A stretch of DNA of 54,716 bases, filler included, from Catajapyx aquilonaris (taxonomy: Eukaryota), in assembly GCA_000934665.2 (NCBI GenBank). It is 2 parts of 2 records of this genome, joined end to end, with 100 filler letters (N's around TTAATTAATTAA, not from the genome) between each part and the next. Parts side by side here need not be neighbours in the genome. Positions count along the whole stretch, not along the records: positions 1 to 27,312 come from KZ539280.1; 1 more part is not named here. One strand, 5' to 3'. Both the position numbers and the translations under genes were made by a program. A model generated the notes under the pieces. That model had not been told where the DNA came from. It made no database searches and saw nothing but the letters and a program-made list of their open reading frames with translations. Of the stretch, positions 1-54,716 are shown in pieces (within the stretch, counting starts at the first letter, position 1; every line of letters begins with the position of its first letter).

Positions 1-293
1 CCAGGGCCGACGTCGCTGAGGATTGGATAGTGGAGGATGCGCTGATGGAAAGGGGTATCGGGGTGGGGGAAAGCGGGGGAGGAGGTGGGGTCGGGGATAG
101 GGGCGGAGGAGGAGGTGAATTGGCCCCGAGGCTGAGGCTGGACTCCGATGTGGTAGAAAGACCTCCCGGGCTTCCGGGCGTGGGCGGCGTGTCTTCCGAA
201 GCTGCCCTGCTGCTGTCGCATGTCGATTCAGCCCTCTTGCTTGATGAATTGTTACTGCCTCCTAGCTGCGACTGCATCTGCTGTTGTTGCAAC
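1..293 (-). CDS. Six3/Optix: Six3/6 (Optix) exon 2, 3' end outside the window
   Basis: Exon 1 ends AAA AAC CG|gtaagt (phase 2). Joining it to tttcattttctattggag|G TTG CAA CAA CAG CAG gives AKNR-LQQQQMQSQLGG..., matching the AKNRLQ(H/Q)Q junction of Six3/Six6. The frame stays open and Ser/Pro-rich to position 1. Confidence 0.85.
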
Positions 294-951
294 CTCCAAT
301 AGAAAATGAAATTGCTATTATTAATAGGTGTAATCTCACTTGCCTTGTTTAGACAACTATCAGATCAAAACATGGGTTGATTTTTCGTTCATCTACTATA
401 CTTCTGCTATAGTTAGGACCATGCTTTCTCATGGGTTTTCAGCAGGTTTGTTGACTTTAGCAGAGGACGAAATAATCTACCCATTTACATCGTCCATACA
501 AAATCACAATCTAATTCTCTTGTTTTGGTATGTCTGAACCTTGTTAGAAGCGTTTTTAGAAATGATTAACATGACATTTTTGTTGCTAAGAGAAAAGTTC
601 ATTCTAGCCTAACTAGTACGGCATTCACCTGTAATACCAAGAAAATATACAGAAAAATCCTTGACCAGGATAGGTGGAACTAATCTCAGGAACCAGGACA
701 GCCTCAATGCCATTACACCTTATTAACCTTCATCGATAAAAAAGTAACAACGGCATCGCTCATTCATATCCGTAGTTGTCATAGGCTCATTGCCAACCTG
801 TCTTTTTAATAGATGGAATATCCGAAGGATAATATGCAGTCAAACACGTAGACTAATATTTAAGTGTAATAGCCGAGCAGAATACACACTGCTCAAATTT
901 GTCCCCTAAAACTGTGAAGTATTGGTAGGCACTGAGATGGTATAATATATA

Positions 952-1162
952 TAGGGTGTTTCAACTTTTTTGTCCGAACAGTTATCGGAAATATTGCACT
1001 ATAAGCTGCTACTTTGTAAGCAGTGACTTGCAACCGGTTTGTCGGAGGAATGGGGAATATTCCCTGCGAATCTTAGGTTGAAGTGGCATACACTGCTACC
1101 AAAGTAGCAGCCTAGTGCAATATTTCTGATAACTGTTCTGACAAAAAAGTTGAAACACCCTG
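952..1162. mobile_element. Tc1/mariner-type MITE with long terminal inverted repeats
   Basis: Left arm tagggtgtttcaacttttttgtccgaacagttatcggaaatattgcacta is the near-perfect reverse complement of right arm tagtgcaatatttctgataactgttctgacaaaaaagttgaaacaccctg. Flanks are TA-rich. Confidence 0.85.
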
Positions 1163-4100
1163 ATATAATACAGTTTTTAAATAGTACATGTAAATAGTAG
1201 GTAAGGTCCAAATAAATCCGACACACTTTCTGTCTCGTTCCAACAGCCACTCTGACACACTGAGCAACGGTGCCCGAAGATGGGAAAAACTCTCGACTAT
1301 ATACAGGAGCAGAGGTAAGTGTTTGCCAAAGAAGGCCGAGCATGCAGTCTGACGGTGGAGTCGAGTGTGTACAAAATATCCATGTATGGACAGCAGGGTC
1401 GAAAAGAAGCCCCCAGGTTTGGCGCCTTGTCCCGAGTCAAAACAAGAGTCCGCCAGCTCGCCTCCTGACTTCCGGCCCTGGAACAAAGGCAACGATCCAC
1501 CCGACCTCTGTCGCTAGACTCCCCGGTCTACCAAGCTCTTCTCTCCCCATACCAAAATATGCTGGTCATCATCTCATCCGTCTCTCAGACACTCTCTCAC
1601 ACTCCACTTGGCCTTCAACGGCCTTCCCGTCCCCACTTGAGCCCAGCATGGCTCCCCTTTTCACACACAACTTGATTTCTACTCATTGCATATTACCAAA
1701 ATGCAACTTTAGGATTTATCAAAGCTGCATCGGTTGGCTCCTCCTCCTGCCTTTCAATTACCCCACCTACATTGCACCAACAGATATCATGCATTTCCAG
1801 GGTTCGTTTCTTCCTTCTGCGGCTGCCTCCAGGCCGCGCCCTATGCGTGCGCAGATGATTCCGTCACCGGGAGCGTACAACAGGAGGAGGGGATCAAAGT
1901 GCTACCCTATCATGGGGGGAGGGGGGGAAGGAGGGGAAAAGCAGCCAAACTAGTCCGATGCTGCCATGGACAAGTTTTATGCGAATATTGCCACCAATTG
2001 GAAGACGTAGGCGCAGAAATGGGTGGTAGCTGTTAAGAATATTGCAATCGGTTGATTTTGGCGATTTCGGATTCTGGCAGAATAATTTCGTCATGGTCAT
2101 CCTACTGGTTATGCTATCCTCCAACCACCATTGCTAGATGGGTCGCCTAACTCGCAGGATATTTTAAAACCATTCCTAATATGCTAAAAATGAACGTCTA
2201 TTCTCTCTGTAAAATCGCCAAATACCAATTGGAATATCGTACTGTTTACCACTCATGCATATGGGAGTCAATATCAATATCCCATTTTTTCAATAATGTG
2301 ATTATGATATGCGTTAGAACTAAAGCCATTTTCGTCGCTATGTCTATGCCGAAACACCTCTGTTTCTATTCATCCCCATGATGGCAACGCCGAGTTGAAA
2401 TGGAACTCATCGTTGTAGGTTTCATCTGCAAAAAGCTCTGGAGTATTATCCCTGCAAAATGTGCGCTGGTACATTGTAGTGTGGAAGATGAAACCCTGGA
2501 ATGGTGTTCATTGAGACCTTTTGCGAGGATAATGCTCGATAACTATCCGGTGCCCCCCATGCAGCTGGCAAGAATGGTTGAAATTGGGCGTGAATATTTG
2601 ATCTGCGCGAATGTGAGCAGAGGTGGTTGAATAAATGTGTGTTTGCGCGAGAGGGAGATGGAAGAGTGGGAGCGAGGATGGGAGGGAGGACATGTGTGTG
2701 TGTGTGGGTGGGTGTGTGGATGTGTGTAGTCGGGTATGCATCAGCAGCAGTAGCGGCAGAGTAGTTCCCAAAAGCAACACGGTCGGGAAGCGGATTGATT
2801 GGGCGCCTGTTGTTTCTGGTGCTAAATGATCCGCTGCATTACAAACAGCTGAATGAAGTGTCAAAACACAACATGATTAGCAGCACTAATAGTGACTGCT
2901 ATCAATTGATATGAGGCTGGCTGCCTCCGCAATACTCCGCATTATTTGTAGAGTAAACCCAGTCTATTAGAGTTGGGGCTTGGTGGNACTAGTGCTGGGT
3001 GGGGTGGGTGGGTGAGTGGGGTGCTGCAAACACATCGATCGACAGAAAGGGGCTGTAAGTAGGCTGCTAGTTAAATTGACCACTTCACAAGGCGGGAGGA
3101 ATATCGACACGTGGAGAGCCAAAGGTCAAAGTGATGCTTTGCTTGCTACACTTATTGCTTCACTTGGCCAGGGAAGGACACCTCCCTTGCTGCTACTTAT
3201 ATATCTGCTTCAAATGGCTCCCTCCGACCACCATCAAAAACCTTACCAATCTTGTGGGTTGTTGGAAGCAGGAAATGTATGAATAAGTATAGCGGTGTTT
3301 GGTCAGATTATAGCGGAAACTGCTGTACTGAAGTATATTCCAGCCAGCTAAGCAAGAGAATTGGGAAGATGTCCCCACCACCCTTTTAGCCCGAGGGCAG
3401 CCCTTGGGTGGACGATGGCGCACACTGCAAAACAAGGGGGAACATGACAGACAAGGACAATAACAAGTGCCTGAGGCCAATATTGACTGGCTCCTGTTGA
3501 GCTGTAATATGTGTACAGGGCGTAGATGCAGCTGCTAGCCCAATAAGTTGCGAGCCTTGTGGCTTCTTCTTTTCTTTCCCATGCCAAACAAGCCGCCCAC
3601 TTCTATTTCCCCCCCCCCCACCCCCTCATATCCCATCTATAACCAGGCCATATTTCGGCGTCATCATGTGATGGTGAGGCTGTCCTGACTGGTCGCATCT
3701 CGCTTCTCTAATCGGATGAGATTGCCTCCCCGACGCAACCCTATAATCCGTCTTCAGACACTTTTCAATAAGTCTGCGCCTTGGATTAGATCCCTGTATC
3801 CCGTCCAATCGGCATGGCCCCAGGGAACGAACCAAAGCCAGGAAGGAATGGAGGAAGGGAAGTAAGAAATAAAGCATGAGTTACATATAGACGTGTTTCT
3901 AAGCATCATCCATATATATATATATATACGTTGAATTTTCCGGTTATATTTGGAGCAGGGGGCCAATGCCGTCACCGTGTGATGAACCAATGATATAGGG
4001 TGAGACAAAGGAGCTGTGAGGGAAGTGAGAGGGCGGAAGGTAATAGGGCAGGAAGACGTGTGTTGCGGAAGCGACTTATTGAGAAAGCAATTTCGTATCC

Positions 4101-6891
4101 GGAGCAGCCAGCCCCGGTTCTCTTGTGCTGGTGGTTGCCTTCAATCCGAGCCTAAGTGACTGCCGAGGCTTAATCAGGCGGAAGAGAAGGGAGCCTTTCC
4201 TTCACCTCTGCCATTGCCAGTCTCAAGGGCTCTTCGTCACACTCACCTCCAAACGTTATTTCCATAAAATGGTGGCCATGATTGTACAGTACACCACTTA
4301 TATACCTACTCTGCTACATGCACAGGCCTAACTTTGTAATTTCCATCAACTCTGATTGATTGACACACAGTAACTCACAAATGTCAGGCCTTACTCTGTT
4401 ACGCGTTAATGTGCTGCATAATACGGGACACTAGGCACGTAATTAACGTCGCACACATCATAGTTATGGAACTATATAGTGACTATATGTGGGTAGCACC
4501 TTCATGCGGGGGGGAAATATTTTCAGTGGCGTTGTTTTCGGGGTACGGGCTCAAAATTTGTAGTGTTGTTCGCAACTTTTGCACGCTGTGGAATTGGATG
4601 TCATTTTGAGTGGCGTTGTGTTCACTGCCTCGTGCATGTGCTGGTGGGTACTGGGATAATGGAAATTTATCAATTCATTTTTAGACGAAAATCCTGACGA
4701 ATTTACGGTTCATTGCATTCTGTATGTTCAAATGTAACTTGCTCAGGTTATCGATGGTACAATACAATGTAAATAAAGCAACGATTCCTTGTTTACACAT
4801 ATACTGAACATCGCAAAGGTGCATTAAAGTACGGCAAGCTTCTCACCAACATAGGGACTATCGGCTCATGGATACTTGCGTGCAGAAGTGGCAAAGTATG
4901 CCTTAATAGTCCTTTTCATAGGTACGCTGCTTAAATTCCAGTTGTAATGATATATAATGTGGTAGGTACAGTAGGCCTACGTATAGACTAACCAGTACGA
5001 AGCGTATATAACATTTCTTGGCATGGGAGTAGGCGAAGGACTTCGTGCCGTCAACATATGGGTTGAAAAATGCGGCAATTTTCAGTGAACAATTTAACAG
5101 GAAGCTCATGTTGTTGACTTTCGATGGCGGGAACAGGATCAAACAACTCGTATACACCCAAAAACAACATTGCGGGATATATACCGTCCGCATTATAAAT
5201 AAAATTATCTTTATCTAAATCCAACTTTCCAATTTTAACAAAGCATAAGTTATGTAATTAGATACAGTATATCTGAAAAAGAAACTGCACATTTCCTGCA
5301 GTGACTGTCCACTTTAATGGTGCTTTTCAATCCTGACAATAACTTTAACTGAATGGAATGATCATTCTCTACGTCAAATCCACTCTGATGATTCTCGTGT
5401 GTGTCCAGCATCGTATATATAGTCAGCCAGACACCCTTGGATTGCTTCGTCTCATCGTGTGATAATAAGATTCTTCGCAGTATAAAATACTATACCTCAA
5501 AACCTGTAGTCTTTGAGCTATTCCAATTTAATGTATATAGCTTACTCTTCGTATGTGACAGACAAATTATAATTATCATATTTGAAAATCATTCGAAAAT
5601 CCCATGGGGGAATCAGACCATTTCTGTACATCCGGAAGCAAAAGCATTGTTCCACAATGTAACTGGTTCACAAAATGAGAACCCATCACGCTTGTTAAAT
5701 AATAAAACTCATAGCCTACAAAATTAAGTCATGGAACGTAAATGTTGCATATATAAATAAACAAATATTAATTCATGATGTCGTATACGGTTTTGTGTTT
5801 CAAGCAGGAGATTGCCGCATTGTGATATGTTGATAGAGGTTTATAGGTGTTGGTGTCTAATATTGTCACAAAATTATGTAAGTGCACTGAGGCGTCTCAC
5901 ATTCGTGTTTAGACAAATTCGCGCTCCTTTACCCCTCCTACATTTTTCATTATTTTTTCAGGTACCGGTATCATATGACTAACATATCGGTCCATGTTTC
6001 AAGCCAACAGCAGCAATCATCCGATTCCTCCAGGCCCATGTGTAAACCCGGTGAGTCAGGCACCAATTTTTCCCATTTTGATTATCACTTTTTCCCTCTC
6101 TCTCCTTCTCTCCTTCTCTCTCTCTCTTTCTGGTCGTTCTCCTCCATCACCCCTCCACAACACTCCCCTTGTACGATGTAGTCCCACTCCCATCCAAGTC
6201 TTCCTTTTTGAGCTGCGTTCGCTAACTAGTTGGCAGAGTGAAGATTATGAGATTAGGGCGCGCCGTTTGAGGCCGATCCTCGTGGCCCCCTCTTCAATGC
6301 AATTTTCATAACAAGTGGAAGGGAGCAAAACTATTTTCTGTACAAACGACGAAAGATCAGAAATTAGTTTTCCTTCACGCATTCAACAAACTTATTGAAG
6401 TTAATTTTCCGACTGATTAGAGTTAATCCAATTGTTAGTCAAGTACCAATCCAATAAGCTGGGAGCGGCACCCAACTCCAGCCGTAGCCAGGGCAACACG
6501 ACCGACGACTCCTTTCAACGGGGATTTCCTCCCAAGTCTGGATGATGGGGCAGGAAATTACCAGCATGGCGCCAACTCTCACGCTTTCCAATCCATGCAA
6601 ATTGGATACGGGACCACCAATTTAGGCTCGCCCTGCTCAAACTTAACCTGCCTGCGCGGCCCTACCCACCTAGCAGCCACTACGTACGTACCCTGCAAAC
6701 TCACACTGTCCATTTTGGAATAATTGTGACACCCTCCGTACCCTCAAGATGGAGTTAGAGCGGAGTTAGTGGTTTTGACAAGAGATGGCGGGGTGGGTAG
6801 CTACCTGGGAGAAGGTTTCGTGTTGTGTAAGTCAGTCGTGAGACGCTGGTACGAGGCTAGTTTTAAAGAGGTTGTTGGCATTATTGGCAAC

Positions 6892-7204
6892 CAGGGGCGG
6901 ATCCAGGAATTTTTTCAGGGAGGGGCACAAGGGAACTTCTCTGGGGGGAGGGGGCAGGGCCCGCCGCATGCGAAAATTTTTCCGGTTCAAGGTCACAACC
7001 CTATCTCGCGACCCCAAATTTGGGGTCGCAACCGCAAAATGGAAAAGAACCCATAGAACAGTGCAATTTTGCACTGTTCTAGAGGGTTTTTGCGAGTTTC
7101 CCCCCCGTTTCTTTCAGGTTTTTTTTTTTTTCAGTTTTTCCCCCCTCTGTGGGAGCTCTGGGGGGGGGNGACGTGCCCCCGTGCCCCCCCTAAATCCGCC
7201 ACTG
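6892..7204. mobile_element. hAT-type non-autonomous element
   Basis: Termini CAGGGGCGGAT...ATCCGCCACTG. Exact 8-bp TSD ttggcaac at 6884-6891 and 7205-7212. A second copy of the left end starts at 53411. Confidence 0.85.
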
Positions 7205-7281
7205 TTGGCAACCTTGAGTGACTGGGGTCCAATGAGGTAACCCCTCTCCCAAAAAGTGTACACCAGATCCTGGAACAGGGT

Positions 7282-7322
7282 GGTTCCAACCCGGTTCCAA
7301 CCCGGTTCCAACCCGGTTCCAA
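7282..7322. repeat. 11-bp tandem repeat (ggttccaaccc) x ~3.7
   Basis: Direct reading: ggttccaacccggttccaacccggttccaacccggttccaa. Confidence 0.9.
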
Positions 7323-10300
7323 GCCGCTTCTACGAAGTGGTTACCCCCTCACTGACAATGAGAGAAGAGATGACCTAAGGAGTCGGTTAGGTTGCCGTTT
7401 CCAGCGTACTCTAGTAGAACGGTATTACCGAGCTTACTAGTTTTGACACATGAGGCGCCTGTAAGCAGCAATTGTTTTCCTGGTCGGTCGCTTTGCTGCT
7501 AATAAATCACGAATTCCCTATTGGCAGGAAAGGAATGATGGATCCAGCAGGTCGTTCAATTGTTGTGCATCGGCAGCAGAGCAATCCAGCGGCGATTGGC
7601 CGCCTGCTTCATGGGGGCTCCGTAACCCCACCGTCATTTGTCTGCTAGGCGAAAAAGGAGGAAAGGCAAGGGTGGGGGTGGGAGGCGGAAATAATGATGA
7701 TGAGAGGACAGGAGGGGTGGGAGTCAGGAGGGAGGGAAGGGAGGGCTGCCGGGGGGGACACTTTGACACCCGCCAAAGCCCAGCCAGCATAATGGGCCCA
7801 TTTGCCATCATTTCCCCAATACTTTGCAGCCCTCGCCAGGGTTATTAATGACCTCCCCGGCCGCGCGAAATACGGGGCTCCCGGATTTCTACCTCTTGCC
7901 TTCCGAGCCGCTGCTGAATTTTTTACCGACCCCAGCCGCTCGTGACAAATTAAGCCGCTGTTTCTTTTCCTGATGGCGACTCCATTCCGAACCCAAAGTG
8001 GGTGGGTGGGGGTGGGAATAAGTCAAGGAGGACTGGAAAAGGAAGAGAAAAATATCTGGGGGGGAAAAAGGGAAGGGGAAAAAAATTAGGATCCTGGGTG
8101 AAACTCCAATCAAGTGACTAACGAATATGTCAAAAATTATCCATCAATTTGCATAATATCAAAAATGTTTTGTACAAACGCACAGTAGCATTGTGAATAT
8201 TAGGAAAATTGCTGATGTCCATTAAAAAAAACATACACTACACTTAAAGAACTACAACAGGATGAACCTATGACCTTGCGCGTATAACTTGCAAATATGA
8301 AGTTATAGCTGAGTAAATGGAAGCCTGATTGCTTGAGTAACAAACGAGCACCGGCAGTGCCGCTGTGCTTAGAAGGAATTTCATGGGTATTTATCATCCG
8401 TGCCTTTTGTCTTCGCAAAACGACTTCTTCTAGGCCTCTTTATCACCTGCTGAAGGCACCATCTTCTTAAGGTGAGCTGGATATCTTACACGCAGGCGTC
8501 TGCTACTGTGTTGCTCAATTATTTTTTTTACGTGACTTTGAGCACCTGATTGCTGTAATCGTGTGAATGGCCGACGAGCGAGCAGGCGGTCTTCCGGAGC
8601 AAATATTGAGGACCGATAGTCAACAGATCAGGTGTTTTAATTGCGATTGGCATGGGTAGTGAAGGGGTGCTAATGAAATGGCGTCGAAAAGAGCAGTGCG
8701 GATTGATGCTCCTGGGTATAGGTTGTGTGCATGTGGGTTAGGTTGGATTGAGCTGCATTGTATTATACTGCTGGTAGGAGGCGCCAGAGTGAGTGAGTGA
8801 GCATCGCATGGATTCATCCATCCATCGCTAGCTGCCAATGGAAATGATTGATTGGCGCGGCCCACACCATGATACAGCAGGTAATGGCCGGCTGCAGCTC
8901 ACAAGAGGATGAAATCAAGCAAGCAAGGCCGGATAATGAGTTTTTCAACCGTAATTATAGATTAATATTGATTGGGCCCATCGCGTGCTACTCACTGATG
9001 CCTCTTCTCCGGCTCGATTCAGGGACGAATATATGCTGTCATGCTTATGTCAGAGCGTTATGTTGTTTGGGTGGGTATGTGTCAGGTTGGAATTTTTATA
9101 GGAGGAATGGTTCTACCTTGGACGTTTGCATGGGGGTTAATTAATTGTGTTAGTGAAAGTGTAATGGGGTGAAATGCGGTCATTAGTCTCGCTTGATATT
9201 TTACACGCATTTTCTTCTTTTCCCTGTTTTGTGTCAATTCCAGCCTCGGGAGACCTAGTTATCCTTTCGTCACTGTCCATAAATGATAAGCTAATCAAGT
9301 TATAGTTAGATTCATAACCATTTGGCTTATAGTTAGACACTGACCATAAAATGCGTTGAATTCAATAGGTTACGAGCGATATTTTTTCACTAAGGACTTT
9401 CTTCTAAATTTCTAAGACGTAACAACTGTTAGTTAATATAGGTTATTTCAGATCAGTTTTTGAGATAATCGCATGCCAATTTCGGTTTCCTTATATTTCT
9501 TACACTTGTGGAATGGAAGTCATAATAGGCCTACCACCACTCTACCCACCGCACCGTCTGGTCGCCTGATATGATGCACAGAATACAAGAGTAATGGACG
9601 GTATATCGTAACATATCAAAATTAACATGCGATTATCTCCGCAATGAAGAGAAATCTCCAAAATTAATTGGAGACATTTTGTATTAGAAAATCGCTAGGA
9701 ACGTGAGTCCGAGAGAAAGTACGTTTTGCACCGCCCTGTTTAGCTGTTTTCTAATATTATAGTGACTATGAAAATGCAGTATACGCTGTTGGTGACCTCA
9801 CGCTGCAGCCAACTAATTCAAAACGTATTATTACAGTCGTGCGATTCAGGACAATATGCCAATAATAGTCATTGTAACATTTTTGAATCGCCATTATCAT
9901 CACCTCAAGCTTTTCCGTGGTTTATGTTAATGCCTTAATGGTGCATGCATTTAAATACGGTGGTGTTCCTGTTGAAATTTCCGTATAAATTATTATTAGG
10001 CCTACTGGTTATCGATTTTTCCCGCATTAAGTTGTTCATTAAGGAGCAGTAACTTTAGCACAGTTACTTAGTTATAATTATAGAAAACATAAACACTAAT
10101 CTTAGGCTAAAGGTAATTCATTCAGCCCTCAATTGTAATTTATTTGTTCTTCGCATTACGCGTGTACTATTGTTGCAAAGTGATTAGTCTCGTTAATTAA
10201 AATTACTGCCTCATTATTGCCGATTCCCGATTAGTAACCAATGTGACACAATGAAATGGTTGTGGAGTCACGGTCAAGTTTAAATCAACAACTATACGAA

Positions 10301-12293
10301 TCTTACACATCTGACAAAGCGAGAAGGGCGACGAAAAACAAGGTGTCATATGAGAACGCGATCATGTAGTTTCTCATTCAAATGCGAAGTTGAATAATTT
10401 GCTGGGCTGCAAAGTCAACCCGAATAGAGCTGAATGCAGGCAGCGGGCAGCATAGCAAACGGAAATGGGAAATGCATTGTTGACCGCAGACTCTGAGGTT
10501 CAAGTAGGCCTGCCAAGTTAGTCGCTACTGTTGAATATAGTGCTGGAGCGTCCTTTATCCGCCAGCAAGTCGAATGGCAGCTGCTGTGCTTTGAAACCCG
10601 GCAAGCAAACCATGCATCATGCGACCAGGCAGCAGCCATATAGTCCTTTGGCCCATCCGCCCAAAATCAAAAGGAGCTTGCCACAAAAAAAAAACCGTCC
10701 CCCTCGACAACCTTTTGTTTGTCATATCGTCCCCAACTATCTTCAACTGGGGACCTTATATGTCTTTTTCTACGTCCGGGATATCCAAACTTCGGCCTGC
10801 TGCGGGCTTTTGATGTTGGCTTGTTTTACAATCCTCTGCACCTTCTACCTTTAACTAATGACAACTGTAGCAGTCCGCCATTTTTGTTTATTTTACTCAG
10901 GCCTAGTACTGGGCCTAGTATGATTATTACCTCCATATTACGAACTTCAACTGCTTCTATCCAGCAAAAGCTTGTATACAGAATGGGATATAGGATGAAG
11001 AGCACAAGAAGGTTGTGGCGAGAAGCCATCAGGAGTCTAAGAAGATATAGGCATGTAGGAAGCCCCAAGTGAAGCCCCGCCAAGCAGGCAGCCGAGCAGC
11101 AGACATGCATAAAACATGGCAAGGATGGCGGATTAGCGCTGCCAGCCTTTCAAATGGAGGTGGAGCCGAGATAAGTTGTGCCCTGGACTTTGCAGATTTG
11201 CTTAAAGACACTTAAAGGATGTGGGGAGCAGTGGGAGGGAGGTTGCTTTCGCAGATTCTCTTCATATACTTGCGGCATTAGCAGAAGCCGCCATATTCTA
11301 TCTCTTGGATCTTATATAGGCTGATTCAGGAAAGATTCGACTCATATAAAATGTGCTATTATTCTTAGCTGGGCGAATTTTCAAAAGTGTGGGATAGTGT
11401 AATCTCGGTTCACTGGTCCTAAAAATTCCAAAATGCAATTAAAACATTTTTTTCCGACTCCGATCATTTGGATTCCTGGACATGTTTGGTCTAAGAATGC
11501 CTCCATTATCATGTTCTCAAGTTTATTTATATAATCATGCACAGTTAAGTGCTACACCGAGCTTCCGTATACTCATACATATTTCAAGAACACATTTATA
11601 ACTCTTAGCACCTGCTGGCATCAAATTAGAAATGGACGTGAATGTTTCGTCCTGGTGTCCCTACATAAGTGATTGTATAACTGGACGCCTACAGCTTAAA
11701 CACATCTGCCAAAATGCCACCGCATATGGTAGTCACACGCCTATTGCATGCATATTAGTTTTGCCACATTTCATCAAGCAGCGCATATTTTCTCCATATT
11801 TTGCTCCATGTTAGCTGTTACAGAAACGTTCCATAACTCTCACGTATACTTTATGGATATGAACATAATTTTTGTTTATTAATTTAAAAATCAGCCTATT
11901 GGTTTTCCATCGATCTATATGCACTATATAGGCCCATTAATTGTTGGCTGCACCAGGAAGAAACAAGATGCCTACAAAGGACCAGGAAACAGCTGCGGCC
12001 GAAGTTTTGGGTTCGTTTCATCTAGAGCGGTGCAAGCGAGAGGAGTAGTTGTCGGTTTGGGTGGGGCGACTCGACATTATTGCGAGGTGAGGGGGGGTTT
12101 CCAACAATCTGGTCTCCGCAGTGAAACCTTTTGGCGCCGGAAAAGGGGGGAGATTTGGCAGCCAGCCTTTAATTGGGCGGTCTGTTTGGCAGTGGTGTAC
12201 ATGCCCCCTGCTGATCCGCGTATCAAACTCCCTTTCTCACTCCAAAAACAGCCCGATTGCTCACACTCAGGGGGGTTACTGGGGGGGGGGGGG

Positions 12294-12584
12294 NNNNNNN
12301 NNNNNNNNNNNNNNNNNNNNNNNNNNNNNNNNNNNNNNNNNNNNNNNNNNNNNNNNNNNNNNNNNNNNNNNNNNNNNNNNNNNNNNNNNNNNNNNNNNNN
12401 NNNNNNNNNNNNNNNNNNNNNNNNNNNNNNNNNNNNNNNNNNNNNNNNNNNNNNNNNNNNNNNNNNNNNNNNNNNNNNNNNNNNNNNNNNNNNNNNNNNN
12501 NNNNNNNNNNNNNNNNNNNNNNNNNNNNNNNNNNNNNNNNNNNNNNNNNNNNNNNNNNNNNNNNNNNNNNNNNNNNNNNNNNNN
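12294..12584. other. Assembly gap flanked by poly-G
   Basis: Run of N. Confidence 0.99.
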
Positions 12585-15500
12585 TGGGGGGAACGGGACT
12601 GGATTCAATCAGGGCTAGGCCCCCTCCACCCACCCACCCACCCACCCGCCTCTCCCCCTCCCCCCATTCAAATTACCTGGCCCTTTTCAACTGCTTGCTT
12701 CATGTTCCGTTTCTTCCGGTTCACTTTGCAGCTGCTGCCATAATCGTATATTGCAGCCGCTCCTTTTCCTCAAATACTAATTCAGAGAAAATCCCTCGCG
12801 CCGAGCCTTTCTACCTCTTCAGATAATCTCGCTAACGTCCTTGTTGCTCCTAGCTCCGGAGCTTTCCCATCAATACACTGCACTAACTTATAATTATAAG
12901 ACGGATGAGAAAGGATTTCCATATAAGCCATGCCAGGTATTTGTGAGCCACCCGGTATAGCAGGGATGAGTTTTACTCTTGGTTTTACCAAGAAGCAAGC
13001 CAGACTACATGAGGATCCCAATAAAGGGCAGGTCTCCTTAAGCTTGTTTGTCGGAGTGACAAGGGCGGGCGCAGGCTCTTTTTAATGAGTTTGATTCGCG
13101 CGCCGGCTTAGCATTAGGGCCTCGCGCGACACGACCGGGATCAACTCGACTCCACAGCAGCAGCTCCGGCGGCATCGCCCTAAACCAACCTATATACCAC
13201 TAGACCAAGGAGATATAGAGCTGGGAGCTAACTTAACGAGTGTCGTGTCTCTAACAAGCATCGTTTCGTCACTGATCTGGTGGAGTTGGTGGGTGTTGGA
13301 GTGTGGTCAGTGGAGCAAGGAATGATGAGCAGGAGGGTAATTGGGCGGAAAGAGTAGTCGGATGTAAGAATGGTAAGGATGGTAGGCTCCCTCTGGAGGC
13401 GCTTGCATAGCATTCGGCCCGCGGTTTTCCGGATCTGGATGCTGGCGCCTGATGTCTCTCCTCGCAGGCAATTTGCGGTGGATGGCACATCAACCAAGGC
13501 GCCACTTATTTCCATAGGGGGGCCATTCGACACTGCCAAAAAGTCTTCCTCTACCCCCTGTCCTCATTCCCTTTCTTAGACTGTTGCATCAAGCCATGCC
13601 CGCATTATGCACGCTGTTAGAACTGCATGCCATTCTCACATACCTTCTCTCAACCTCCGATGATATTTGGAGATTTTCTTTGCCCCCGGGAACTAAACGA
13701 GCCGTGCAGGGAAAATGACGACCACGACCCTTCCGCTAACAGCAATACGTACATATAACGCTGATGGTTTCCTAACAAGCAGACAAGCTTTGGGGCTCTA
13801 ACAAGCCTGACGAGATGGCATCATAAGGCCTTTGAAGCCAGACTGGCTTATGCGCCTCCTGTGTAAATTATAAAATGTCAGCACTATAGTCCCCGGTACG
13901 TCCTCGGTGTGAAGTAATCCATATATGGACCCTTATGGCTATCTCCTGTGTTCGCTTGTTTTTAATTGAGCTAACACTTGCTGTAGATCGGCCTTTCATA
14001 CACAACTGTGTAACGTGATAAAGGCATGTTGCAAAAAGCAAACTAGGTCGCTCCTTTTAGGCTGCTGTCTGAAAGTCTCTGTAATTAATTTTTAGTCACT
14101 TGTGGCCATGTTATGTCGTAAACTGTCGATCGGGTCATTAAAGAGAAGAAACGCTCATATTTGTTAGCTAATGTTACATTCAGCTTGAAATTTTAAAAAT
14201 CCAGCCCTGCAGTCCTGATGCATAAAAAGTGGCACTTCTGAAAGGATAACATTCTGAGCACGTTTCATTGAATGTAAAAATTCTTGTAATAATTTACTTG
14301 CTATTGCATATGGAAAGTAAAATAATGGTATTTTAAAGTTTTGCAACTGCAAAATATTAAAAATTAGCCATACACGTTCTGTCAAAAAAAAAAAAATATC
14401 CGCAATGTTCGTAAATTATAATCAACTGTATCGAAGACAAATTCCAGAAATGTGCAACTCCACTGGAATTACCCTCTAGCAATCTGATATACCATCCTGC
14501 TGAAAAGGCACCTCCGACGAAGATGAGACCATCCACCTAAGCTAGCCCGAACTCCTCCTCCCTTAAATGCGCAAAATTAGGCATCAAGCAGCAGTGAAGG
14601 CTGGTTGAAGTCAAGCTGAATGTGATTAGTCCTAGGTAGCAGCAGCAGGCAAGGGTGAGCAGGGTTAGACACAATTAAGAGTGGTTCGGTTGGGGGTCGG
14701 CCCATCCGCCGGTGCCGCCGAAGATGGATGGGATGGATGCCGCTCCCGCTGCTGCCTCTCTTGTGAACAGCGCAGATGAGGCTTAATTGAGCGGAAGGAA
14801 GCACCGTCAAAGAAATGGAACTGCTGCCATTCCCTTATTCCTATATATCTCCTGATGTCCCATCCGCCAGCACGTACCGGGAATGGAATGATTCCTAACT
14901 GGCACCGCTTCGATCCCGTGCGCTGAGTCGAAACTGTGGCAGGGATGGGCTACCTGATGCAAGGAATATATAAGACCTAAACTGAGAGAGAAATAGGGAA
15001 TGAAGGAAGGAGGGAGGGAAAAGGGCATTATCCCTGCTGGGAGGCATCACGGCACAATCTAATGTATAGTTTGTGGAAAGGGGGGGGATACCAGATAGAG
15101 CAAGAGGGACGGCATTCAATTCACCAAATTCATCGGAGCATTCGCGGAGGGATTTGCCTAAACGCGGCCTCATTTCGCCCACCAAATTCGATATCGGCCG
15201 TAATCTTGATTCCGACCGACAGGGAAATCGCCAATTTGTCTTTGGCCAATTTCCTATATGCCATGCAGCAGCTCCGTCAGCCTGTCCTCCATGAAACCAA
15301 CAGCCATGTAAATTGATCGGAGAAGCGATGCTGGCCTGAACGGAATATGGAGTACCAACGAACAGCTATAACCGCAGATATACAGTATAGCATGTAGATT
15401 GATGAAAAGGGGAAAGAGCCACTTGTTCTTGGTTGGTGCTTGATGAGTATGATGATCGTTGGCAGGAACTAATGAATGAATGATTGATAAAACTTAGTCC

Positions 15501-18500
15501 CAGTCACCGACAGCACCTCAGTTCCGGGAGCGTTTCCAGCGAGTAAGATCAAACTGAATCTCATACAAAAGGCGTCCTGATCGGAAGTACTGGCATAATT
15601 ACATGAAAAGGCGATTATTATCGTTGGGATCCAAATTGCCGTATTGAGGATCAAATATAGCGCTTGGTAGGAAAGGTCGAATTAACTTGTAAGTTGTGGT
15701 CTAAATTTTGCAGCAAATGAGTGGAAGGAAATGGCATTTTCAAAAACAGTGGTTCATCAGCGTATAAGTTACAGTTTATATCAATTATCTCATTGCCTTG
15801 GGTGTTCGCCATTATCCAATACCAGTAGTTGAATATGTTGAACTAATTGAAACTGCAGTCAGAAAATATCAAGACCTACCGCGCCTTCCAGAAATGCTAT
15901 CACATTCGTATCAGTACTTTTTTTAAATTCGCCGACTCACGTTTCTAGTTATAGCTTCTATCACCTCATTCAATCGTGAAGTGAAATTACATACATCGAT
16001 GAAACACCCATTTAATATATAGAGTCTGCCGAAGCTAAGTTTGCGCGACTTTCTGGGTTTTTCCATGCCTCCTTTCCAGACACCATCACATGAAGTGGGG
16101 TTCAAAAACCTAGAAATCGGCGCAAACTTATTATCTTGGGCCTACTCCATGATTCCCAACAAAACTTGAAGTTGAGTTCACAGCAGGAATAAGGGTCCGC
16201 AAAATCTACCCGCCATTCAAATGTGAGCTCAGTTCTGACACATACAGTGCAGCCTTAAGCGTTTCTGGTTACATCAACAAAACCTACATGTAGCCTACAT
16301 TATGTGTTTCCAAGCGTAAACAAAATTTATCAACAAAATACTCACAAGTGTATGTCACTCGGCAAAAAAATATTTTCAAAGTAATTTAGGCTTAATTGGT
16401 TTGTTTATTCCATATGATTTATAAGAAAGCTTAGTCTTATAAGACGACTGGCGTAAAATAATGTCTGAGTGTGTCAGGCGCAGTGTCATTTAACGCCAGA
16501 ACAACAAAAAAGCCAGTGTTTATTGTAAAGTACCCACATTTCATTATTACATTACACATTTTGTTGTAATATCGAATATAGTTGAGTTTTTTCTTAATCA
16601 GTTTCGAAATAGAGAAACTGGCACCAATAATTTCAAAGCAGTTGATATTAATTTGAAACCAGTTCACATTCCAAGTATTTCTACTCAGGTTTACCACAAA
16701 AGAAGTTCGGAGAGATGATGACAAGAGACCCTGCGGGCACAAACAAGCAATGTAGCAGAACAGCTGTGGCGCCAAATTGTCCTGAGTCACTTGGAATCCC
16801 CGCGTTTCCCGCGCAAATTCCCTGGCCGCCCTGCTGGTCAATTGCCACTGACCAAGTCGAGTAACGCACCCGGTATGACGAATCTTCAGACTGTAGTGAT
16901 GCATGCGGATGGAAAACCTCAGGAAGGTGGATGGACCGCATCCAAGCAGTCAGCGGTCATCGCGGTCACCATTAGCTTTGGATTCGCACTTGGAAGCTTA
17001 CCCGCATCAAATAATGCTGCCTGCCTTGCATCAAGCCCCTTTTCCCATGTTTATACGTCTCTAGCAACATTTCTTAAGAGGTAAAACCGTGAGAAACCAA
17101 GACTTGCCGGACAGCACTTCCTGTTCTGCAATCATTGCTGATTCATTCGCTGATGCAAATCCCCACCGTCCATTACCGCGGATGACTTGGGGTCAGCCCT
17201 GCCACACTCATCAGCCGCATGTGTCTCTTCGTCTATGGTCATTTGAATACGAAAGAGGCGACTCTCGGTGGCTCCTCAAGGCGGGGCTAGAAGCAGTGTA
17301 GGGTGTCGAAGAAACACTGCTCCAGATTCATTATGCATGAGTCTGTACGTCGGATATATCTGGCGTTTACACTTGTATTCTACATGACGTCAAATGAAAG
17401 TACGCCGTGGATTTTCTATTCATTATTGTCATGAATATTACGGCTGTACTTCTGTATCAGGAGTTTAGGACATGACGTTATAGCTCATCGGGACCTTGAT
17501 AAAGGGTGACCCCGGTCACTGTCCCGTGTATGTCGAGGCCTACATGGTACGGAAGGCGTAACGGTAGAAAGAAAACAAAATGTTAGGTGGGACCCCTCGT
17601 GGGAACAGAAATATTGCGCAGTATAAAGTCAACGAAAGAATAGGACGTGAGGTTGAGGGTTGCCACTAACACTATCAATCTGAGGTCCAAACAGAGCCGT
17701 TGGAGGAGGAGGCAGAGCGAATAACAAATGAATGAATGCTTATTAGAAGTGCAAGCCAGCAGCCTATACGTGTATAAAAAAGAGGGTGAAGATCACGAGG
17801 CGGCAGCAGCTACACACTCGTGTTATTTATTTATACGCCTGCCGTCCCTCCCATCGCCTCCAAAAATAATAACAAACCTTCCAGGACGCCTAATATGTTA
17901 TTGTAACGCCTCTACAAAATAATATGTTAGCCTGTGGTTTATGTCAGGTGAAGGAACGTTGGGGGTACCATGATTCGTCACGGGATTTATTGGTACAGGT
18001 CCTGCTGGTATTACTCAGAGCTGCAAGTATGGAGTCGATGGAGAGAGATATTACGTGCTTTGCCACTGCTTATCATATTAGTGTCAAACCGGAGATGAAG
18101 GCCTAAGATCCAAGTAGTTAAGTGGAGCGGGGTGAAAACGTATAAGGTATCTATAGCGTGTACCGTGTATTACGACAGTTGGCTGCCAGAATTTACGTTA
18201 CAATAGGTTGCAATATAACGAGTACGTGCTCCGGAGTACAAATTGCAATTTTACAGCACGATATCAATATATTTGTCATGAATGATTTGACAGGATGATA
18301 TTAGCAAATGGAGACAATCGACTTTTCTTGGACTTATTAGCCTATCCTCATTACTGCGAATGATTTTTTAAGCACTTAGCACGAGGTGCGTATAATCATG
18401 TCGTTAGAGCTAACCAAAATCTTGACGCTGAGTTATTATTTTTATTTCGCAACTTTTGATCTTCCTTGCACGGCATCGGTGTTTTGTATATATCTCTAAG

Positions 18501-20061
18501 TCACGTTCAGCTTACTTATGGCGGTATTCCTGCCTTTTCATTGCTTTCCTCATCCTGAGGTTGCTGTGACGGTTACGTCATCATTTTAAAAATTCTGAAG
18601 ACGGTTAGTGACATTTTGTATGAAGTTGGCGAATGATGATGGCATGTATAACACTGTTTATCCATATGTCAGTACGGTATATCCAAGGTAGGCCTATGTC
18701 ATTTCTTCAGTTAAATGTAGAGCTTAGCATATATGTGAAGCATTGCAAGGGTATTTCACAACTGACGTCCACGTGGGTCATATATTAATATTCTGAATAA
18801 ACCTGACTGTGAGTAATAAATTTGGTAAAATTGAACGTAATTGAAATTTATGATCACAGTATACGAGAAATAAGCTAAATTTTATTTAGCCAATTAAGTT
18901 ATCAGTGAAAGGTCTGCATAATTATTATATTGACCTCACTTAATGCCAATACTATAAATACTTAGAGGGCCGTTAATATATTCTCCTATAATGAGTTTTT
19001 GCTCTTTTTCGAGTTGTATTATGATCATCAGCATTTGATCGAGTAGGCTACAGTATATAATTTACTTTGAATACCACTATAATCAAGATCTTACAAGCTT
19101 TTCTGTCGCGTGGAGAACAGAATATTGACAGCCTATATAGGCACATATTAATTTTCAGTTTGTATCAATTTATATTCTATTTAGTATGCACCCAAATTAA
19201 AAGGGCATATGAGCTTGCGCCTCTGATGGCAGTACAATTAAACTTTACCGCAATTAGATATTGCATTTGGAAACATTATTATAGTAGCGTATTATGGTAT
19301 TACAGAATTATATAGTAATGACGATAGCATGATATATGGAGTATAGCCTGTATAGAGTGCTCTAAACGTACGCCTGTACAATACACGCTTTCCGCAACAT
19401 AGCATGTTGTTTTGTATTGTGTTGTATATTCATTTTTGGATTTGAATTTAAAACGTTGAAAAAGGTAGATAATTTTTTTAACCACTTAAAATTTAGTATA
19501 ATATACGATCACGCCGTCAAAGCGGTCTGGAGATAAAATACCAAGTATCCCCACCTACAGCGACCAAAAAATCATAGGATTACGAAAATAACCCCATTAT
19601 GCTCATTTGTATCGTCGAATAATACGCACGGCATGTCCACTTCTCTCAGTTTGGCCGTAGTCCTACTAGGTCAGACAGCAGACTCTCCATGTATGTATGC
19701 AGTATGCATTTCGGATAAACTCATAGCAAAATAATGAATATATTCCATCAGGTTTCTAAAAAAAAAAAGGTCCTAAAAATTGTGAAATCCTACAGTTTAT
19801 AAATACCCAACAATATAAGCAAATTCAGGCGATATTAAACTCTGGCTATAATATAATTTTTGAATCGCCATAATACCCGTACCGGATTCTAGTTCCATAA
19901 CAGAAACTGGGCGCAAACCAGCCCTTTGCGCTACCTCTCTATAATAATGCGTGCGTAGTGAAACGTAACAATCCATCCAGTGGAGCTGTGCACTTATGTG
20001 AGAAAAAGAGTAATGGCGTTGAGCGAGTTGAGTGGCGGTGTGATGATTCATTTGGCGGGTT

Positions 20062-20116
20062 GGGTCGGTTGGTTGGTGGGTCGGCTGGTTTGGTTGGTTG
20101 GTTGGTTGGTTGGTTG
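20062..20116. repeat. (GGTT)n microsatellite
   Basis: Imperfect ggtt/ggtc tetramer run. Confidence 0.9.
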
Positions 20117-20856
20117 TGTGAGGATCAGGATGCGGCCGAAATGAGCTTTGGGGCCGATCATCTTGGGATGACTTCCTGCCGCCAAACGCCCTTCGTTTCC
20201 TGTCCCGTTTGCTGCTGCATGCCAACCAGCCACCAGGGGGCAGCTTCAGACTATATATACATAACATAAGCACACAGGAGCATTTTGCACTCAGTCACTT
20301 CCGATGCCGGTGTGGCTATAGTGTGGCCCAACACTGTTGACGATACTTAACCCCACTCAACCACGTATTCACAACTGTCAAGCTCAGGTCACACTATATG
20401 GAGAACTTAAAGCTGCCATCGCAACAATAGCAAGGGTGCATTATTTCATTTTATAAGTGGCGGCTTGTATAAGGCAAGAGCCATCCTCATTATTTTGTTG
20501 TGAATTATTGTTGTGGTCGGGGTTCATATTTCATAATTCGCTCGACTTCTTTCGGCTCACCCGGTATATTCGCATGGAGAGGGAAGGCCGTTTGTGTAGG
20601 CTGCATAAATATTTTTAAAAATTGTCTCAGGTAAATATTTTAAAAATTCGGCATGATACAGTAGGAAGAATAATATTTTACCGTTTGTTCTTAATTCGCC
20701 AGTGATCCGTGTTCACAATCGGCAGGAACTATTTTGTCTATTACATTTGAGGGGTTCGAGATTTTTAAAAACGGCTGTCCATTGGGGGGGGGGGGGNGGG
20801 GGTGTGACACAAATACGTGCATAAATTTGGTATTTTAATGTCATTTGCTATTAGAT

Positions 20857-20980
20857 GCACATTTACATATGTAGCTGAGCTATGGCAACCTACGTAGACG
20901 TAAAAGGTTTCACGATTGTACCGGTACCAGTTAAAGTTAAGTAATCATCAGTTTTTCCTCATTTTACGACCAGTTTTTCG
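20857..20980 (+). repeat. Dispersed repeat fragment (second copy ~52813-52932)
   Basis: gcacatttacatatgtagctgagctatggcaacc...gacgtaaaa...gtaccagt...aatcatcagtttttcctcatt aligns by eye with gcacatttgtatatgtagctgaacttcggcaac...gacgtaaaa...gtaccagt...aatcatcagtttttgctcatt. Confidence 0.75.
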
Positions 20981-21009
20981 AAGTGTACTTTTTGAAGCCG
21001 TTTTTGATA

Positions 21010-21211
21010 AAGCCGTGTTTACGTACATGTGAGCGATTTGACGAGCGAAGTCTTCGCTGAGCGATAACAACGCTGAGTAACCAATATTGTTTGAGGTGAA
21101 AGTAACAATCCATTTTCGCCTCAAACAATACTGGTTACTCGGGTTACTCAGCGATGTTATCGCTCGGCGAAGAATTCGCTCGTCAAATCGCTCACATGTA
21201 AACGGCGGCTT
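21010..21211. mobile_element. Palindromic MITE (~200 bp foldback, possibly PIF/Harbinger-like)
   Basis: acatgtgagcgatttgacgagcgaagtcttcgctgagcgataacaacgctgagtaacc...ggttactcagcgatgttatcgctcggcgaagaattcgctcgtcaaatcgctcacatgt: about 85 bp arms with few mismatches around a short loop. Confidence 0.8.
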
Positions 21212-23267
21212 CAGACCCCTCCCATTTGTGCACCTATATAGCCTACAGCAGAATATCTTTCAGGCCTTCTGCAACGGTGCCATAAATAACGACTTGTTAT
21301 ATGTAAAGAACCGGTGGTAACTAATAGAGTGACATTTTGATATTACAACTTACGATGAACCGGAAAAAAAACTTACTTAAAAATTCAACCTAACCTAAAA
21401 GAGGCTGCCGGAGGTGCTTCATGTATAATGTACGTTAGATGTCTGGCTCTGACGGAGGTCATATTACACAGTGTCCTGGACCGGAACCGAATATACGGAT
21501 CAAGCCCGAGTTTATTTTCCGATCATACCACGCCTCAATCAAATCGCCAAAAGCATGTCATAAATAATATTCCCACAATATGATGAAAAGGTAAAACCAG
21601 GTATTATTACAAAATAACAGCCCGATTTACTTGAACAGCTTGATTGCGTAGTGCACGAGCAGCGAATAGCTGGACGAAATCTCATCCAAAATGCTTTCTG
21701 GAGGGCTTGTGCATATAATCTCCGGTTCATTTACATGGGCAATTAGTGCCTGCAGGCGCTCTTTCGTGCTTCTCCTATATTCCCGTCTCAACCTGCCTAC
21801 GGTTTACACTCGTATAGACTACACGCGCGCATAAAGCAAAGTCAACGGGGCACAAATCATGCTAACGGCCAATTCATTATTTTATAGCATCACTTTTACC
21901 CACGCACAACCGCAAAAGTACATGTGCGAGACTAATTGACAAATGGGCTCATACAACAACAAAAAATGCACTGAAATCAATTCGCACAATATTATCAAGT
22001 CTGTCTTCATTTATGCTGTCACTTAAATGTAGGGTTTTAGACTTTAGCCTCTGAGTGTAACCGGATTTTGGAAAGGCATGCTAAAATTTATAGGCCTTGC
22101 GGGCCTCAATTGCCCTTAGGTGACTGTGTCTTTATAAGAGGGTAAATTTCTGGTTTGGAAAAGCGATTAATAATCCGCTACCATTAGAATTTAGATTAAG
22201 ACTATCGTGTTTAACGGACAGCATATAAAAATCGTTGTTCATGAGCTTATGCAAAATAGCCATTTTTAATTTCTCATTTTGCGAGCAAAATTCTCAATCC
22301 AAATGATTCAGAATATAATCGAGGTTCTGAAGAAGTTTTGGTAGCAAATTCATATTTATGCCGATATTACCTGTTATATTAATACACTAAGTTTTAATAA
22401 CGCATGATGTATTCAACGCACTCGTATATATGTAGAAAATTTATTTTCTGTTGAACATTCTGGCGATAAGGAAACCATACTGAAGTATCAGAAGAAAAGT
22501 AAGGAAAGAATCCAACTAGTACTTATGTACCGGTATATTTAGCACCCATGAGAAGTCTGCACATTTCATAAATATATGCAAGTGTTGACTACAGTTATTT
22601 GGCAGGCTGTAAATGCATGTTAGCTGGTTATCATCACACTGAGAATACGTGAACAAATAGCAGAAATTGTATGGATCTATTTCTAAATACAGCAGGTGGG
22701 GCTTCTTAGCTCTAAAAATTCAATAAAATATACATTTCGTTACTTCTTGGAACTATACTGAACAGTACATTTGAATTTTTCGCCACGCGGGATAATGCAA
22801 CATAGCTCCTCGGTCACACCAAACTACGTTGGGGTTTACCTTGACAAGCACTGGAATATTCCTGATTTGATGAATTCCGGATATTAATTTCATATGGGTC
22901 TTCAACCATATCTCCAATAATTATTGCCGTAATAATCATTATTCATGGTCCACAAATAGTTAGTAAAGTAACTTCACTAGCAGAATATTAATTGTGTATT
23001 TTAGCGTTGCATTGTTTTAAAAATAATTGACAGTAGCACATTGTTTTATTCGCTGTACTAATTGCAAAAAAATTGCTGAAGGTTTTATTTTCAATGCACA
23101 CTGAACCATGCAGAGTATTGATGACAATTTATTGCCAATACGTATTTCACTGTTAGACCATACATACTGCACATAGGAAGGTAAAAAGGTGCGGCATAAT
23201 AATCCAAATCATAATTATAATCGAACCAGATTGTTTGACAGAATAGTGCTGATATGGGATAACTTAC

Positions 23268-24070
23268 CGGTTTTTGGCTGCGGCAGCTCGGTCCCGCTGT
23301 CGTCGATTCTTGAACCAGTTTCCGACTTGCGTGGGTGTTAGTCCGGTAGCCTGGGCCAGTTCTCTCTTCTTGGTCGGGTTGGGGTATGGGTCTTGCAAGT
23401 ACCACTCGCGCAGGAGGCTTCGGGTTCTCTCCTTGAAGCAGTGTGTCTTTTGCTCGCCGTCCCAGATGGTCCGCGGCAAGGGGAACTTCTTCCGGACGCG
23501 GTACTTGTCCACCGGGCCCAGGGGCCGCCCGCGGAGTTTCTCCGCCTCTTGATAGTGAGCTTCTAGCCACATGGCCTGCAGCTTGGCGTGCGATTCTTTG
23601 CCGAACTTGTGGTTCTCCAGGATGTGGTAGAGCTCCCGGAAGTTTCCGGAATGGAATGCGACCATGGAGCGTGCCCTCAGGACTGCCTCGCTTTTGTTCA
23701 ACTCGCCAATATTGGGATGGGCCACGGGCAAAGACCAGAGGAAACGGGCTAGCCGCTCGATGTCCCCGCTTTCTTCCAGTGTCTCGCATACAGCAGCTAC
23801 CTGCCCTACCGTGAAGTTGAGCGTCGGAAGGGCAAAAACCGGGCTTGGGACGGCAACTCCACCAGCTCCACCACCGCCGCCACCTCCGGATCCGGCCCCG
23901 GGACCGCCTCCGCCGCCTGCTCCACCGCCGCCGAGCCCTGCTGCTGCGGCTTGTGCTGCTGCTGCGGCCGCTGCGGCTGCGGCTGCCCCATGCGGCAACA
24001 TGCCTCCCATGATTGCAGCAGAGGCGGCCAGGCCCCCCATGGCGCCCAGGCCGCCCAGACCAAGGGCCAT
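23268..24070 (-). CDS. Six3/Optix: Six3/6 (Optix) homeobox transcription factor, exon 1 from the first AUG (possible upstream extension to 24838)
   Basis: SIX domain ([37 protein letters not shown]...) plus a homeodomain with the Six3/6-diagnostic QKTH tetrapeptide ([30 protein letters not shown]...[17 protein letters not shown]). Donor CG|GTAAGT at 23267. First in-frame ATG at 24070 ([13 protein letters not shown]). Confidence 0.97.
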
Positions 24071-25189
24071 CACCGCCAGACCTGCTTCAGTGTGGGGGTG
24101 CTGCTGAGAATGGTGGTGGTGGTGATTCGGGTGGTGCGGGCCAGTGGTGCTGTTGTGGTGTTGCTGCTGCTGTTGCAGTTGGTGGTGGTTCAGGTGGTGG
24201 TTTAGATGATTGTGAGGGTGATGTGGGTGGTGGTGGTGGTGGGCTGCTGCTGCGGCGGCCGCTGCGGCGACTGCCCCCAGACCTCCTAGCCCTCCTCCAG
24301 CAGCGGCTGCGGTGGCTGCAGCGGCGGCGGCTCCACCGGCCCACCACCACTCCCACTCGGCAGATGAGGACGGGGCCGCCGGTGTCCCTCTGTTGCTACC
24401 GATGCCCTTCAGCCTAATCTCCTTCCTGGCAGCCTCCTCCCCAGAAGGAGCTTCCCCACCTGCTACCTTCTCTGCAGCCGCACCACCTTCCTCCGCTTCA
24501 ATCACCGTTCTGGCTTCTAATTCTTCCGCCTGCTGTAAGTCGTTCTCGTCGTCCACTACGTCCACGTCCTCGTCTTCCGACACCGCTGCCGCTGCTGCCG
24601 CCGCCGCCGCGACGAAACCGCCCCTTCTCTTCCGCAGACGTGTCTTGTTGCTAATCAATGTCGTGGCACCCCAGCAGCGACCTGGTCCTTCCACCCTTCC
24701 GGTAATCTTTGGACGCCCGACCTCCACCCCAAGCACGGTCAGCACCCCCACTGTTGCTGCCGTCGCTGTATTCACTCTCACGCAAACAGAACCGGTACCC
24801 GCACGACAATCACCACCGTCCCTCTCCGTCTCCTTCCGTCAATGCCGTCACGACGTCTGCCATCTGAATACGCTGTCTGTGCAATGGAGAAACGGAACGG
24901 GCAAAAGTGCAGTACCGGTGTATCGTCCGGAGAAGCGATGCTGCGCTACCGACGATGAGGACGTCCCCCCGTCTTGTGTTGTGATGTTGTGTTGCCAACC
25001 ATCCACAGCAGAGGGCCGAAGGATGGGCTGTGGGGGTGTTGAGAGGGGGGGGGGGCAGGGAGTAGGAGGATGGCTATTAGCGGCGCGCAGTCTAAATGGA
25101 TGGGAGGAGTCTTATGGCGGGATAGGTGTCCGGGGCTTAGGCAGACACCGAGTGTCGGTGGCGCCCTAATCAAGGCTATCAGGCGAGCC

Positions 25190-25300
25190 ATTTGCCGGCC
25201 GGACGGAGCTCCTCATTGGTCCTACATCCAGAGCCCGCCAACCCGTCGCCATGGCAACCGCGTCAATCAAACCAAAGGCTGCCAATCAACGACGCCGACA
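25190..25300 (-). promoter_or_regulatory. Probable Six3 proximal promoter (CCAAT boxes, RFX X-box)
   Basis: GC-rich island with ATTGG (~25215), CCAAT (~25282) and palindromic GTCGCCATGGCAAC (25245-25258) just upstream of the Six3 leader. Confidence 0.5.
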
Positions 25301-26168
25301 ACAAAAGGCCCGGCCTCCCCCTCCCCTCCCCCCTCCGTACCACTCTCCCTTCCTGCCCATCCCTCCCATTCCCACTGCACCCGCCGCCACCTCTCCCTCG
25401 CTCCTTCCCGATGGATACGTGTCGACTCTCTGTTTGCCCAACAAAGAGCTCCCGGGCAATAATGCACCCAAACACCCCCTGCCTCCCCCGCACCATTCCA
25501 TCCTCTCCGCATGATGGGTCTGTGACTCCTGCCATTTTGGGGGGTCCTTCCCAGGCCTGGATGCCTGGCATAGGATTTTAGTAGAGGGTGCTGAATAAGT
25601 GTAATGAATGATTTTTATTTTTGCTAAATACGTAGTTACGCTATAGCGTAATACTCTCGTAGTTGTAAGTACCACGTTTACGTATCCTCCAGGTTCATAC
25701 CGTACAGTACGTATAGTGGTTACCCCTGTCATGTAGGCGTTCAGTAAGACAATAGAAGCTGATAGGTTATCTACCGTCCAGGATAGGTATGTGTTCCTCT
25801 TCACTGGGGGAGTCTTTATAGTATAGTACAATGGAAAAATATTTTGCAGTTACCGGTACGGATTTTTATGTGTTTCAGTTAATTGCGAGCCACTCTGAAA
25901 CCTATTCGATGCCTCCTGAGAGTTTTTACCGTATAATAACTTTGTTGGTATAGAGAGGATCGGAAAATGATATCAAACCGCTTAAAATATAGGAGTTGTG
26001 TAAGTAATGTATAAGTTAATAGAAGGCACAGCTTGTTTGAAGGAGAGCTTCATATAACTTGAAAAAGTTTATTTTTTGAGGATATTAAATTTCCGATATA
26101 TGCTGCCGGCTAGTTTATGCCTTTCATGTAGTAGCGTATCATATGCATTTTCGTAGAAGACACTAATG

Positions 26169-26412
26169 GAGTCGTTTCCAACCTGGGGGTCGCGAAGCAC
26201 TTTCCGGGGGGTCGCGCGTGGCTGCGGTAATTTTTATCAATTAAAAAATTACTATTGAAAAAGAATCGCAAAAATTTTATAGTAAATTTTATCGCGAAGA
26301 TTTTTTTTCAACACCTACTAACACTCGGGGGGGGGGGGGGGTGTCTCAGGCNTCAGGCTACTTGATTATCATAAAAGGGGGATCGCGACACGAAAAAAGA
26401 TTGGGAACCATG
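26169..26412. mobile_element. Degenerate hAT/Charlie-like MITE
   Basis: Left gagtcgtttccaacctgggggtcgcg and right gatcgcgacacgaaaaaagattgggaacca resemble CAGTGGTTCCCAACCT-type termini with GGGGTCGCG subterminal motifs. Confidence 0.6.
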
Positions 26413-27219
26413 CACTCAGTATATGAATTACAGTTTGTTTTAATATGAAATTTTTTATGGTGTACCAATAAATCGATCATCCCTCTAACAGTGCCACATA
26501 ATTATGGTTGTATGATCCTTCGAGATGAGAATAATTATCTGTCATTGCAGTAACATTTTGTTGATTTGGTTATCAATATTCAACATTACGGTACATAATG
26601 TAGCCTATTTTATACAGTACTTCACAAGCGTAACCTATACATTTTGCGGTTCTGGTGAGGGATTTCTTTTGAATCAAACTATGAAGTAAAAATGTGTAAG
26701 TCTTACTGTACGAGTATCGTATGTAATATTTAAAGTGTCAAGCATTCATTGTCAGCAGTATTGGCATTAATAGCATGCTGCAATGAATATTGTGTTGGGA
26801 GGTACCTATACTCGCACCAACTTGCGAGTATGTAAAAGCCAAAAGGGGAAGGTTCAATAATACACAGCTTGTTCCTATACATGTATATGGAGTATTAGAT
26901 GTCCTCACTTCCTGTCGGACTTATATGCACCGATGTATAGGTTCCCTATATAGGAAATTATTTTCAGGACAATATCAGCAATGAAAGTGATTTTTGAGAT
27001 TTTGACTCCACCGCGCATTCCAATTTAGTTTCGTCACACACGAGAAAAATAGGTGATACCCTGTAGGTTATTCCTCATCCAAACCGCCCTTAGAGCATGC
27101 GTCGCCTGACGCGCAGGATGACCCCTATTATTGACGCGTATGAAAAAACTTATGTTGACATGCATTTTCTCCGTAAGTTATAACTTAATAGGATAATGCC
27201 AAAATCAACATGCTGTATA

Positions 27220-27312
27220 CAGGGTGTAAATGAATTCAACCGACAAACTTCTAGGGGTGATAGAGGGGACCAAGACAAACATTTTTGACATAGGAAACCG
27301 TGTCCGGAAACG
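27220..27312 (+). mobile_element. Mariner-like transposon left end, truncated by a gap
   Basis: TA|CAGGGTGTAAATGAATTC... is a typical TA-CAGGGTG terminus, running into the N gap. Confidence 0.55.
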
Positions 27313-27412
27313 NNNNNNNNNNNNNNNNNNNNNNNNNNNNNNNNNNNNNNNNNNNNTTAATTAATTAANNNNNNNNNNNNNNNNNNNNNNNNNNNNNNNN
27401 NNNNNNNNNNNN
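27313..27412. other. Artificial scaffold spacer (44 N + TTAATTAATTAA + 44 N = 100 nt)
   Basis: Symmetric N runs around a six-frame stop linker, total exactly 100 nt. Confidence 0.95.
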
Positions 27413-27679
27413 AGGCTCCAATAACTAAGATGGCGAACCCGTGTGTTGCTTCAAGTGTGCAGCTTGTACAGTCTACTAGGGAATGGCTTCCCCCCACCCC
27501 TTCTCTATAGTTATGATGTGCCACTTGTGTCTCCTCCTCTCCGGTCGACAGGAGGGGGAAAGGAGCCGCCTAGTTCGACCGATACGAGGCGCCACACACG
27601 GTGGGGGGGGAAGATGGAGCGGATGGAAGCAAAAAAAATTCAAATCTGCAGCGCAATGCATGAGGACTGCGGCAGAACC

Positions 27680-28870
27680 CGATTCAAAACGTGTGGTTCG
27701 AACGCGATCCAGACGTGGTCGAAACGCGATCCAGACGTGGTCGAAAGGCTGTCGAGGCGTGATTCGAATGCGATCAAAACTTGGTCCAGAAGCGATCGAG
27801 ACTACGTATTCGTGCGGTTCAGTCGTGGTCGAGACGCGATCGAGACGTGGTCGAGACTCGGTTCAGTTGCAATCAAAATACTTGCTAGAGACGCGATCAA
27901 AACTTGGTGGAGACGCGATCGAGACGTGGTTCAGTCGTGGTCGAGATGCGGTTCAGACGCGATCAAAACTATTGGTGGAGATGCAATCGAGACGTGATTC
28001 AATCGTGGTCGAGACGCGGTTCAGACGCGATCAAAACTTGGTGAAGACGCGATCGACACGTGGTTCAGATGTGGTCGAGACGCGGTTCAGACGCGATCAA
28101 AACTTGGTGGAGACGCGATCGAGACGTGGTTCGGTCGTGGTCGAGACGCGGTTCAGATGCGATCAAAATACTTGGTGGAGACGCGATCGAGACGTGGTTC
28201 AGTCGTGGTTGAGACGCGATCAAAACTTGGTGGAGTCGCGATCGAGACGTACGTGGTTCAGACGTGGTCGAGGAGACTCCGGTTCAGATGTCGCGACAGG
28301 TCGCGATGCGACCAAAACAGGGTCGACACGCGATCCAGACGTGGTCGCGCGATGCCGTCGCGATGCGATCAACGTGATTCGAATGCGATCAAAACATGGT
28401 CAAGAGCTCAAGACGCGATCTAGACGTCGTGCTGGTTCAGACGTAGTCGCGATACGATCAGAACATGGTCGAGACGCGGTTCAGACGGTGGTCGATATGC
28501 AATCAAGACGTGGTCGAAACGCTGTCGAGACGTGTGATATTCGAATGCTATCAAAATAAGACGGTATGGAGACGTGTGGTTCAGATGTGGTCGAAACGTG
28601 ATTCGAATGCGATCAAAACATGGTCTCAAGACGCGATCGAGATGCGGTTCAGATGTGGTCGAGATGCGATCATCAATACCAAGTAGAGCTAATTAGCTCT
28701 TGTCAATACACATGGTCGAAACACGGTCGGGACGTAGTGGTTCGAAAGTGATCGAAGCGAGGTGCGATCAAAATGTGGCCAAAACGCGATCGAGGTGCGG
28801 TTCAGACGTGGTCGAGACGTGGCTCGGACGTGCTCGAGACGCGCGGCCAGACGCGATCTAGATGCGGTCG
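27680..28870. repeat. CpG-rich tandem array of 11-bp monomers in a ~66-bp higher-order unit
   Basis: Core unit gagacgcgatc-gagacgtggtt-cagtcgtggtc-gagacgcggtt-cagacgcgatc-aaaacttggtg, most regular at ~27880-28240 and degenerating outward. Confidence 0.92.
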
Positions 28871-29680
28871 CATATGACGTGAACCTTCCAGTAAAATCAG
28901 CCGGGATCACGGGCAGGGATCATCACTGCGTCTCGAACGCGTCTGGCTGTACTTATGATGCTTATGATTACGTTAGGTGCATGTGAGGTCGTTTACACGG
29001 CTTTGCCCGGTCAGGAACGGATAATTGCACTTGAGATTTTGTGCGGAACACTGCGCAACTTTGGGGTCATACAGTATGTAGCAATTATAAGTGGCCTGAC
29101 TTGCACTTGCGGCATGGCAGTACAGGGAGTGTTTCGCCATCTAGTGGCTGTGACACGAGTTGTTATGGACGGAGACATCTAGCGAATTTTATAGCTGTTA
29201 TTTACGAAGGGTGCCAAAAAACTTGTTTGAATCGTACTGGAAGTTAAAAATGAGCAAATAAAAACATGAAATAAGCAATGATTTAAATATTTTTCATAAT
29301 ATTGAGCGCCACAGGTTTGTTGTACCTTGTAGGTTATATATGAACCTCTTCATCCTAATTATGTACATATATAAACCAGAAAGTTTGTCCGTTCTGTATA
29401 TGTCTGAGCTACATAACTCACTTTCAGACTACTGATGAGAGTGCTGAAACAAGGCACACGGCTACTTTACATACCGCTGATTTAGGGAAAAGTATTAATA
29501 AAACTGCACTTTTTTGGGTCTCAGTACCCAAAATTTCAGTATTGATGATAATTATAAGAAGTCATACCATTACCAGTTATTGTATTGCAAATGAGTCTAC
29601 AAGAAAGTTTGGAATATACAAATTATTGTTCCCATAATGAGTCGTAATCACATGATGCAATATTATCAGATGCTGCCTAA

Positions 29681-30851
29681 TTATCGTGGGCACATGGCAT
29701 GCCTTCCTCCGTCCACAGGCACGTTGGCACCTGTAATGAAACTGGCTTCGTCCGATGCCAAGTGGGCAATGACCTGAGCCACCTCCTCTGGCTGGCCAGG
29801 TCGTCCCAAAGCATGTGTTTCCTTCGCCCGCTCCAGAAACTGTAATGGAAAAAATTCACGTTACGAACTGGACAAAATAATGTCATATATTACATAATGC
29901 AGACCTTTTTGTAGTCCTCTTCACTCAGTCCGCCTCGACGCTGCAGCTCGGTCACAACAACACCTGGACTGTACAAATATTTTTAAAGTAGCGTTGACTG
30001 TCGAGCCATGAATGCTAAACCAATGTAGTACTTACTTGACACTGTTGACACGAACTTGTTTGCCTGCCAATTCTGTAAAGAAACAATTTAAACATCAACT
30101 AGCTGTTTCTGGAACTGCAAGCTTACCTAGTGCGACACATCGAGTTAGTTGGTCCACTGCCGATTTTGACATGCAGTACGCCAGCACGCCAGGGAACTAA
30201 AATTACAGTGGACATATAACTCACATTTCAAAAATTAATATTTGGCGAGACTTACAGATCTGATCCCATTTACGCTTGATACGTTGACTATGTTTCCTTT
30301 CGACTTGATCAGATGCGGAGTTGCAAGCATCGTCAGGTTGTAAACAGCCCTGCAATTTATTACGTATTTTTACTGGCTGAAATACAGTAAAGTTCTGCCC
30401 ACTTACCTGACATTAACGTCGAACACACGGTCGTACTGCTGCAGTGATGTATTCTCAATGGTGCCTGTCTCGATGATTCCAGCATTGTTAACCAGTATGT
30501 CAAGCCGTCCAAAATGTGCAACGGTGGCCTCGACAATCCTCTTCCCGTCCTCCTCCTTAGTCAACTCCCCTTCAACCACAAATGGCTTGCTTTTGGCCCC
30601 CTTTTCTTTCGCATAAGCTTCCTCGCACCTGGAAGCAACCTGCTGGAGATTAGCCACATTGCGGCCAGTCAGAGACAGCTGGGCTCCAAGACGGGAGAAA
30701 AGGACAGCAGTCGCAGCCCCTATACCCGAGCTTGCACCTGAAACAATGTCAACTCGTAACAAATGCGCTTGTACGAGTATGTCCTCCATATTTTTATATG
30801 TCGATGTCCGTATGTACCTGTGATAAGCGCAACTTTTCCGGCTAGCTTCAT
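29681..30851 (-). CDS. Classical short-chain dehydrogenase/reductase (FabG-like), 7 exons, ~262 aa
   Basis: Exons 30851-30818, 30737-30407, 30349-30256, 30196-30127, 30072-30036, 29968-29905, 29839-29681, all GT-AG and phase-consistent. Motifs TGASSGIG, NNAG, NVSS, YCMSK, RVNSVNPG and C-terminal [18 protein letters not shown]. Confidence 0.95.
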
Positions 30852-31174
30852 CTTTCAGCGGTACAGTTCAGTGGGTACAGAGTCGACTTATTTGTCCTTC
30901 ACCCGTGCTTCACCTTCACAGGTTTATCAGAAGTGAAAGTCTGGTAGTGCAGATGATACTATGTGTCAATATTAAAATAGTATTGAGTCAATACTGACCA
31001 CATAGTGAGGTTTCCACCATCAGATTTAATTACAACTAACGGAGCAATTAGTAGCCTGCAATGACATTCTATTCGCGGGACAGTCCTTATATAATTGACA
31101 TAAAAAGTACTAAAGGTGACTGGATAGTACAAAATTTTATTTGGCTACAAATAACACATGAATTGTGGACAAAG

Positions 31175-32704
31175 TTAACGCTGTTGTTGCTGGGCGCTCT
31201 TAGCGATTTGTCCTTTGAGAACGAGGATGCTCTGCCTTTGCTCTGGCGGAAGCATCGCGATCTGCTCGTCGCTCAGCTGCAGAACTTGCATGATTAGAGC
31301 GGCTTTCTCCTGGTCGCTTGCTCCGGGTCCTGCACCTGCCACAGCCGCAGCTGTTCCTGGAGACACGCCACCGACTCCGGAGGACATGCTGCTTCGATTT
31401 ATGTGCGGAGGGATTGCGCCGCGACCGGACACCATTGGCGGCATCGAGCCGGTTCTTGGGTCGACCCGTTCAAAGTGCTGGCTCGGGGGCGGTCCAGGCG
31501 GTTGAGATGGCTGTGATGGTGGCCCACGCATATCCCTATCCCTGAAGCGGGGGTCTCGCAGATCAAAGTCGGATGGCGGCGGTCCTTGTGGTCTGTCCCA
31601 TGTTGGGGGAGGACCAGGCGGTGGTCCACGGAGATCCTGGTCCAGGTTGCCTCGTCTTGGATCCATCTGTCTGAGGTCCATGTCGTGCCCGAAGTGGTGC
31701 GGCGGAGGGTGGTGAGGAGGCGGTGGATGGTGGTGGTGTTGACTCATGAAATCACGAGACGGAGCAGACACAGGGGGCGGTGGAGCCTGGGAATGAGGAG
31801 GGGGTTCAGAACGGGCTGGGAGGAATGGGGCGGCTGTACTTGCAGGGGAAAAGGCTGGCTGGGAGGAGGTCGGCTGAGGTAGGATCTGCGGGGCAGACAC
31901 AGGAGCAGGCACGGGGGCAGGCACAGGGGCCGGGACAGGAGCAGGCGGCGGTGGCGGCGGCATGCTTGAAGTTGATGGAACGTCCTTCAGATGAAGAGGC
32001 GTCGGAGCCACATTTGCTTTGCTCAACATGGTCTGAAATTGTCATGTCAATGTTAACATTGCAACCAGTTATTAATCAAAACCTGCTTACCACAGCCGTC
32101 TGCGGATCAACAATCCTCATGACAACCTGCGCCTGCAGTAGTGCATACGCAAGCTGCGGATTCTGCAGAAGCATGGTCCGTGCTTCGCTTGGATTGTTCT
32201 GTATGCACAGCTTCATCTGCTTCATAAGCTCAAACATCTGCTCCGGCGGCAAGGAAGCCACCGCTTTGCTTATCGCTTCCGGTGCCTTCTCCGGCTCCAC
32301 CTGTTCGCCATACGGATTCTCCACAACCGGACCCTGCAGCAGACTCTGCATCTCCATCCGCGACTTCTCCGTACAAGCATTATCCACCCGAAGTGTCCTC
32401 CCGCCGATCTCATACCCGTTCAGGTTCCGCATCGCGCTCAATGCCGTCTCCTGGTCCTTATACTCGCAGAACCCATATCCTTTAGGCTTCCCAGTCTCCC
32501 GGTCATACACCAGCTTGAAGCTCAGCACCGGCCCAACCTCACAGAAGATTTCCTTCAACTTCTCCTCAGTCGCTTCATACGGAATGTTCCCAACTAGAAA
32601 ATGAAACCATGTTAAGTACACCCCCTCATACATTTCATTGGACCCTACAAATCCTTACCGAACACTGATCGCATAGACTTGTCTATCAAGTTCTGGTCCG
32701 ACAT
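31175..32704 (-). CDS. CSTF2: Cleavage stimulation factor 64 kDa subunit, 3 exons, ~468 aa
   Basis: Exons 32704-32659, 32593-32091, 32032-31175. RRM (RSVFVGNIPYEATEEKLKEIF...KPKGYGFCEY), hinge (PEQMFELMKQMKLCIQNNP...NPQLAYALLQAQVVM) and C-terminal DQEKAALIMQVLQLSDEQIAMLPPEQRQSILVLK. Confidence 0.97.
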
Positions 32705-33118
32705 TTTTCTGCTCCAAAACTACAAACTTCTTCCAAGAAAATCGAATCGAACGACGGAAGCTTCCAATATGGCGACCGGCGAAAATCGGGCCGAAAAGCG
32801 CGTCGTTGCTGCTGCCCACTGCTATTTCAACAGCTAATTTTACACGTTCTATTCATATCCGCAGCTATATTCTGATTGGCTCATGTTTTTCCGATCCGGG
32901 TTCTGATTGGCGAATGTTCAACAATTGTTGATAATGCAGGTTGTGTAAATACTATTGTTTTGAATTCATGGTTTTAAACATATTTTTTTTAAACAATTGG
33001 GCTGTTGTAAATGCATTCAAAATTTTAGTTGGAATAGACGGCTCAAAATTTGTAAAAATTATATTCGCGTAAAAATTACGTGATTTCAGGAGCAGCAGCA
33101 GCAGCAGAAGAAACAAAC
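32705..33118. promoter_or_regulatory. Bidirectional promoter CSTF2 / MPC1
   Basis: Head-to-head ATGs 414 bp apart. YY1-like AATATGGCG (~32767) and two TCTGATTGGC CCAAT boxes (~32872, ~32902). Confidence 0.7.
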
Positions 33119-33684
33119 ATGGCGGGCAGACTGATCAGAAAGGGAATGGAGGAGCTCAAAAGCAAGGAGTTTCGACAGTACCTCATGAGGTAAGCCATAT
33201 CCAAACATATCTCAGTAAATGCACCACAATTTGCTTCACAATCTGGCATAAAAATATCAGCTGAAATCTGCAGTGTGTGGGCAAAAAAAAAATTATTTCT
33301 CATATGATGTGCAAAGATTCATACTTTGTAATGTAATTTTTAATTTTCAAGTACACACTTCTGGGGTCCTGTAGCCAACTGGGGTATACCACTAGCAGCC
33401 ATAGCAGACATGAAGAAAGATCCTAAATTCATCTCAGGGAAGATGACCTTCGGTAAGATGCACAAATTGGATTTGATTATGATTGACACGTGCTTATTGA
33501 GCCTTTTGATCCGTTAGCTCTCTGCTGCTACTCCGCCATGTTCATGCGCTTCGCCTGGAAAGTCCAGCCTCGCAACCTGCTCCTATTCGCCTGCCACATC
33601 ACCAACGAGACAGCGCAGCTCACACAAGGCAGCCGCTTCATTAATTACCACTACCTAGACTCCAAACCCGCAACGACAAAGTGA
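33119..33684 (+). CDS. MPC1: Mitochondrial pyruvate carrier 1, 3 coding exons, ~112 aa
   Basis: Exons 33119-33189, 33352-33452, 33518-33684. [26 protein letters not shown]...[44 protein letters not shown] at ~33803. Confidence 0.97.
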
Positions 33685-34091
33685 CACCCAATTTAAAATA
33701 TATTCATAATTACATAGCCGCCTGTAAAAAAAAATGTCAAAATTATTGTGTAGGTCCGTAGCCATTGTTGTCGGTATATAGATTTTATTAAATTGTTATC
33801 GCAATAAATATTTATGCCCCATGCATTTAATTTAATTGTTTTTTTCCCAGCCTAATTGCATAATCCGAAGAGCACGTGTAAAAGCAATGTTTGTCAGCAT
33901 GCAACTTATCTCGTGACCTTGAACAGTATCGACTACCTGTTAGCTATTCATAATCGTTTCATCATTGACTGCCAAATGCTATTTACAATCGTCATCACCA
34001 AACCTGCTTCTCTCCGGCGAGACACAATTTCACCCCCCTGTCTGCAATCATTAGATAACAAGAAATCATCTTTTTTCCAATTAGCCAAAAA

Positions 34092-34879
34092 ATGCTGAGC
34101 ATAACGCGAGTTAATCATGTACTGGTCAGGTATGTACAAACAATTAATCAGTTAACATTGTACTAAGACAGGTAACATATTGCAGATGTGCTGTACCGGC
34201 AATATCATCCATTGCGACCAGTCGCACCAAGCACACTTTGCCCGACCTGCCGTACGACTACAACGCGCTTGAGCCCACAATAAGCGCTGAGATAATGAAG
34301 CTCCACCACTCCAAGCATCACGCTACGTACGTTGCCAACCTGAACGTGGCGGAGGAGAAGCTGGCCGAAGCGCAGGCCAAAAACTGCGCCAAGACCATCA
34401 TCTCGCTTGGGCCGGCCCTCAGGTTCAACGGAGGCGGACACATCAACCACTCCATCTTCTGGCAGAACCTGACTCCCGGAGGAGGTGGGGAGCCATCGGG
34501 GGAGCTGATGGAGGCCATCAAGAGGGACTTTGGAAGCTTCGAGGCTTTCAAGACCAAGCTGAGCGGAACGGCCGTGGGCGTACAGGGGTCAGGATGGGCC
34601 TGGCTCGGCTACTGCAAGGACAGCAAGAGGCTGCAGGTCGTCGGCTGCCCAAATCAGGACCCGCTTGAGCCCACCACTGGTACGATGCAGCGATACGCAT
34701 CTCATAACATGTACTGAGCATTTAATGTTCCAGGCCTCGTCCCGCTATTCGGCATCGACGTGTGGGAGCACGCTTACTACCTGCAGTACAAGAACGTGCG
34801 CCCAGACTACGTTAAGGCCATATACAACGTCGCCAACTGGAAGGACGTCGCCGAGCGTCTCAAGAAAGCCCAAGGATGA
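34092..34879 (+). CDS. SOD2: Mitochondrial Mn superoxide dismutase, 3 exons, ~225 aa
   Basis: Exons 34092-34129, 34186-34679, 34734-34879. Transit-like N-terminus, [51 protein letters not shown] at ~35031. Confidence 0.98.
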
Positions 34880-35090
34880 ACCCCACCGGAGTGGATTCGG
34901 AATAGAAATAATACCAGGAAAGAACGATCGCAAAAGATTTTCTTTTCATATGATGTAAATTCGCTTCACTAATTTCGGTTGAACCCTGTCGGTGTAGTTT
35001 GTTTGACGGGAAATTTTTCCAGGAGCATGCAATAAAACCCAGTCGAAAAAAAAAAATATCTGACAGGTAGAAAACCTTCCGTCGTTGCCA

Positions 35091-36864
35091 CTACCCCAAT
35101 CCTAATGAGGTTGTGGAGACGCTGTGCGACGCGGACGCTACGGACATTGCCGAGTCGTTGCACAGGGACTCCTTCATTGGCATCTTCTGAACGTCTTTCC
35201 CTAGGTTTGGATGTAGCGGCACCTGGCGGGGGGCGAACATTTTTAAGTTTGGTTTCAAAGTGGCGTTACTAACAGTCGCTCTCACCTCAAAGTTGTACTG
35301 GAAGGTGAAGTAGTTCTCATGGGGAGGCTGCATCGGAGTCAGGTCCACACGGCTAGTCTTGTCTGCGACGCCCTGCTGTTGGTCAATAGGCCTCCTCGAC
35401 CCTGCTGATTTCGGACGGTGCAGCCCGGGCAGGGACAGTATCGGGCTGAAGCGAGACGTGGCCCACGGAGGCTGAGCCACCAGGCCGCCCATGATGCACC
35501 GCAGCCAGTATATCTTCTTGCGCTTCATGCAGGTGCTTCTCTCTGCACGGCAATGCAAATTATGACATGTGGGACAGCCAAAAATAATGTAGCCGTACCT
35601 AGATTGTCCACGATGTCCACCAGCGATATGAGTTCGTCCCAATGCTGCTTCACCTCCCTGTTCAGCCTCGAGCGCATCTCTGCCGCCTGTAATGAACGAT
35701 TGCCGTCAGATAACACCGAGCCATCTGCAACACGAATACGTACCTTCCAGTCAATGCTCGTCACCATGTCGATCTCCTTGTTCATCGCCTTCACTCGCAT
35801 GTTCTCTGCCTCCTCGTCCCGCTGCTTCAGCATCGCCAGATACTCCAGCTTCCTGCATCTAGCCAGGAACACTGCGAAAGAAAATAATGGCAGGCATAAT
35901 ATTACTCCCGACAACAACGTATGGAAGCTTACTTTTGGTGTAGAGGGACGCCACCAGCTCCTTGTAGATGGCCTGAGCGCAGTGGAAGAGGAGATGGTTG
36001 AGTTCCCTGCGACCGTACTCGGCATACATGGTCCATCTGTCTTGCTCATCCCGGAGGTTCTTTAGCTCCTGATCCAGCCGTGTCAGCTGCTCCCCCGTCT
36101 CTGTTAGGATGCATGTAAATACATCACAGCTCTACAAAGAAAGACTGTGCAAATACGAACCATTAACTTTTTGCTTCATTTGATCCACTGCGAATTCCGC
36201 GGCCCTCTGTACTTCGCTTACGTGACCGTTCACGACGGCGCTCAGGTCCTTCCACTCTTGGGTCAACTCCCTCTCCTTCTTAACGCAACTTCGGACAACC
36301 GCATTCAAGTGCGTAGTCTCGTCCTTTAGCTGCCGGATATTAAAATTGGCTCGTGTACTGCGTCAGAGGGACACTTCAAAATTTGCATTATGCAATTATC
36401 CGGATGAGTATATTGGATTTATACAATTACTTGTAAAATAAGAGCAGGCCATCATCAGTTGAGGCGGCAAATAGTATGTCAAGATCATGTGAGATCATAA
36501 AGCAACCAGTGTCGTATATTACAAATGGTGCTTCAGATTCAAGATTACAAGTGCGGAATAAATGCACAAGAACTTGTATGTTAGTATGTGAAATAAGTTA
36601 GTAGAGCAACTCACCTTAGCCCGCAATTTCTGTTGGTCTTGCCGCAAACCATCGGCGTGTGCTGCATATGTGAGTAACCTATCCCTCCGCCAGTCTAATC
36701 TGTGCGGTACAAAAATTCTCTGTAGTCTTTGCGTTCGAAGTGTGTGCCGGCTATACTTACAGAAACGTCAGGATGATGACCTGATCCTTTTCTTTCTCTT
36801 GCTTCAATTTCATCTTCTTCGCCCACCCCATCTCCTTGGGTTCCTTTTTACCCTTTGGCGGCAT
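35091..36864 (-). CDS. Coiled-coil protein, CCDC83/DUF4515-like, 8 exons, ~376 aa
   Basis: Phase-consistent GT-AG exons 36864-36761, 36699-36615, 36329-36161, 36100-35933, 35871-35744, 35686-35599, 35542-35286, 35222-35091. Starts MPPKGKKEPKE. Segments EQDRWTMYAEYG and RLNREVKQHWDELISLVDIVDNLE recall CCDC83 from memory. The family call is tentative; the gene structure is solid. Confidence 0.7.
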
Positions 36865-37937
36865 TGTTTTTTTTCTTCTAAAGCTCCTAAAGATACGCGT
36901 GAAACGAAACTTCTACACAACTAACTGTCAGCTGTAAGACTAATCCAACATATGCAACAGAACAGAAAACAACGTAAATTCGTTACTACGGTTTAGCTTT
37001 CCCCGATGAAATTGTTGCTGCTGTCATTTTTTCTTCTTCTTCCTAATTATAAATAATCTAATTCATATTGTTGCGGACGTTACGGCAATTGGATACTCGC
37101 ATATTGTAATACCAACAATGCTGTAAGTAACATGCACAAGTCGACAAAAAGACTACAGAATTATAGCCAGCGGATGACGTTGACAGAAGAAATAAAAAGA
37201 GTCATGTTTCCTATTGTGTGTTTATATATATTTATACATTTTTTTTTTTTTTTGGCCCACAGATATACAGTTAAAAAAAAAAAAGAAGAGAAAACCACAC
37301 CACTCTTGCTTTGCTCTCTATAGCTCATGAGTCAATCATGTTACAAGATTCGTCAAAATAATATCAAAAACATGTTCCAGACATGTTACTCAATAAATTC
37401 CACTATTACATAATTAGCCCATATGTTGACTCGGCATCAATTTTTTTTTTTGTGTAAGTTCACTTCCGATAAGACGGCAGCTCACTCGTACCCTTGTTGC
37501 CCTACAGTCATACTCGTTACAACACCACGTAACGGTTAAGTCGTTAGCACAAAAAGGGCAATTTATACGACTCTTTACCGTACCATCACTGGAATACAAA
37601 CTGTGTCGATGTTAATTAGTGCACTTTTTAAATAAACAATTACGGTACTGGCCATGCCACGTTTTCTGCAAGTGACTGCAAGTGTATCGAGTGAATTTGG
37701 ATTGTCAATAAAGTCAACCACAATGTGATTTTTTTTCTTGCGCCATGATCTTTGATGCAAGTTGATTCGAGAGATGAGGGAATGTGACGTATTTCACAAC
37801 AATTTCATTGCAATTTTTTTTTTTTCTGGTGGTTTTTTAAACCAATGCCATTACAAACTTTGCACAAAGGAAAAAAAAAAAAAACATTCGTCTAAAATAG
37901 AAAAGTAACTTTGCTTTCTGGACAAAGCATTTCATCA

Positions 37938-37973
<36 letters not shown>
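37938..37973. repeat. (ATT)n microsatellite in the WTAP 3' UTR region
   Basis: catcatcattattattattatt... run. Confidence 0.9.
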
Positions 37974-37975
<2 letters not shown>

Positions 37976-38853
37976 TTTTTGTGGTTGTTCAATCTTTGCA
38001 CGACTTTCAAGTCAGAATGAACAATTGTTAAGAAACCCAACAATTCTACCACTAAAAAGATTTTTTTTGCATACTCCCCCGAAACTGGACCAAACTTTTT
38101 GGCTGCATGTCTTTACAGAAAGGTTGGCTCTAAACTTTTTTTGTATACATTTTGCAGTAAATGGCATGTTCCTCACACTCTTGTCACTTACGAAGAGACT
38201 CTTTCGAAATATTTCTTTCAAGTTACACTGTCAAAATGTAATCATAAGGAGTCCTCTGCAATTGGCTTCATAATTTCAAATTAAGCATTAATTATCACAA
38301 TTTATGCATGCATGCGAGTAGTTACGCATATCAAATGTTTCATGCCAAACGTCAACAGACGGCTGGATTTCTATTCACCGGATTTAATATTCTGGGTGTG
38401 CCTGTATTGGTGTATGGAGCATGGCTGTAGTCGACAATAAGTTTATATAAAATGGCAGTTGAAAAGGGACAGCACAAACGATAAAGTGAGAGTGTAAAAA
38501 TAGATGCGAGGGAAAAAACAAGAAGTTACGAGCAATAGGAACAGCAAGAGCTGGCACATGTACTCCCATTATTCCTAAGTAGCACATGCTCCACCATTTT
38601 TTCAACCATCACGAATCCATACCCTCTGTGACGTATTGCGCTAAATGCATTCAATGTACGAGCAACTAGGACTGACAAGAGTGCGACATTCGTCTGGGAC
38701 ACCTGCCATTTTCCTCTCGTAATAAAAAACAACAAACGGCATCAAACAAAAAAGAGGAACTAATTTTTTTTTTTTTGAACCAGTTCCGGGGAAAAGTCCA
38801 TTCACCTTAGAAAGAGGTTCAATTGGGATAAGGGTGTGTGTCGAAAAATGGCG

Positions 38854-41800
38854 CTACTGAGCTTCACCGTTGTCGTCCGCATTGTCGCTGTTGGCTGTCC
38901 CGTTGGCGACCACTAACCTCCTACTGCTGCTGTCTTCGTCTTGCCTGGGCCTTTTGGCCTCTCTCACCAAATCATTGCTGTCCTCTTCCCCTTCCCCCTC
39001 CTCAGAGGAGTCATGCGTCCGTTTTAGAGTCGCCTCGCCCTCATCAGTAGTCCTGTCTACTGTGTCACACGATCGGTGATTCCCATTCACCCCATCTTCC
39101 TCCTTAACAGTCTCGGTCCTTTCCTCCTCCTCCTCCTCCTCAACCGCCATTTCCTCCACCTCCAACGGCTCTTCCTTGATTCCGTTTTCCGCCGTGTCCT
39201 CCTCCACTTCCTCTTTGACAACACTAGGCTCATGGTTGGTCCTGACCTCCACTGGCGGTGTGGGTTCTGGCGCGGGTGTAAGAGGAGAGGGAGGGGCAGA
39301 AACACTATTTTCCACCTGCTTGTCCTGCAACGAAGCTGAATTCATGGCCTTCTTCAGGGTCTCATTCTCCCCCTGCAGGTGCGAGATAAGCTCCTTTGAC
39401 TCCCGCAGCTGCTGCTGGAGGTAGTATATGGTGCTCTGCATGCCTTCCACGTCCTCGTCCAGCTCCTGGATGAACTCGTCCAGTTCTGACACGCAGAACA
39501 AGAAAACTCGATTAGTCAAGAATTATCTAGTCAAGCCAAGCTACATATGCAAATGTGCAATTAATGTGTAATGTCATTAAAATACGTAATTGCTGCACAT
39601 ATTTACGTTACAAGCCCCCAAAAGTGGACTTGGGAGTTTTTGAAATCAGACCCCTCAAATGTACCGAAGCAGTACATAATAATCATTAATCTTGCCCTGT
39701 TCATATTCAATATTTTGTATCAGAATACACGATGATAATAAAATAATAATAATCAGCTTCCAACTCGACTTACATCTACTCGTACCTTCATGTTTTGCAA
39801 ATTTTTCATTACTTGAAGGCTGCATGGTCTAGCAAAATTCTGATTAAACATGTACTCACCTGACTGCGATTTCTTCATTTCCTCGCTGAAGTTCTTCTGA
39901 AGAGCCAGGTCACCTTCCAGCTTGGCCAACCGGCCGCTGGAGATCATCTTCCCCAGCTCTTCATTTTCCTGATACAAAAGCCTGCATTTGGCCATCAACC
40001 TCTTGCCTGTGTTACTGCAAAAATTGAACAAAAAAAATGCAAAAAATAATAATGTCAAGCTACATTTTTCTCACTTGTCACATGTCAACCCAGCCCTCCC
40101 CCACCAACACACACATATATACACACACAAAACACGTGCCCTCAGGAAACTCCAGAACCCCCTACTCTTTTACGAGGTTTCCTGAGGGAATATTCCTGCC
40201 TACTCATTCTTTCAATTCCTGGAATGGTTTGGGTAGCACTTTGTAGGTCACTGACTGCACCATTACTTTTCTGGCGTCATCTTATCACAAGACTTCCATT
40301 GAGGGGCTTCGTAGCGAGGGGGATGCCGATTTTCATGTGCTCATCACAGGTTCAAGACGCGCTGGCCAAAGAGCTGTTAAGTGACGAACTGGACAGACAG
40401 GCCTTTAAAGCAGGAGCCGAGCTGATGAATCTCCCAAAACGCTGCCTCATCCCAGCCATCAACATCCTCCATCGATCCTCACTCCCAAAATTTTAGCACT
40501 CAAACTGACACAAAACTATGGCAGCCACTGGAAACATCCAGCTCCTTTCCCCCCCCCCCCATTCTTTGGCTTATTTTTTTCTTTCTCACTGCCACTGGTC
40601 AAATTAACCCCATAGAAAGAACACTGTAGAAGCACGAAGCACTCATTCATGCAACGCAAATGGTGACACATGAAAAGGGTAAAACACAGACAAACAACAG
40701 ACGAAACAGGGTTGTCAAACATGGATTTCTTGGGGGGGGGTTTTCACTTCGTCTCTTGACGCACAGCACTTCTTGTTTGCCACCAACACTGACACGTCTT
40801 TTTTTCCCCCCCCTCTCAAACGAACAAATTTTTTTTTAAACCAAATAAATAAAAAAGGCACACAACTTTTTAAGTCAGGCCGCACAATATCTGGCTGGCT
40901 GCATGCCACCTGCTCGCAACTTAAAAATCTTTTATCACTGATTCATCACGAAAGTACAAGAGTTCATTTATGGCAACCCACTGCACCACTTGCACTTTTC
41001 ACATTCATTTTATCAACACTTGCCATATTTACATCACAACTTTAAAACGCTACAGATTATGTATACAAAATGAACAATTTATACACTTCACATAATCAAA
41101 TACTGACAAATATAACTACTTCCCCCCCTTCATTACTCAACAAGAACACCACTGCACTGGCTAAATCTGATAAAAAAATTGTCCCATTTCATGATACGTA
41201 ATTCCTCCATGTTTACGTACAGTAATTTATTCCGCCAAAAGTAGAACATGAGGTCTATGAATGGAGGAGGAAAATGACAATTACTTAGGGTCAATCAGCC
41301 CTGCAGAGCTTGTAAAATAACTTCAAGTACATCATTCAAGAAAATTACACTCAATGCACGGTACAACTGTTGCTGAGTCACAGACACAATGCAAATTTTT
41401 TTATGACATGTAAAAGACATTGCACTGCTGAGTAAGCATTTTTAACAACCGCTCATTAGTGTCTATTTAACCCTGGAACCATGACGTCGGGTCTGTAAGA
41501 ACCCCAAAGGAATTAAAATGCATTAAAATGATAGTTACAATGAACTTTTGCCATTTTTTAAAAGTATATGACAGGAAGTGCAAGTTTATTTTGAATTAGA
41601 GATCATTTTAGGCATTTTTCACAGAATGATTGTATATAGTCAATACACTGAAATGTATAAAAAAATTAATAAAAATTAAAATATGGTTGGGGTCCTAAAA
41701 GACCCCACGTAACGGTTGCCGTAACTTTCAGGCACGTCACGGTTCCATGGTTAAAAAGCAAAAATTAAGCTTTCTTGCTACATTTGTAATGACACGTTTT

Positions 41801-44800
41801 CTTTCACTTTGATTGACCCGTTACAAATATCAGTAGCATCACACTTCTATGATTCACTTATATTTTTTATTTATTTTATTTTTTATTTAATACCCTTTAC
41901 TGGCATTGGATTCACTTATAAATTGTATGACAGGGCTCAAATGGGTATCTGGTCTACTTTGCGTATCTCACAGCTCCATCAGTAACATCTCATAGACAGC
42001 AATATCAACTTGCTCTTGTCACCTCACCTTCAATTTTGGCAAAGTTTTGTACACATAATTGAAAACCCCCAGTAATTAGTTTGTACATACTTAAAACATG
42101 TAGGTGAAGTCACAGGCATAAGTGTACATTCACATCCCCAAAAAATTTTACCAATAAGCTTACTTATGATAGTTATGAACCACACAGTATTTGGGCCAAG
42201 GTCAAGCAGGTCCATCTTTCCGTACAACATTCAAGTAAGCCTGAGCATAGCTCAACTCTGCTCAAAGGCAGATCCCACCCACTGCCTTATCTGAATGGGA
42301 CCCACTGTGATACCAGAGGGCAATGCAAAGCTTGAAATACGCAGAGTTTTCATACATCATACATTTGACAAAAGGTACTTGAGAAATTATCACAAGCAAT
42401 GCATAACAATTTCGCATCTTCTAGTCGCCCTCAGTTATCGCAGTAGGTGATTCGGAGTGGGTGGATATCAGGACGGAAGGTGAGGTTTTGTTCTCATGTT
42501 ATCTGGAGACGCAAGGTCCCTTCTAGTCAGCATTAACACATGAACACAAGAAGGTATGTGTAATACTGTAACATGTCACTCATCAGCACGTTTACCAGTT
42601 GTCTTCTTCTACACATGAAATACACACCCAATGAAAGGCTGCTTGAGACAATACCAAAAGTTTGGTTTCAGAAGTCACTCGGCTGCGATGCACATACTTA
42701 TTCTAACAACAACACATTAAAAGCAATTACACTGCAGTATGATTGTGATCATAATGTCATGCCTCTTTCACAGGAACTTGACAGATACATTTTGGGAATG
42801 GTACGGAGGGTGTTTCTCTGCCCAAGATGATAATCTGTAGACGGGACGAGTTGATGGGTTGTTCACTCGTGAGCCGCATTCTACGCACAGTCCAGATTTG
42901 ACGTGCTCCTTTTAGCTTTGTGCATTCAGCCTACTTTGTTTGCAAAATCAGGGGTGAATGATCCATTAACTATTTCCCACCTCTTCTTCAACAGCCCTTC
43001 CACAGCCATGATATGCCGACGGTTCGAGCACAAATGGCTCCCCCGTGTTCTCTTTGCATATCACACACAAGTATCAAGGCAATCGGCTTAAGCACAAGTA
43101 TGTTCATATTAAATTTCAACAAATAGCACAGTTCCCCGTCCATTTATCATTGCACTTTTGAATTGCTACATGCATCATGACCAGTGTCCATTGAATCCTA
43201 ACAGTTACACTATTTTTACTGCCCTTGAACTAGTGACTCGGTAAACTAACAATCCTGGCACATAACTTTTCATTTAGGCATGAAGAAAAAAAAATGAACC
43301 AACATAAACCATACCATAGACTTGCTTGCACTTCACATCAGAAATCCCACACACATCACTATTAGCAATTTCCCAGATGTATTACCTGTGCAAGTCTTCT
43401 ACAATATTCAAAACCTTTTGACTTACGATCCTATGTGATGAACAGGAAGATGATACAAAAATGACAAAATATCACATTCACCTCATGCAGGAACAAAAAT
43501 ATCTGACAAACACACATGAGAAAGTGCTTCACGGTAACCCACATACAGCCTCATGTTTTTCTTGTAACTCTCTGCAGCAATTCAAAGATTAAAACAGCTC
43601 CTCATGAAATTTGGGGGACTGAAATTACACATCAGAAAAACCAACTAAGCCAAGTTTCACATCTCATTACAATACCAAGTCATTTTTGTTTTGCAGGTAA
43701 TATTCCTACATCATGAATATTTTTTTAAATGGAGGTGAAAATCTTAACGTGATACATATGTCACGAAACAACTGGTGAAACGATGCCTTTTCTCATTCGA
43801 GTTGCTTTTCTTGAATATTGTACGTAGCAGCCATCACCTGGTCCATGACATGTTGCTTGAAACTTACACTCCAAATGAGATCATCACAATGTGGTCAATA
43901 CTGCAAGTATTCCTATGAATATTAATAAGGCGCAATAAATAATACGAAACCCAGTTTGCCCAGTGACTCAACTAAACAATTTAAATGACTTGCAGCATAA
44001 ACATTTCATAGCAAAACTATTCCCCCAACAACTGGTATCCTACCATATAAAAAGTAACACTGCTGCAACCCTTCACAACATCTCTCAATACTCAAAACTT
44101 GTGCAGTGCACTTGCACCCCCAGCACATTGACACAGATGAGAATGAGGCATGCAACAAAGTGTACATGGTGAGCACATTCATGTAAGTGGATAATGAGAG
44201 TAACACATCATTTCAATCGCTTGAGAACATTTAGTGTACATTCTCTTTCAGGCCTCAAAACTAGGTGCAATTATTCAGTTCTCCGACATTTATCACTTTG
44301 TAGTGTGACATACGTGTACAGTACTTCAAGCGCGAGCTTTAAAAATAATTATACTAGCAAATAATGGTCATCTTCACAAGAATGACGTAATGATCATCAC
44401 ATTCTTTCCACAAATAATTCTAATCATTTAAAAACTCATATGCAAATCTACACAACCTATTTCCATACATCATAAAAAATGTGATTACACAAAGACAATT
44501 TTAAAAAGGGGGCCGTTGTCGTAGCGTAAATCTAAATATTTCAAAACTGAGGCTCACTGATTTGGAATGCCTTTGTGCAACATTAACGGACAGTCCTTCA
44601 GAACAAACGTTGATCACTCACTACGGCTATGTGCAGTGCAAGAAATGTGACTTCTGAAAAAGCTACAGAAGTGACACTTACCAGGCATCATCATTCCTTG
44701 AAAATGGTACAGCTCAGTGATGTTCTTTAATCTTCAGCATGGTTTTGTGTGGAAATAAATCCTTGCTGTGCACATTTACATATGCCTTTCGTTACATTAC

Positions 44801-47800
44801 AGCCTCACATTAATACAATGACAGCCAAGCTATCACAATAAACCAAGTCATGCATGTAAAATGTGACACCACACTGAGAGAGACTTTGAAGTGCAAAAAA
44901 CATTCCACACGTGCTCAGAAGAATGTCGTTGCCACTTTTCTTGCTTCATTTCCTCAATGTTGAAATATTCCAAAGTAATACATAGACATGTTTGCAGAGT
45001 ACAATTTGCACTAATCTTAACCCGCTGGATGACTGACACAACTATTTGTGAGAATCACATGTGCCTAAAGCAAGTGTCATCCACCAGATCTTCAACCCAT
45101 ATATCTCTAGTTCCATCATTTATCTTTTGCGGCGCTTATGATCAAAGTTGTACACCAAATAAAATTCAATATTCCAGGAGCTGGATTCAAACAAATCCGT
45201 AATTACTTGCAACATTTTCTTTCCATAGTTCCAGCTCTGAAACATTGCTAACTAATGACATTCAATTTGTTCACGCTTTGTGTCCGTGTGTGAATCCAGC
45301 CCTAGGATAATTGCAAGTATTTGCCTGCACCAAGTATGACTTTCTTTCCAATAAAAAAACAGTGCAAAAAACACATACAATGCACACATTGCAGTTCGAT
45401 TGGAACAGAAGTGCCGTATGATCCATAGAGAACACGTTATGTGTGAAGACACAATTACCACAAAAGAAAACTATGCTTCATGTCCTCAATTAGGCTAATT
45501 AATATCTAGATAAATATTCATACACTTGAAATTAAAATTATCATATTATGCAGAATAGGCTTATAAACGACATTTCAAATACAAAAGCTACTTCTACATT
45601 ATGAGCACCTTCTAAACAGATGCTCAAGTTACTTGTACATTTTTTTTAAAAAAATAAAGAGCTGAAAGTAAGATAAAAAGAAAAGAAAATAATGTGTCAT
45701 TATGAGTAATTGTCATACTTACAGTGATGGTCATCTTCAAAGCTCAAAGTCCTTTGGAAGTGAATGAATAGTCCACTTTCAATGGCGCGCTTTTTGTTCT
45801 TAAGTAGAGGCAAACAAATCTCTTGGGGCTCCATGCAGAGTTGGACACTCCCCCCACCCCAACCCGAAAAGGTTCTCTGTCTGTCTCAGTCTGTCGGCCC
45901 TCTTAATATCCGCTCGCAATGTTCAGTTGCTCTCTCTCTCTCCCTCTCTCTCTCTCTCGCTTGTGTGGTGTGGCCAATGCATAGAAAGTTCTAAACCCAA
46001 AAAGTGCCATTCCAGGAAATGTTCAGCTTGTACTAAATAAACCAAGACCCACGCTGGTACCGAAAAGTTCACTCAGGACACTCCCATTAGGTTTTTCTCG
46101 TCCCCTCTCAATAGTGCATGTTGGGAGTCCCATATAAAGTTTACAAGAGTGAACGGCATATAAAGGGTGCCTATGGGGGGGTGCAGGGGGTGGGGACAGC
46201 GGGGACAAAAGTTACCTTCCAAGTTCCAAAAAATCCCTTCCCAATCCCCGAGACTAGTTCTGTGAGAAGAATTATAGTCACAACTGGAAAGAATCCCTGA
46301 GGGAAGCAGCATTTTTTTGCTCTCTTTGCACCTGTCTGGGGTGAACTTCCAGGCACTGAGTTCGTTCTGGGTCTCCTCCATCTTGGCCTTGCTATCGTCC
46401 ACCTCCTTCTTCATGCGCTGCATCATCAGGTTGACTGCAGGGTCTAGCAGGGACGACCTGAGGGCCTGGGCTCCCGGCGCCTGGGCAGCCTTCAGCTCGT
46501 TGATCTGGTTCTGGAAATGCACAAACAAAAAGAGGGAACCAGTTTGGAAACTGAACTTTAAGAAGCACATCAAACATCTGGATCCTGCTGTGAGAAAGTC
46601 AGTTAACCTACTACACATCCAAGAGCACATTAGTGTTATTCAAGTAGATTGAAAGCGCGCCACTGTCTCAAATATTAAAAATTAAATTGCATTTTTAAAA
46701 CACACATGATCTTCATTATGGTGATGCAAGTCCAGCATTTTTAGATCGCTTCTTCCGAACTACTGTCTTCATTTTCGAAACTTTTCCAGAGTACAAAAAT
46801 TAATTCTTGGATATCCAAAAAATTGCAAGAAAACCGCCTTCCCACAGCAGGATCCACTTCAGGCGTGACACTCACGGCATAGTCCTGCATCTCCTGTTCT
46901 TTTGTGGTGAGCCGCATGACTAGAACGTTTTCCCTCCGTGTAGCTTCCAGCTGTTGCTGCCTCAGCTTCTCTTCCGGTTCCCTCAAGCTTGCCAGCTCAG
47001 CTGGAGAAAAATGATTTTTCATGAGGAATGATTAGTCAGACTGTACAACCAAGCAAAAAGCAACATGACAATACGAGATAATAACTCAAGCAGTAAATTA
47101 AAGCATAAGTACCACACTCGGAGATGGACAAACATCACCAGGCAGTGAATAAGTTGTCTCACGTCTAGCAGAATTGTTTGCTTTTTTTCCGACATACTGT
47201 TTTTCTACCAAAATCTCTCATTTCATGGTTAAATAAGCCGTCTCAAAGGTCCCTCACACCCAGTATATAGGAATCTAGGAATATAGGAAGATAGGAAATC
47301 TAGGAAATACATGTCACATCCACTTTGTGTTCATATGTTGAACCAATCTTCAGAGGATTGTAACTCCCAAAAAGGTAACATTCCTATAATAAAATATTCC
47401 TCTACTCAGAGCCATGGCCAACTATTGATGAGGAAAGAACCTCAATGTCATAACACTACTTGAAACAGCTCAATAATGGTCAAAACATGCGATGATACTC
47501 ATCAAATAAACATGGAGTGGCTCTGCAGGTTTCAATATTATTGTCACCTTGTCACTCGAACTGGTTCACATTCAATAGGGGCTTTTACACATTTTAAAAC
47601 TTTTTCATGTATTTATTGCCTAGTACATTCTACTCCTCCAAGTTTGCAAGTGTACTACATTAATCAATAATCGCAAGCGCAAAAATTATTCCCATATTGT
47701 CTAATAGTTGCATTGTGATAAAGCTCCATATTCAGACAACCCATCACAATGTAACAATTTTGCCTTAAAAAGTTTCGAGTCCCTGTAGTGTAGACGATGC

Positions 47801-48991
47801 ATCTGTAGATGGAAAACCAGTTAATATGAAGTGCAAAAATTCCCGACACCACGTTGAGATCCGCCAAACAAGGAAGGAAGATGATGCAAGTCAAACATTG
47901 CACACTCAAACCCACCAAGCACACTCAAAGAGATGCATCTGTTGCTGATAAAGCAGTCAAACAATATCCTAAGCTTGAGCATATCAGGGACCCTACAGCT
48001 GTCTAGCACACAGATTCCCATCCTCAAAATTCAATAGCTGTATACATCCGCCTAATGAGAACCTGGCCTCTCTTCTTCAGAACATGAAAATTATTTAATG
48101 TAAACTTCCTGCTGCTTACTGACGTATTTCCCAATTTTGCATTAGTTGACGTGTGCATATTCGCAACACCAGAAAGTACAGTAGAACCAAGTAGAACCCC
48201 AATTATCCGACTCCTCGACCGTCCTGCTCCTGAAATAAATGTTTTTCTCATCAAAAACTGTACGCATTTGTTTCTTATTGCCTTAGTTGAATTGTACACA
48301 CAGTACAGCTGTGTATGTACAAGTTCTTAGAAAACCATAATATTTTTTTGTTGTGTTTCATTCCAGTTTTTTTTTGCTCTTCGGCTTATCCGACCTTTTT
48401 GGAGTTCCAACCTGGTCCCGTGGGTGACGGATAATCAGGGTTCTACTGTAACATTGTACGCAATATCTTCCCTGCATTGTGCTTACGTCTGTACTGTAAC
48501 TGGGTTCAGTGGGGCTTAACGTCGGCCTATTTCTGCCTCTAAGGCTCAACACCGACGCCAGGGGATGGTCCTCCTCCGTCGGTCCCGTGTGCATGTGACA
48601 TTGCGCGAGTGCACGTTAAAGATCCCCAGAGTGGCCAAATTTCTGTACTGTAACTGTACTGAACAACAATAACTCTTTATTCCAATGCAAATGTGGTGTC
48701 AGTGATCCGCAAGTTTATACCAATCCCTTTGTTAGATTATGTCATTTTTCCCATTCTGACAAAGAGTATGCGGAACGTACCTTCCTGTACGGCATGGTTG
48801 GCCTGCTTGTCCTCCAGACTTGCGATGTACCTCTCCTGCTCCTTGTAGAGCCTGAGCAGCTCCTCCTTCTGCATCTGCTGCAGTGCCTCCTCGCTCATCC
48901 TCTTCCTGGCCGCCCCAGCTGGCCCCGAGGCTGGTGGAACATGCTGCTGGGGCGGGGCAGGGGCGGATGGGGCCGAGGGCGGGTCGGCCAT
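38854..48991 (-). CDS. WTAP: WTAP / female-lethal(2)d, m6A writer complex subunit, 5 coding exons, ~433 aa
   Basis: Exons 48991-48781 (after a 5' UTR exon ending ~49074), 47000-46876, 46510-46332, 40014-39860, 39485-38854. Motifs RRENVLVMRLTTKEQEMQ, LLDPAVN, ELSAWKFTPDSNTGKRLMAKCRLLYQENEELG, ELDEDVEGMQSTIYYLQQQL. Confidence 0.97.
41471..41750. mobile_element. piggyBac-type MITE in the WTAP long intron
   Basis: TTAA|CCCTGGAACCATGACGT ... ACGTCACGGTTCCATGG|TTAA, with internal gggtc...gacccc subterminal palindromes. Confidence 0.85.
48179..48448. mobile_element. pogo/Tigger-type MITE
   Basis: TA|CAGTAGAACC...aattatccg and cggataatcagGGTTCTACTG|TA. Confidence 0.8.
48500..48642 (+). mobile_element. 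SINE fragment carrying a Nin/Deu-domain-like core
   Basis: GC-rich insert ending gtgcacgttaaagatccccagagtggccaaatt, resembling the GCACGTTAAAGATCCC core of Nin/Deu-domain SINEs (recalled, not searched). Confidence 0.55.
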
Positions 48992-49149
48992 CACTCACTC
49001 ACTGGTTTGCAATATATCCACTGTTAAAACAACAACCAAATTGTGCAGCATATACACTGTTGAGAGGCCTTACCGAGAATGTAAATCCTGAATAGATCTC
49101 ATAAAGAACTATTTGCGAGGGAATAGAACTACACAAGTTCTTCTCCTGT

Positions 49150-49689
49150 TCCAAACAATATGGCGGACAAATGGCGGCGGCGAATTTTCTCTTGCGTATT
49201 ACGCTATGGATGCGAATCCCACATTGGATTATGCATAGTGAGCTCAGGATCTGCTGGGATTGGTCGGATCCATCACATTCCTCGGATTCTCATACGTCCA
49301 GATGAAAACATGGAGCCAATCACGATTGAGAATGACAAAATCGGTGTGCGGTTCGCACTTATAGCTGCTAAAAGTGCGGAAAACTGCCGGAAGATGGCAG
49401 TATCCGCGGCGTCTCGGCCGCATTCGAACCCACAGGCTAATTCGAATTTAAATATAAACATGGATTTAACCTAATTACATTTTTAATTAGTATTTAAAAT
49501 GATTATCAATTTAATAACAACTTTCTTTGACTAAATAAGTACGTTACATTACTCTGTTTTGCCAGCTATTCGAACCCGCTCAATCCATGTGCAAAAAAAA
49601 AAAAAAGTTTTGCTAAAATTGGCGATCAATTTTCAGGGTTTGAAATAACTTTTTTTCGCGATCGACCGACTGGGTACGACCTCCTTCAC
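49150..49689. promoter_or_regulatory. Bidirectional promoter WTAP / CLYBL
   Basis: Divergent genes. YY1-like motifs AATATGGCGG (~49157), AAATGGCGGC (~49169) and AAGATGGC (~49391), and CCAAT at ~49316. Confidence 0.65.
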
Positions 49690-51076
49690 ATGTCTGCAGT
49701 TCAACGGGTGTTGAAGTTCACCGGACACTGCCTGCTGCCACTCCAGGGCACCGCAGCAAGACGGATAAGCACTGCCAATGTAAATTAAATAAATTATTCG
49801 CATACATTATAACGTGCATGGTAATACATTTGACATTGAAAGGCTTCAAGGTCGTTTACATGTTACGGTTCACTTGACATGTTCAGTCGCAACGTACAGA
49901 TTACAGAAGACGACTGATGCGAATCGTATGATGAAAAATATTTTGCAATTGTTGCGCTTGCAATTTTACAGAAGTACATTCCACGCCGGGCTGTACTGTA
50001 TGTCCCTGGAAATGATGAGAGGAAGCTGCGGAAGATCCCGGGGCTCAGGGCGGACTGCATTGTTTTGGACTGCGAGGATGGTGTGGCGCTCAATAGAAAG
50101 GTGACAGCACGCTGAGCTCCGGCAATTAATTCTGAAGCATTAAATATTTTATGAACGTCTCGCAGGCGGAAGCCCGAAAGACAATCCGTGACGTCCTGTC
50201 ATCTGGATTGATCAACTTTGGGCGATCCGACTGTTCTGTACGATTCAATTCTGTGGACAGCGGTCTGTGCGAGGAAGACATGAAGGTCATTCTCACAGGC
50301 GATAAGCTTCCGGCGACCATTCTCTTACCGAAAGTGGAGTCTCCAGAAAATGTCCAGTGGGTATGACTATTGGTCTTGTAAAATTACAATGTATATTTTC
50401 AATATCCGAAATCTAGTTTGCAGAGAGGCTGCGTAACATAGTGCCCAGCGATTCCAAGGTCAGCTTCCGCCTGGTGATGTACATCGAATCGGCAAGATCG
50501 ATGCTGAACCTTCCTGCCATTTGCCAGAAAGCGGTTGAGATGAGTTCATCTTCTCCATTTATTCCCGACGGACTCATAATAGGTTCAGATGATCTGCTGG
50601 CCGACATTGGTGCTACGAGATCCAACGAGGCTCGAGAACTAATTTACGCCAGGCAGTACTTTGTCATGGTGGCCAAAGCGTTTCGGTTGCAAGCCATAGA
50701 TCTGGTGTACATTGACTACAAAGGCAGGTGTAGCCGAGACCCAATTTTTTTTATTGAACTTGTGTGTTTGTGCTCACTGTAATCGCAAACTTTACACACA
50801 GATCTGGATGGCCTGAAGCGGCAGTCTGTGGAAGGAGCGCATTTTGGATTCACCGGAAAGCAAGTGATACATCCCGGGCAGGTTCCGGTGGTCCAGGAAT
50901 CGTACACGCCTAGTACCGAGAAAGTGGAGTGGGCCAGGCAGCTAATCGACGCCTTTGAGCAACATCAGCAGTCAGGAAAAGGCGCTTTCACATTCCGGGG
51001 TCACATGATTGACATGCCCTCAGTTCTTCAAGCCAAGAATGTCGTTGACATGATGGAAGCTCTTGGAAATGCATGA
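49690..51076 (+). CDS. CLYBL: Citramalyl-CoA lyase / citrate lyase beta-like, mitochondrial, 5 exons, ~331 aa
   Basis: Exons 49690-49779, 49972-50100, 50166-50360, 50417-50723, 50802-51076. Motifs YIPRRAVLYVPGND, LDCEDGVA, LPKVES, QAIDLVYIDY, GFTGKQVIHPGQV, GKGAFTFRGHMIDMP. Confidence 0.96.
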
Positions 51077-51632
51077 ATTAAATAGAATAATTACTCTTCC
51101 AGGCACTGTGCCAAGAAAATGTATATCAATTGAAATTATGTAATAATCTATGTAAAAAAAATAATAATGATAATCTGAGATGATTATGTGTGGCTTTTAT
51201 TAGTGATATTCGAGCCTTGAGAAAGCATATGATCAGCCACTTGAAAAGTGAGTTAGTCAAGTGTTGACTTGAGCAAATCAGTCTGAGTGTGATAAGATTT
51301 ATCATTTTTGGGTTTGCGTGACTCTTGCATCACACATTCTGATAATATTTCCAAGCTAATGTTGGAGAATAAAATGCACAGTAGACGTTCCATACATCTG
51401 AGGTGGAATTTACAGGAAGGAAATGTCATACCACAAACATCTGTCCTATCATGCTGGATATTATAACGGAATTATAATTCCTCACTAGAGAGGCATGCCT
51501 TCGAGGAATTATTTGTTTGATAGCTGCAGATAACATGGCTATTTTTTATGAGAAACAATGAGCTGGAATTTCAAGCATGTGGCACCAAAGCTGCTGACGC
51601 TGGTGCTTACTTGTAGATCAAAATACACATCA

Positions 51633-51703
51633 ACGCCTCAGGATTATATTGTCGTATGTCCACGTTTTAACAATGGACATACGACAATATAATCCTTAGG
51701 CGT
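51633..51703. other. Near-perfect 30-bp hairpin
   Basis: acgcctcaggattatattgtcgtatgtcca / tggacatacgacaatataatccttaggcgt, one mismatch, 11-nt loop. Confidence 0.85.
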
Positions 51704-51776
51704 CGACATGTCAATGAGTGGTGAACATTCCTAAATTTCCTAAATTTTCACATGTACTGTACTACCCACATGAGTA

Positions 51777-52345
51777 CAGTTGAATCCGGATATAACAGCC
51801 TCGGCTATAACAGACTTTCAGTTATAACAGGCTCAAAAGGCCAGTCATGGCATACTTCCATAGACCCTGTGTATTTTTACTCCTGATGTAACAGACTAAT
51901 TTTCACCTCACCTCTGGTTTAACAGATCATTTTTTTGGCCCCTTGGTGGAAATTATTATGTTTCCGATTACTCATATTCCTTTTCCATGCAAGGAAAGCA
52001 CTGACGTCTGGAGAGGGAGTGATTTTCCTACCTGTCACTGTTCTAACATCTGCATAAAATGTTACAATCATACTTTTTCTGATATATTTGGCAACACGGA
52101 GATGGCAGAAGAAAATTACTGATTTTTTTGCTCCTGAATAATTTATACGTGAGACAAGTTCGCATTTTTGTGTATACTTTCATTAATCAGTATGCAGTAG
52201 TGTGCATTACTAGCATACTGAAAGCAGGAAACCTTGCGTATTCGTTGCATGCAAAAGTGATGATTTTTGGATATACATAACAGACCTCGGCTATAACAGA
52301 CATTTTTCTGCTACCGTTGAAGTTTGTTATATCCAGATTCAACTG
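51777..52345. mobile_element. pogo/Tigger-type MITE (~570 bp)
   Basis: TA|CAGTTGAATCCGGATATAAC ... GTTATATCCAGATTCAACTG|TA, with repeated TATAACAG subterminal motifs. Confidence 0.88.
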
Positions 52346-53065
52346 TACAAGCAATGAAGACAGTAAACTCCATTTGCAGAAATTCCACTTTTCTCAAGAG
52401 GAAAAAGAAACTACATTTTCACCACCACCACAACCTTCCTGTTTATTACCACAAGATAAGATTAAAACTTTTTTCGACCCATGACTAATATTATTTGCAC
52501 TTGTCATAAGGAAAAGTCACATATACAGTAAGTACATATACATATTTTGAAAATTATTCTGATAACTTATTTCTCCTGCCAAAGTTGCTTTCCATTTCTC
52601 TATACAAAATGTGTTTACTACCGGTATGAATAGCCGGACAATTAATACAGAAATAACTTGCAGTTACAGGTCTTTTGCTTCATTATGCTGCATTCTTTTT
52701 AATTGACATATTTCATGGGTCCCAGATCAAACACAGCCCATTTATTTTGGGGAGTCTAACATAAGTACATGAGAACATGCCGCAATGTAGTTTAATGTTG
52801 TTCGGTATTAATTGCACATTTGTATATGTAGCTGAACTTCGGCAACATATGGACGTAAAAATAAGATTCAAAATTATTGTACCAGTGAAAGACCAATCAT
52901 CAGTTTTTGCTCATTACATGACCTGTTTTTCGTCTCCCATCAAGTGGACTTGGCAGTTTTTTTTAAATCTCACAAGTCAGACCCTGGATTTTCTGTTATT
53001 TGTATTTATATAATACTTTATATTCATACTTGTGTATTTATATTTAATATTGTTCAATGACATTT

Positions 53066-53136
53066 TATATTTTATTCATCAATATCTATATTTTATTCAT
53101 CAATATTTATATTTTATTCATCAATATTTATATTTT
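53066..53136. repeat. 21-bp AT-rich tandem repeat x ~3
   Basis: tatattttattcatcaatat(c/t) repeated. Confidence 0.85.
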
Positions 53137-53324
53137 AAGAGTATATATTATTTGTTCTTTATTTTTATTATTATTTTTATCAATACAGTACCTGGATTTA
53201 ATATTTTTGTTTGTTATTAATAGCATTTTATATTTGGTTATTTGGTAGTGTTTTATATTTATGCTTATTTATTAGTATTGTGGTATTGTATATCAAATTA
53301 TTGTTGAATAATGACAGGCACTAC

Positions 53325-53675
53325 CACGGGCGTAGGTATAGATTTTCAATGGGGGGGGTTAAAAACAGGAGTACAATAACACGGCCGGTACATCGGACAT
53401 TGCCGGGGCCCAGGGGCGGATCCAGGATTTTTTTCTGGGAGGGGCCCAAGGGAACTTCTCGGGGGGGGGGGGGGGGGNNNNNNNNNNNNNNNNNNNNNNN
53501 NNNNNNNNNNNNNNNNNNNNNNNNNNNNNNNNNNNNNNNNNNNNNNNNNNNNNNNNNNNNNNNNNNNNNNNNNNNNNNNNNNNNNNNNNNNNNNNNNNNN
53601 NNNNNNNNNNNNNNNNNNNNNNNAGGGGGGGGGGGGGGTTTGAACCCCCAAAACCCCCCCTTACCTACGCCCATG
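53325..53675. mobile_element. hAT-type element with a second hAT MITE nested at 53411 (interior partly gap)
   Basis: TIRs CACGGGCGTAGGTA / TACCTACGCCCATG. 8-bp TSD ggcactac on both sides. Internal caggggcggatccagga... matches the left end of the 6892 element. Confidence 0.82.
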
Positions 53676-54209
53676 GGCACTACTGCATTTACAACTGAAG
53701 CTGTAAATGCAGGCAGTAGCAATTAGGAAACAGTTCAATGTGCACGAGTCCTTCAATTTTTTTTTTGCTTTGCAATTTTTTTTCCTTCCTTTTTCATCCC
53801 AGGAAGGGCCACCTGACCCATTTCATCAACTTCATTGCCACCTCTTTCAAGCCAACAATTATTATTCGACACCTCCCGACTCCTCCCAAGCTCATTCATT
53901 CCCGGATCCTCGCTCAATCCTAGCTATGTGCAAACAACAAAAACCAACTGCTATCTACTTTTAAAAGAATTTCAGCGATAAGAACAACAGTTATCCCGGC
54001 ATGATGTCCCCTTGACGTCATCAGGCCCGCAAAAACATTTTTCAAAAAATTCCGCCCCGCAAAAATAATATTCTAGGTCACAATCGCCACGGGTCGATGT
54101 ACCGCCCGCTCCCATTGGCCCGACACCGTGGCCATCCCCCATTGGCCAATCACTGGGTGTGTGTGTGGCCCACTGCGCGCGCATGCCGGTCTCCAAGGAA
54201 AAAAAAAAA

Positions 54210-54716
54210 AAGTAGCTACAAACCCCATCATTAGCTACAAGCTGCTTTGTGTCATTCAAAGCAGCATCTTCTACAAGTTAATATTAGCTACAACTTGCAT
54301 TGTCCCGCTTCGAAGCAGCAGCTACAAGTTGCATTGTGTCAATTCGAAGAAGGAGCTACAAGCTGCATTGTTGTCATTCGAATAAGCAGCTACTAGTAAA
54401 CTAGTTGCAATATTGTTGGCATTCGAAGAAGCAGCTACAAGTTGCATTGTGCGGTTCAAAAATATTAGCTACAAGCTGTATCGCGTGGTACAGAAATATT
54501 AGAGCTACGAGTTGCATTGTGCTGTTCACAAATTCCAGCTACAAGCTGCATAGTGTCAAAAAATATTAGCTACAAGCTGCAATTCGTGGACTGGAAATGG
54601 CTACTTCACTTTTAAGCAATGGCTATATTAGCTACAAGCTGCAAAGTCGTGGACCGGAAATGGCTACTTCACTTTTAAGCAATGGCTATTATTAGCTACA
54701 AGCTGCAATTTCGTGG
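54210..54716. repeat. Tandem array of ~35-37-bp units around AGCTACAAG(C/T)TGCA, running off the window end
   Basis: Repeated (tatt/gc)agctacaagytgcattgtg... units, switching to a longer variant near the end. Confidence 0.88.

Follow-up and report, generated by a model that had tools for sequence, protein, structure and literature searches.

In vertebrate genes of the C/EBP type, an upstream open reading frame (uORF) and leaky scanning control transcription-factor isoforms. Antizyme presents another arrangement: a first reading frame (ORF1) that has an AUG ends in UGA, and a second (ORF2) lies in the +1 frame and has no AUG. Six3/Optix lays out the front of the head, the brain, and the eye across animals, and in butterflies it also colors the wing; its protein is normally assumed to begin at a short conserved arm, MALGLG.

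N-terminal extensions read from non-AUG codons form a known class: Ivanov et al. (2011) describe 21 extensions that lack out-of-frame AUGs and are compatible with leaky scanning (PMC3105428), and FlyBase counts 27 Drosophila non-AUG genes, such as Fmr1, Eip74EF, and ewg (PMC4528330). SIX3 and SIX6 do not occur in the main text of the former, nor Optix in Table S3 of the latter. FlyBase also records the y1 allele, in which AUG is changed to CUG, as a null, so near-cognate codons need not work (PMC4528330). Literature searches pairing Six3 with non-AUG initiation (judged by title and abstract) and Optix with N-terminal extension returned nothing relevant.

Here we describe a Six3 locus in a stretch of 54,716 nucleotides (filler included) from the assembly of Catajapyx aquilonaris, hereafter the window. 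The known non-AUG extensions resemble this locus in having a stop-free, AUG-free in-frame stretch upstream of the annotated AUG, a coding signature, and near-cognate codons in good context. The known cases rest on cross-species conservation and several of them on Westerns or profiling, whereas ours is argued from the sequence; at 208–253 codons, the extension in the window is also long by comparison. With C/EBP-type control the locus has in common a short AUG uORF ahead of alternative in-frame starts on what would be one mRNA, an arrangement that in our case is read off the genomic DNA.

A Six3/Six6 gene and the open frame before its start

The gene lies on the minus strand of the window. Its canonical first part (24070–23268) encodes a Gly/Ala-rich arm, a SIX domain, and a homeodomain and is followed by a splice donor, gtaagt, that begins at 23267. 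Pfam recognized SIX1_SD at 157.1 bits (cut-off 27.4; residues 342–456 of protein P0001) and Homeodomain at 46.7 bits (cut-off 22.9; residues 466–517 of P0001). Using the C-terminal parts of homologues as tblastn queries, we located the start of the next exon at 293–1 on the same strand (best E 3e-13); it reads RLQQQQMQSQ and onward (SLSLGANSPPPP), follows the acceptor ttcattttctattggag with a G as its first base, and runs off the window, leaving an intron of about 23 kb between the two exons. The canonical exon part is 94–95% identical to annotated arthropod Six3/Six6/Optix proteins. A total of 1542 proteins matched at E ≤ 0.001, and the best 120 are 85–95% identical and, where named, are SIX3, SIX6, or Optix. 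The homeodomain opens with QKTH, which we take to be the mark of the Six3/6 type, and the donor falls directly after AAAKNR, the same position as in four other loci (L002, L004, L008, and L009). By its domains, closest relatives, MALGLG start, and intron after AAAKNR, the gene belongs to the Six3/Six6 (Optix) class.

The conserved initiation codon, which opens MALGLGG, is the ATG at 24070–24068, in the strong context gcggtgATGg. Of 120 arthropod homologues, 46 carry a MALGLG-type motif, and in 25 the protein starts exactly at the methionine of the motif. Because these 25 begin exactly there, ATG 24070 is the ancestral arthropod Six3 start.

Upstream of this codon the Six3 frame continues for 256 codons (768 nt; 24838–24071, minus strand) without a stop, until it is closed by an in-frame TGA at 24841–24839; a second in-frame TGA lies at 24850–24848. 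Translation thus bears out the extent of the frame and the closing stop given in an earlier note on this DNA. That note had also reported by eye that there is no minus-strand ATG between 24860 and 24071, and this too is correct: the only flanking ATGs are at 24863 and 24070, and all three frames are empty over the 793 nt in between. The window holds 1137 minus-strand ATGs, and of the 1136 gaps that separate them (47.8 nt on average) this is the longest, ahead of one of 736 nt inside a 22-nt satellite and one of 465 nt that spans a run of N. Roughly a dozen ATGs would be expected in the gap, as the note held, under uniform composition; with the real composition the figure drops to 8.9 and with dinucleotide shuffling to 7.5, and none of 2000 shuffles was free of ATG. 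Dinucleotide shuffles lacked an in-frame stop in 5 of 5000 cases (mean 6.0 stops), and in 0 of 5000 did they lack both stops and ATGs. The extension has seven NAT codons, and in no instance is the next base a G.

The ATG desert is nonetheless weaker evidence than its appearance. If the stretch is coding, then given its amino-acid sequence and codon usage only 2.0–2.6 out-of-frame ATGs are expected, with a probability of 0.05–0.10 of finding none, so that selection for leaky scanning is only weakly indicated.

Properties of the frame itself point to coding sequence. Across the extension, stops are absent from the Six3 frame but number 12 and 6 in the remaining minus-strand frames and 5, 5, and 3 in those of the plus strand, and the first codon position is rich in G (0.50) and poor in T (0.07). 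When base was set against codon position in a chi-square test on 150-nt blocks, the five blocks of the extension gave p = 0.018, 0.029, 0.0043, 2.5e-9, and 2e-11, resembling accepted coding blocks, and three blocks upstream of 24838 gave p = 0.42, 0.63, and 0.72. Among control blocks, p < 0.03 was reached by 5 of 145 in the intron and 2 of 39 in upstream DNA, and runs of three such consecutive blocks by 0 of 143. The Tandem Repeats Finder (TRF) detected no tandem-repeat array inside the extension, and third codon positions vary within its Ala, His, and Gln runs; the His/Gln tract, for example, uses CAC 21 times, CAT 3 times, CAA 3 times, and CAG 7 times. The frame-specific absence of stops, the periodicity that sets in at 24838, and the lack of DNA tandem repeats support the earlier note's impression that the leader reads like protein, and the peptide features it listed (RLRKRR, poly-Ala, an acidic block, the WEWWW motif, and a His/Gln tract of mixed CAC, CAT, CAA, and CAG codons) are all present in the translation. 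The 768 nt before the conserved start thus have the look of genuine coding DNA read in the Six3 frame, probably for a lineage-specific, disordered N-terminal arm. Its predicted length is about 210–250 residues, carrying a basic patch, Ala runs, the acidic block, a Trp cluster, and the His/Gln tract, all of low complexity and with no Pfam domain above its cut-off.

The first 60 or so codons of the extension are less protein-like than the remainder. On the opposite strand, an open frame of 315 codons (24222–25169) was considered as a gene and set aside: it had no match among the families tested, is not continuous with any known gene, and is better explained as the mirror of the G-first (RNY-like) Six3 frame together with a G-rich flank.

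Upstream arms of Six3 in other arthropods

Searches for relatives of the extension itself covered 5.8 billion clustered proteins, a set of 1.84 billion representative proteins, and metagenome contigs, and found no homologue. Word-index searches with residues 1–330 of P0001 and with P0002, in which scoring covered the 8000 candidates with the most words in common (a set probably dominated by low-complexity words), gave no extension homologue at E ≤ 0.001 or 0.01. An exhaustive HMMER search of the 1.84 billion representative proteins with residues 1–345 returned three matches (E 1.5e-4 to 8e-4), all of them unrelated low-complexity sequences. Among 43 Six3-like loci from the metagenome scan, none matched query residues before 314, and the ESM Atlas yielded no usable match.

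Reading frames that continue upstream of the ancestral methionine do occur in other arthropods. In the mite Halotydeus destructor (P0027), the termite Cryptotermes secundus (P0026), and a transcript-like locus (L003), coding sequence lies upstream of M[AT]ALG in the same exon, as it appears to in the window; these arms begin with an in-frame AUG, whereas the arm in the window has none. In springtail Six3/Optix (Folsomia candida P0102, Allacma fusca P0019, and loci L004 and L043), MALGLG is likewise internal to an in-frame reading, and the stretch directly upstream in the same exon is His-rich and AUG-poor, as in the window. The two share an HLNH-type pattern of His, Leu, and Asn, which is a visual hint only, and BLASTP of the window protein against springtail arms (P0015 and P0102) gave no significant match outside the SIX region. 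In springtails, however, a clear acceptor marks the beginning of the arm before GTQSPP, and the reading comes from an AUG exon some 110–210 nt further upstream, whereas the frame in the window has no comparable acceptor. In L004 and L043, then, an upstream exon that supplies the AUG accounts for the AUG-free signature.

The AUG-less arm recurs in two further arthropod loci. L008 has 219 in-frame codons before its methionine (probability of no stop 0.0007), with 1 ATG against 12.9 expected and none in nucleotides 1–803. L009 has an AUG-less arm of 184 codons, and its nearest upstream AUG ORF, of 58 codons, ends in a UGA 5 nt inside the arm, which lies in its +1 frame; the peptide of this ORF is not conserved in any of the loci or in the window. 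Since coding sequence lies upstream of M[AT]ALG in mite and termite Six3, the ancestral start has repeatedly turned internal. Whatever the mechanism of entry, this has happened several times: through an in-exon AUG in mites and termites, through an upstream exon in springtails, and through AUG-less arms in the window, L008, and L009. We also considered a broader proposal, that arthropod Six3/Optix repeatedly carries long AUG-less in-frame arms before MALGLG (256 codons in the window, 219 in L008, and 184 in L009), perhaps read from near-cognate codons, so that translation would set the proportions of long and short protein; on the sequences compared here we regard it as doubtful. The layout common to the window and L009, an AUG uORF that ends in UGA just inside an arm lying in its +1 frame, could be part of such control or could reflect entry by frameshifting.

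Possible routes into the arm

As assembled, the arm has no AUG, which makes near-cognate initiation its most likely way of entry. The extension contains 29 in-frame near-cognate codons, 12 of which have both a purine at -3 and G at +4, and no single codon stands out. Five with this context form a cluster at 24829–24694 on the minus strand (ACG 24829, ACG 24763, GTG 24751, GTG 24727, and GTG 24694); CTG 24742 has G at -3. GTG 24751 (aca GTG g) and GTG 24781, the two codons that the earlier note had picked out, are indeed in frame. We propose that a fraction of scanning ribosomes would initiate at one or more near-cognates near the 5' end of the arm, with ACG 24763, GTG 24751, GTG 24727, and GTG 24694 as the best-context candidates and CTG 24742 as another. 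The other ribosomes, meeting no AUG in any frame, would leak to the strong ancestral AUG at 24070; with no out-of-frame AUG in between, leaky scanning could yield two isoforms with the same C-terminus, so that a single mRNA would be the source of the usual short Six3 and of a long form made only rarely. The open frame, the ATG gap, the coding-type periodicity, and the ancestral rank of AUG 24070 are read from the sequences; the presence of the stretch in mature mRNA, its translation, and the place where translation would start are what we infer. To this reading, near-cognate (GTG/ACG/CTG) entry with leaky scanning to produce long and short Six3, we assign a probability of roughly 0.35.

One rival explanation places the start at the first ATG upstream of the desert. 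As the earlier note had observed, a short AUG ORF lies there (24863–24810, minus strand; 17 codons; context attcagATGg, weak with C at -3). Its ATG is one base out of the Six3 frame, the extension is its +1 frame, and its UGA falls 29 nt inside the extension frame, leaving both frames open over 26 nt (24838–24813). If the assembly were wrong by one base within those 26 nt, or if a real frameshift had arisen there very recently, a single long ORF starting at ATG 24863 would be split in two, and the ATG-free stretch would still allow leaky scanning from this weak ATG to AUG 24070. Runs of N and isolated ambiguous bases occur in this draft assembly, and frame-0 periodicity is already present in the first block (24838–24689), so the coding signal extends up to the overlap. 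ATG 24863 also follows, by 13 nt, the region's best acceptor-like site (24902–24877, minus strand; a pyrimidine tract of 0.78, then cacag/ACAGCG), a common place for a start codon, and 11 of 16 codons of the short ORF begin with G, as in the extension, although over 16 codons this bias alone is not significant (estimated p of about 0.08 per frame). The error would, however, have to fall in one 26-nt stretch whose longest run is GGG, with no long homopolymer, and L008, whose arm is likewise AUG-less, lacks any ATG over the 803 nt that precede its methionine, so that an indel beside a nearby out-of-frame AUG fails as an explanation at least there. We therefore treat a split frame as possible, at well below even odds. 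The same geometry, an AUG ORF ending in UGA with a long AUG-less ORF in its +1 frame, would suit a programmed +1 frameshift of the antizyme type, beginning at AUG 24863 and shifting at or before the UGA (UGG-UGA-U) into the Six3 frame, and the UGA-terminated upstream ORF of L009 stands in the same relation to its arm. Such geometry should nevertheless turn up by chance in a good share of cases, the L009 ORF is conserved in no other locus, and L008 has no upstream AUG. Nor does the resemblance to antizyme extend to a shift-site match or a stimulatory structure: the codon before the stop differs from the UCC of antizyme, and a 257-nt fold (24876–24620) has z = 0.71, with 151 of 200 shuffles folding at least as well. 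Frameshifting is thus a very unlikely reading.

Two other explanations were weighed. The first codons could lie in an upstream AUG exon within 24.9–31.1 kb, before the CstF-64 gene, joined to an acceptor just downstream of the TGA at 24841–24839. Springtails provide the precedent: in the springtail-like loci L004 and L043, MALGLG is preceded by 92 and 78 in-frame codons containing 0 and 1 ATGs. In both, the conserved GTQSPP comes immediately after a canonical acceptor, a GT donor closes an exon further upstream, and the RefSeq protein of Folsomia candida (P0102) reads across this junction. Candidate acceptors in the window at 24777, 24775, and 24766 are weak, however, with a pyrimidine content of 0.61 in a G-rich context where the gene's real acceptor is T-rich, and the flank upstream of them is 57–64% G+C to about 25550, compared with 31–35% in the known intron beside the exon. 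The only strong acceptor-like site, at 24877, lies upstream of both in-frame stops; block periodicity is absent upstream of 24838; and tblastn with homologue N-terminal arms of more than 25 residues found no such exon in the window, giving matches at chance level only. Such an exon therefore seems distinctly unlikely here. Alternatively, the stretch may be plain 5' UTR, open by chance and composition, or a recently abandoned arm that has lost its start; only the short MALGLG protein would be made, and the uORFs at 25002 and 24863 together with the AUG-free leader would merely tune its translation. This is what the annotated start at the MALGLG methionine in 25 of 120 homologues would suggest, as would the failure of the protein and metagenome searches to find an extension homologue. 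Stop-free stretches of 170 and 187 codons arise by chance in the intron and upstream DNA, and so many windows were scanned that a 1-in-1000 event will occur somewhere. Yet pure chance fails to explain why five blocks in a row show coding-type periodicity, when 0 of 143 control triples do, and it accounts neither for the third-position variation in homopolymer runs nor for the frame-specific lack of stops; a relic, for its part, would have to be very young to keep 768 nt without a stop or an ATG. We consider an untranslated leader unlikely.

Meaning for Six3 proteins and gene models

Should an assembly error of one base turn out to be responsible, the finding becomes an ordinary one, calling for a gene model correction only. 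Many Six3 gene models may in any case be truncated or over-extended. If near-cognate entry is the true reading, Six3 would join the known class of non-AUG extensions, and this gene would make a second, much longer isoform, equipped with His/Gln tracts, a basic patch, and an acidic block and set by the choice of start codon. That choice would then be a regulatory layer of Six3 missed by gene models, by knock-outs targeted to the AUG, and by antibody data.

The Six3 exon and its surroundings

The Six3/Optix exon lies on the minus strand; its frame, which encodes the SIX domain and homeodomain, stays open between 24838 and a donor past 23268. As the earlier note had said, this frame is stop-free below the TGA at 24841-24839; a further in-frame TGA lies at 24850-24848 (-). 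The translated exon matches Pfam SIX1_SD (157 bits) and the homeodomain (46.7 bits), and across the SIX domain and homeodomain it shares 85-95% identity with the best 120 of 1542 protein matches, which are SIX3, SIX6 or Optix wherever they are named. A gtaagt donor immediately after AAAKNR ends the exon, and the intron that begins there spans ~23 kb; the next exon (RLQQQQMQ..., SLSLGANSPPPP; 293-1, minus strand) continues beyond the window edge, and the stop codon lies beyond the window end. In Drosophila, Optix (Optix-PC) is among the stop-codon readthrough genes listed in supplementary file 9 of a FlyBase paper, with a 5-residue extension past UGA (PMC4528330).

Upstream on the same strand is the gene for CstF-64 (RRM, hinge and C-terminal domains; 31178-32654, minus strand), so any unseen 5' exon of Six3 must fall within ~6 kb. 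Pfam also places a Mn/Fe superoxide dismutase at 34148-34714 (+) and a WTAP/Fl(2)d-type protein at 46076-46639 (-). Between Six3 and the next gene lies a satellite of 22-nt units (27693-28534) with higher-order periods of 66 and 134, whose long repetitive plus-strand ORF has no Pfam match. The Six3 leader itself is preceded by a G+C-rich block (~24870-25550) holding a near-palindrome, GTTGCCATGGCGAC at 25245-25258 (-), which resembles an RFX X-box, and, ~30 nt downstream, a CCAAT box at 25215-25219 (-); the two are possible promoter elements. An ATG within the near-palindrome is in the Six3 frame, and its ORF closes after 28 codons.

ATG content and coding signal of the extension

Ahead of the Six3 ATG at 24070, the extension comprises 256 in-frame codons (24838-24071, minus strand). 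The claim that ATG is absent from every minus-strand frame here is borne out: ATG 24863 is followed directly by ATG 24070. Of the 1136 gaps among the window's 1137 minus-strand ATGs (mean 47.8 nt), none exceeds this one of 793 nt; the next longest are one of 736 nt in the 22-nt satellite and one of 465 nt spanning a run of N. The real composition of the stretch predicts 7.5-8.9 ATGs, and none of 2000 dinucleotide shuffles lacked ATG; 5 of 5000 lacked an in-frame stop and 0 of 5000 lacked both. Expectations shrink when codons are respected: synonymous resampling with the amino-acid sequence fixed predicts 2.0-2.6 out-of-frame ATGs (P(0)=0.05-0.10), codon shuffling predicts 5.1 (P(0)=0.002), and none of the extension's seven NAT codons is followed by G. 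If the extension is coding, most of the desert therefore follows from Met-free, low-complexity sequence and C-ending codons. An AUG-free leader under selection is a hallmark of leaky scanning; given the codon-aware expectations, selection keeping the Six3 leader free of AUGs is suggested, not established.

The leader was also said to read like protein, and this held on several counts. The 256 codons of frame 0 are free of stops, against 12 and 6 stops in the other minus-strand frames and 5, 5 and 3 in the plus-strand frames, and first codon positions are rich in G (0.50) and poor in T (0.07). We measured periodicity by chi-square of base against codon position in 150-nt blocks. The three blocks upstream of 24838 gave p=0.42, 0.63 and 0.72 and the five extension blocks p=0.018, 0.029, 0.0043, 2.5e-9 and 2e-11, while accepted coding blocks ranged from 5e-7 to 0.3; the coding signal thus sets in close to where the open frame begins. 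Among controls, p fell below 0.03 in 5 of 145 intron blocks and 2 of 39 blocks of upstream DNA, and never in three consecutive blocks (0/143). Tandem Repeats Finder detected no tandem array inside the extension, and third codon positions differ within its Ala, His and Gln runs, which hence are not DNA microsatellites. An open frame alone would be insufficient evidence, because chance alone leaves 170 and 187 codons without a stop elsewhere in the window and the scan covered very many windows. The sequence facts of the locus are nonetheless real and not chance, and the stretch very probably serves, or served until very recently, as protein-coding sequence in frame with Six3. A stop-free plus-strand frame of 315 codons (24222-25169) spans the extension and its upstream flank, and probably mirrors a G-first coding frame together with a G-rich flank.

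N-terminal arms in other arthropods

Of the 120 homologues (best 120 of 1542), 46 carry a MALGLG-type motif in the N-terminal arm and 25 begin at its Met, among them spiders, a scorpion, beetles, a cricket, a bug, a springtail and a brine shrimp. Since these 25 start exactly there, ATG 24070, itself in strong context (gcggtgATGg), is by this comparison the ancestral Six3 start. In several lineages the motif is internal: termite-like Six3 has an in-frame AUG start 48-55 codons upstream of it, MEDASSR-type arms open both the mite-like proteins and L003, a transcript-like locus, and springtail Six3 proteins carry 100-180 conserved residues ahead of it. Two springtail-like loci, L004 and L043, share the window's signature: MALGLG is preceded by 92 and 78 in-frame codons, which hold 0 and 1 ATG, respectively. 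In both (L004, 700-1270; L043, 1-460) the AUG-free stretch begins at a canonical acceptor directly before a conserved GTQSPP, and an upstream exon ends ...SPxS at a GT donor (gtaag) 110-210 nt off; the Folsomia candida RefSeq Six3 protein spans that junction. In these springtail-like loci an upstream AUG exon visibly accounts for the signature.

Two other loci, L008 and L009, both genomic, from metagenomes and with an intron after AAAKNR, resemble the window more closely. The L008 arm (152-808) has 219 in-frame AUG-less codons before the MTALGLG Met (P(no stop)=0.0007), with 1 ATG against 12.9 expected and none in nt 1-803. The L009 arm (3263-3814) is shorter, at 184 such codons, and statistically weaker (P ~0.11); a 58-codon AUG ORF ends 5 nt inside it, with the arm in the ORF's +1 frame as for the window's uORF. 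Three-base periodicity is found in both arms, whose proximal parts align with each other and with the protein P0033 despite opposite base composition. These arms hint that an AUG-less Six3 arm may recur in other arthropods. Protein database searches, the metagenome Six3-like loci and the ESM Atlas yielded no relative of the window's extension.

Entry into the arm

The single most likely entry, at about one in three, would be near-cognate initiation, starting a long Six3 within the extension; with no intervening AUG, leaky scanning would reach 24070 for a short Six3. Of 29 in-frame near-cognates in the extension, 12 combine a purine at -3 with G at +4, five of these lie at 24829-24694, and no AUG separates this cluster from 24070. 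The GTGs at 24751 and 24781, the peptide motifs, the mixed His/Gln codons and the 17-codon uORF (24863-24810, minus strand) are all as first described. A second AUG ORF of 18 codons (24946-25002, minus strand; ctgtggATGg) lies upstream of this uORF and is relevant only if the TSS is upstream of 25002.

Close behind comes a draft-assembly error, possible if somewhat unlikely, in which a one-base indel splits an ordinary frame started by ATG 24863. A single wrong base would yield exactly the observed picture: this is the first ATG upstream of the extension, which lies in +1 register to it, 24838-24813 is open in either frame, and the ATG sits 13 nt behind the region's best acceptor-like site. 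The AUG-free first 803 nt of L008, however, offer no nearby out-of-frame AUG, so such an alternative entry is not always available. The uORF geometry would also fit a +1 frameshift into the Six3 frame, here and in L009, but neither RNA structure nor conservation supports one, and we regard it as far-fetched. That the stretch is an untranslated leader or a young relic seems improbable to us. Rather improbable too is a spliced upstream AUG exon, which gives the same signature in L004 and L043; acceptor candidates downstream of the in-frame stops are only weak (24777, 24775, 24766), their flank is G+C-rich, unlike Six3's known intron, and homologue N-terminal arms searched against the window DNA detected no upstream exon. 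A small share of the probability falls outside all of these readings.

Among known systems, conserved non-AUG N-terminal extensions with leaky scanning come closest to the near-cognate entry proposed here. In Ivanov et al. (2011), 21 extensions that lack out-of-frame AUGs are described as yielding several isoforms (PMC3105428), and FlyBase annotates 27 Drosophila genes with non-AUG starts, mostly postulated from a missing AUG and conservation (PMC4528330). The main text of the former does not mention SIX3 or SIX6, Table S3 of the latter does not list Optix, and literature searches on Six3/Optix start-codon choice found nothing. The window's extension is a candidate member of this kind, which is defined by an orthologue signature, transcript context and evidence of initiation. 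If near-cognate entry is true, it would mean a choice between long and short starts in an important developmental gene, Six3/Optix.

What the first reader, a model, noticed from the sequence alone, without database searches (positions are those of the whole stretch)
40139..46305. Long-range RNA bridge and possible conformational switch joining the two ends of the 6.3-kb WTAP intron
SEEN: the two ends of WTAP intron 46331-40015 carry several collinear, nested reverse-complementary segments ~5.5-6 kb apart. (i) 46021-45966 pairs with 40213-40262: CAUUUCCUGGAAUGG/CCAUUCCAGGAAUUG (14/15 bp), then UUUGGGU/ACCCAAA, AG-ACUUU, CAUUGGC and CACCA, about 55 nt of imperfect duplex. (ii) 46081-46068 pairs with 40177-40190 (12/14). 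(iii) 46303-46284 (CCCUCAGGGA...UUCCAG, ~30 nt from the donor) pairs with 40139-40155 (CUGGAG.UUCCUGAGGG, ~125 nt from the acceptor). (iv) 45906-45868 pairs with 40377-40406 (the gacagacag block). Because the CCUGAGGG/CCCUCAGG motif is duplicated, the same arms can instead fold locally: a perfect 12-bp hairpin 40139-40150/40177-40188 near the acceptor, and 46305-46291/46084-46068 near the donor. KNOWN: long-range base pairing can loop out introns and control splicing or intronic polyadenylation. INFERENCE: a selected two-state RNA structure that tunes splicing versus retention of the regulated intron of an m6A-writer subunit, perhaps m6A- or ADAR-sensitive.
Basis: partly seen in the sequence, partly recalled or inferred. 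Interest (0 to 1): 0.82.

Follow-up and report, generated by a model that had tools for sequence, protein, structure and literature searches.

The report
Complementary ends of a long WTAP intron
The two ends of the one long intron of this animal's WTAP gene really can pair with each other more strongly than expected, but this looks like a species-specific decayed inverted repeat and there is no sign of the proposed RNA switch.

Summary
The gene is WTAP-like (Pfam Wtap). Intron 46331-40015 (6317 nt, GT..AG, minus strand) is spliced exactly so in an RNA-like contig.

Only segment (i) (46021-45966 x 40213-40262, -48.3 kcal/mol) beats chance on its own: 0/3000 shuffles and 1/5782 natural window pairs reach it. 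Pairs (ii) and (iii) have probability ~0 in the folded ensemble. Pair (iv) is marginal.

I found an additional 22-bp helix joining the very ends of the intron (46330-46309 x 40016-40040).

Joining the two ends lowers the fold energy by 36-46 kcal/mol. None of 166 shuffles, 71 natural pairs or 10 stretches from relatives reach this.

Against selection:
- The antisense strand bridges equally well.
- Duplex (i) is about 93% Watson-Crick with many gaps.
- The orthologous introns of the only relatives found (65-1634 nt) share no sequence with this one, and three of four have no end pairing.

The most likely reading is a decayed palindromic repeat in a once-short intron, later spread apart by insertions. 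At most it acts as a passive bridge. A two-state, m6A- or ADAR-sensitive switch is unsupported.

The parts
40015..46331 (-). WTAP intron, 6317 nt, GT..AG, phase 2, between Pfam Wtap profile positions ~84/84. Donor is CAG|GTGCAA, acceptor TTTTTGCAG|T.
   Evidence: Sequence. Spliced joint 40014->46332 in X5 contig. Pfam hits on the flanking exons. The same intron position occurs in 10 of 20 related loci.
45966..46021 (-). 5' arm of duplex (i), 310-365 nt from the donor. Its core CATTTCCTGGAATGG is itself a near-palindrome.
   Evidence: Pair probability 0.86-0.98.
40213..40262 (-). 3' arm of duplex (i), 198-247 nt from the acceptor. Its core is CCATTCCAGGAATTG.
   Evidence: (I8). Shuffling it in silico costs about 12 kcal/mol of bridging energy.
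46309..46330 (-). 5' strand of the terminal helix (intron nt +2 to +23; covers the donor GUGCAA and an A7 run).
   Evidence: First 30 x last 30 nt gives -21.2 kcal/mol: 0/2066 other intron 30-mers reach it, but 6/400 composition-matched shuffles do.
40016..40040 (-). 3' strand of the terminal helix (intron nt -2 to -26; the polypyrimidine tract).
   Evidence: Same calls. Shuffling it in silico costs about 12 kcal/mol.
46115..46214 (-). C-rich block that pairs with the G/GT-rich block 40065-40164. The pairing is mainly compositional.
   Evidence: Raw rank 2 of 7503 block pairs, but 28/400 composition-matched shuffles reach it. Knock-out costs about 8 kcal/mol.
40065..40164 (-). G-rich/(GT)n block, partner of the C-rich block.
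45815..45914 (-). Region of pair (iv), 5' side (perfect GACAGACAG 9-mer at 45885-45877).
   Evidence: Raw rank 1 of 7503. 3/400 shuffles reach it. Knock-out costs only 1.6 kcal/mol.
40365..40464 (-). Region of pair (iv), 3' side (CTGTCTGTC at 40392-40400).
40139..40188 (-). Local hairpin near the acceptor: perfect 12-bp stem, 26-nt loop.
   Evidence: p 0.83. It is one of 5 such non-low-complexity hairpin loci in the window, against about 0.19 expected (my arithmetic).

Best explanation
The intron ends carry a lineage-specific, decayed inverted repeat. Duplex (i) is its best-preserved piece, and weaker collinear patches lie over about 400 nt on each side. Compositional complementarity adds to it: an A-run against the polypyrimidine tract, and a C-rich block against a G-rich block.

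Its most likely origin is one of the palindromic, foldback- or MITE-like repeats that earlier notes report as common in this genome. It would have sat in a once-short intron, and later insertions into the AT-rich middle pushed its arms 5.7 kb apart. That would explain why both arms lie near the splice sites without any selection.

In the pre-mRNA the arms can zip into a panhandle. If that forms, it acts only as a passive, constitutive bridge that shortens the donor-acceptor distance. It is not a two-state or signal-sensitive switch.

Shown: the complementarity, its excess over controls, normal splicing, and the lack of conservation in the relatives found. Inferred: the repeat origin, the insertion history, and any effect on splicing.
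For: - Duplex (i) is a DNA-type inverted repeat: 55 Watson-Crick pairs and 4 G-U pairs, with several bulges.
- The antisense RNA bridges as well as the sense RNA (-37.1 vs -36.4).
- The strongest block pairs of the whole intron are end-to-end and nested: raw ranks 1, 2 and 4 of 7503. That fits arms of one old repeat about 400 nt long.
- The intron ends are GC 0.48 and 0.46 and the middle is 0.377. The middle holds a high-copy repeat (41388-41748 at ~35000x, against ~33x elsewhere).
- Orthologous introns in relatives are only 65-1634 nt. They share no sequence with this one, and three of four show no end pairing (ddG -3.4, -2.9, -3.1; L008 -23.4).
- Small perfect hairpins are about 25-fold over-represented in the window.
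- Unchecked earlier notes describe decayed 340-420-nt inverted repeats and MITE-like palindromes in other introns of the same genome.
- The ensemble shows no alternative state.
- The RNA contig shows ordinary splicing.
Against: - The arms sit at single-copy depth at >=90% likeness and have no other copy in the 54.7-kb window. No repeat family has therefore been shown.
- No transposase or other Pfam domain was found in 19 intron ORFs.
- No target-site duplication or terminal inverted repeats were seen.
- The terminal helix starts at +2/-2 of the intron, which a transposon relic does not explain. It must then be put down to composition and chance (6/400 composition-matched shuffles).
- The overall bridging energy is a strong outlier: 0 of 247 controls of all kinds.
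- This long intron has the weakest donor of the three RNA-confirmed WTAP introns (GTGCAA against GTGAGT). That is the setting where a selected bridge would make sense.
Confidence: 0.5

Rival explanations
1. A selected, constitutive intron-bridging structure. As this intron grew to 6.3 kb, duplex (i) and the flanking helices were kept because they loop out about 5.7 kb. That brings the weak GUGCAA donor next to the branch point and acceptor, as Drosophila long-range stems and fish (AC)m-(GT)n introns do.
For: - Bridging energy is far outside all controls.
- (i) is the top-ranked duplex of 7503 in the intron, and it links the two ends.
- The full-length MFE keeps the termini and the core of (i).
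- The arms are single copy at >=90% likeness.
- It is the only long intron of the gene and has the weakest donor.
- Raker et al. 2009 report conserved stems enriched in long introns (PMC2724269, abstract and section 10 read).
- Lin et al. 2016 show bridging structures at intron boundaries (PMC4691745, abstract read).
Against: - No strand asymmetry at the level of the whole arms.
- The segment-level sense bias is mostly compositional, and I had picked those segments by their sense energy.
- (i) lies 200-365 nt from the splice sites, further than the 150-nt window used by Raker et al.
- The duplex is imperfect, as decaying repeats are.
- Four long introns of relatives' WTAP genes (L005 intron 2, L007 intron 2, L008 intron 2, L009 intron 4; 1.6-4.7 kb) show no such bridging (ddG -9.5 to -14.9).
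- The orthologous introns share nothing with this one.
- The 5' arm is made minutes before the 3' arm, so local folds and proteins come first (general knowledge).
Confidence: 0.3
2. A splice-site masking panhandle. The 22-bp terminal helix sequesters the donor (+2 to +23) and the polypyrimidine tract (-2 to -26). Once fully transcribed, the intron tends to be detained or retained, which would give a read-through product of 85 extra residues or an NMD target.
For: - The helix covers both signals exactly.
- It scores -21.2 kcal/mol. The 56 non-cognate pairs of real intron termini have mean -5.4 and minimum -14.1.
- Its pair probability is 0.69-0.95.
- The read-through frame stays open for 258 nt.
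Against: - 6/400 composition-matched shuffles reach the same energy, so it is largely an A-run against a U-run.
- U1 binds the donor co-transcriptionally, long before the partner strand exists (general knowledge).
- The only RNA evidence is the spliced form, and no RNA contig covers the first 150 nt of the intron (contigs cannot show absence).
- It is not present in the relatives (-5.2).
Confidence: 0.08
3. One reading: a selected two-state structure in which the duplicated CCUGAGGG/CCCUCAGG motifs toggle between local hairpins and long-range pairs (ii) and (iii). This would tune splicing against retention or intronic polyadenylation, and would be sensitive to m6A or ADAR.
For: - The motifs and all the alternative pairings exist.
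- The acceptor hairpin is a perfect 12 bp.
Against: - (ii), (iii) and the donor-local alternative have probability ~0 in the ensemble.
- They add nothing beyond chance to the collinear score.
- CCTNAGG is a near-palindrome and is not enriched in the window.
- No poly(A) signal lies near the donor.
- No conservation.
- No published regulated WTAP intron was found.
Confidence: 0.03
4. Pure coincidence: nothing here exceeds what random intronic sequence gives.
For: - BLAST sees (i) only at E=1.3 against the window.
- A simple pairing score for 500 x 500 nt is reached by 38/1000 shuffles and 102/2500 natural pairs.
- The locus was picked from a very large scan.
Against: - 0 of 247 controls reach the bridging energy.
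- For (i): 0/3000 shuffles and 1/5782 natural pairs.
- The top-ranked duplexes of the intron connect its two ends.
Confidence: 0.09

Closest known systems
Conserved long-range intronic stems of Drosophila (Raker, Mironov, Gelfand, Pervouchine 2009, PMC2724269; abstract and section 10 read)
   Same: Complementary boxes inside one intron, far apart. They are enriched in long introns, and are proposed and shown to loop out introns, bring distant splice sites together or mask sites.
   Different: Those stems are defined by conservation in at least 7 of 12 species and lie within 150 nt of the splice sites. Several were confirmed with compensatory mutations. Here no conservation is seen in the relatives available, (i) lies 200-365 nt from the sites, and nothing has been tested experimentally.
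(AC)m-(GT)n bridged introns of teleosts (Lin et al. 2016, PMC4691745; abstract read)
   Same: Complementary sequence at opposite boundaries of an intron, predicted to form a bridging structure. The terminal helix here also involves the region normally bound by U2AF.
   Different: The fish class rests on simple complementary dinucleotide repeats found in about 10% of zebrafish genes. Here the 3' end has a (GT)n-like tract but the 5' end has (GA)n and no (AC)n. The pairing comes from a unique imperfect inverted repeat and an A-run/U-run. It is a single locus.
Repeat-derived inverted pairs and MITE/foldback palindromes in introns (kind recalled from general knowledge; earlier unchecked notes on this genome)
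   Same: An imperfect, Watson-Crick-dominated inverted repeat that is strand-symmetric, lineage-specific and sits in a genome with many small palindromes.
   Different: No multi-copy family has been shown for these arms: depth is single copy at >=90% likeness, and there is no second copy in the window. No terminal repeats or target-site duplication were seen.
Yeast intron 'zipper' stems between donor-proximal and branchpoint-proximal sequence (cited in the introduction printed with the outline of PMC4691745: Libri 1995, Charpentier and Rosbash 1996; otherwise recalled)
   Same: Intramolecular pairing that shortens the effective distance between the donor and the branch point.
   Different: Yeast introns are a few hundred nt, and the role of their stems is experimentally proven. 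Here the span is 5.7-6.3 kb in an animal gene and is untested.

Membership tests
Conserved long-range splicing stems (Raker et al. 2009 type) | Two complementary boxes of at least 9 nt within one intron | tested here: met
   14/15 core plus extensions, 59 pairs in all.
Conserved long-range splicing stems (Raker et al. 2009 type) | Boxes conserved across several related species | tested here: not met
   The orthologous introns of L002-L014 share no similarity with the window's intron ends (one 12-mer only). Three of four long ones have no end pairing. The relatives are distant (exon 3 only 55-75% identical), so close relatives remain untested.
Conserved long-range splicing stems (Raker et al. 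2009 type) | Each box within about 150 nt of its splice site | tested here: not met
   (i) lies 310-365 nt from the donor and 198-247 nt from the acceptor. Only the terminal helix is within 150 nt.
Conserved long-range splicing stems (Raker et al. 2009 type) | Splicing changed by opening the stem and restored by compensatory mutations | not testable with these tools
   Needs a minigene experiment.
(AC)m-(GT)n bridged introns (Lin et al. 2016) | Complementary AC and GT dinucleotide repeats at opposite intron boundaries | tested here: not met
   A GT-rich tract at 40102-40139, but a (GA)n tract and no (AC)n tract at the 5' end.
(AC)m-(GT)n bridged introns (Lin et al. 2016) | A predicted stable structure bridging the two splice sites | tested here: met
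   The MFE of the full intron and of the mini-constructs pairs +2..+23 with -2..-26, and forms (i).
Repeat-derived inverted pair (transposon, MITE or foldback relic) | Arms belong to a multi-copy family in the genome | tested here: inconclusive
   Depth is single copy at >=90% likeness and there is no other copy in 54.7 kb. An old family at about 75% identity would escape both tests, and no whole genome is held.
Repeat-derived inverted pair (transposon, MITE or foldback relic) | Strand-symmetric, Watson-Crick-type similarity, as expected of DNA duplication | tested here: met
   55 Watson-Crick and 4 G-U pairs. Sense -56.0 against antisense -54.3 for (i). ddG -36.4 against -37.1.
Introner-type intron created by a transposon with terminal inverted repeats | Intron position is new to the lineage | tested here: not met
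   The same position and phase is occupied by an intron in 10 of 20 related loci of varied intron length.
Two-state RNA switch | Two mutually exclusive folds of comparable stability | tested here: not met
   The alternative long-range pairs (ii) and (iii) and the donor-local fold have probability ~0. One state dominates.
ADAR-edited intronic dsRNA | A-to-G differences between RNA and DNA in the arms | not testable with these tools
   No RNA contig covers the arms. No RNA run was listed.
WTAP/Mum2p family (host gene) | Pfam PF17098 above the gathering score | tested here: met
   Exon 3 scores 66.1 bits and exon 4 80.7 bits, against a cut-off of 35.

The most novel reading that the evidence does not exclude
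This lineage evolved its own panhandle around the expanded WTAP intron. The 22-bp helix joining the weak donor to the polypyrimidine tract, locked by duplex (i), would make the intron a detained or slow-splicing intron whose removal depends on helicase or protein unwinding. That would give post-transcriptional control of the dose of an m6A-writer subunit.
Probability: 0.06. Interest if true: 0.6.

Novelty: new member of a known kind. Interest (0 to 1): 0.27.

Why it matters
If the pairing were selected, it would be one more case of long-range RNA structure helping or gating the splicing of a long intron. The gene builds the m6A methylation machinery, so splicing control could set the dose of the writer complex.

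As the evidence stands, it mainly illustrates two points. Strong end-to-end complementarity can arise in an expanded intron of a palindrome-rich genome without conservation. And several of the 'nested alternative pairings' seen by eye come from near-palindromic motifs. The terminal donor/polypyrimidine helix is the one feature that a repeat origin does not explain.

Tried and rejected
- RNAduplex on 500 x 500 nt is useless as a statistic. With 30-nt loops allowed, the energy grows with length (-253 kcal/mol).
- No whole genome is held for this window, so the arms could not be searched genome-wide.
- Earlier findings: nothing near the locus, nothing like the arms, nothing in relatives. A word search for WTAP found none.
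- No RNA holder was listed among the sequencing runs. Run X5 nevertheless behaves as RNA (spliced contig). It does not cover the arms, so editing and retention could not be assessed.
- Rfam: 0 matches at E<=1 over 39800-46600.
- Pfam on 19 intron ORFs: 0 hits.
- An all-vs-all block scan with non-overlapping blocks split arm (i) across two blocks and missed it. It was repeated with overlapping blocks.
- Introner origin rejected, because the intron position is shared.
- A STAT-like TTCCWGGAA site as the explanation for the core of (i). The motif occurs only at the two cores, but 12/100 shuffles give at least 2 copies. The duplex also extends beyond the core (the remainder alone is reached by 18/3000 shuffles and 38/5755 natural pairs). 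This was left as a remark. That TTCCWGGAA is a STAT-type site is recalled, not tested.
- Papers: the JBC 2021 WTAP paper (PMC8605363, passages) and the CLK2 paper (PMC11481226, passages) say nothing on a regulated WTAP intron. The search 'WTAP + intronic polyadenylation' gave 19 papers, none about the WTAP gene's own intron judging by the titles and abstract starts of the 10 listed.
- My memory that human WTAP has a 151-residue isoform ending at this exon boundary is recalled and was not checked.

Full report
**What is there**

The minus strand of 38.8-49.0 kb encodes a WTAP-like protein.
- Exon 3 (46510-46332) matches Pfam Wtap positions 23-84 at 66 bits. Exon 4 (40014-39860) matches positions 84-142 at 81 bits.
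It is 6317 nt, with donor CAG|GTGCAA and acceptor TTTTTGCAG|T.
- A 1292-nt contig of run X5 joins 39485>39860, 40014>46332 and 46510>46876. That confirms the three introns and shows the normal spliced mRNA.
- This is the only long intron of those three; the others are 374 and 365 nt. It also has the least consensus-like donor, GTGCAA against GTGAGT in the other two.

**Check of the listed pairings**

All six pairings exist at the stated coordinates. RNAduplex gives:
- (i) -48.3
- (ii) -12.9
- (iii) -22.6
- (iv) -28.9
- acceptor hairpin -20.9 (perfect 12 bp)
- donor-local alternative -13.6 kcal/mol

At the DNA level, BLAST sees (i) only as a 40-nt, 75% inverted match with E=1.3 against the window. 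A simple pairing score over 500 x 500 nt is reached by 38/1000 shuffles and 102/2500 natural pairs.

**Thermodynamic tests with competition**

I joined the first and last 500 nt and asked how much energy the joint fold gains over the two separate folds.

| Test | Result |
|---|---|
| Observed, 500+500 | -36.4 kcal/mol, 170 inter-arm pairs |
| 39 natural pairs, same spacing and strand | mean -11.6, sd 4.6, min -24.0 |
| 69 dinucleotide shuffles | mean -14.5, min -29.1 |
| Two reversal controls | -15.0 and -14.9 |
| Observed, 400+400 | -46.2 |
| 14 global shuffles | min -25.2 |
| 83 shuffles keeping composition in 25-nt bins | mean -15.8, min -36.1 |
| 32 natural pairs | min -19.5 |
| 4 orthologous introns of relatives | -3.4, -2.9, -3.1, -23.4 |
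| 5 other real introns plus one upstream stretch | -9.5 to -19.3 |

None of these 247 controls reaches the observed value. The ends of this intron are therefore truly more complementary than background.

**Which parts carry the signal**

- In an 8 x 8 matrix of 100-nt blocks, only the block pair holding (i) stands out (z -6.5). For that pair, 0/1500 shuffles reach it, as do 5/2164 GC-matched natural pairs.
- For the exact arms, 0/3000 shuffles and 1/5782 natural pairs reach -48.3.
- In-silico scrambling shows that (i) contributes about 12 kcal/mol. Scrambling (i), (iv) and the termini together returns the value to background, -10.2.
- Without (i) and the terminal 25 nt, the collinear chain score is ordinary (338/1000 shuffles).
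- In an all-against-all scan of 7503 overlapping block pairs in the intron, (i) ranks first by GC-adjusted z. The (iv) region and the C/G-rich pair rank first and second by raw energy. All three link the two ends in nested order.
- Against composition-matched shuffles of each segment: termini 6/400, C/G-rich 28/400, (i) 0/400, (iv) 3/400.

**The terminal helix**

Intron positions +2 to +23 (46330-46309) pair with -2 to -26 (40016-40040). The helix has 22 bp, two G-U pairs and two small bulges, at -21.2 kcal/mol.
- No other 30-mer of the intron pairs as well with either end (0/2066 each).
- 56 non-cognate combinations of real intron termini have mean -5.4 and minimum -14.1.
- Much of this is an A7 run facing the U-rich polypyrimidine tract, as the 6/400 composition-matched result shows.

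**The two-state claim**

The 1300+1300 construct keeps the terminal helix and (i), and the full-length intron MFE (-1778 kcal/mol) keeps the terminal helix and the core of (i). The 1300+1300 fold also keeps the local acceptor hairpin. In the partition function of a 600+600 construct:

| Element | Pair probability |
|---|---|
| Termini | 0.69-0.95 |
| (i) | 0.86-0.98 |
| (iv) core | 0.99 |
| Acceptor hairpin | 0.83 |
| (ii), (iii), donor-local alternative | ~0 |

So the model predicts one state, not two. The 'duplicated' CCUGAGGG/CCCUCAGG motif is the near-palindrome CCTNAGG, which is not enriched in the window (13 found, 9.5 expected). The two cores of (i) are likewise near-palindromes and are the only two TTCCWGGAA sites in the window. 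Perfect hairpins of at least 12 bp occur at five non-low-complexity loci in the window, against about 0.19 expected by my arithmetic. The acceptor hairpin is therefore one of a common kind here.

**RNA-level selection or DNA-level repeat**

Duplex (i) has 55 Watson-Crick and 4 G-U pairs, and its antisense version is as stable (-54.3 against -56.0). The whole-arm bridging energy is the same on the antisense strand (-37.1). Individual segments are more stable in the sense direction. Most of that is composition, and I had chosen those segments by their sense energy.

**Repeat status**

The arms lie at single-copy depth (25-33x), while 41388-41748 (~35000x) and 48247-48968 are high-copy repeats. 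That test required at least 90% likeness, so an old family would be missed. No whole genome is held. The intron ORFs have no Pfam domain (0/19), and Rfam finds nothing.

**Relatives**

A scan of metagenome contigs with the exon-4 peptide returned 20 loci.
- Ten have an intron at the same codon position and phase, with lengths of 65, 80, 82, 86, 90, 1153, 1165 (twice), 1438 and 1634 nt.
- One genomic locus (L004) lacks the intron.
- The position is therefore old, which excludes an intron created by a transposon.
- Their introns share no sequence with the window's intron ends. Their termini do not pair (-5.2), and three of four long ones show no end bridging.
- These relatives are not close (exon 3 is 55-75% identical), so conservation within the genus or family remains untested.

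**Interpretation**

Chance alone is unlikely. The pattern fits a decayed inverted repeat:
- It is an imperfect, strand-symmetric, lineage-specific repeat with weaker collinear patches over about 400 nt per side.
- The intron ends are GC-richer (0.48 and 0.46) than the AT-rich, repeat-bearing middle (0.377).
- The orthologous introns elsewhere are far shorter.

A palindromic repeat in a once-short intron, with its arms separated by later insertions, would place the arms near the splice sites without selection. Unchecked earlier notes on this genome describe similar decayed 340-420-nt inverted repeats and MITE-like palindromes in other introns. I give this reading 0.5.

A selected constitutive bridge gets 0.3. 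It would work like the Drosophila stems of Raker et al. 2009 (abstract and section 10 read) or the fish bridged introns of Lin et al. 2016 (abstract read). What favours it is the size of the outlier, the end-to-end position of the best duplex, the weak donor, and the terminal helix, which a repeat relic does not explain.

**What could not be done**

I could not test:
- covariation in close relatives;
- a genome-wide repeat search;
- RNA coverage of the arms, for editing or retention;
- any experiment.

My searches found no paper describing a regulated intron of the WTAP gene itself. The link to a short human isoform ending at this junction is only recalled.

Noticed in passing
window 46309-46330 and 40016-40040: A 22-bp helix joins the first and last ~25 nt of the intron, covering the donor and the polypyrimidine tract.
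   Followed up: yes
window 41388-41748 (and 41749-42470): A high-copy repeat inside the intron. Summed contig depth is ~35000x, against ~33x for the flanks. The next 700 nt sit at 110-250x.
   Followed up: partly
window 48247-48968: A second high-copy repeat in the first WTAP intron (~9600-16000x). It has many 'opposite strands' joints at 48546-48643, suggesting a palindromic element.
   Followed up: no
window 7054-7081, 21071-21153, 51640-51696: Other perfect hairpins of at least 12 bp with short loops. The one at 51640-51696 has a 23-bp stem. Five loci in all, against ~0.19 expected.
   Followed up: partly
window 30400-36400 and 49900-51100: Neighbouring genes read from ORF translations (my reading, not searched): short-chain dehydrogenase-like, CSTF2-like (31175-32654, minus), MPC-like (33344+), Mn-SOD-like (34148-34880, plus) and citrate-lyase-beta-like (50417-51076, plus).
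   Followed up: no
L004:443-1871: A genomic WTAP locus of a relative that lacks the intron between exons 3 and 4 but has a ~1-kb intron between exons 4 and 5. L017 and L020 instead have an intron inside exon 3.
   Followed up: partly
L008:4095-5728: The orthologous intron of one relative (1634 nt, the longest of its group) shows moderate end bridging (ddG -23.4, z -3.5 with 14 shuffles). Its three sister introns show none.
   Followed up: partly
window 46176 and 40798: Contigs of run X5 stop matching at these intron positions and continue into unlike sequence (table 7). They could be repeats, chimeras or minor transcripts.
   Followed up: no
window 46511-46875: The termini of the short WTAP intron 2 also pair rather well (-15.0 kcal/mol, against a non-cognate minimum of -14.1).
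   Followed up: no
window 40216-40224 and 46010-46018: The only two TTCCWGGAA sites of the window are the cores of the two arms of (i). The motif resembles a STAT-type palindromic binding site (recalled, untested).
   Followed up: partly
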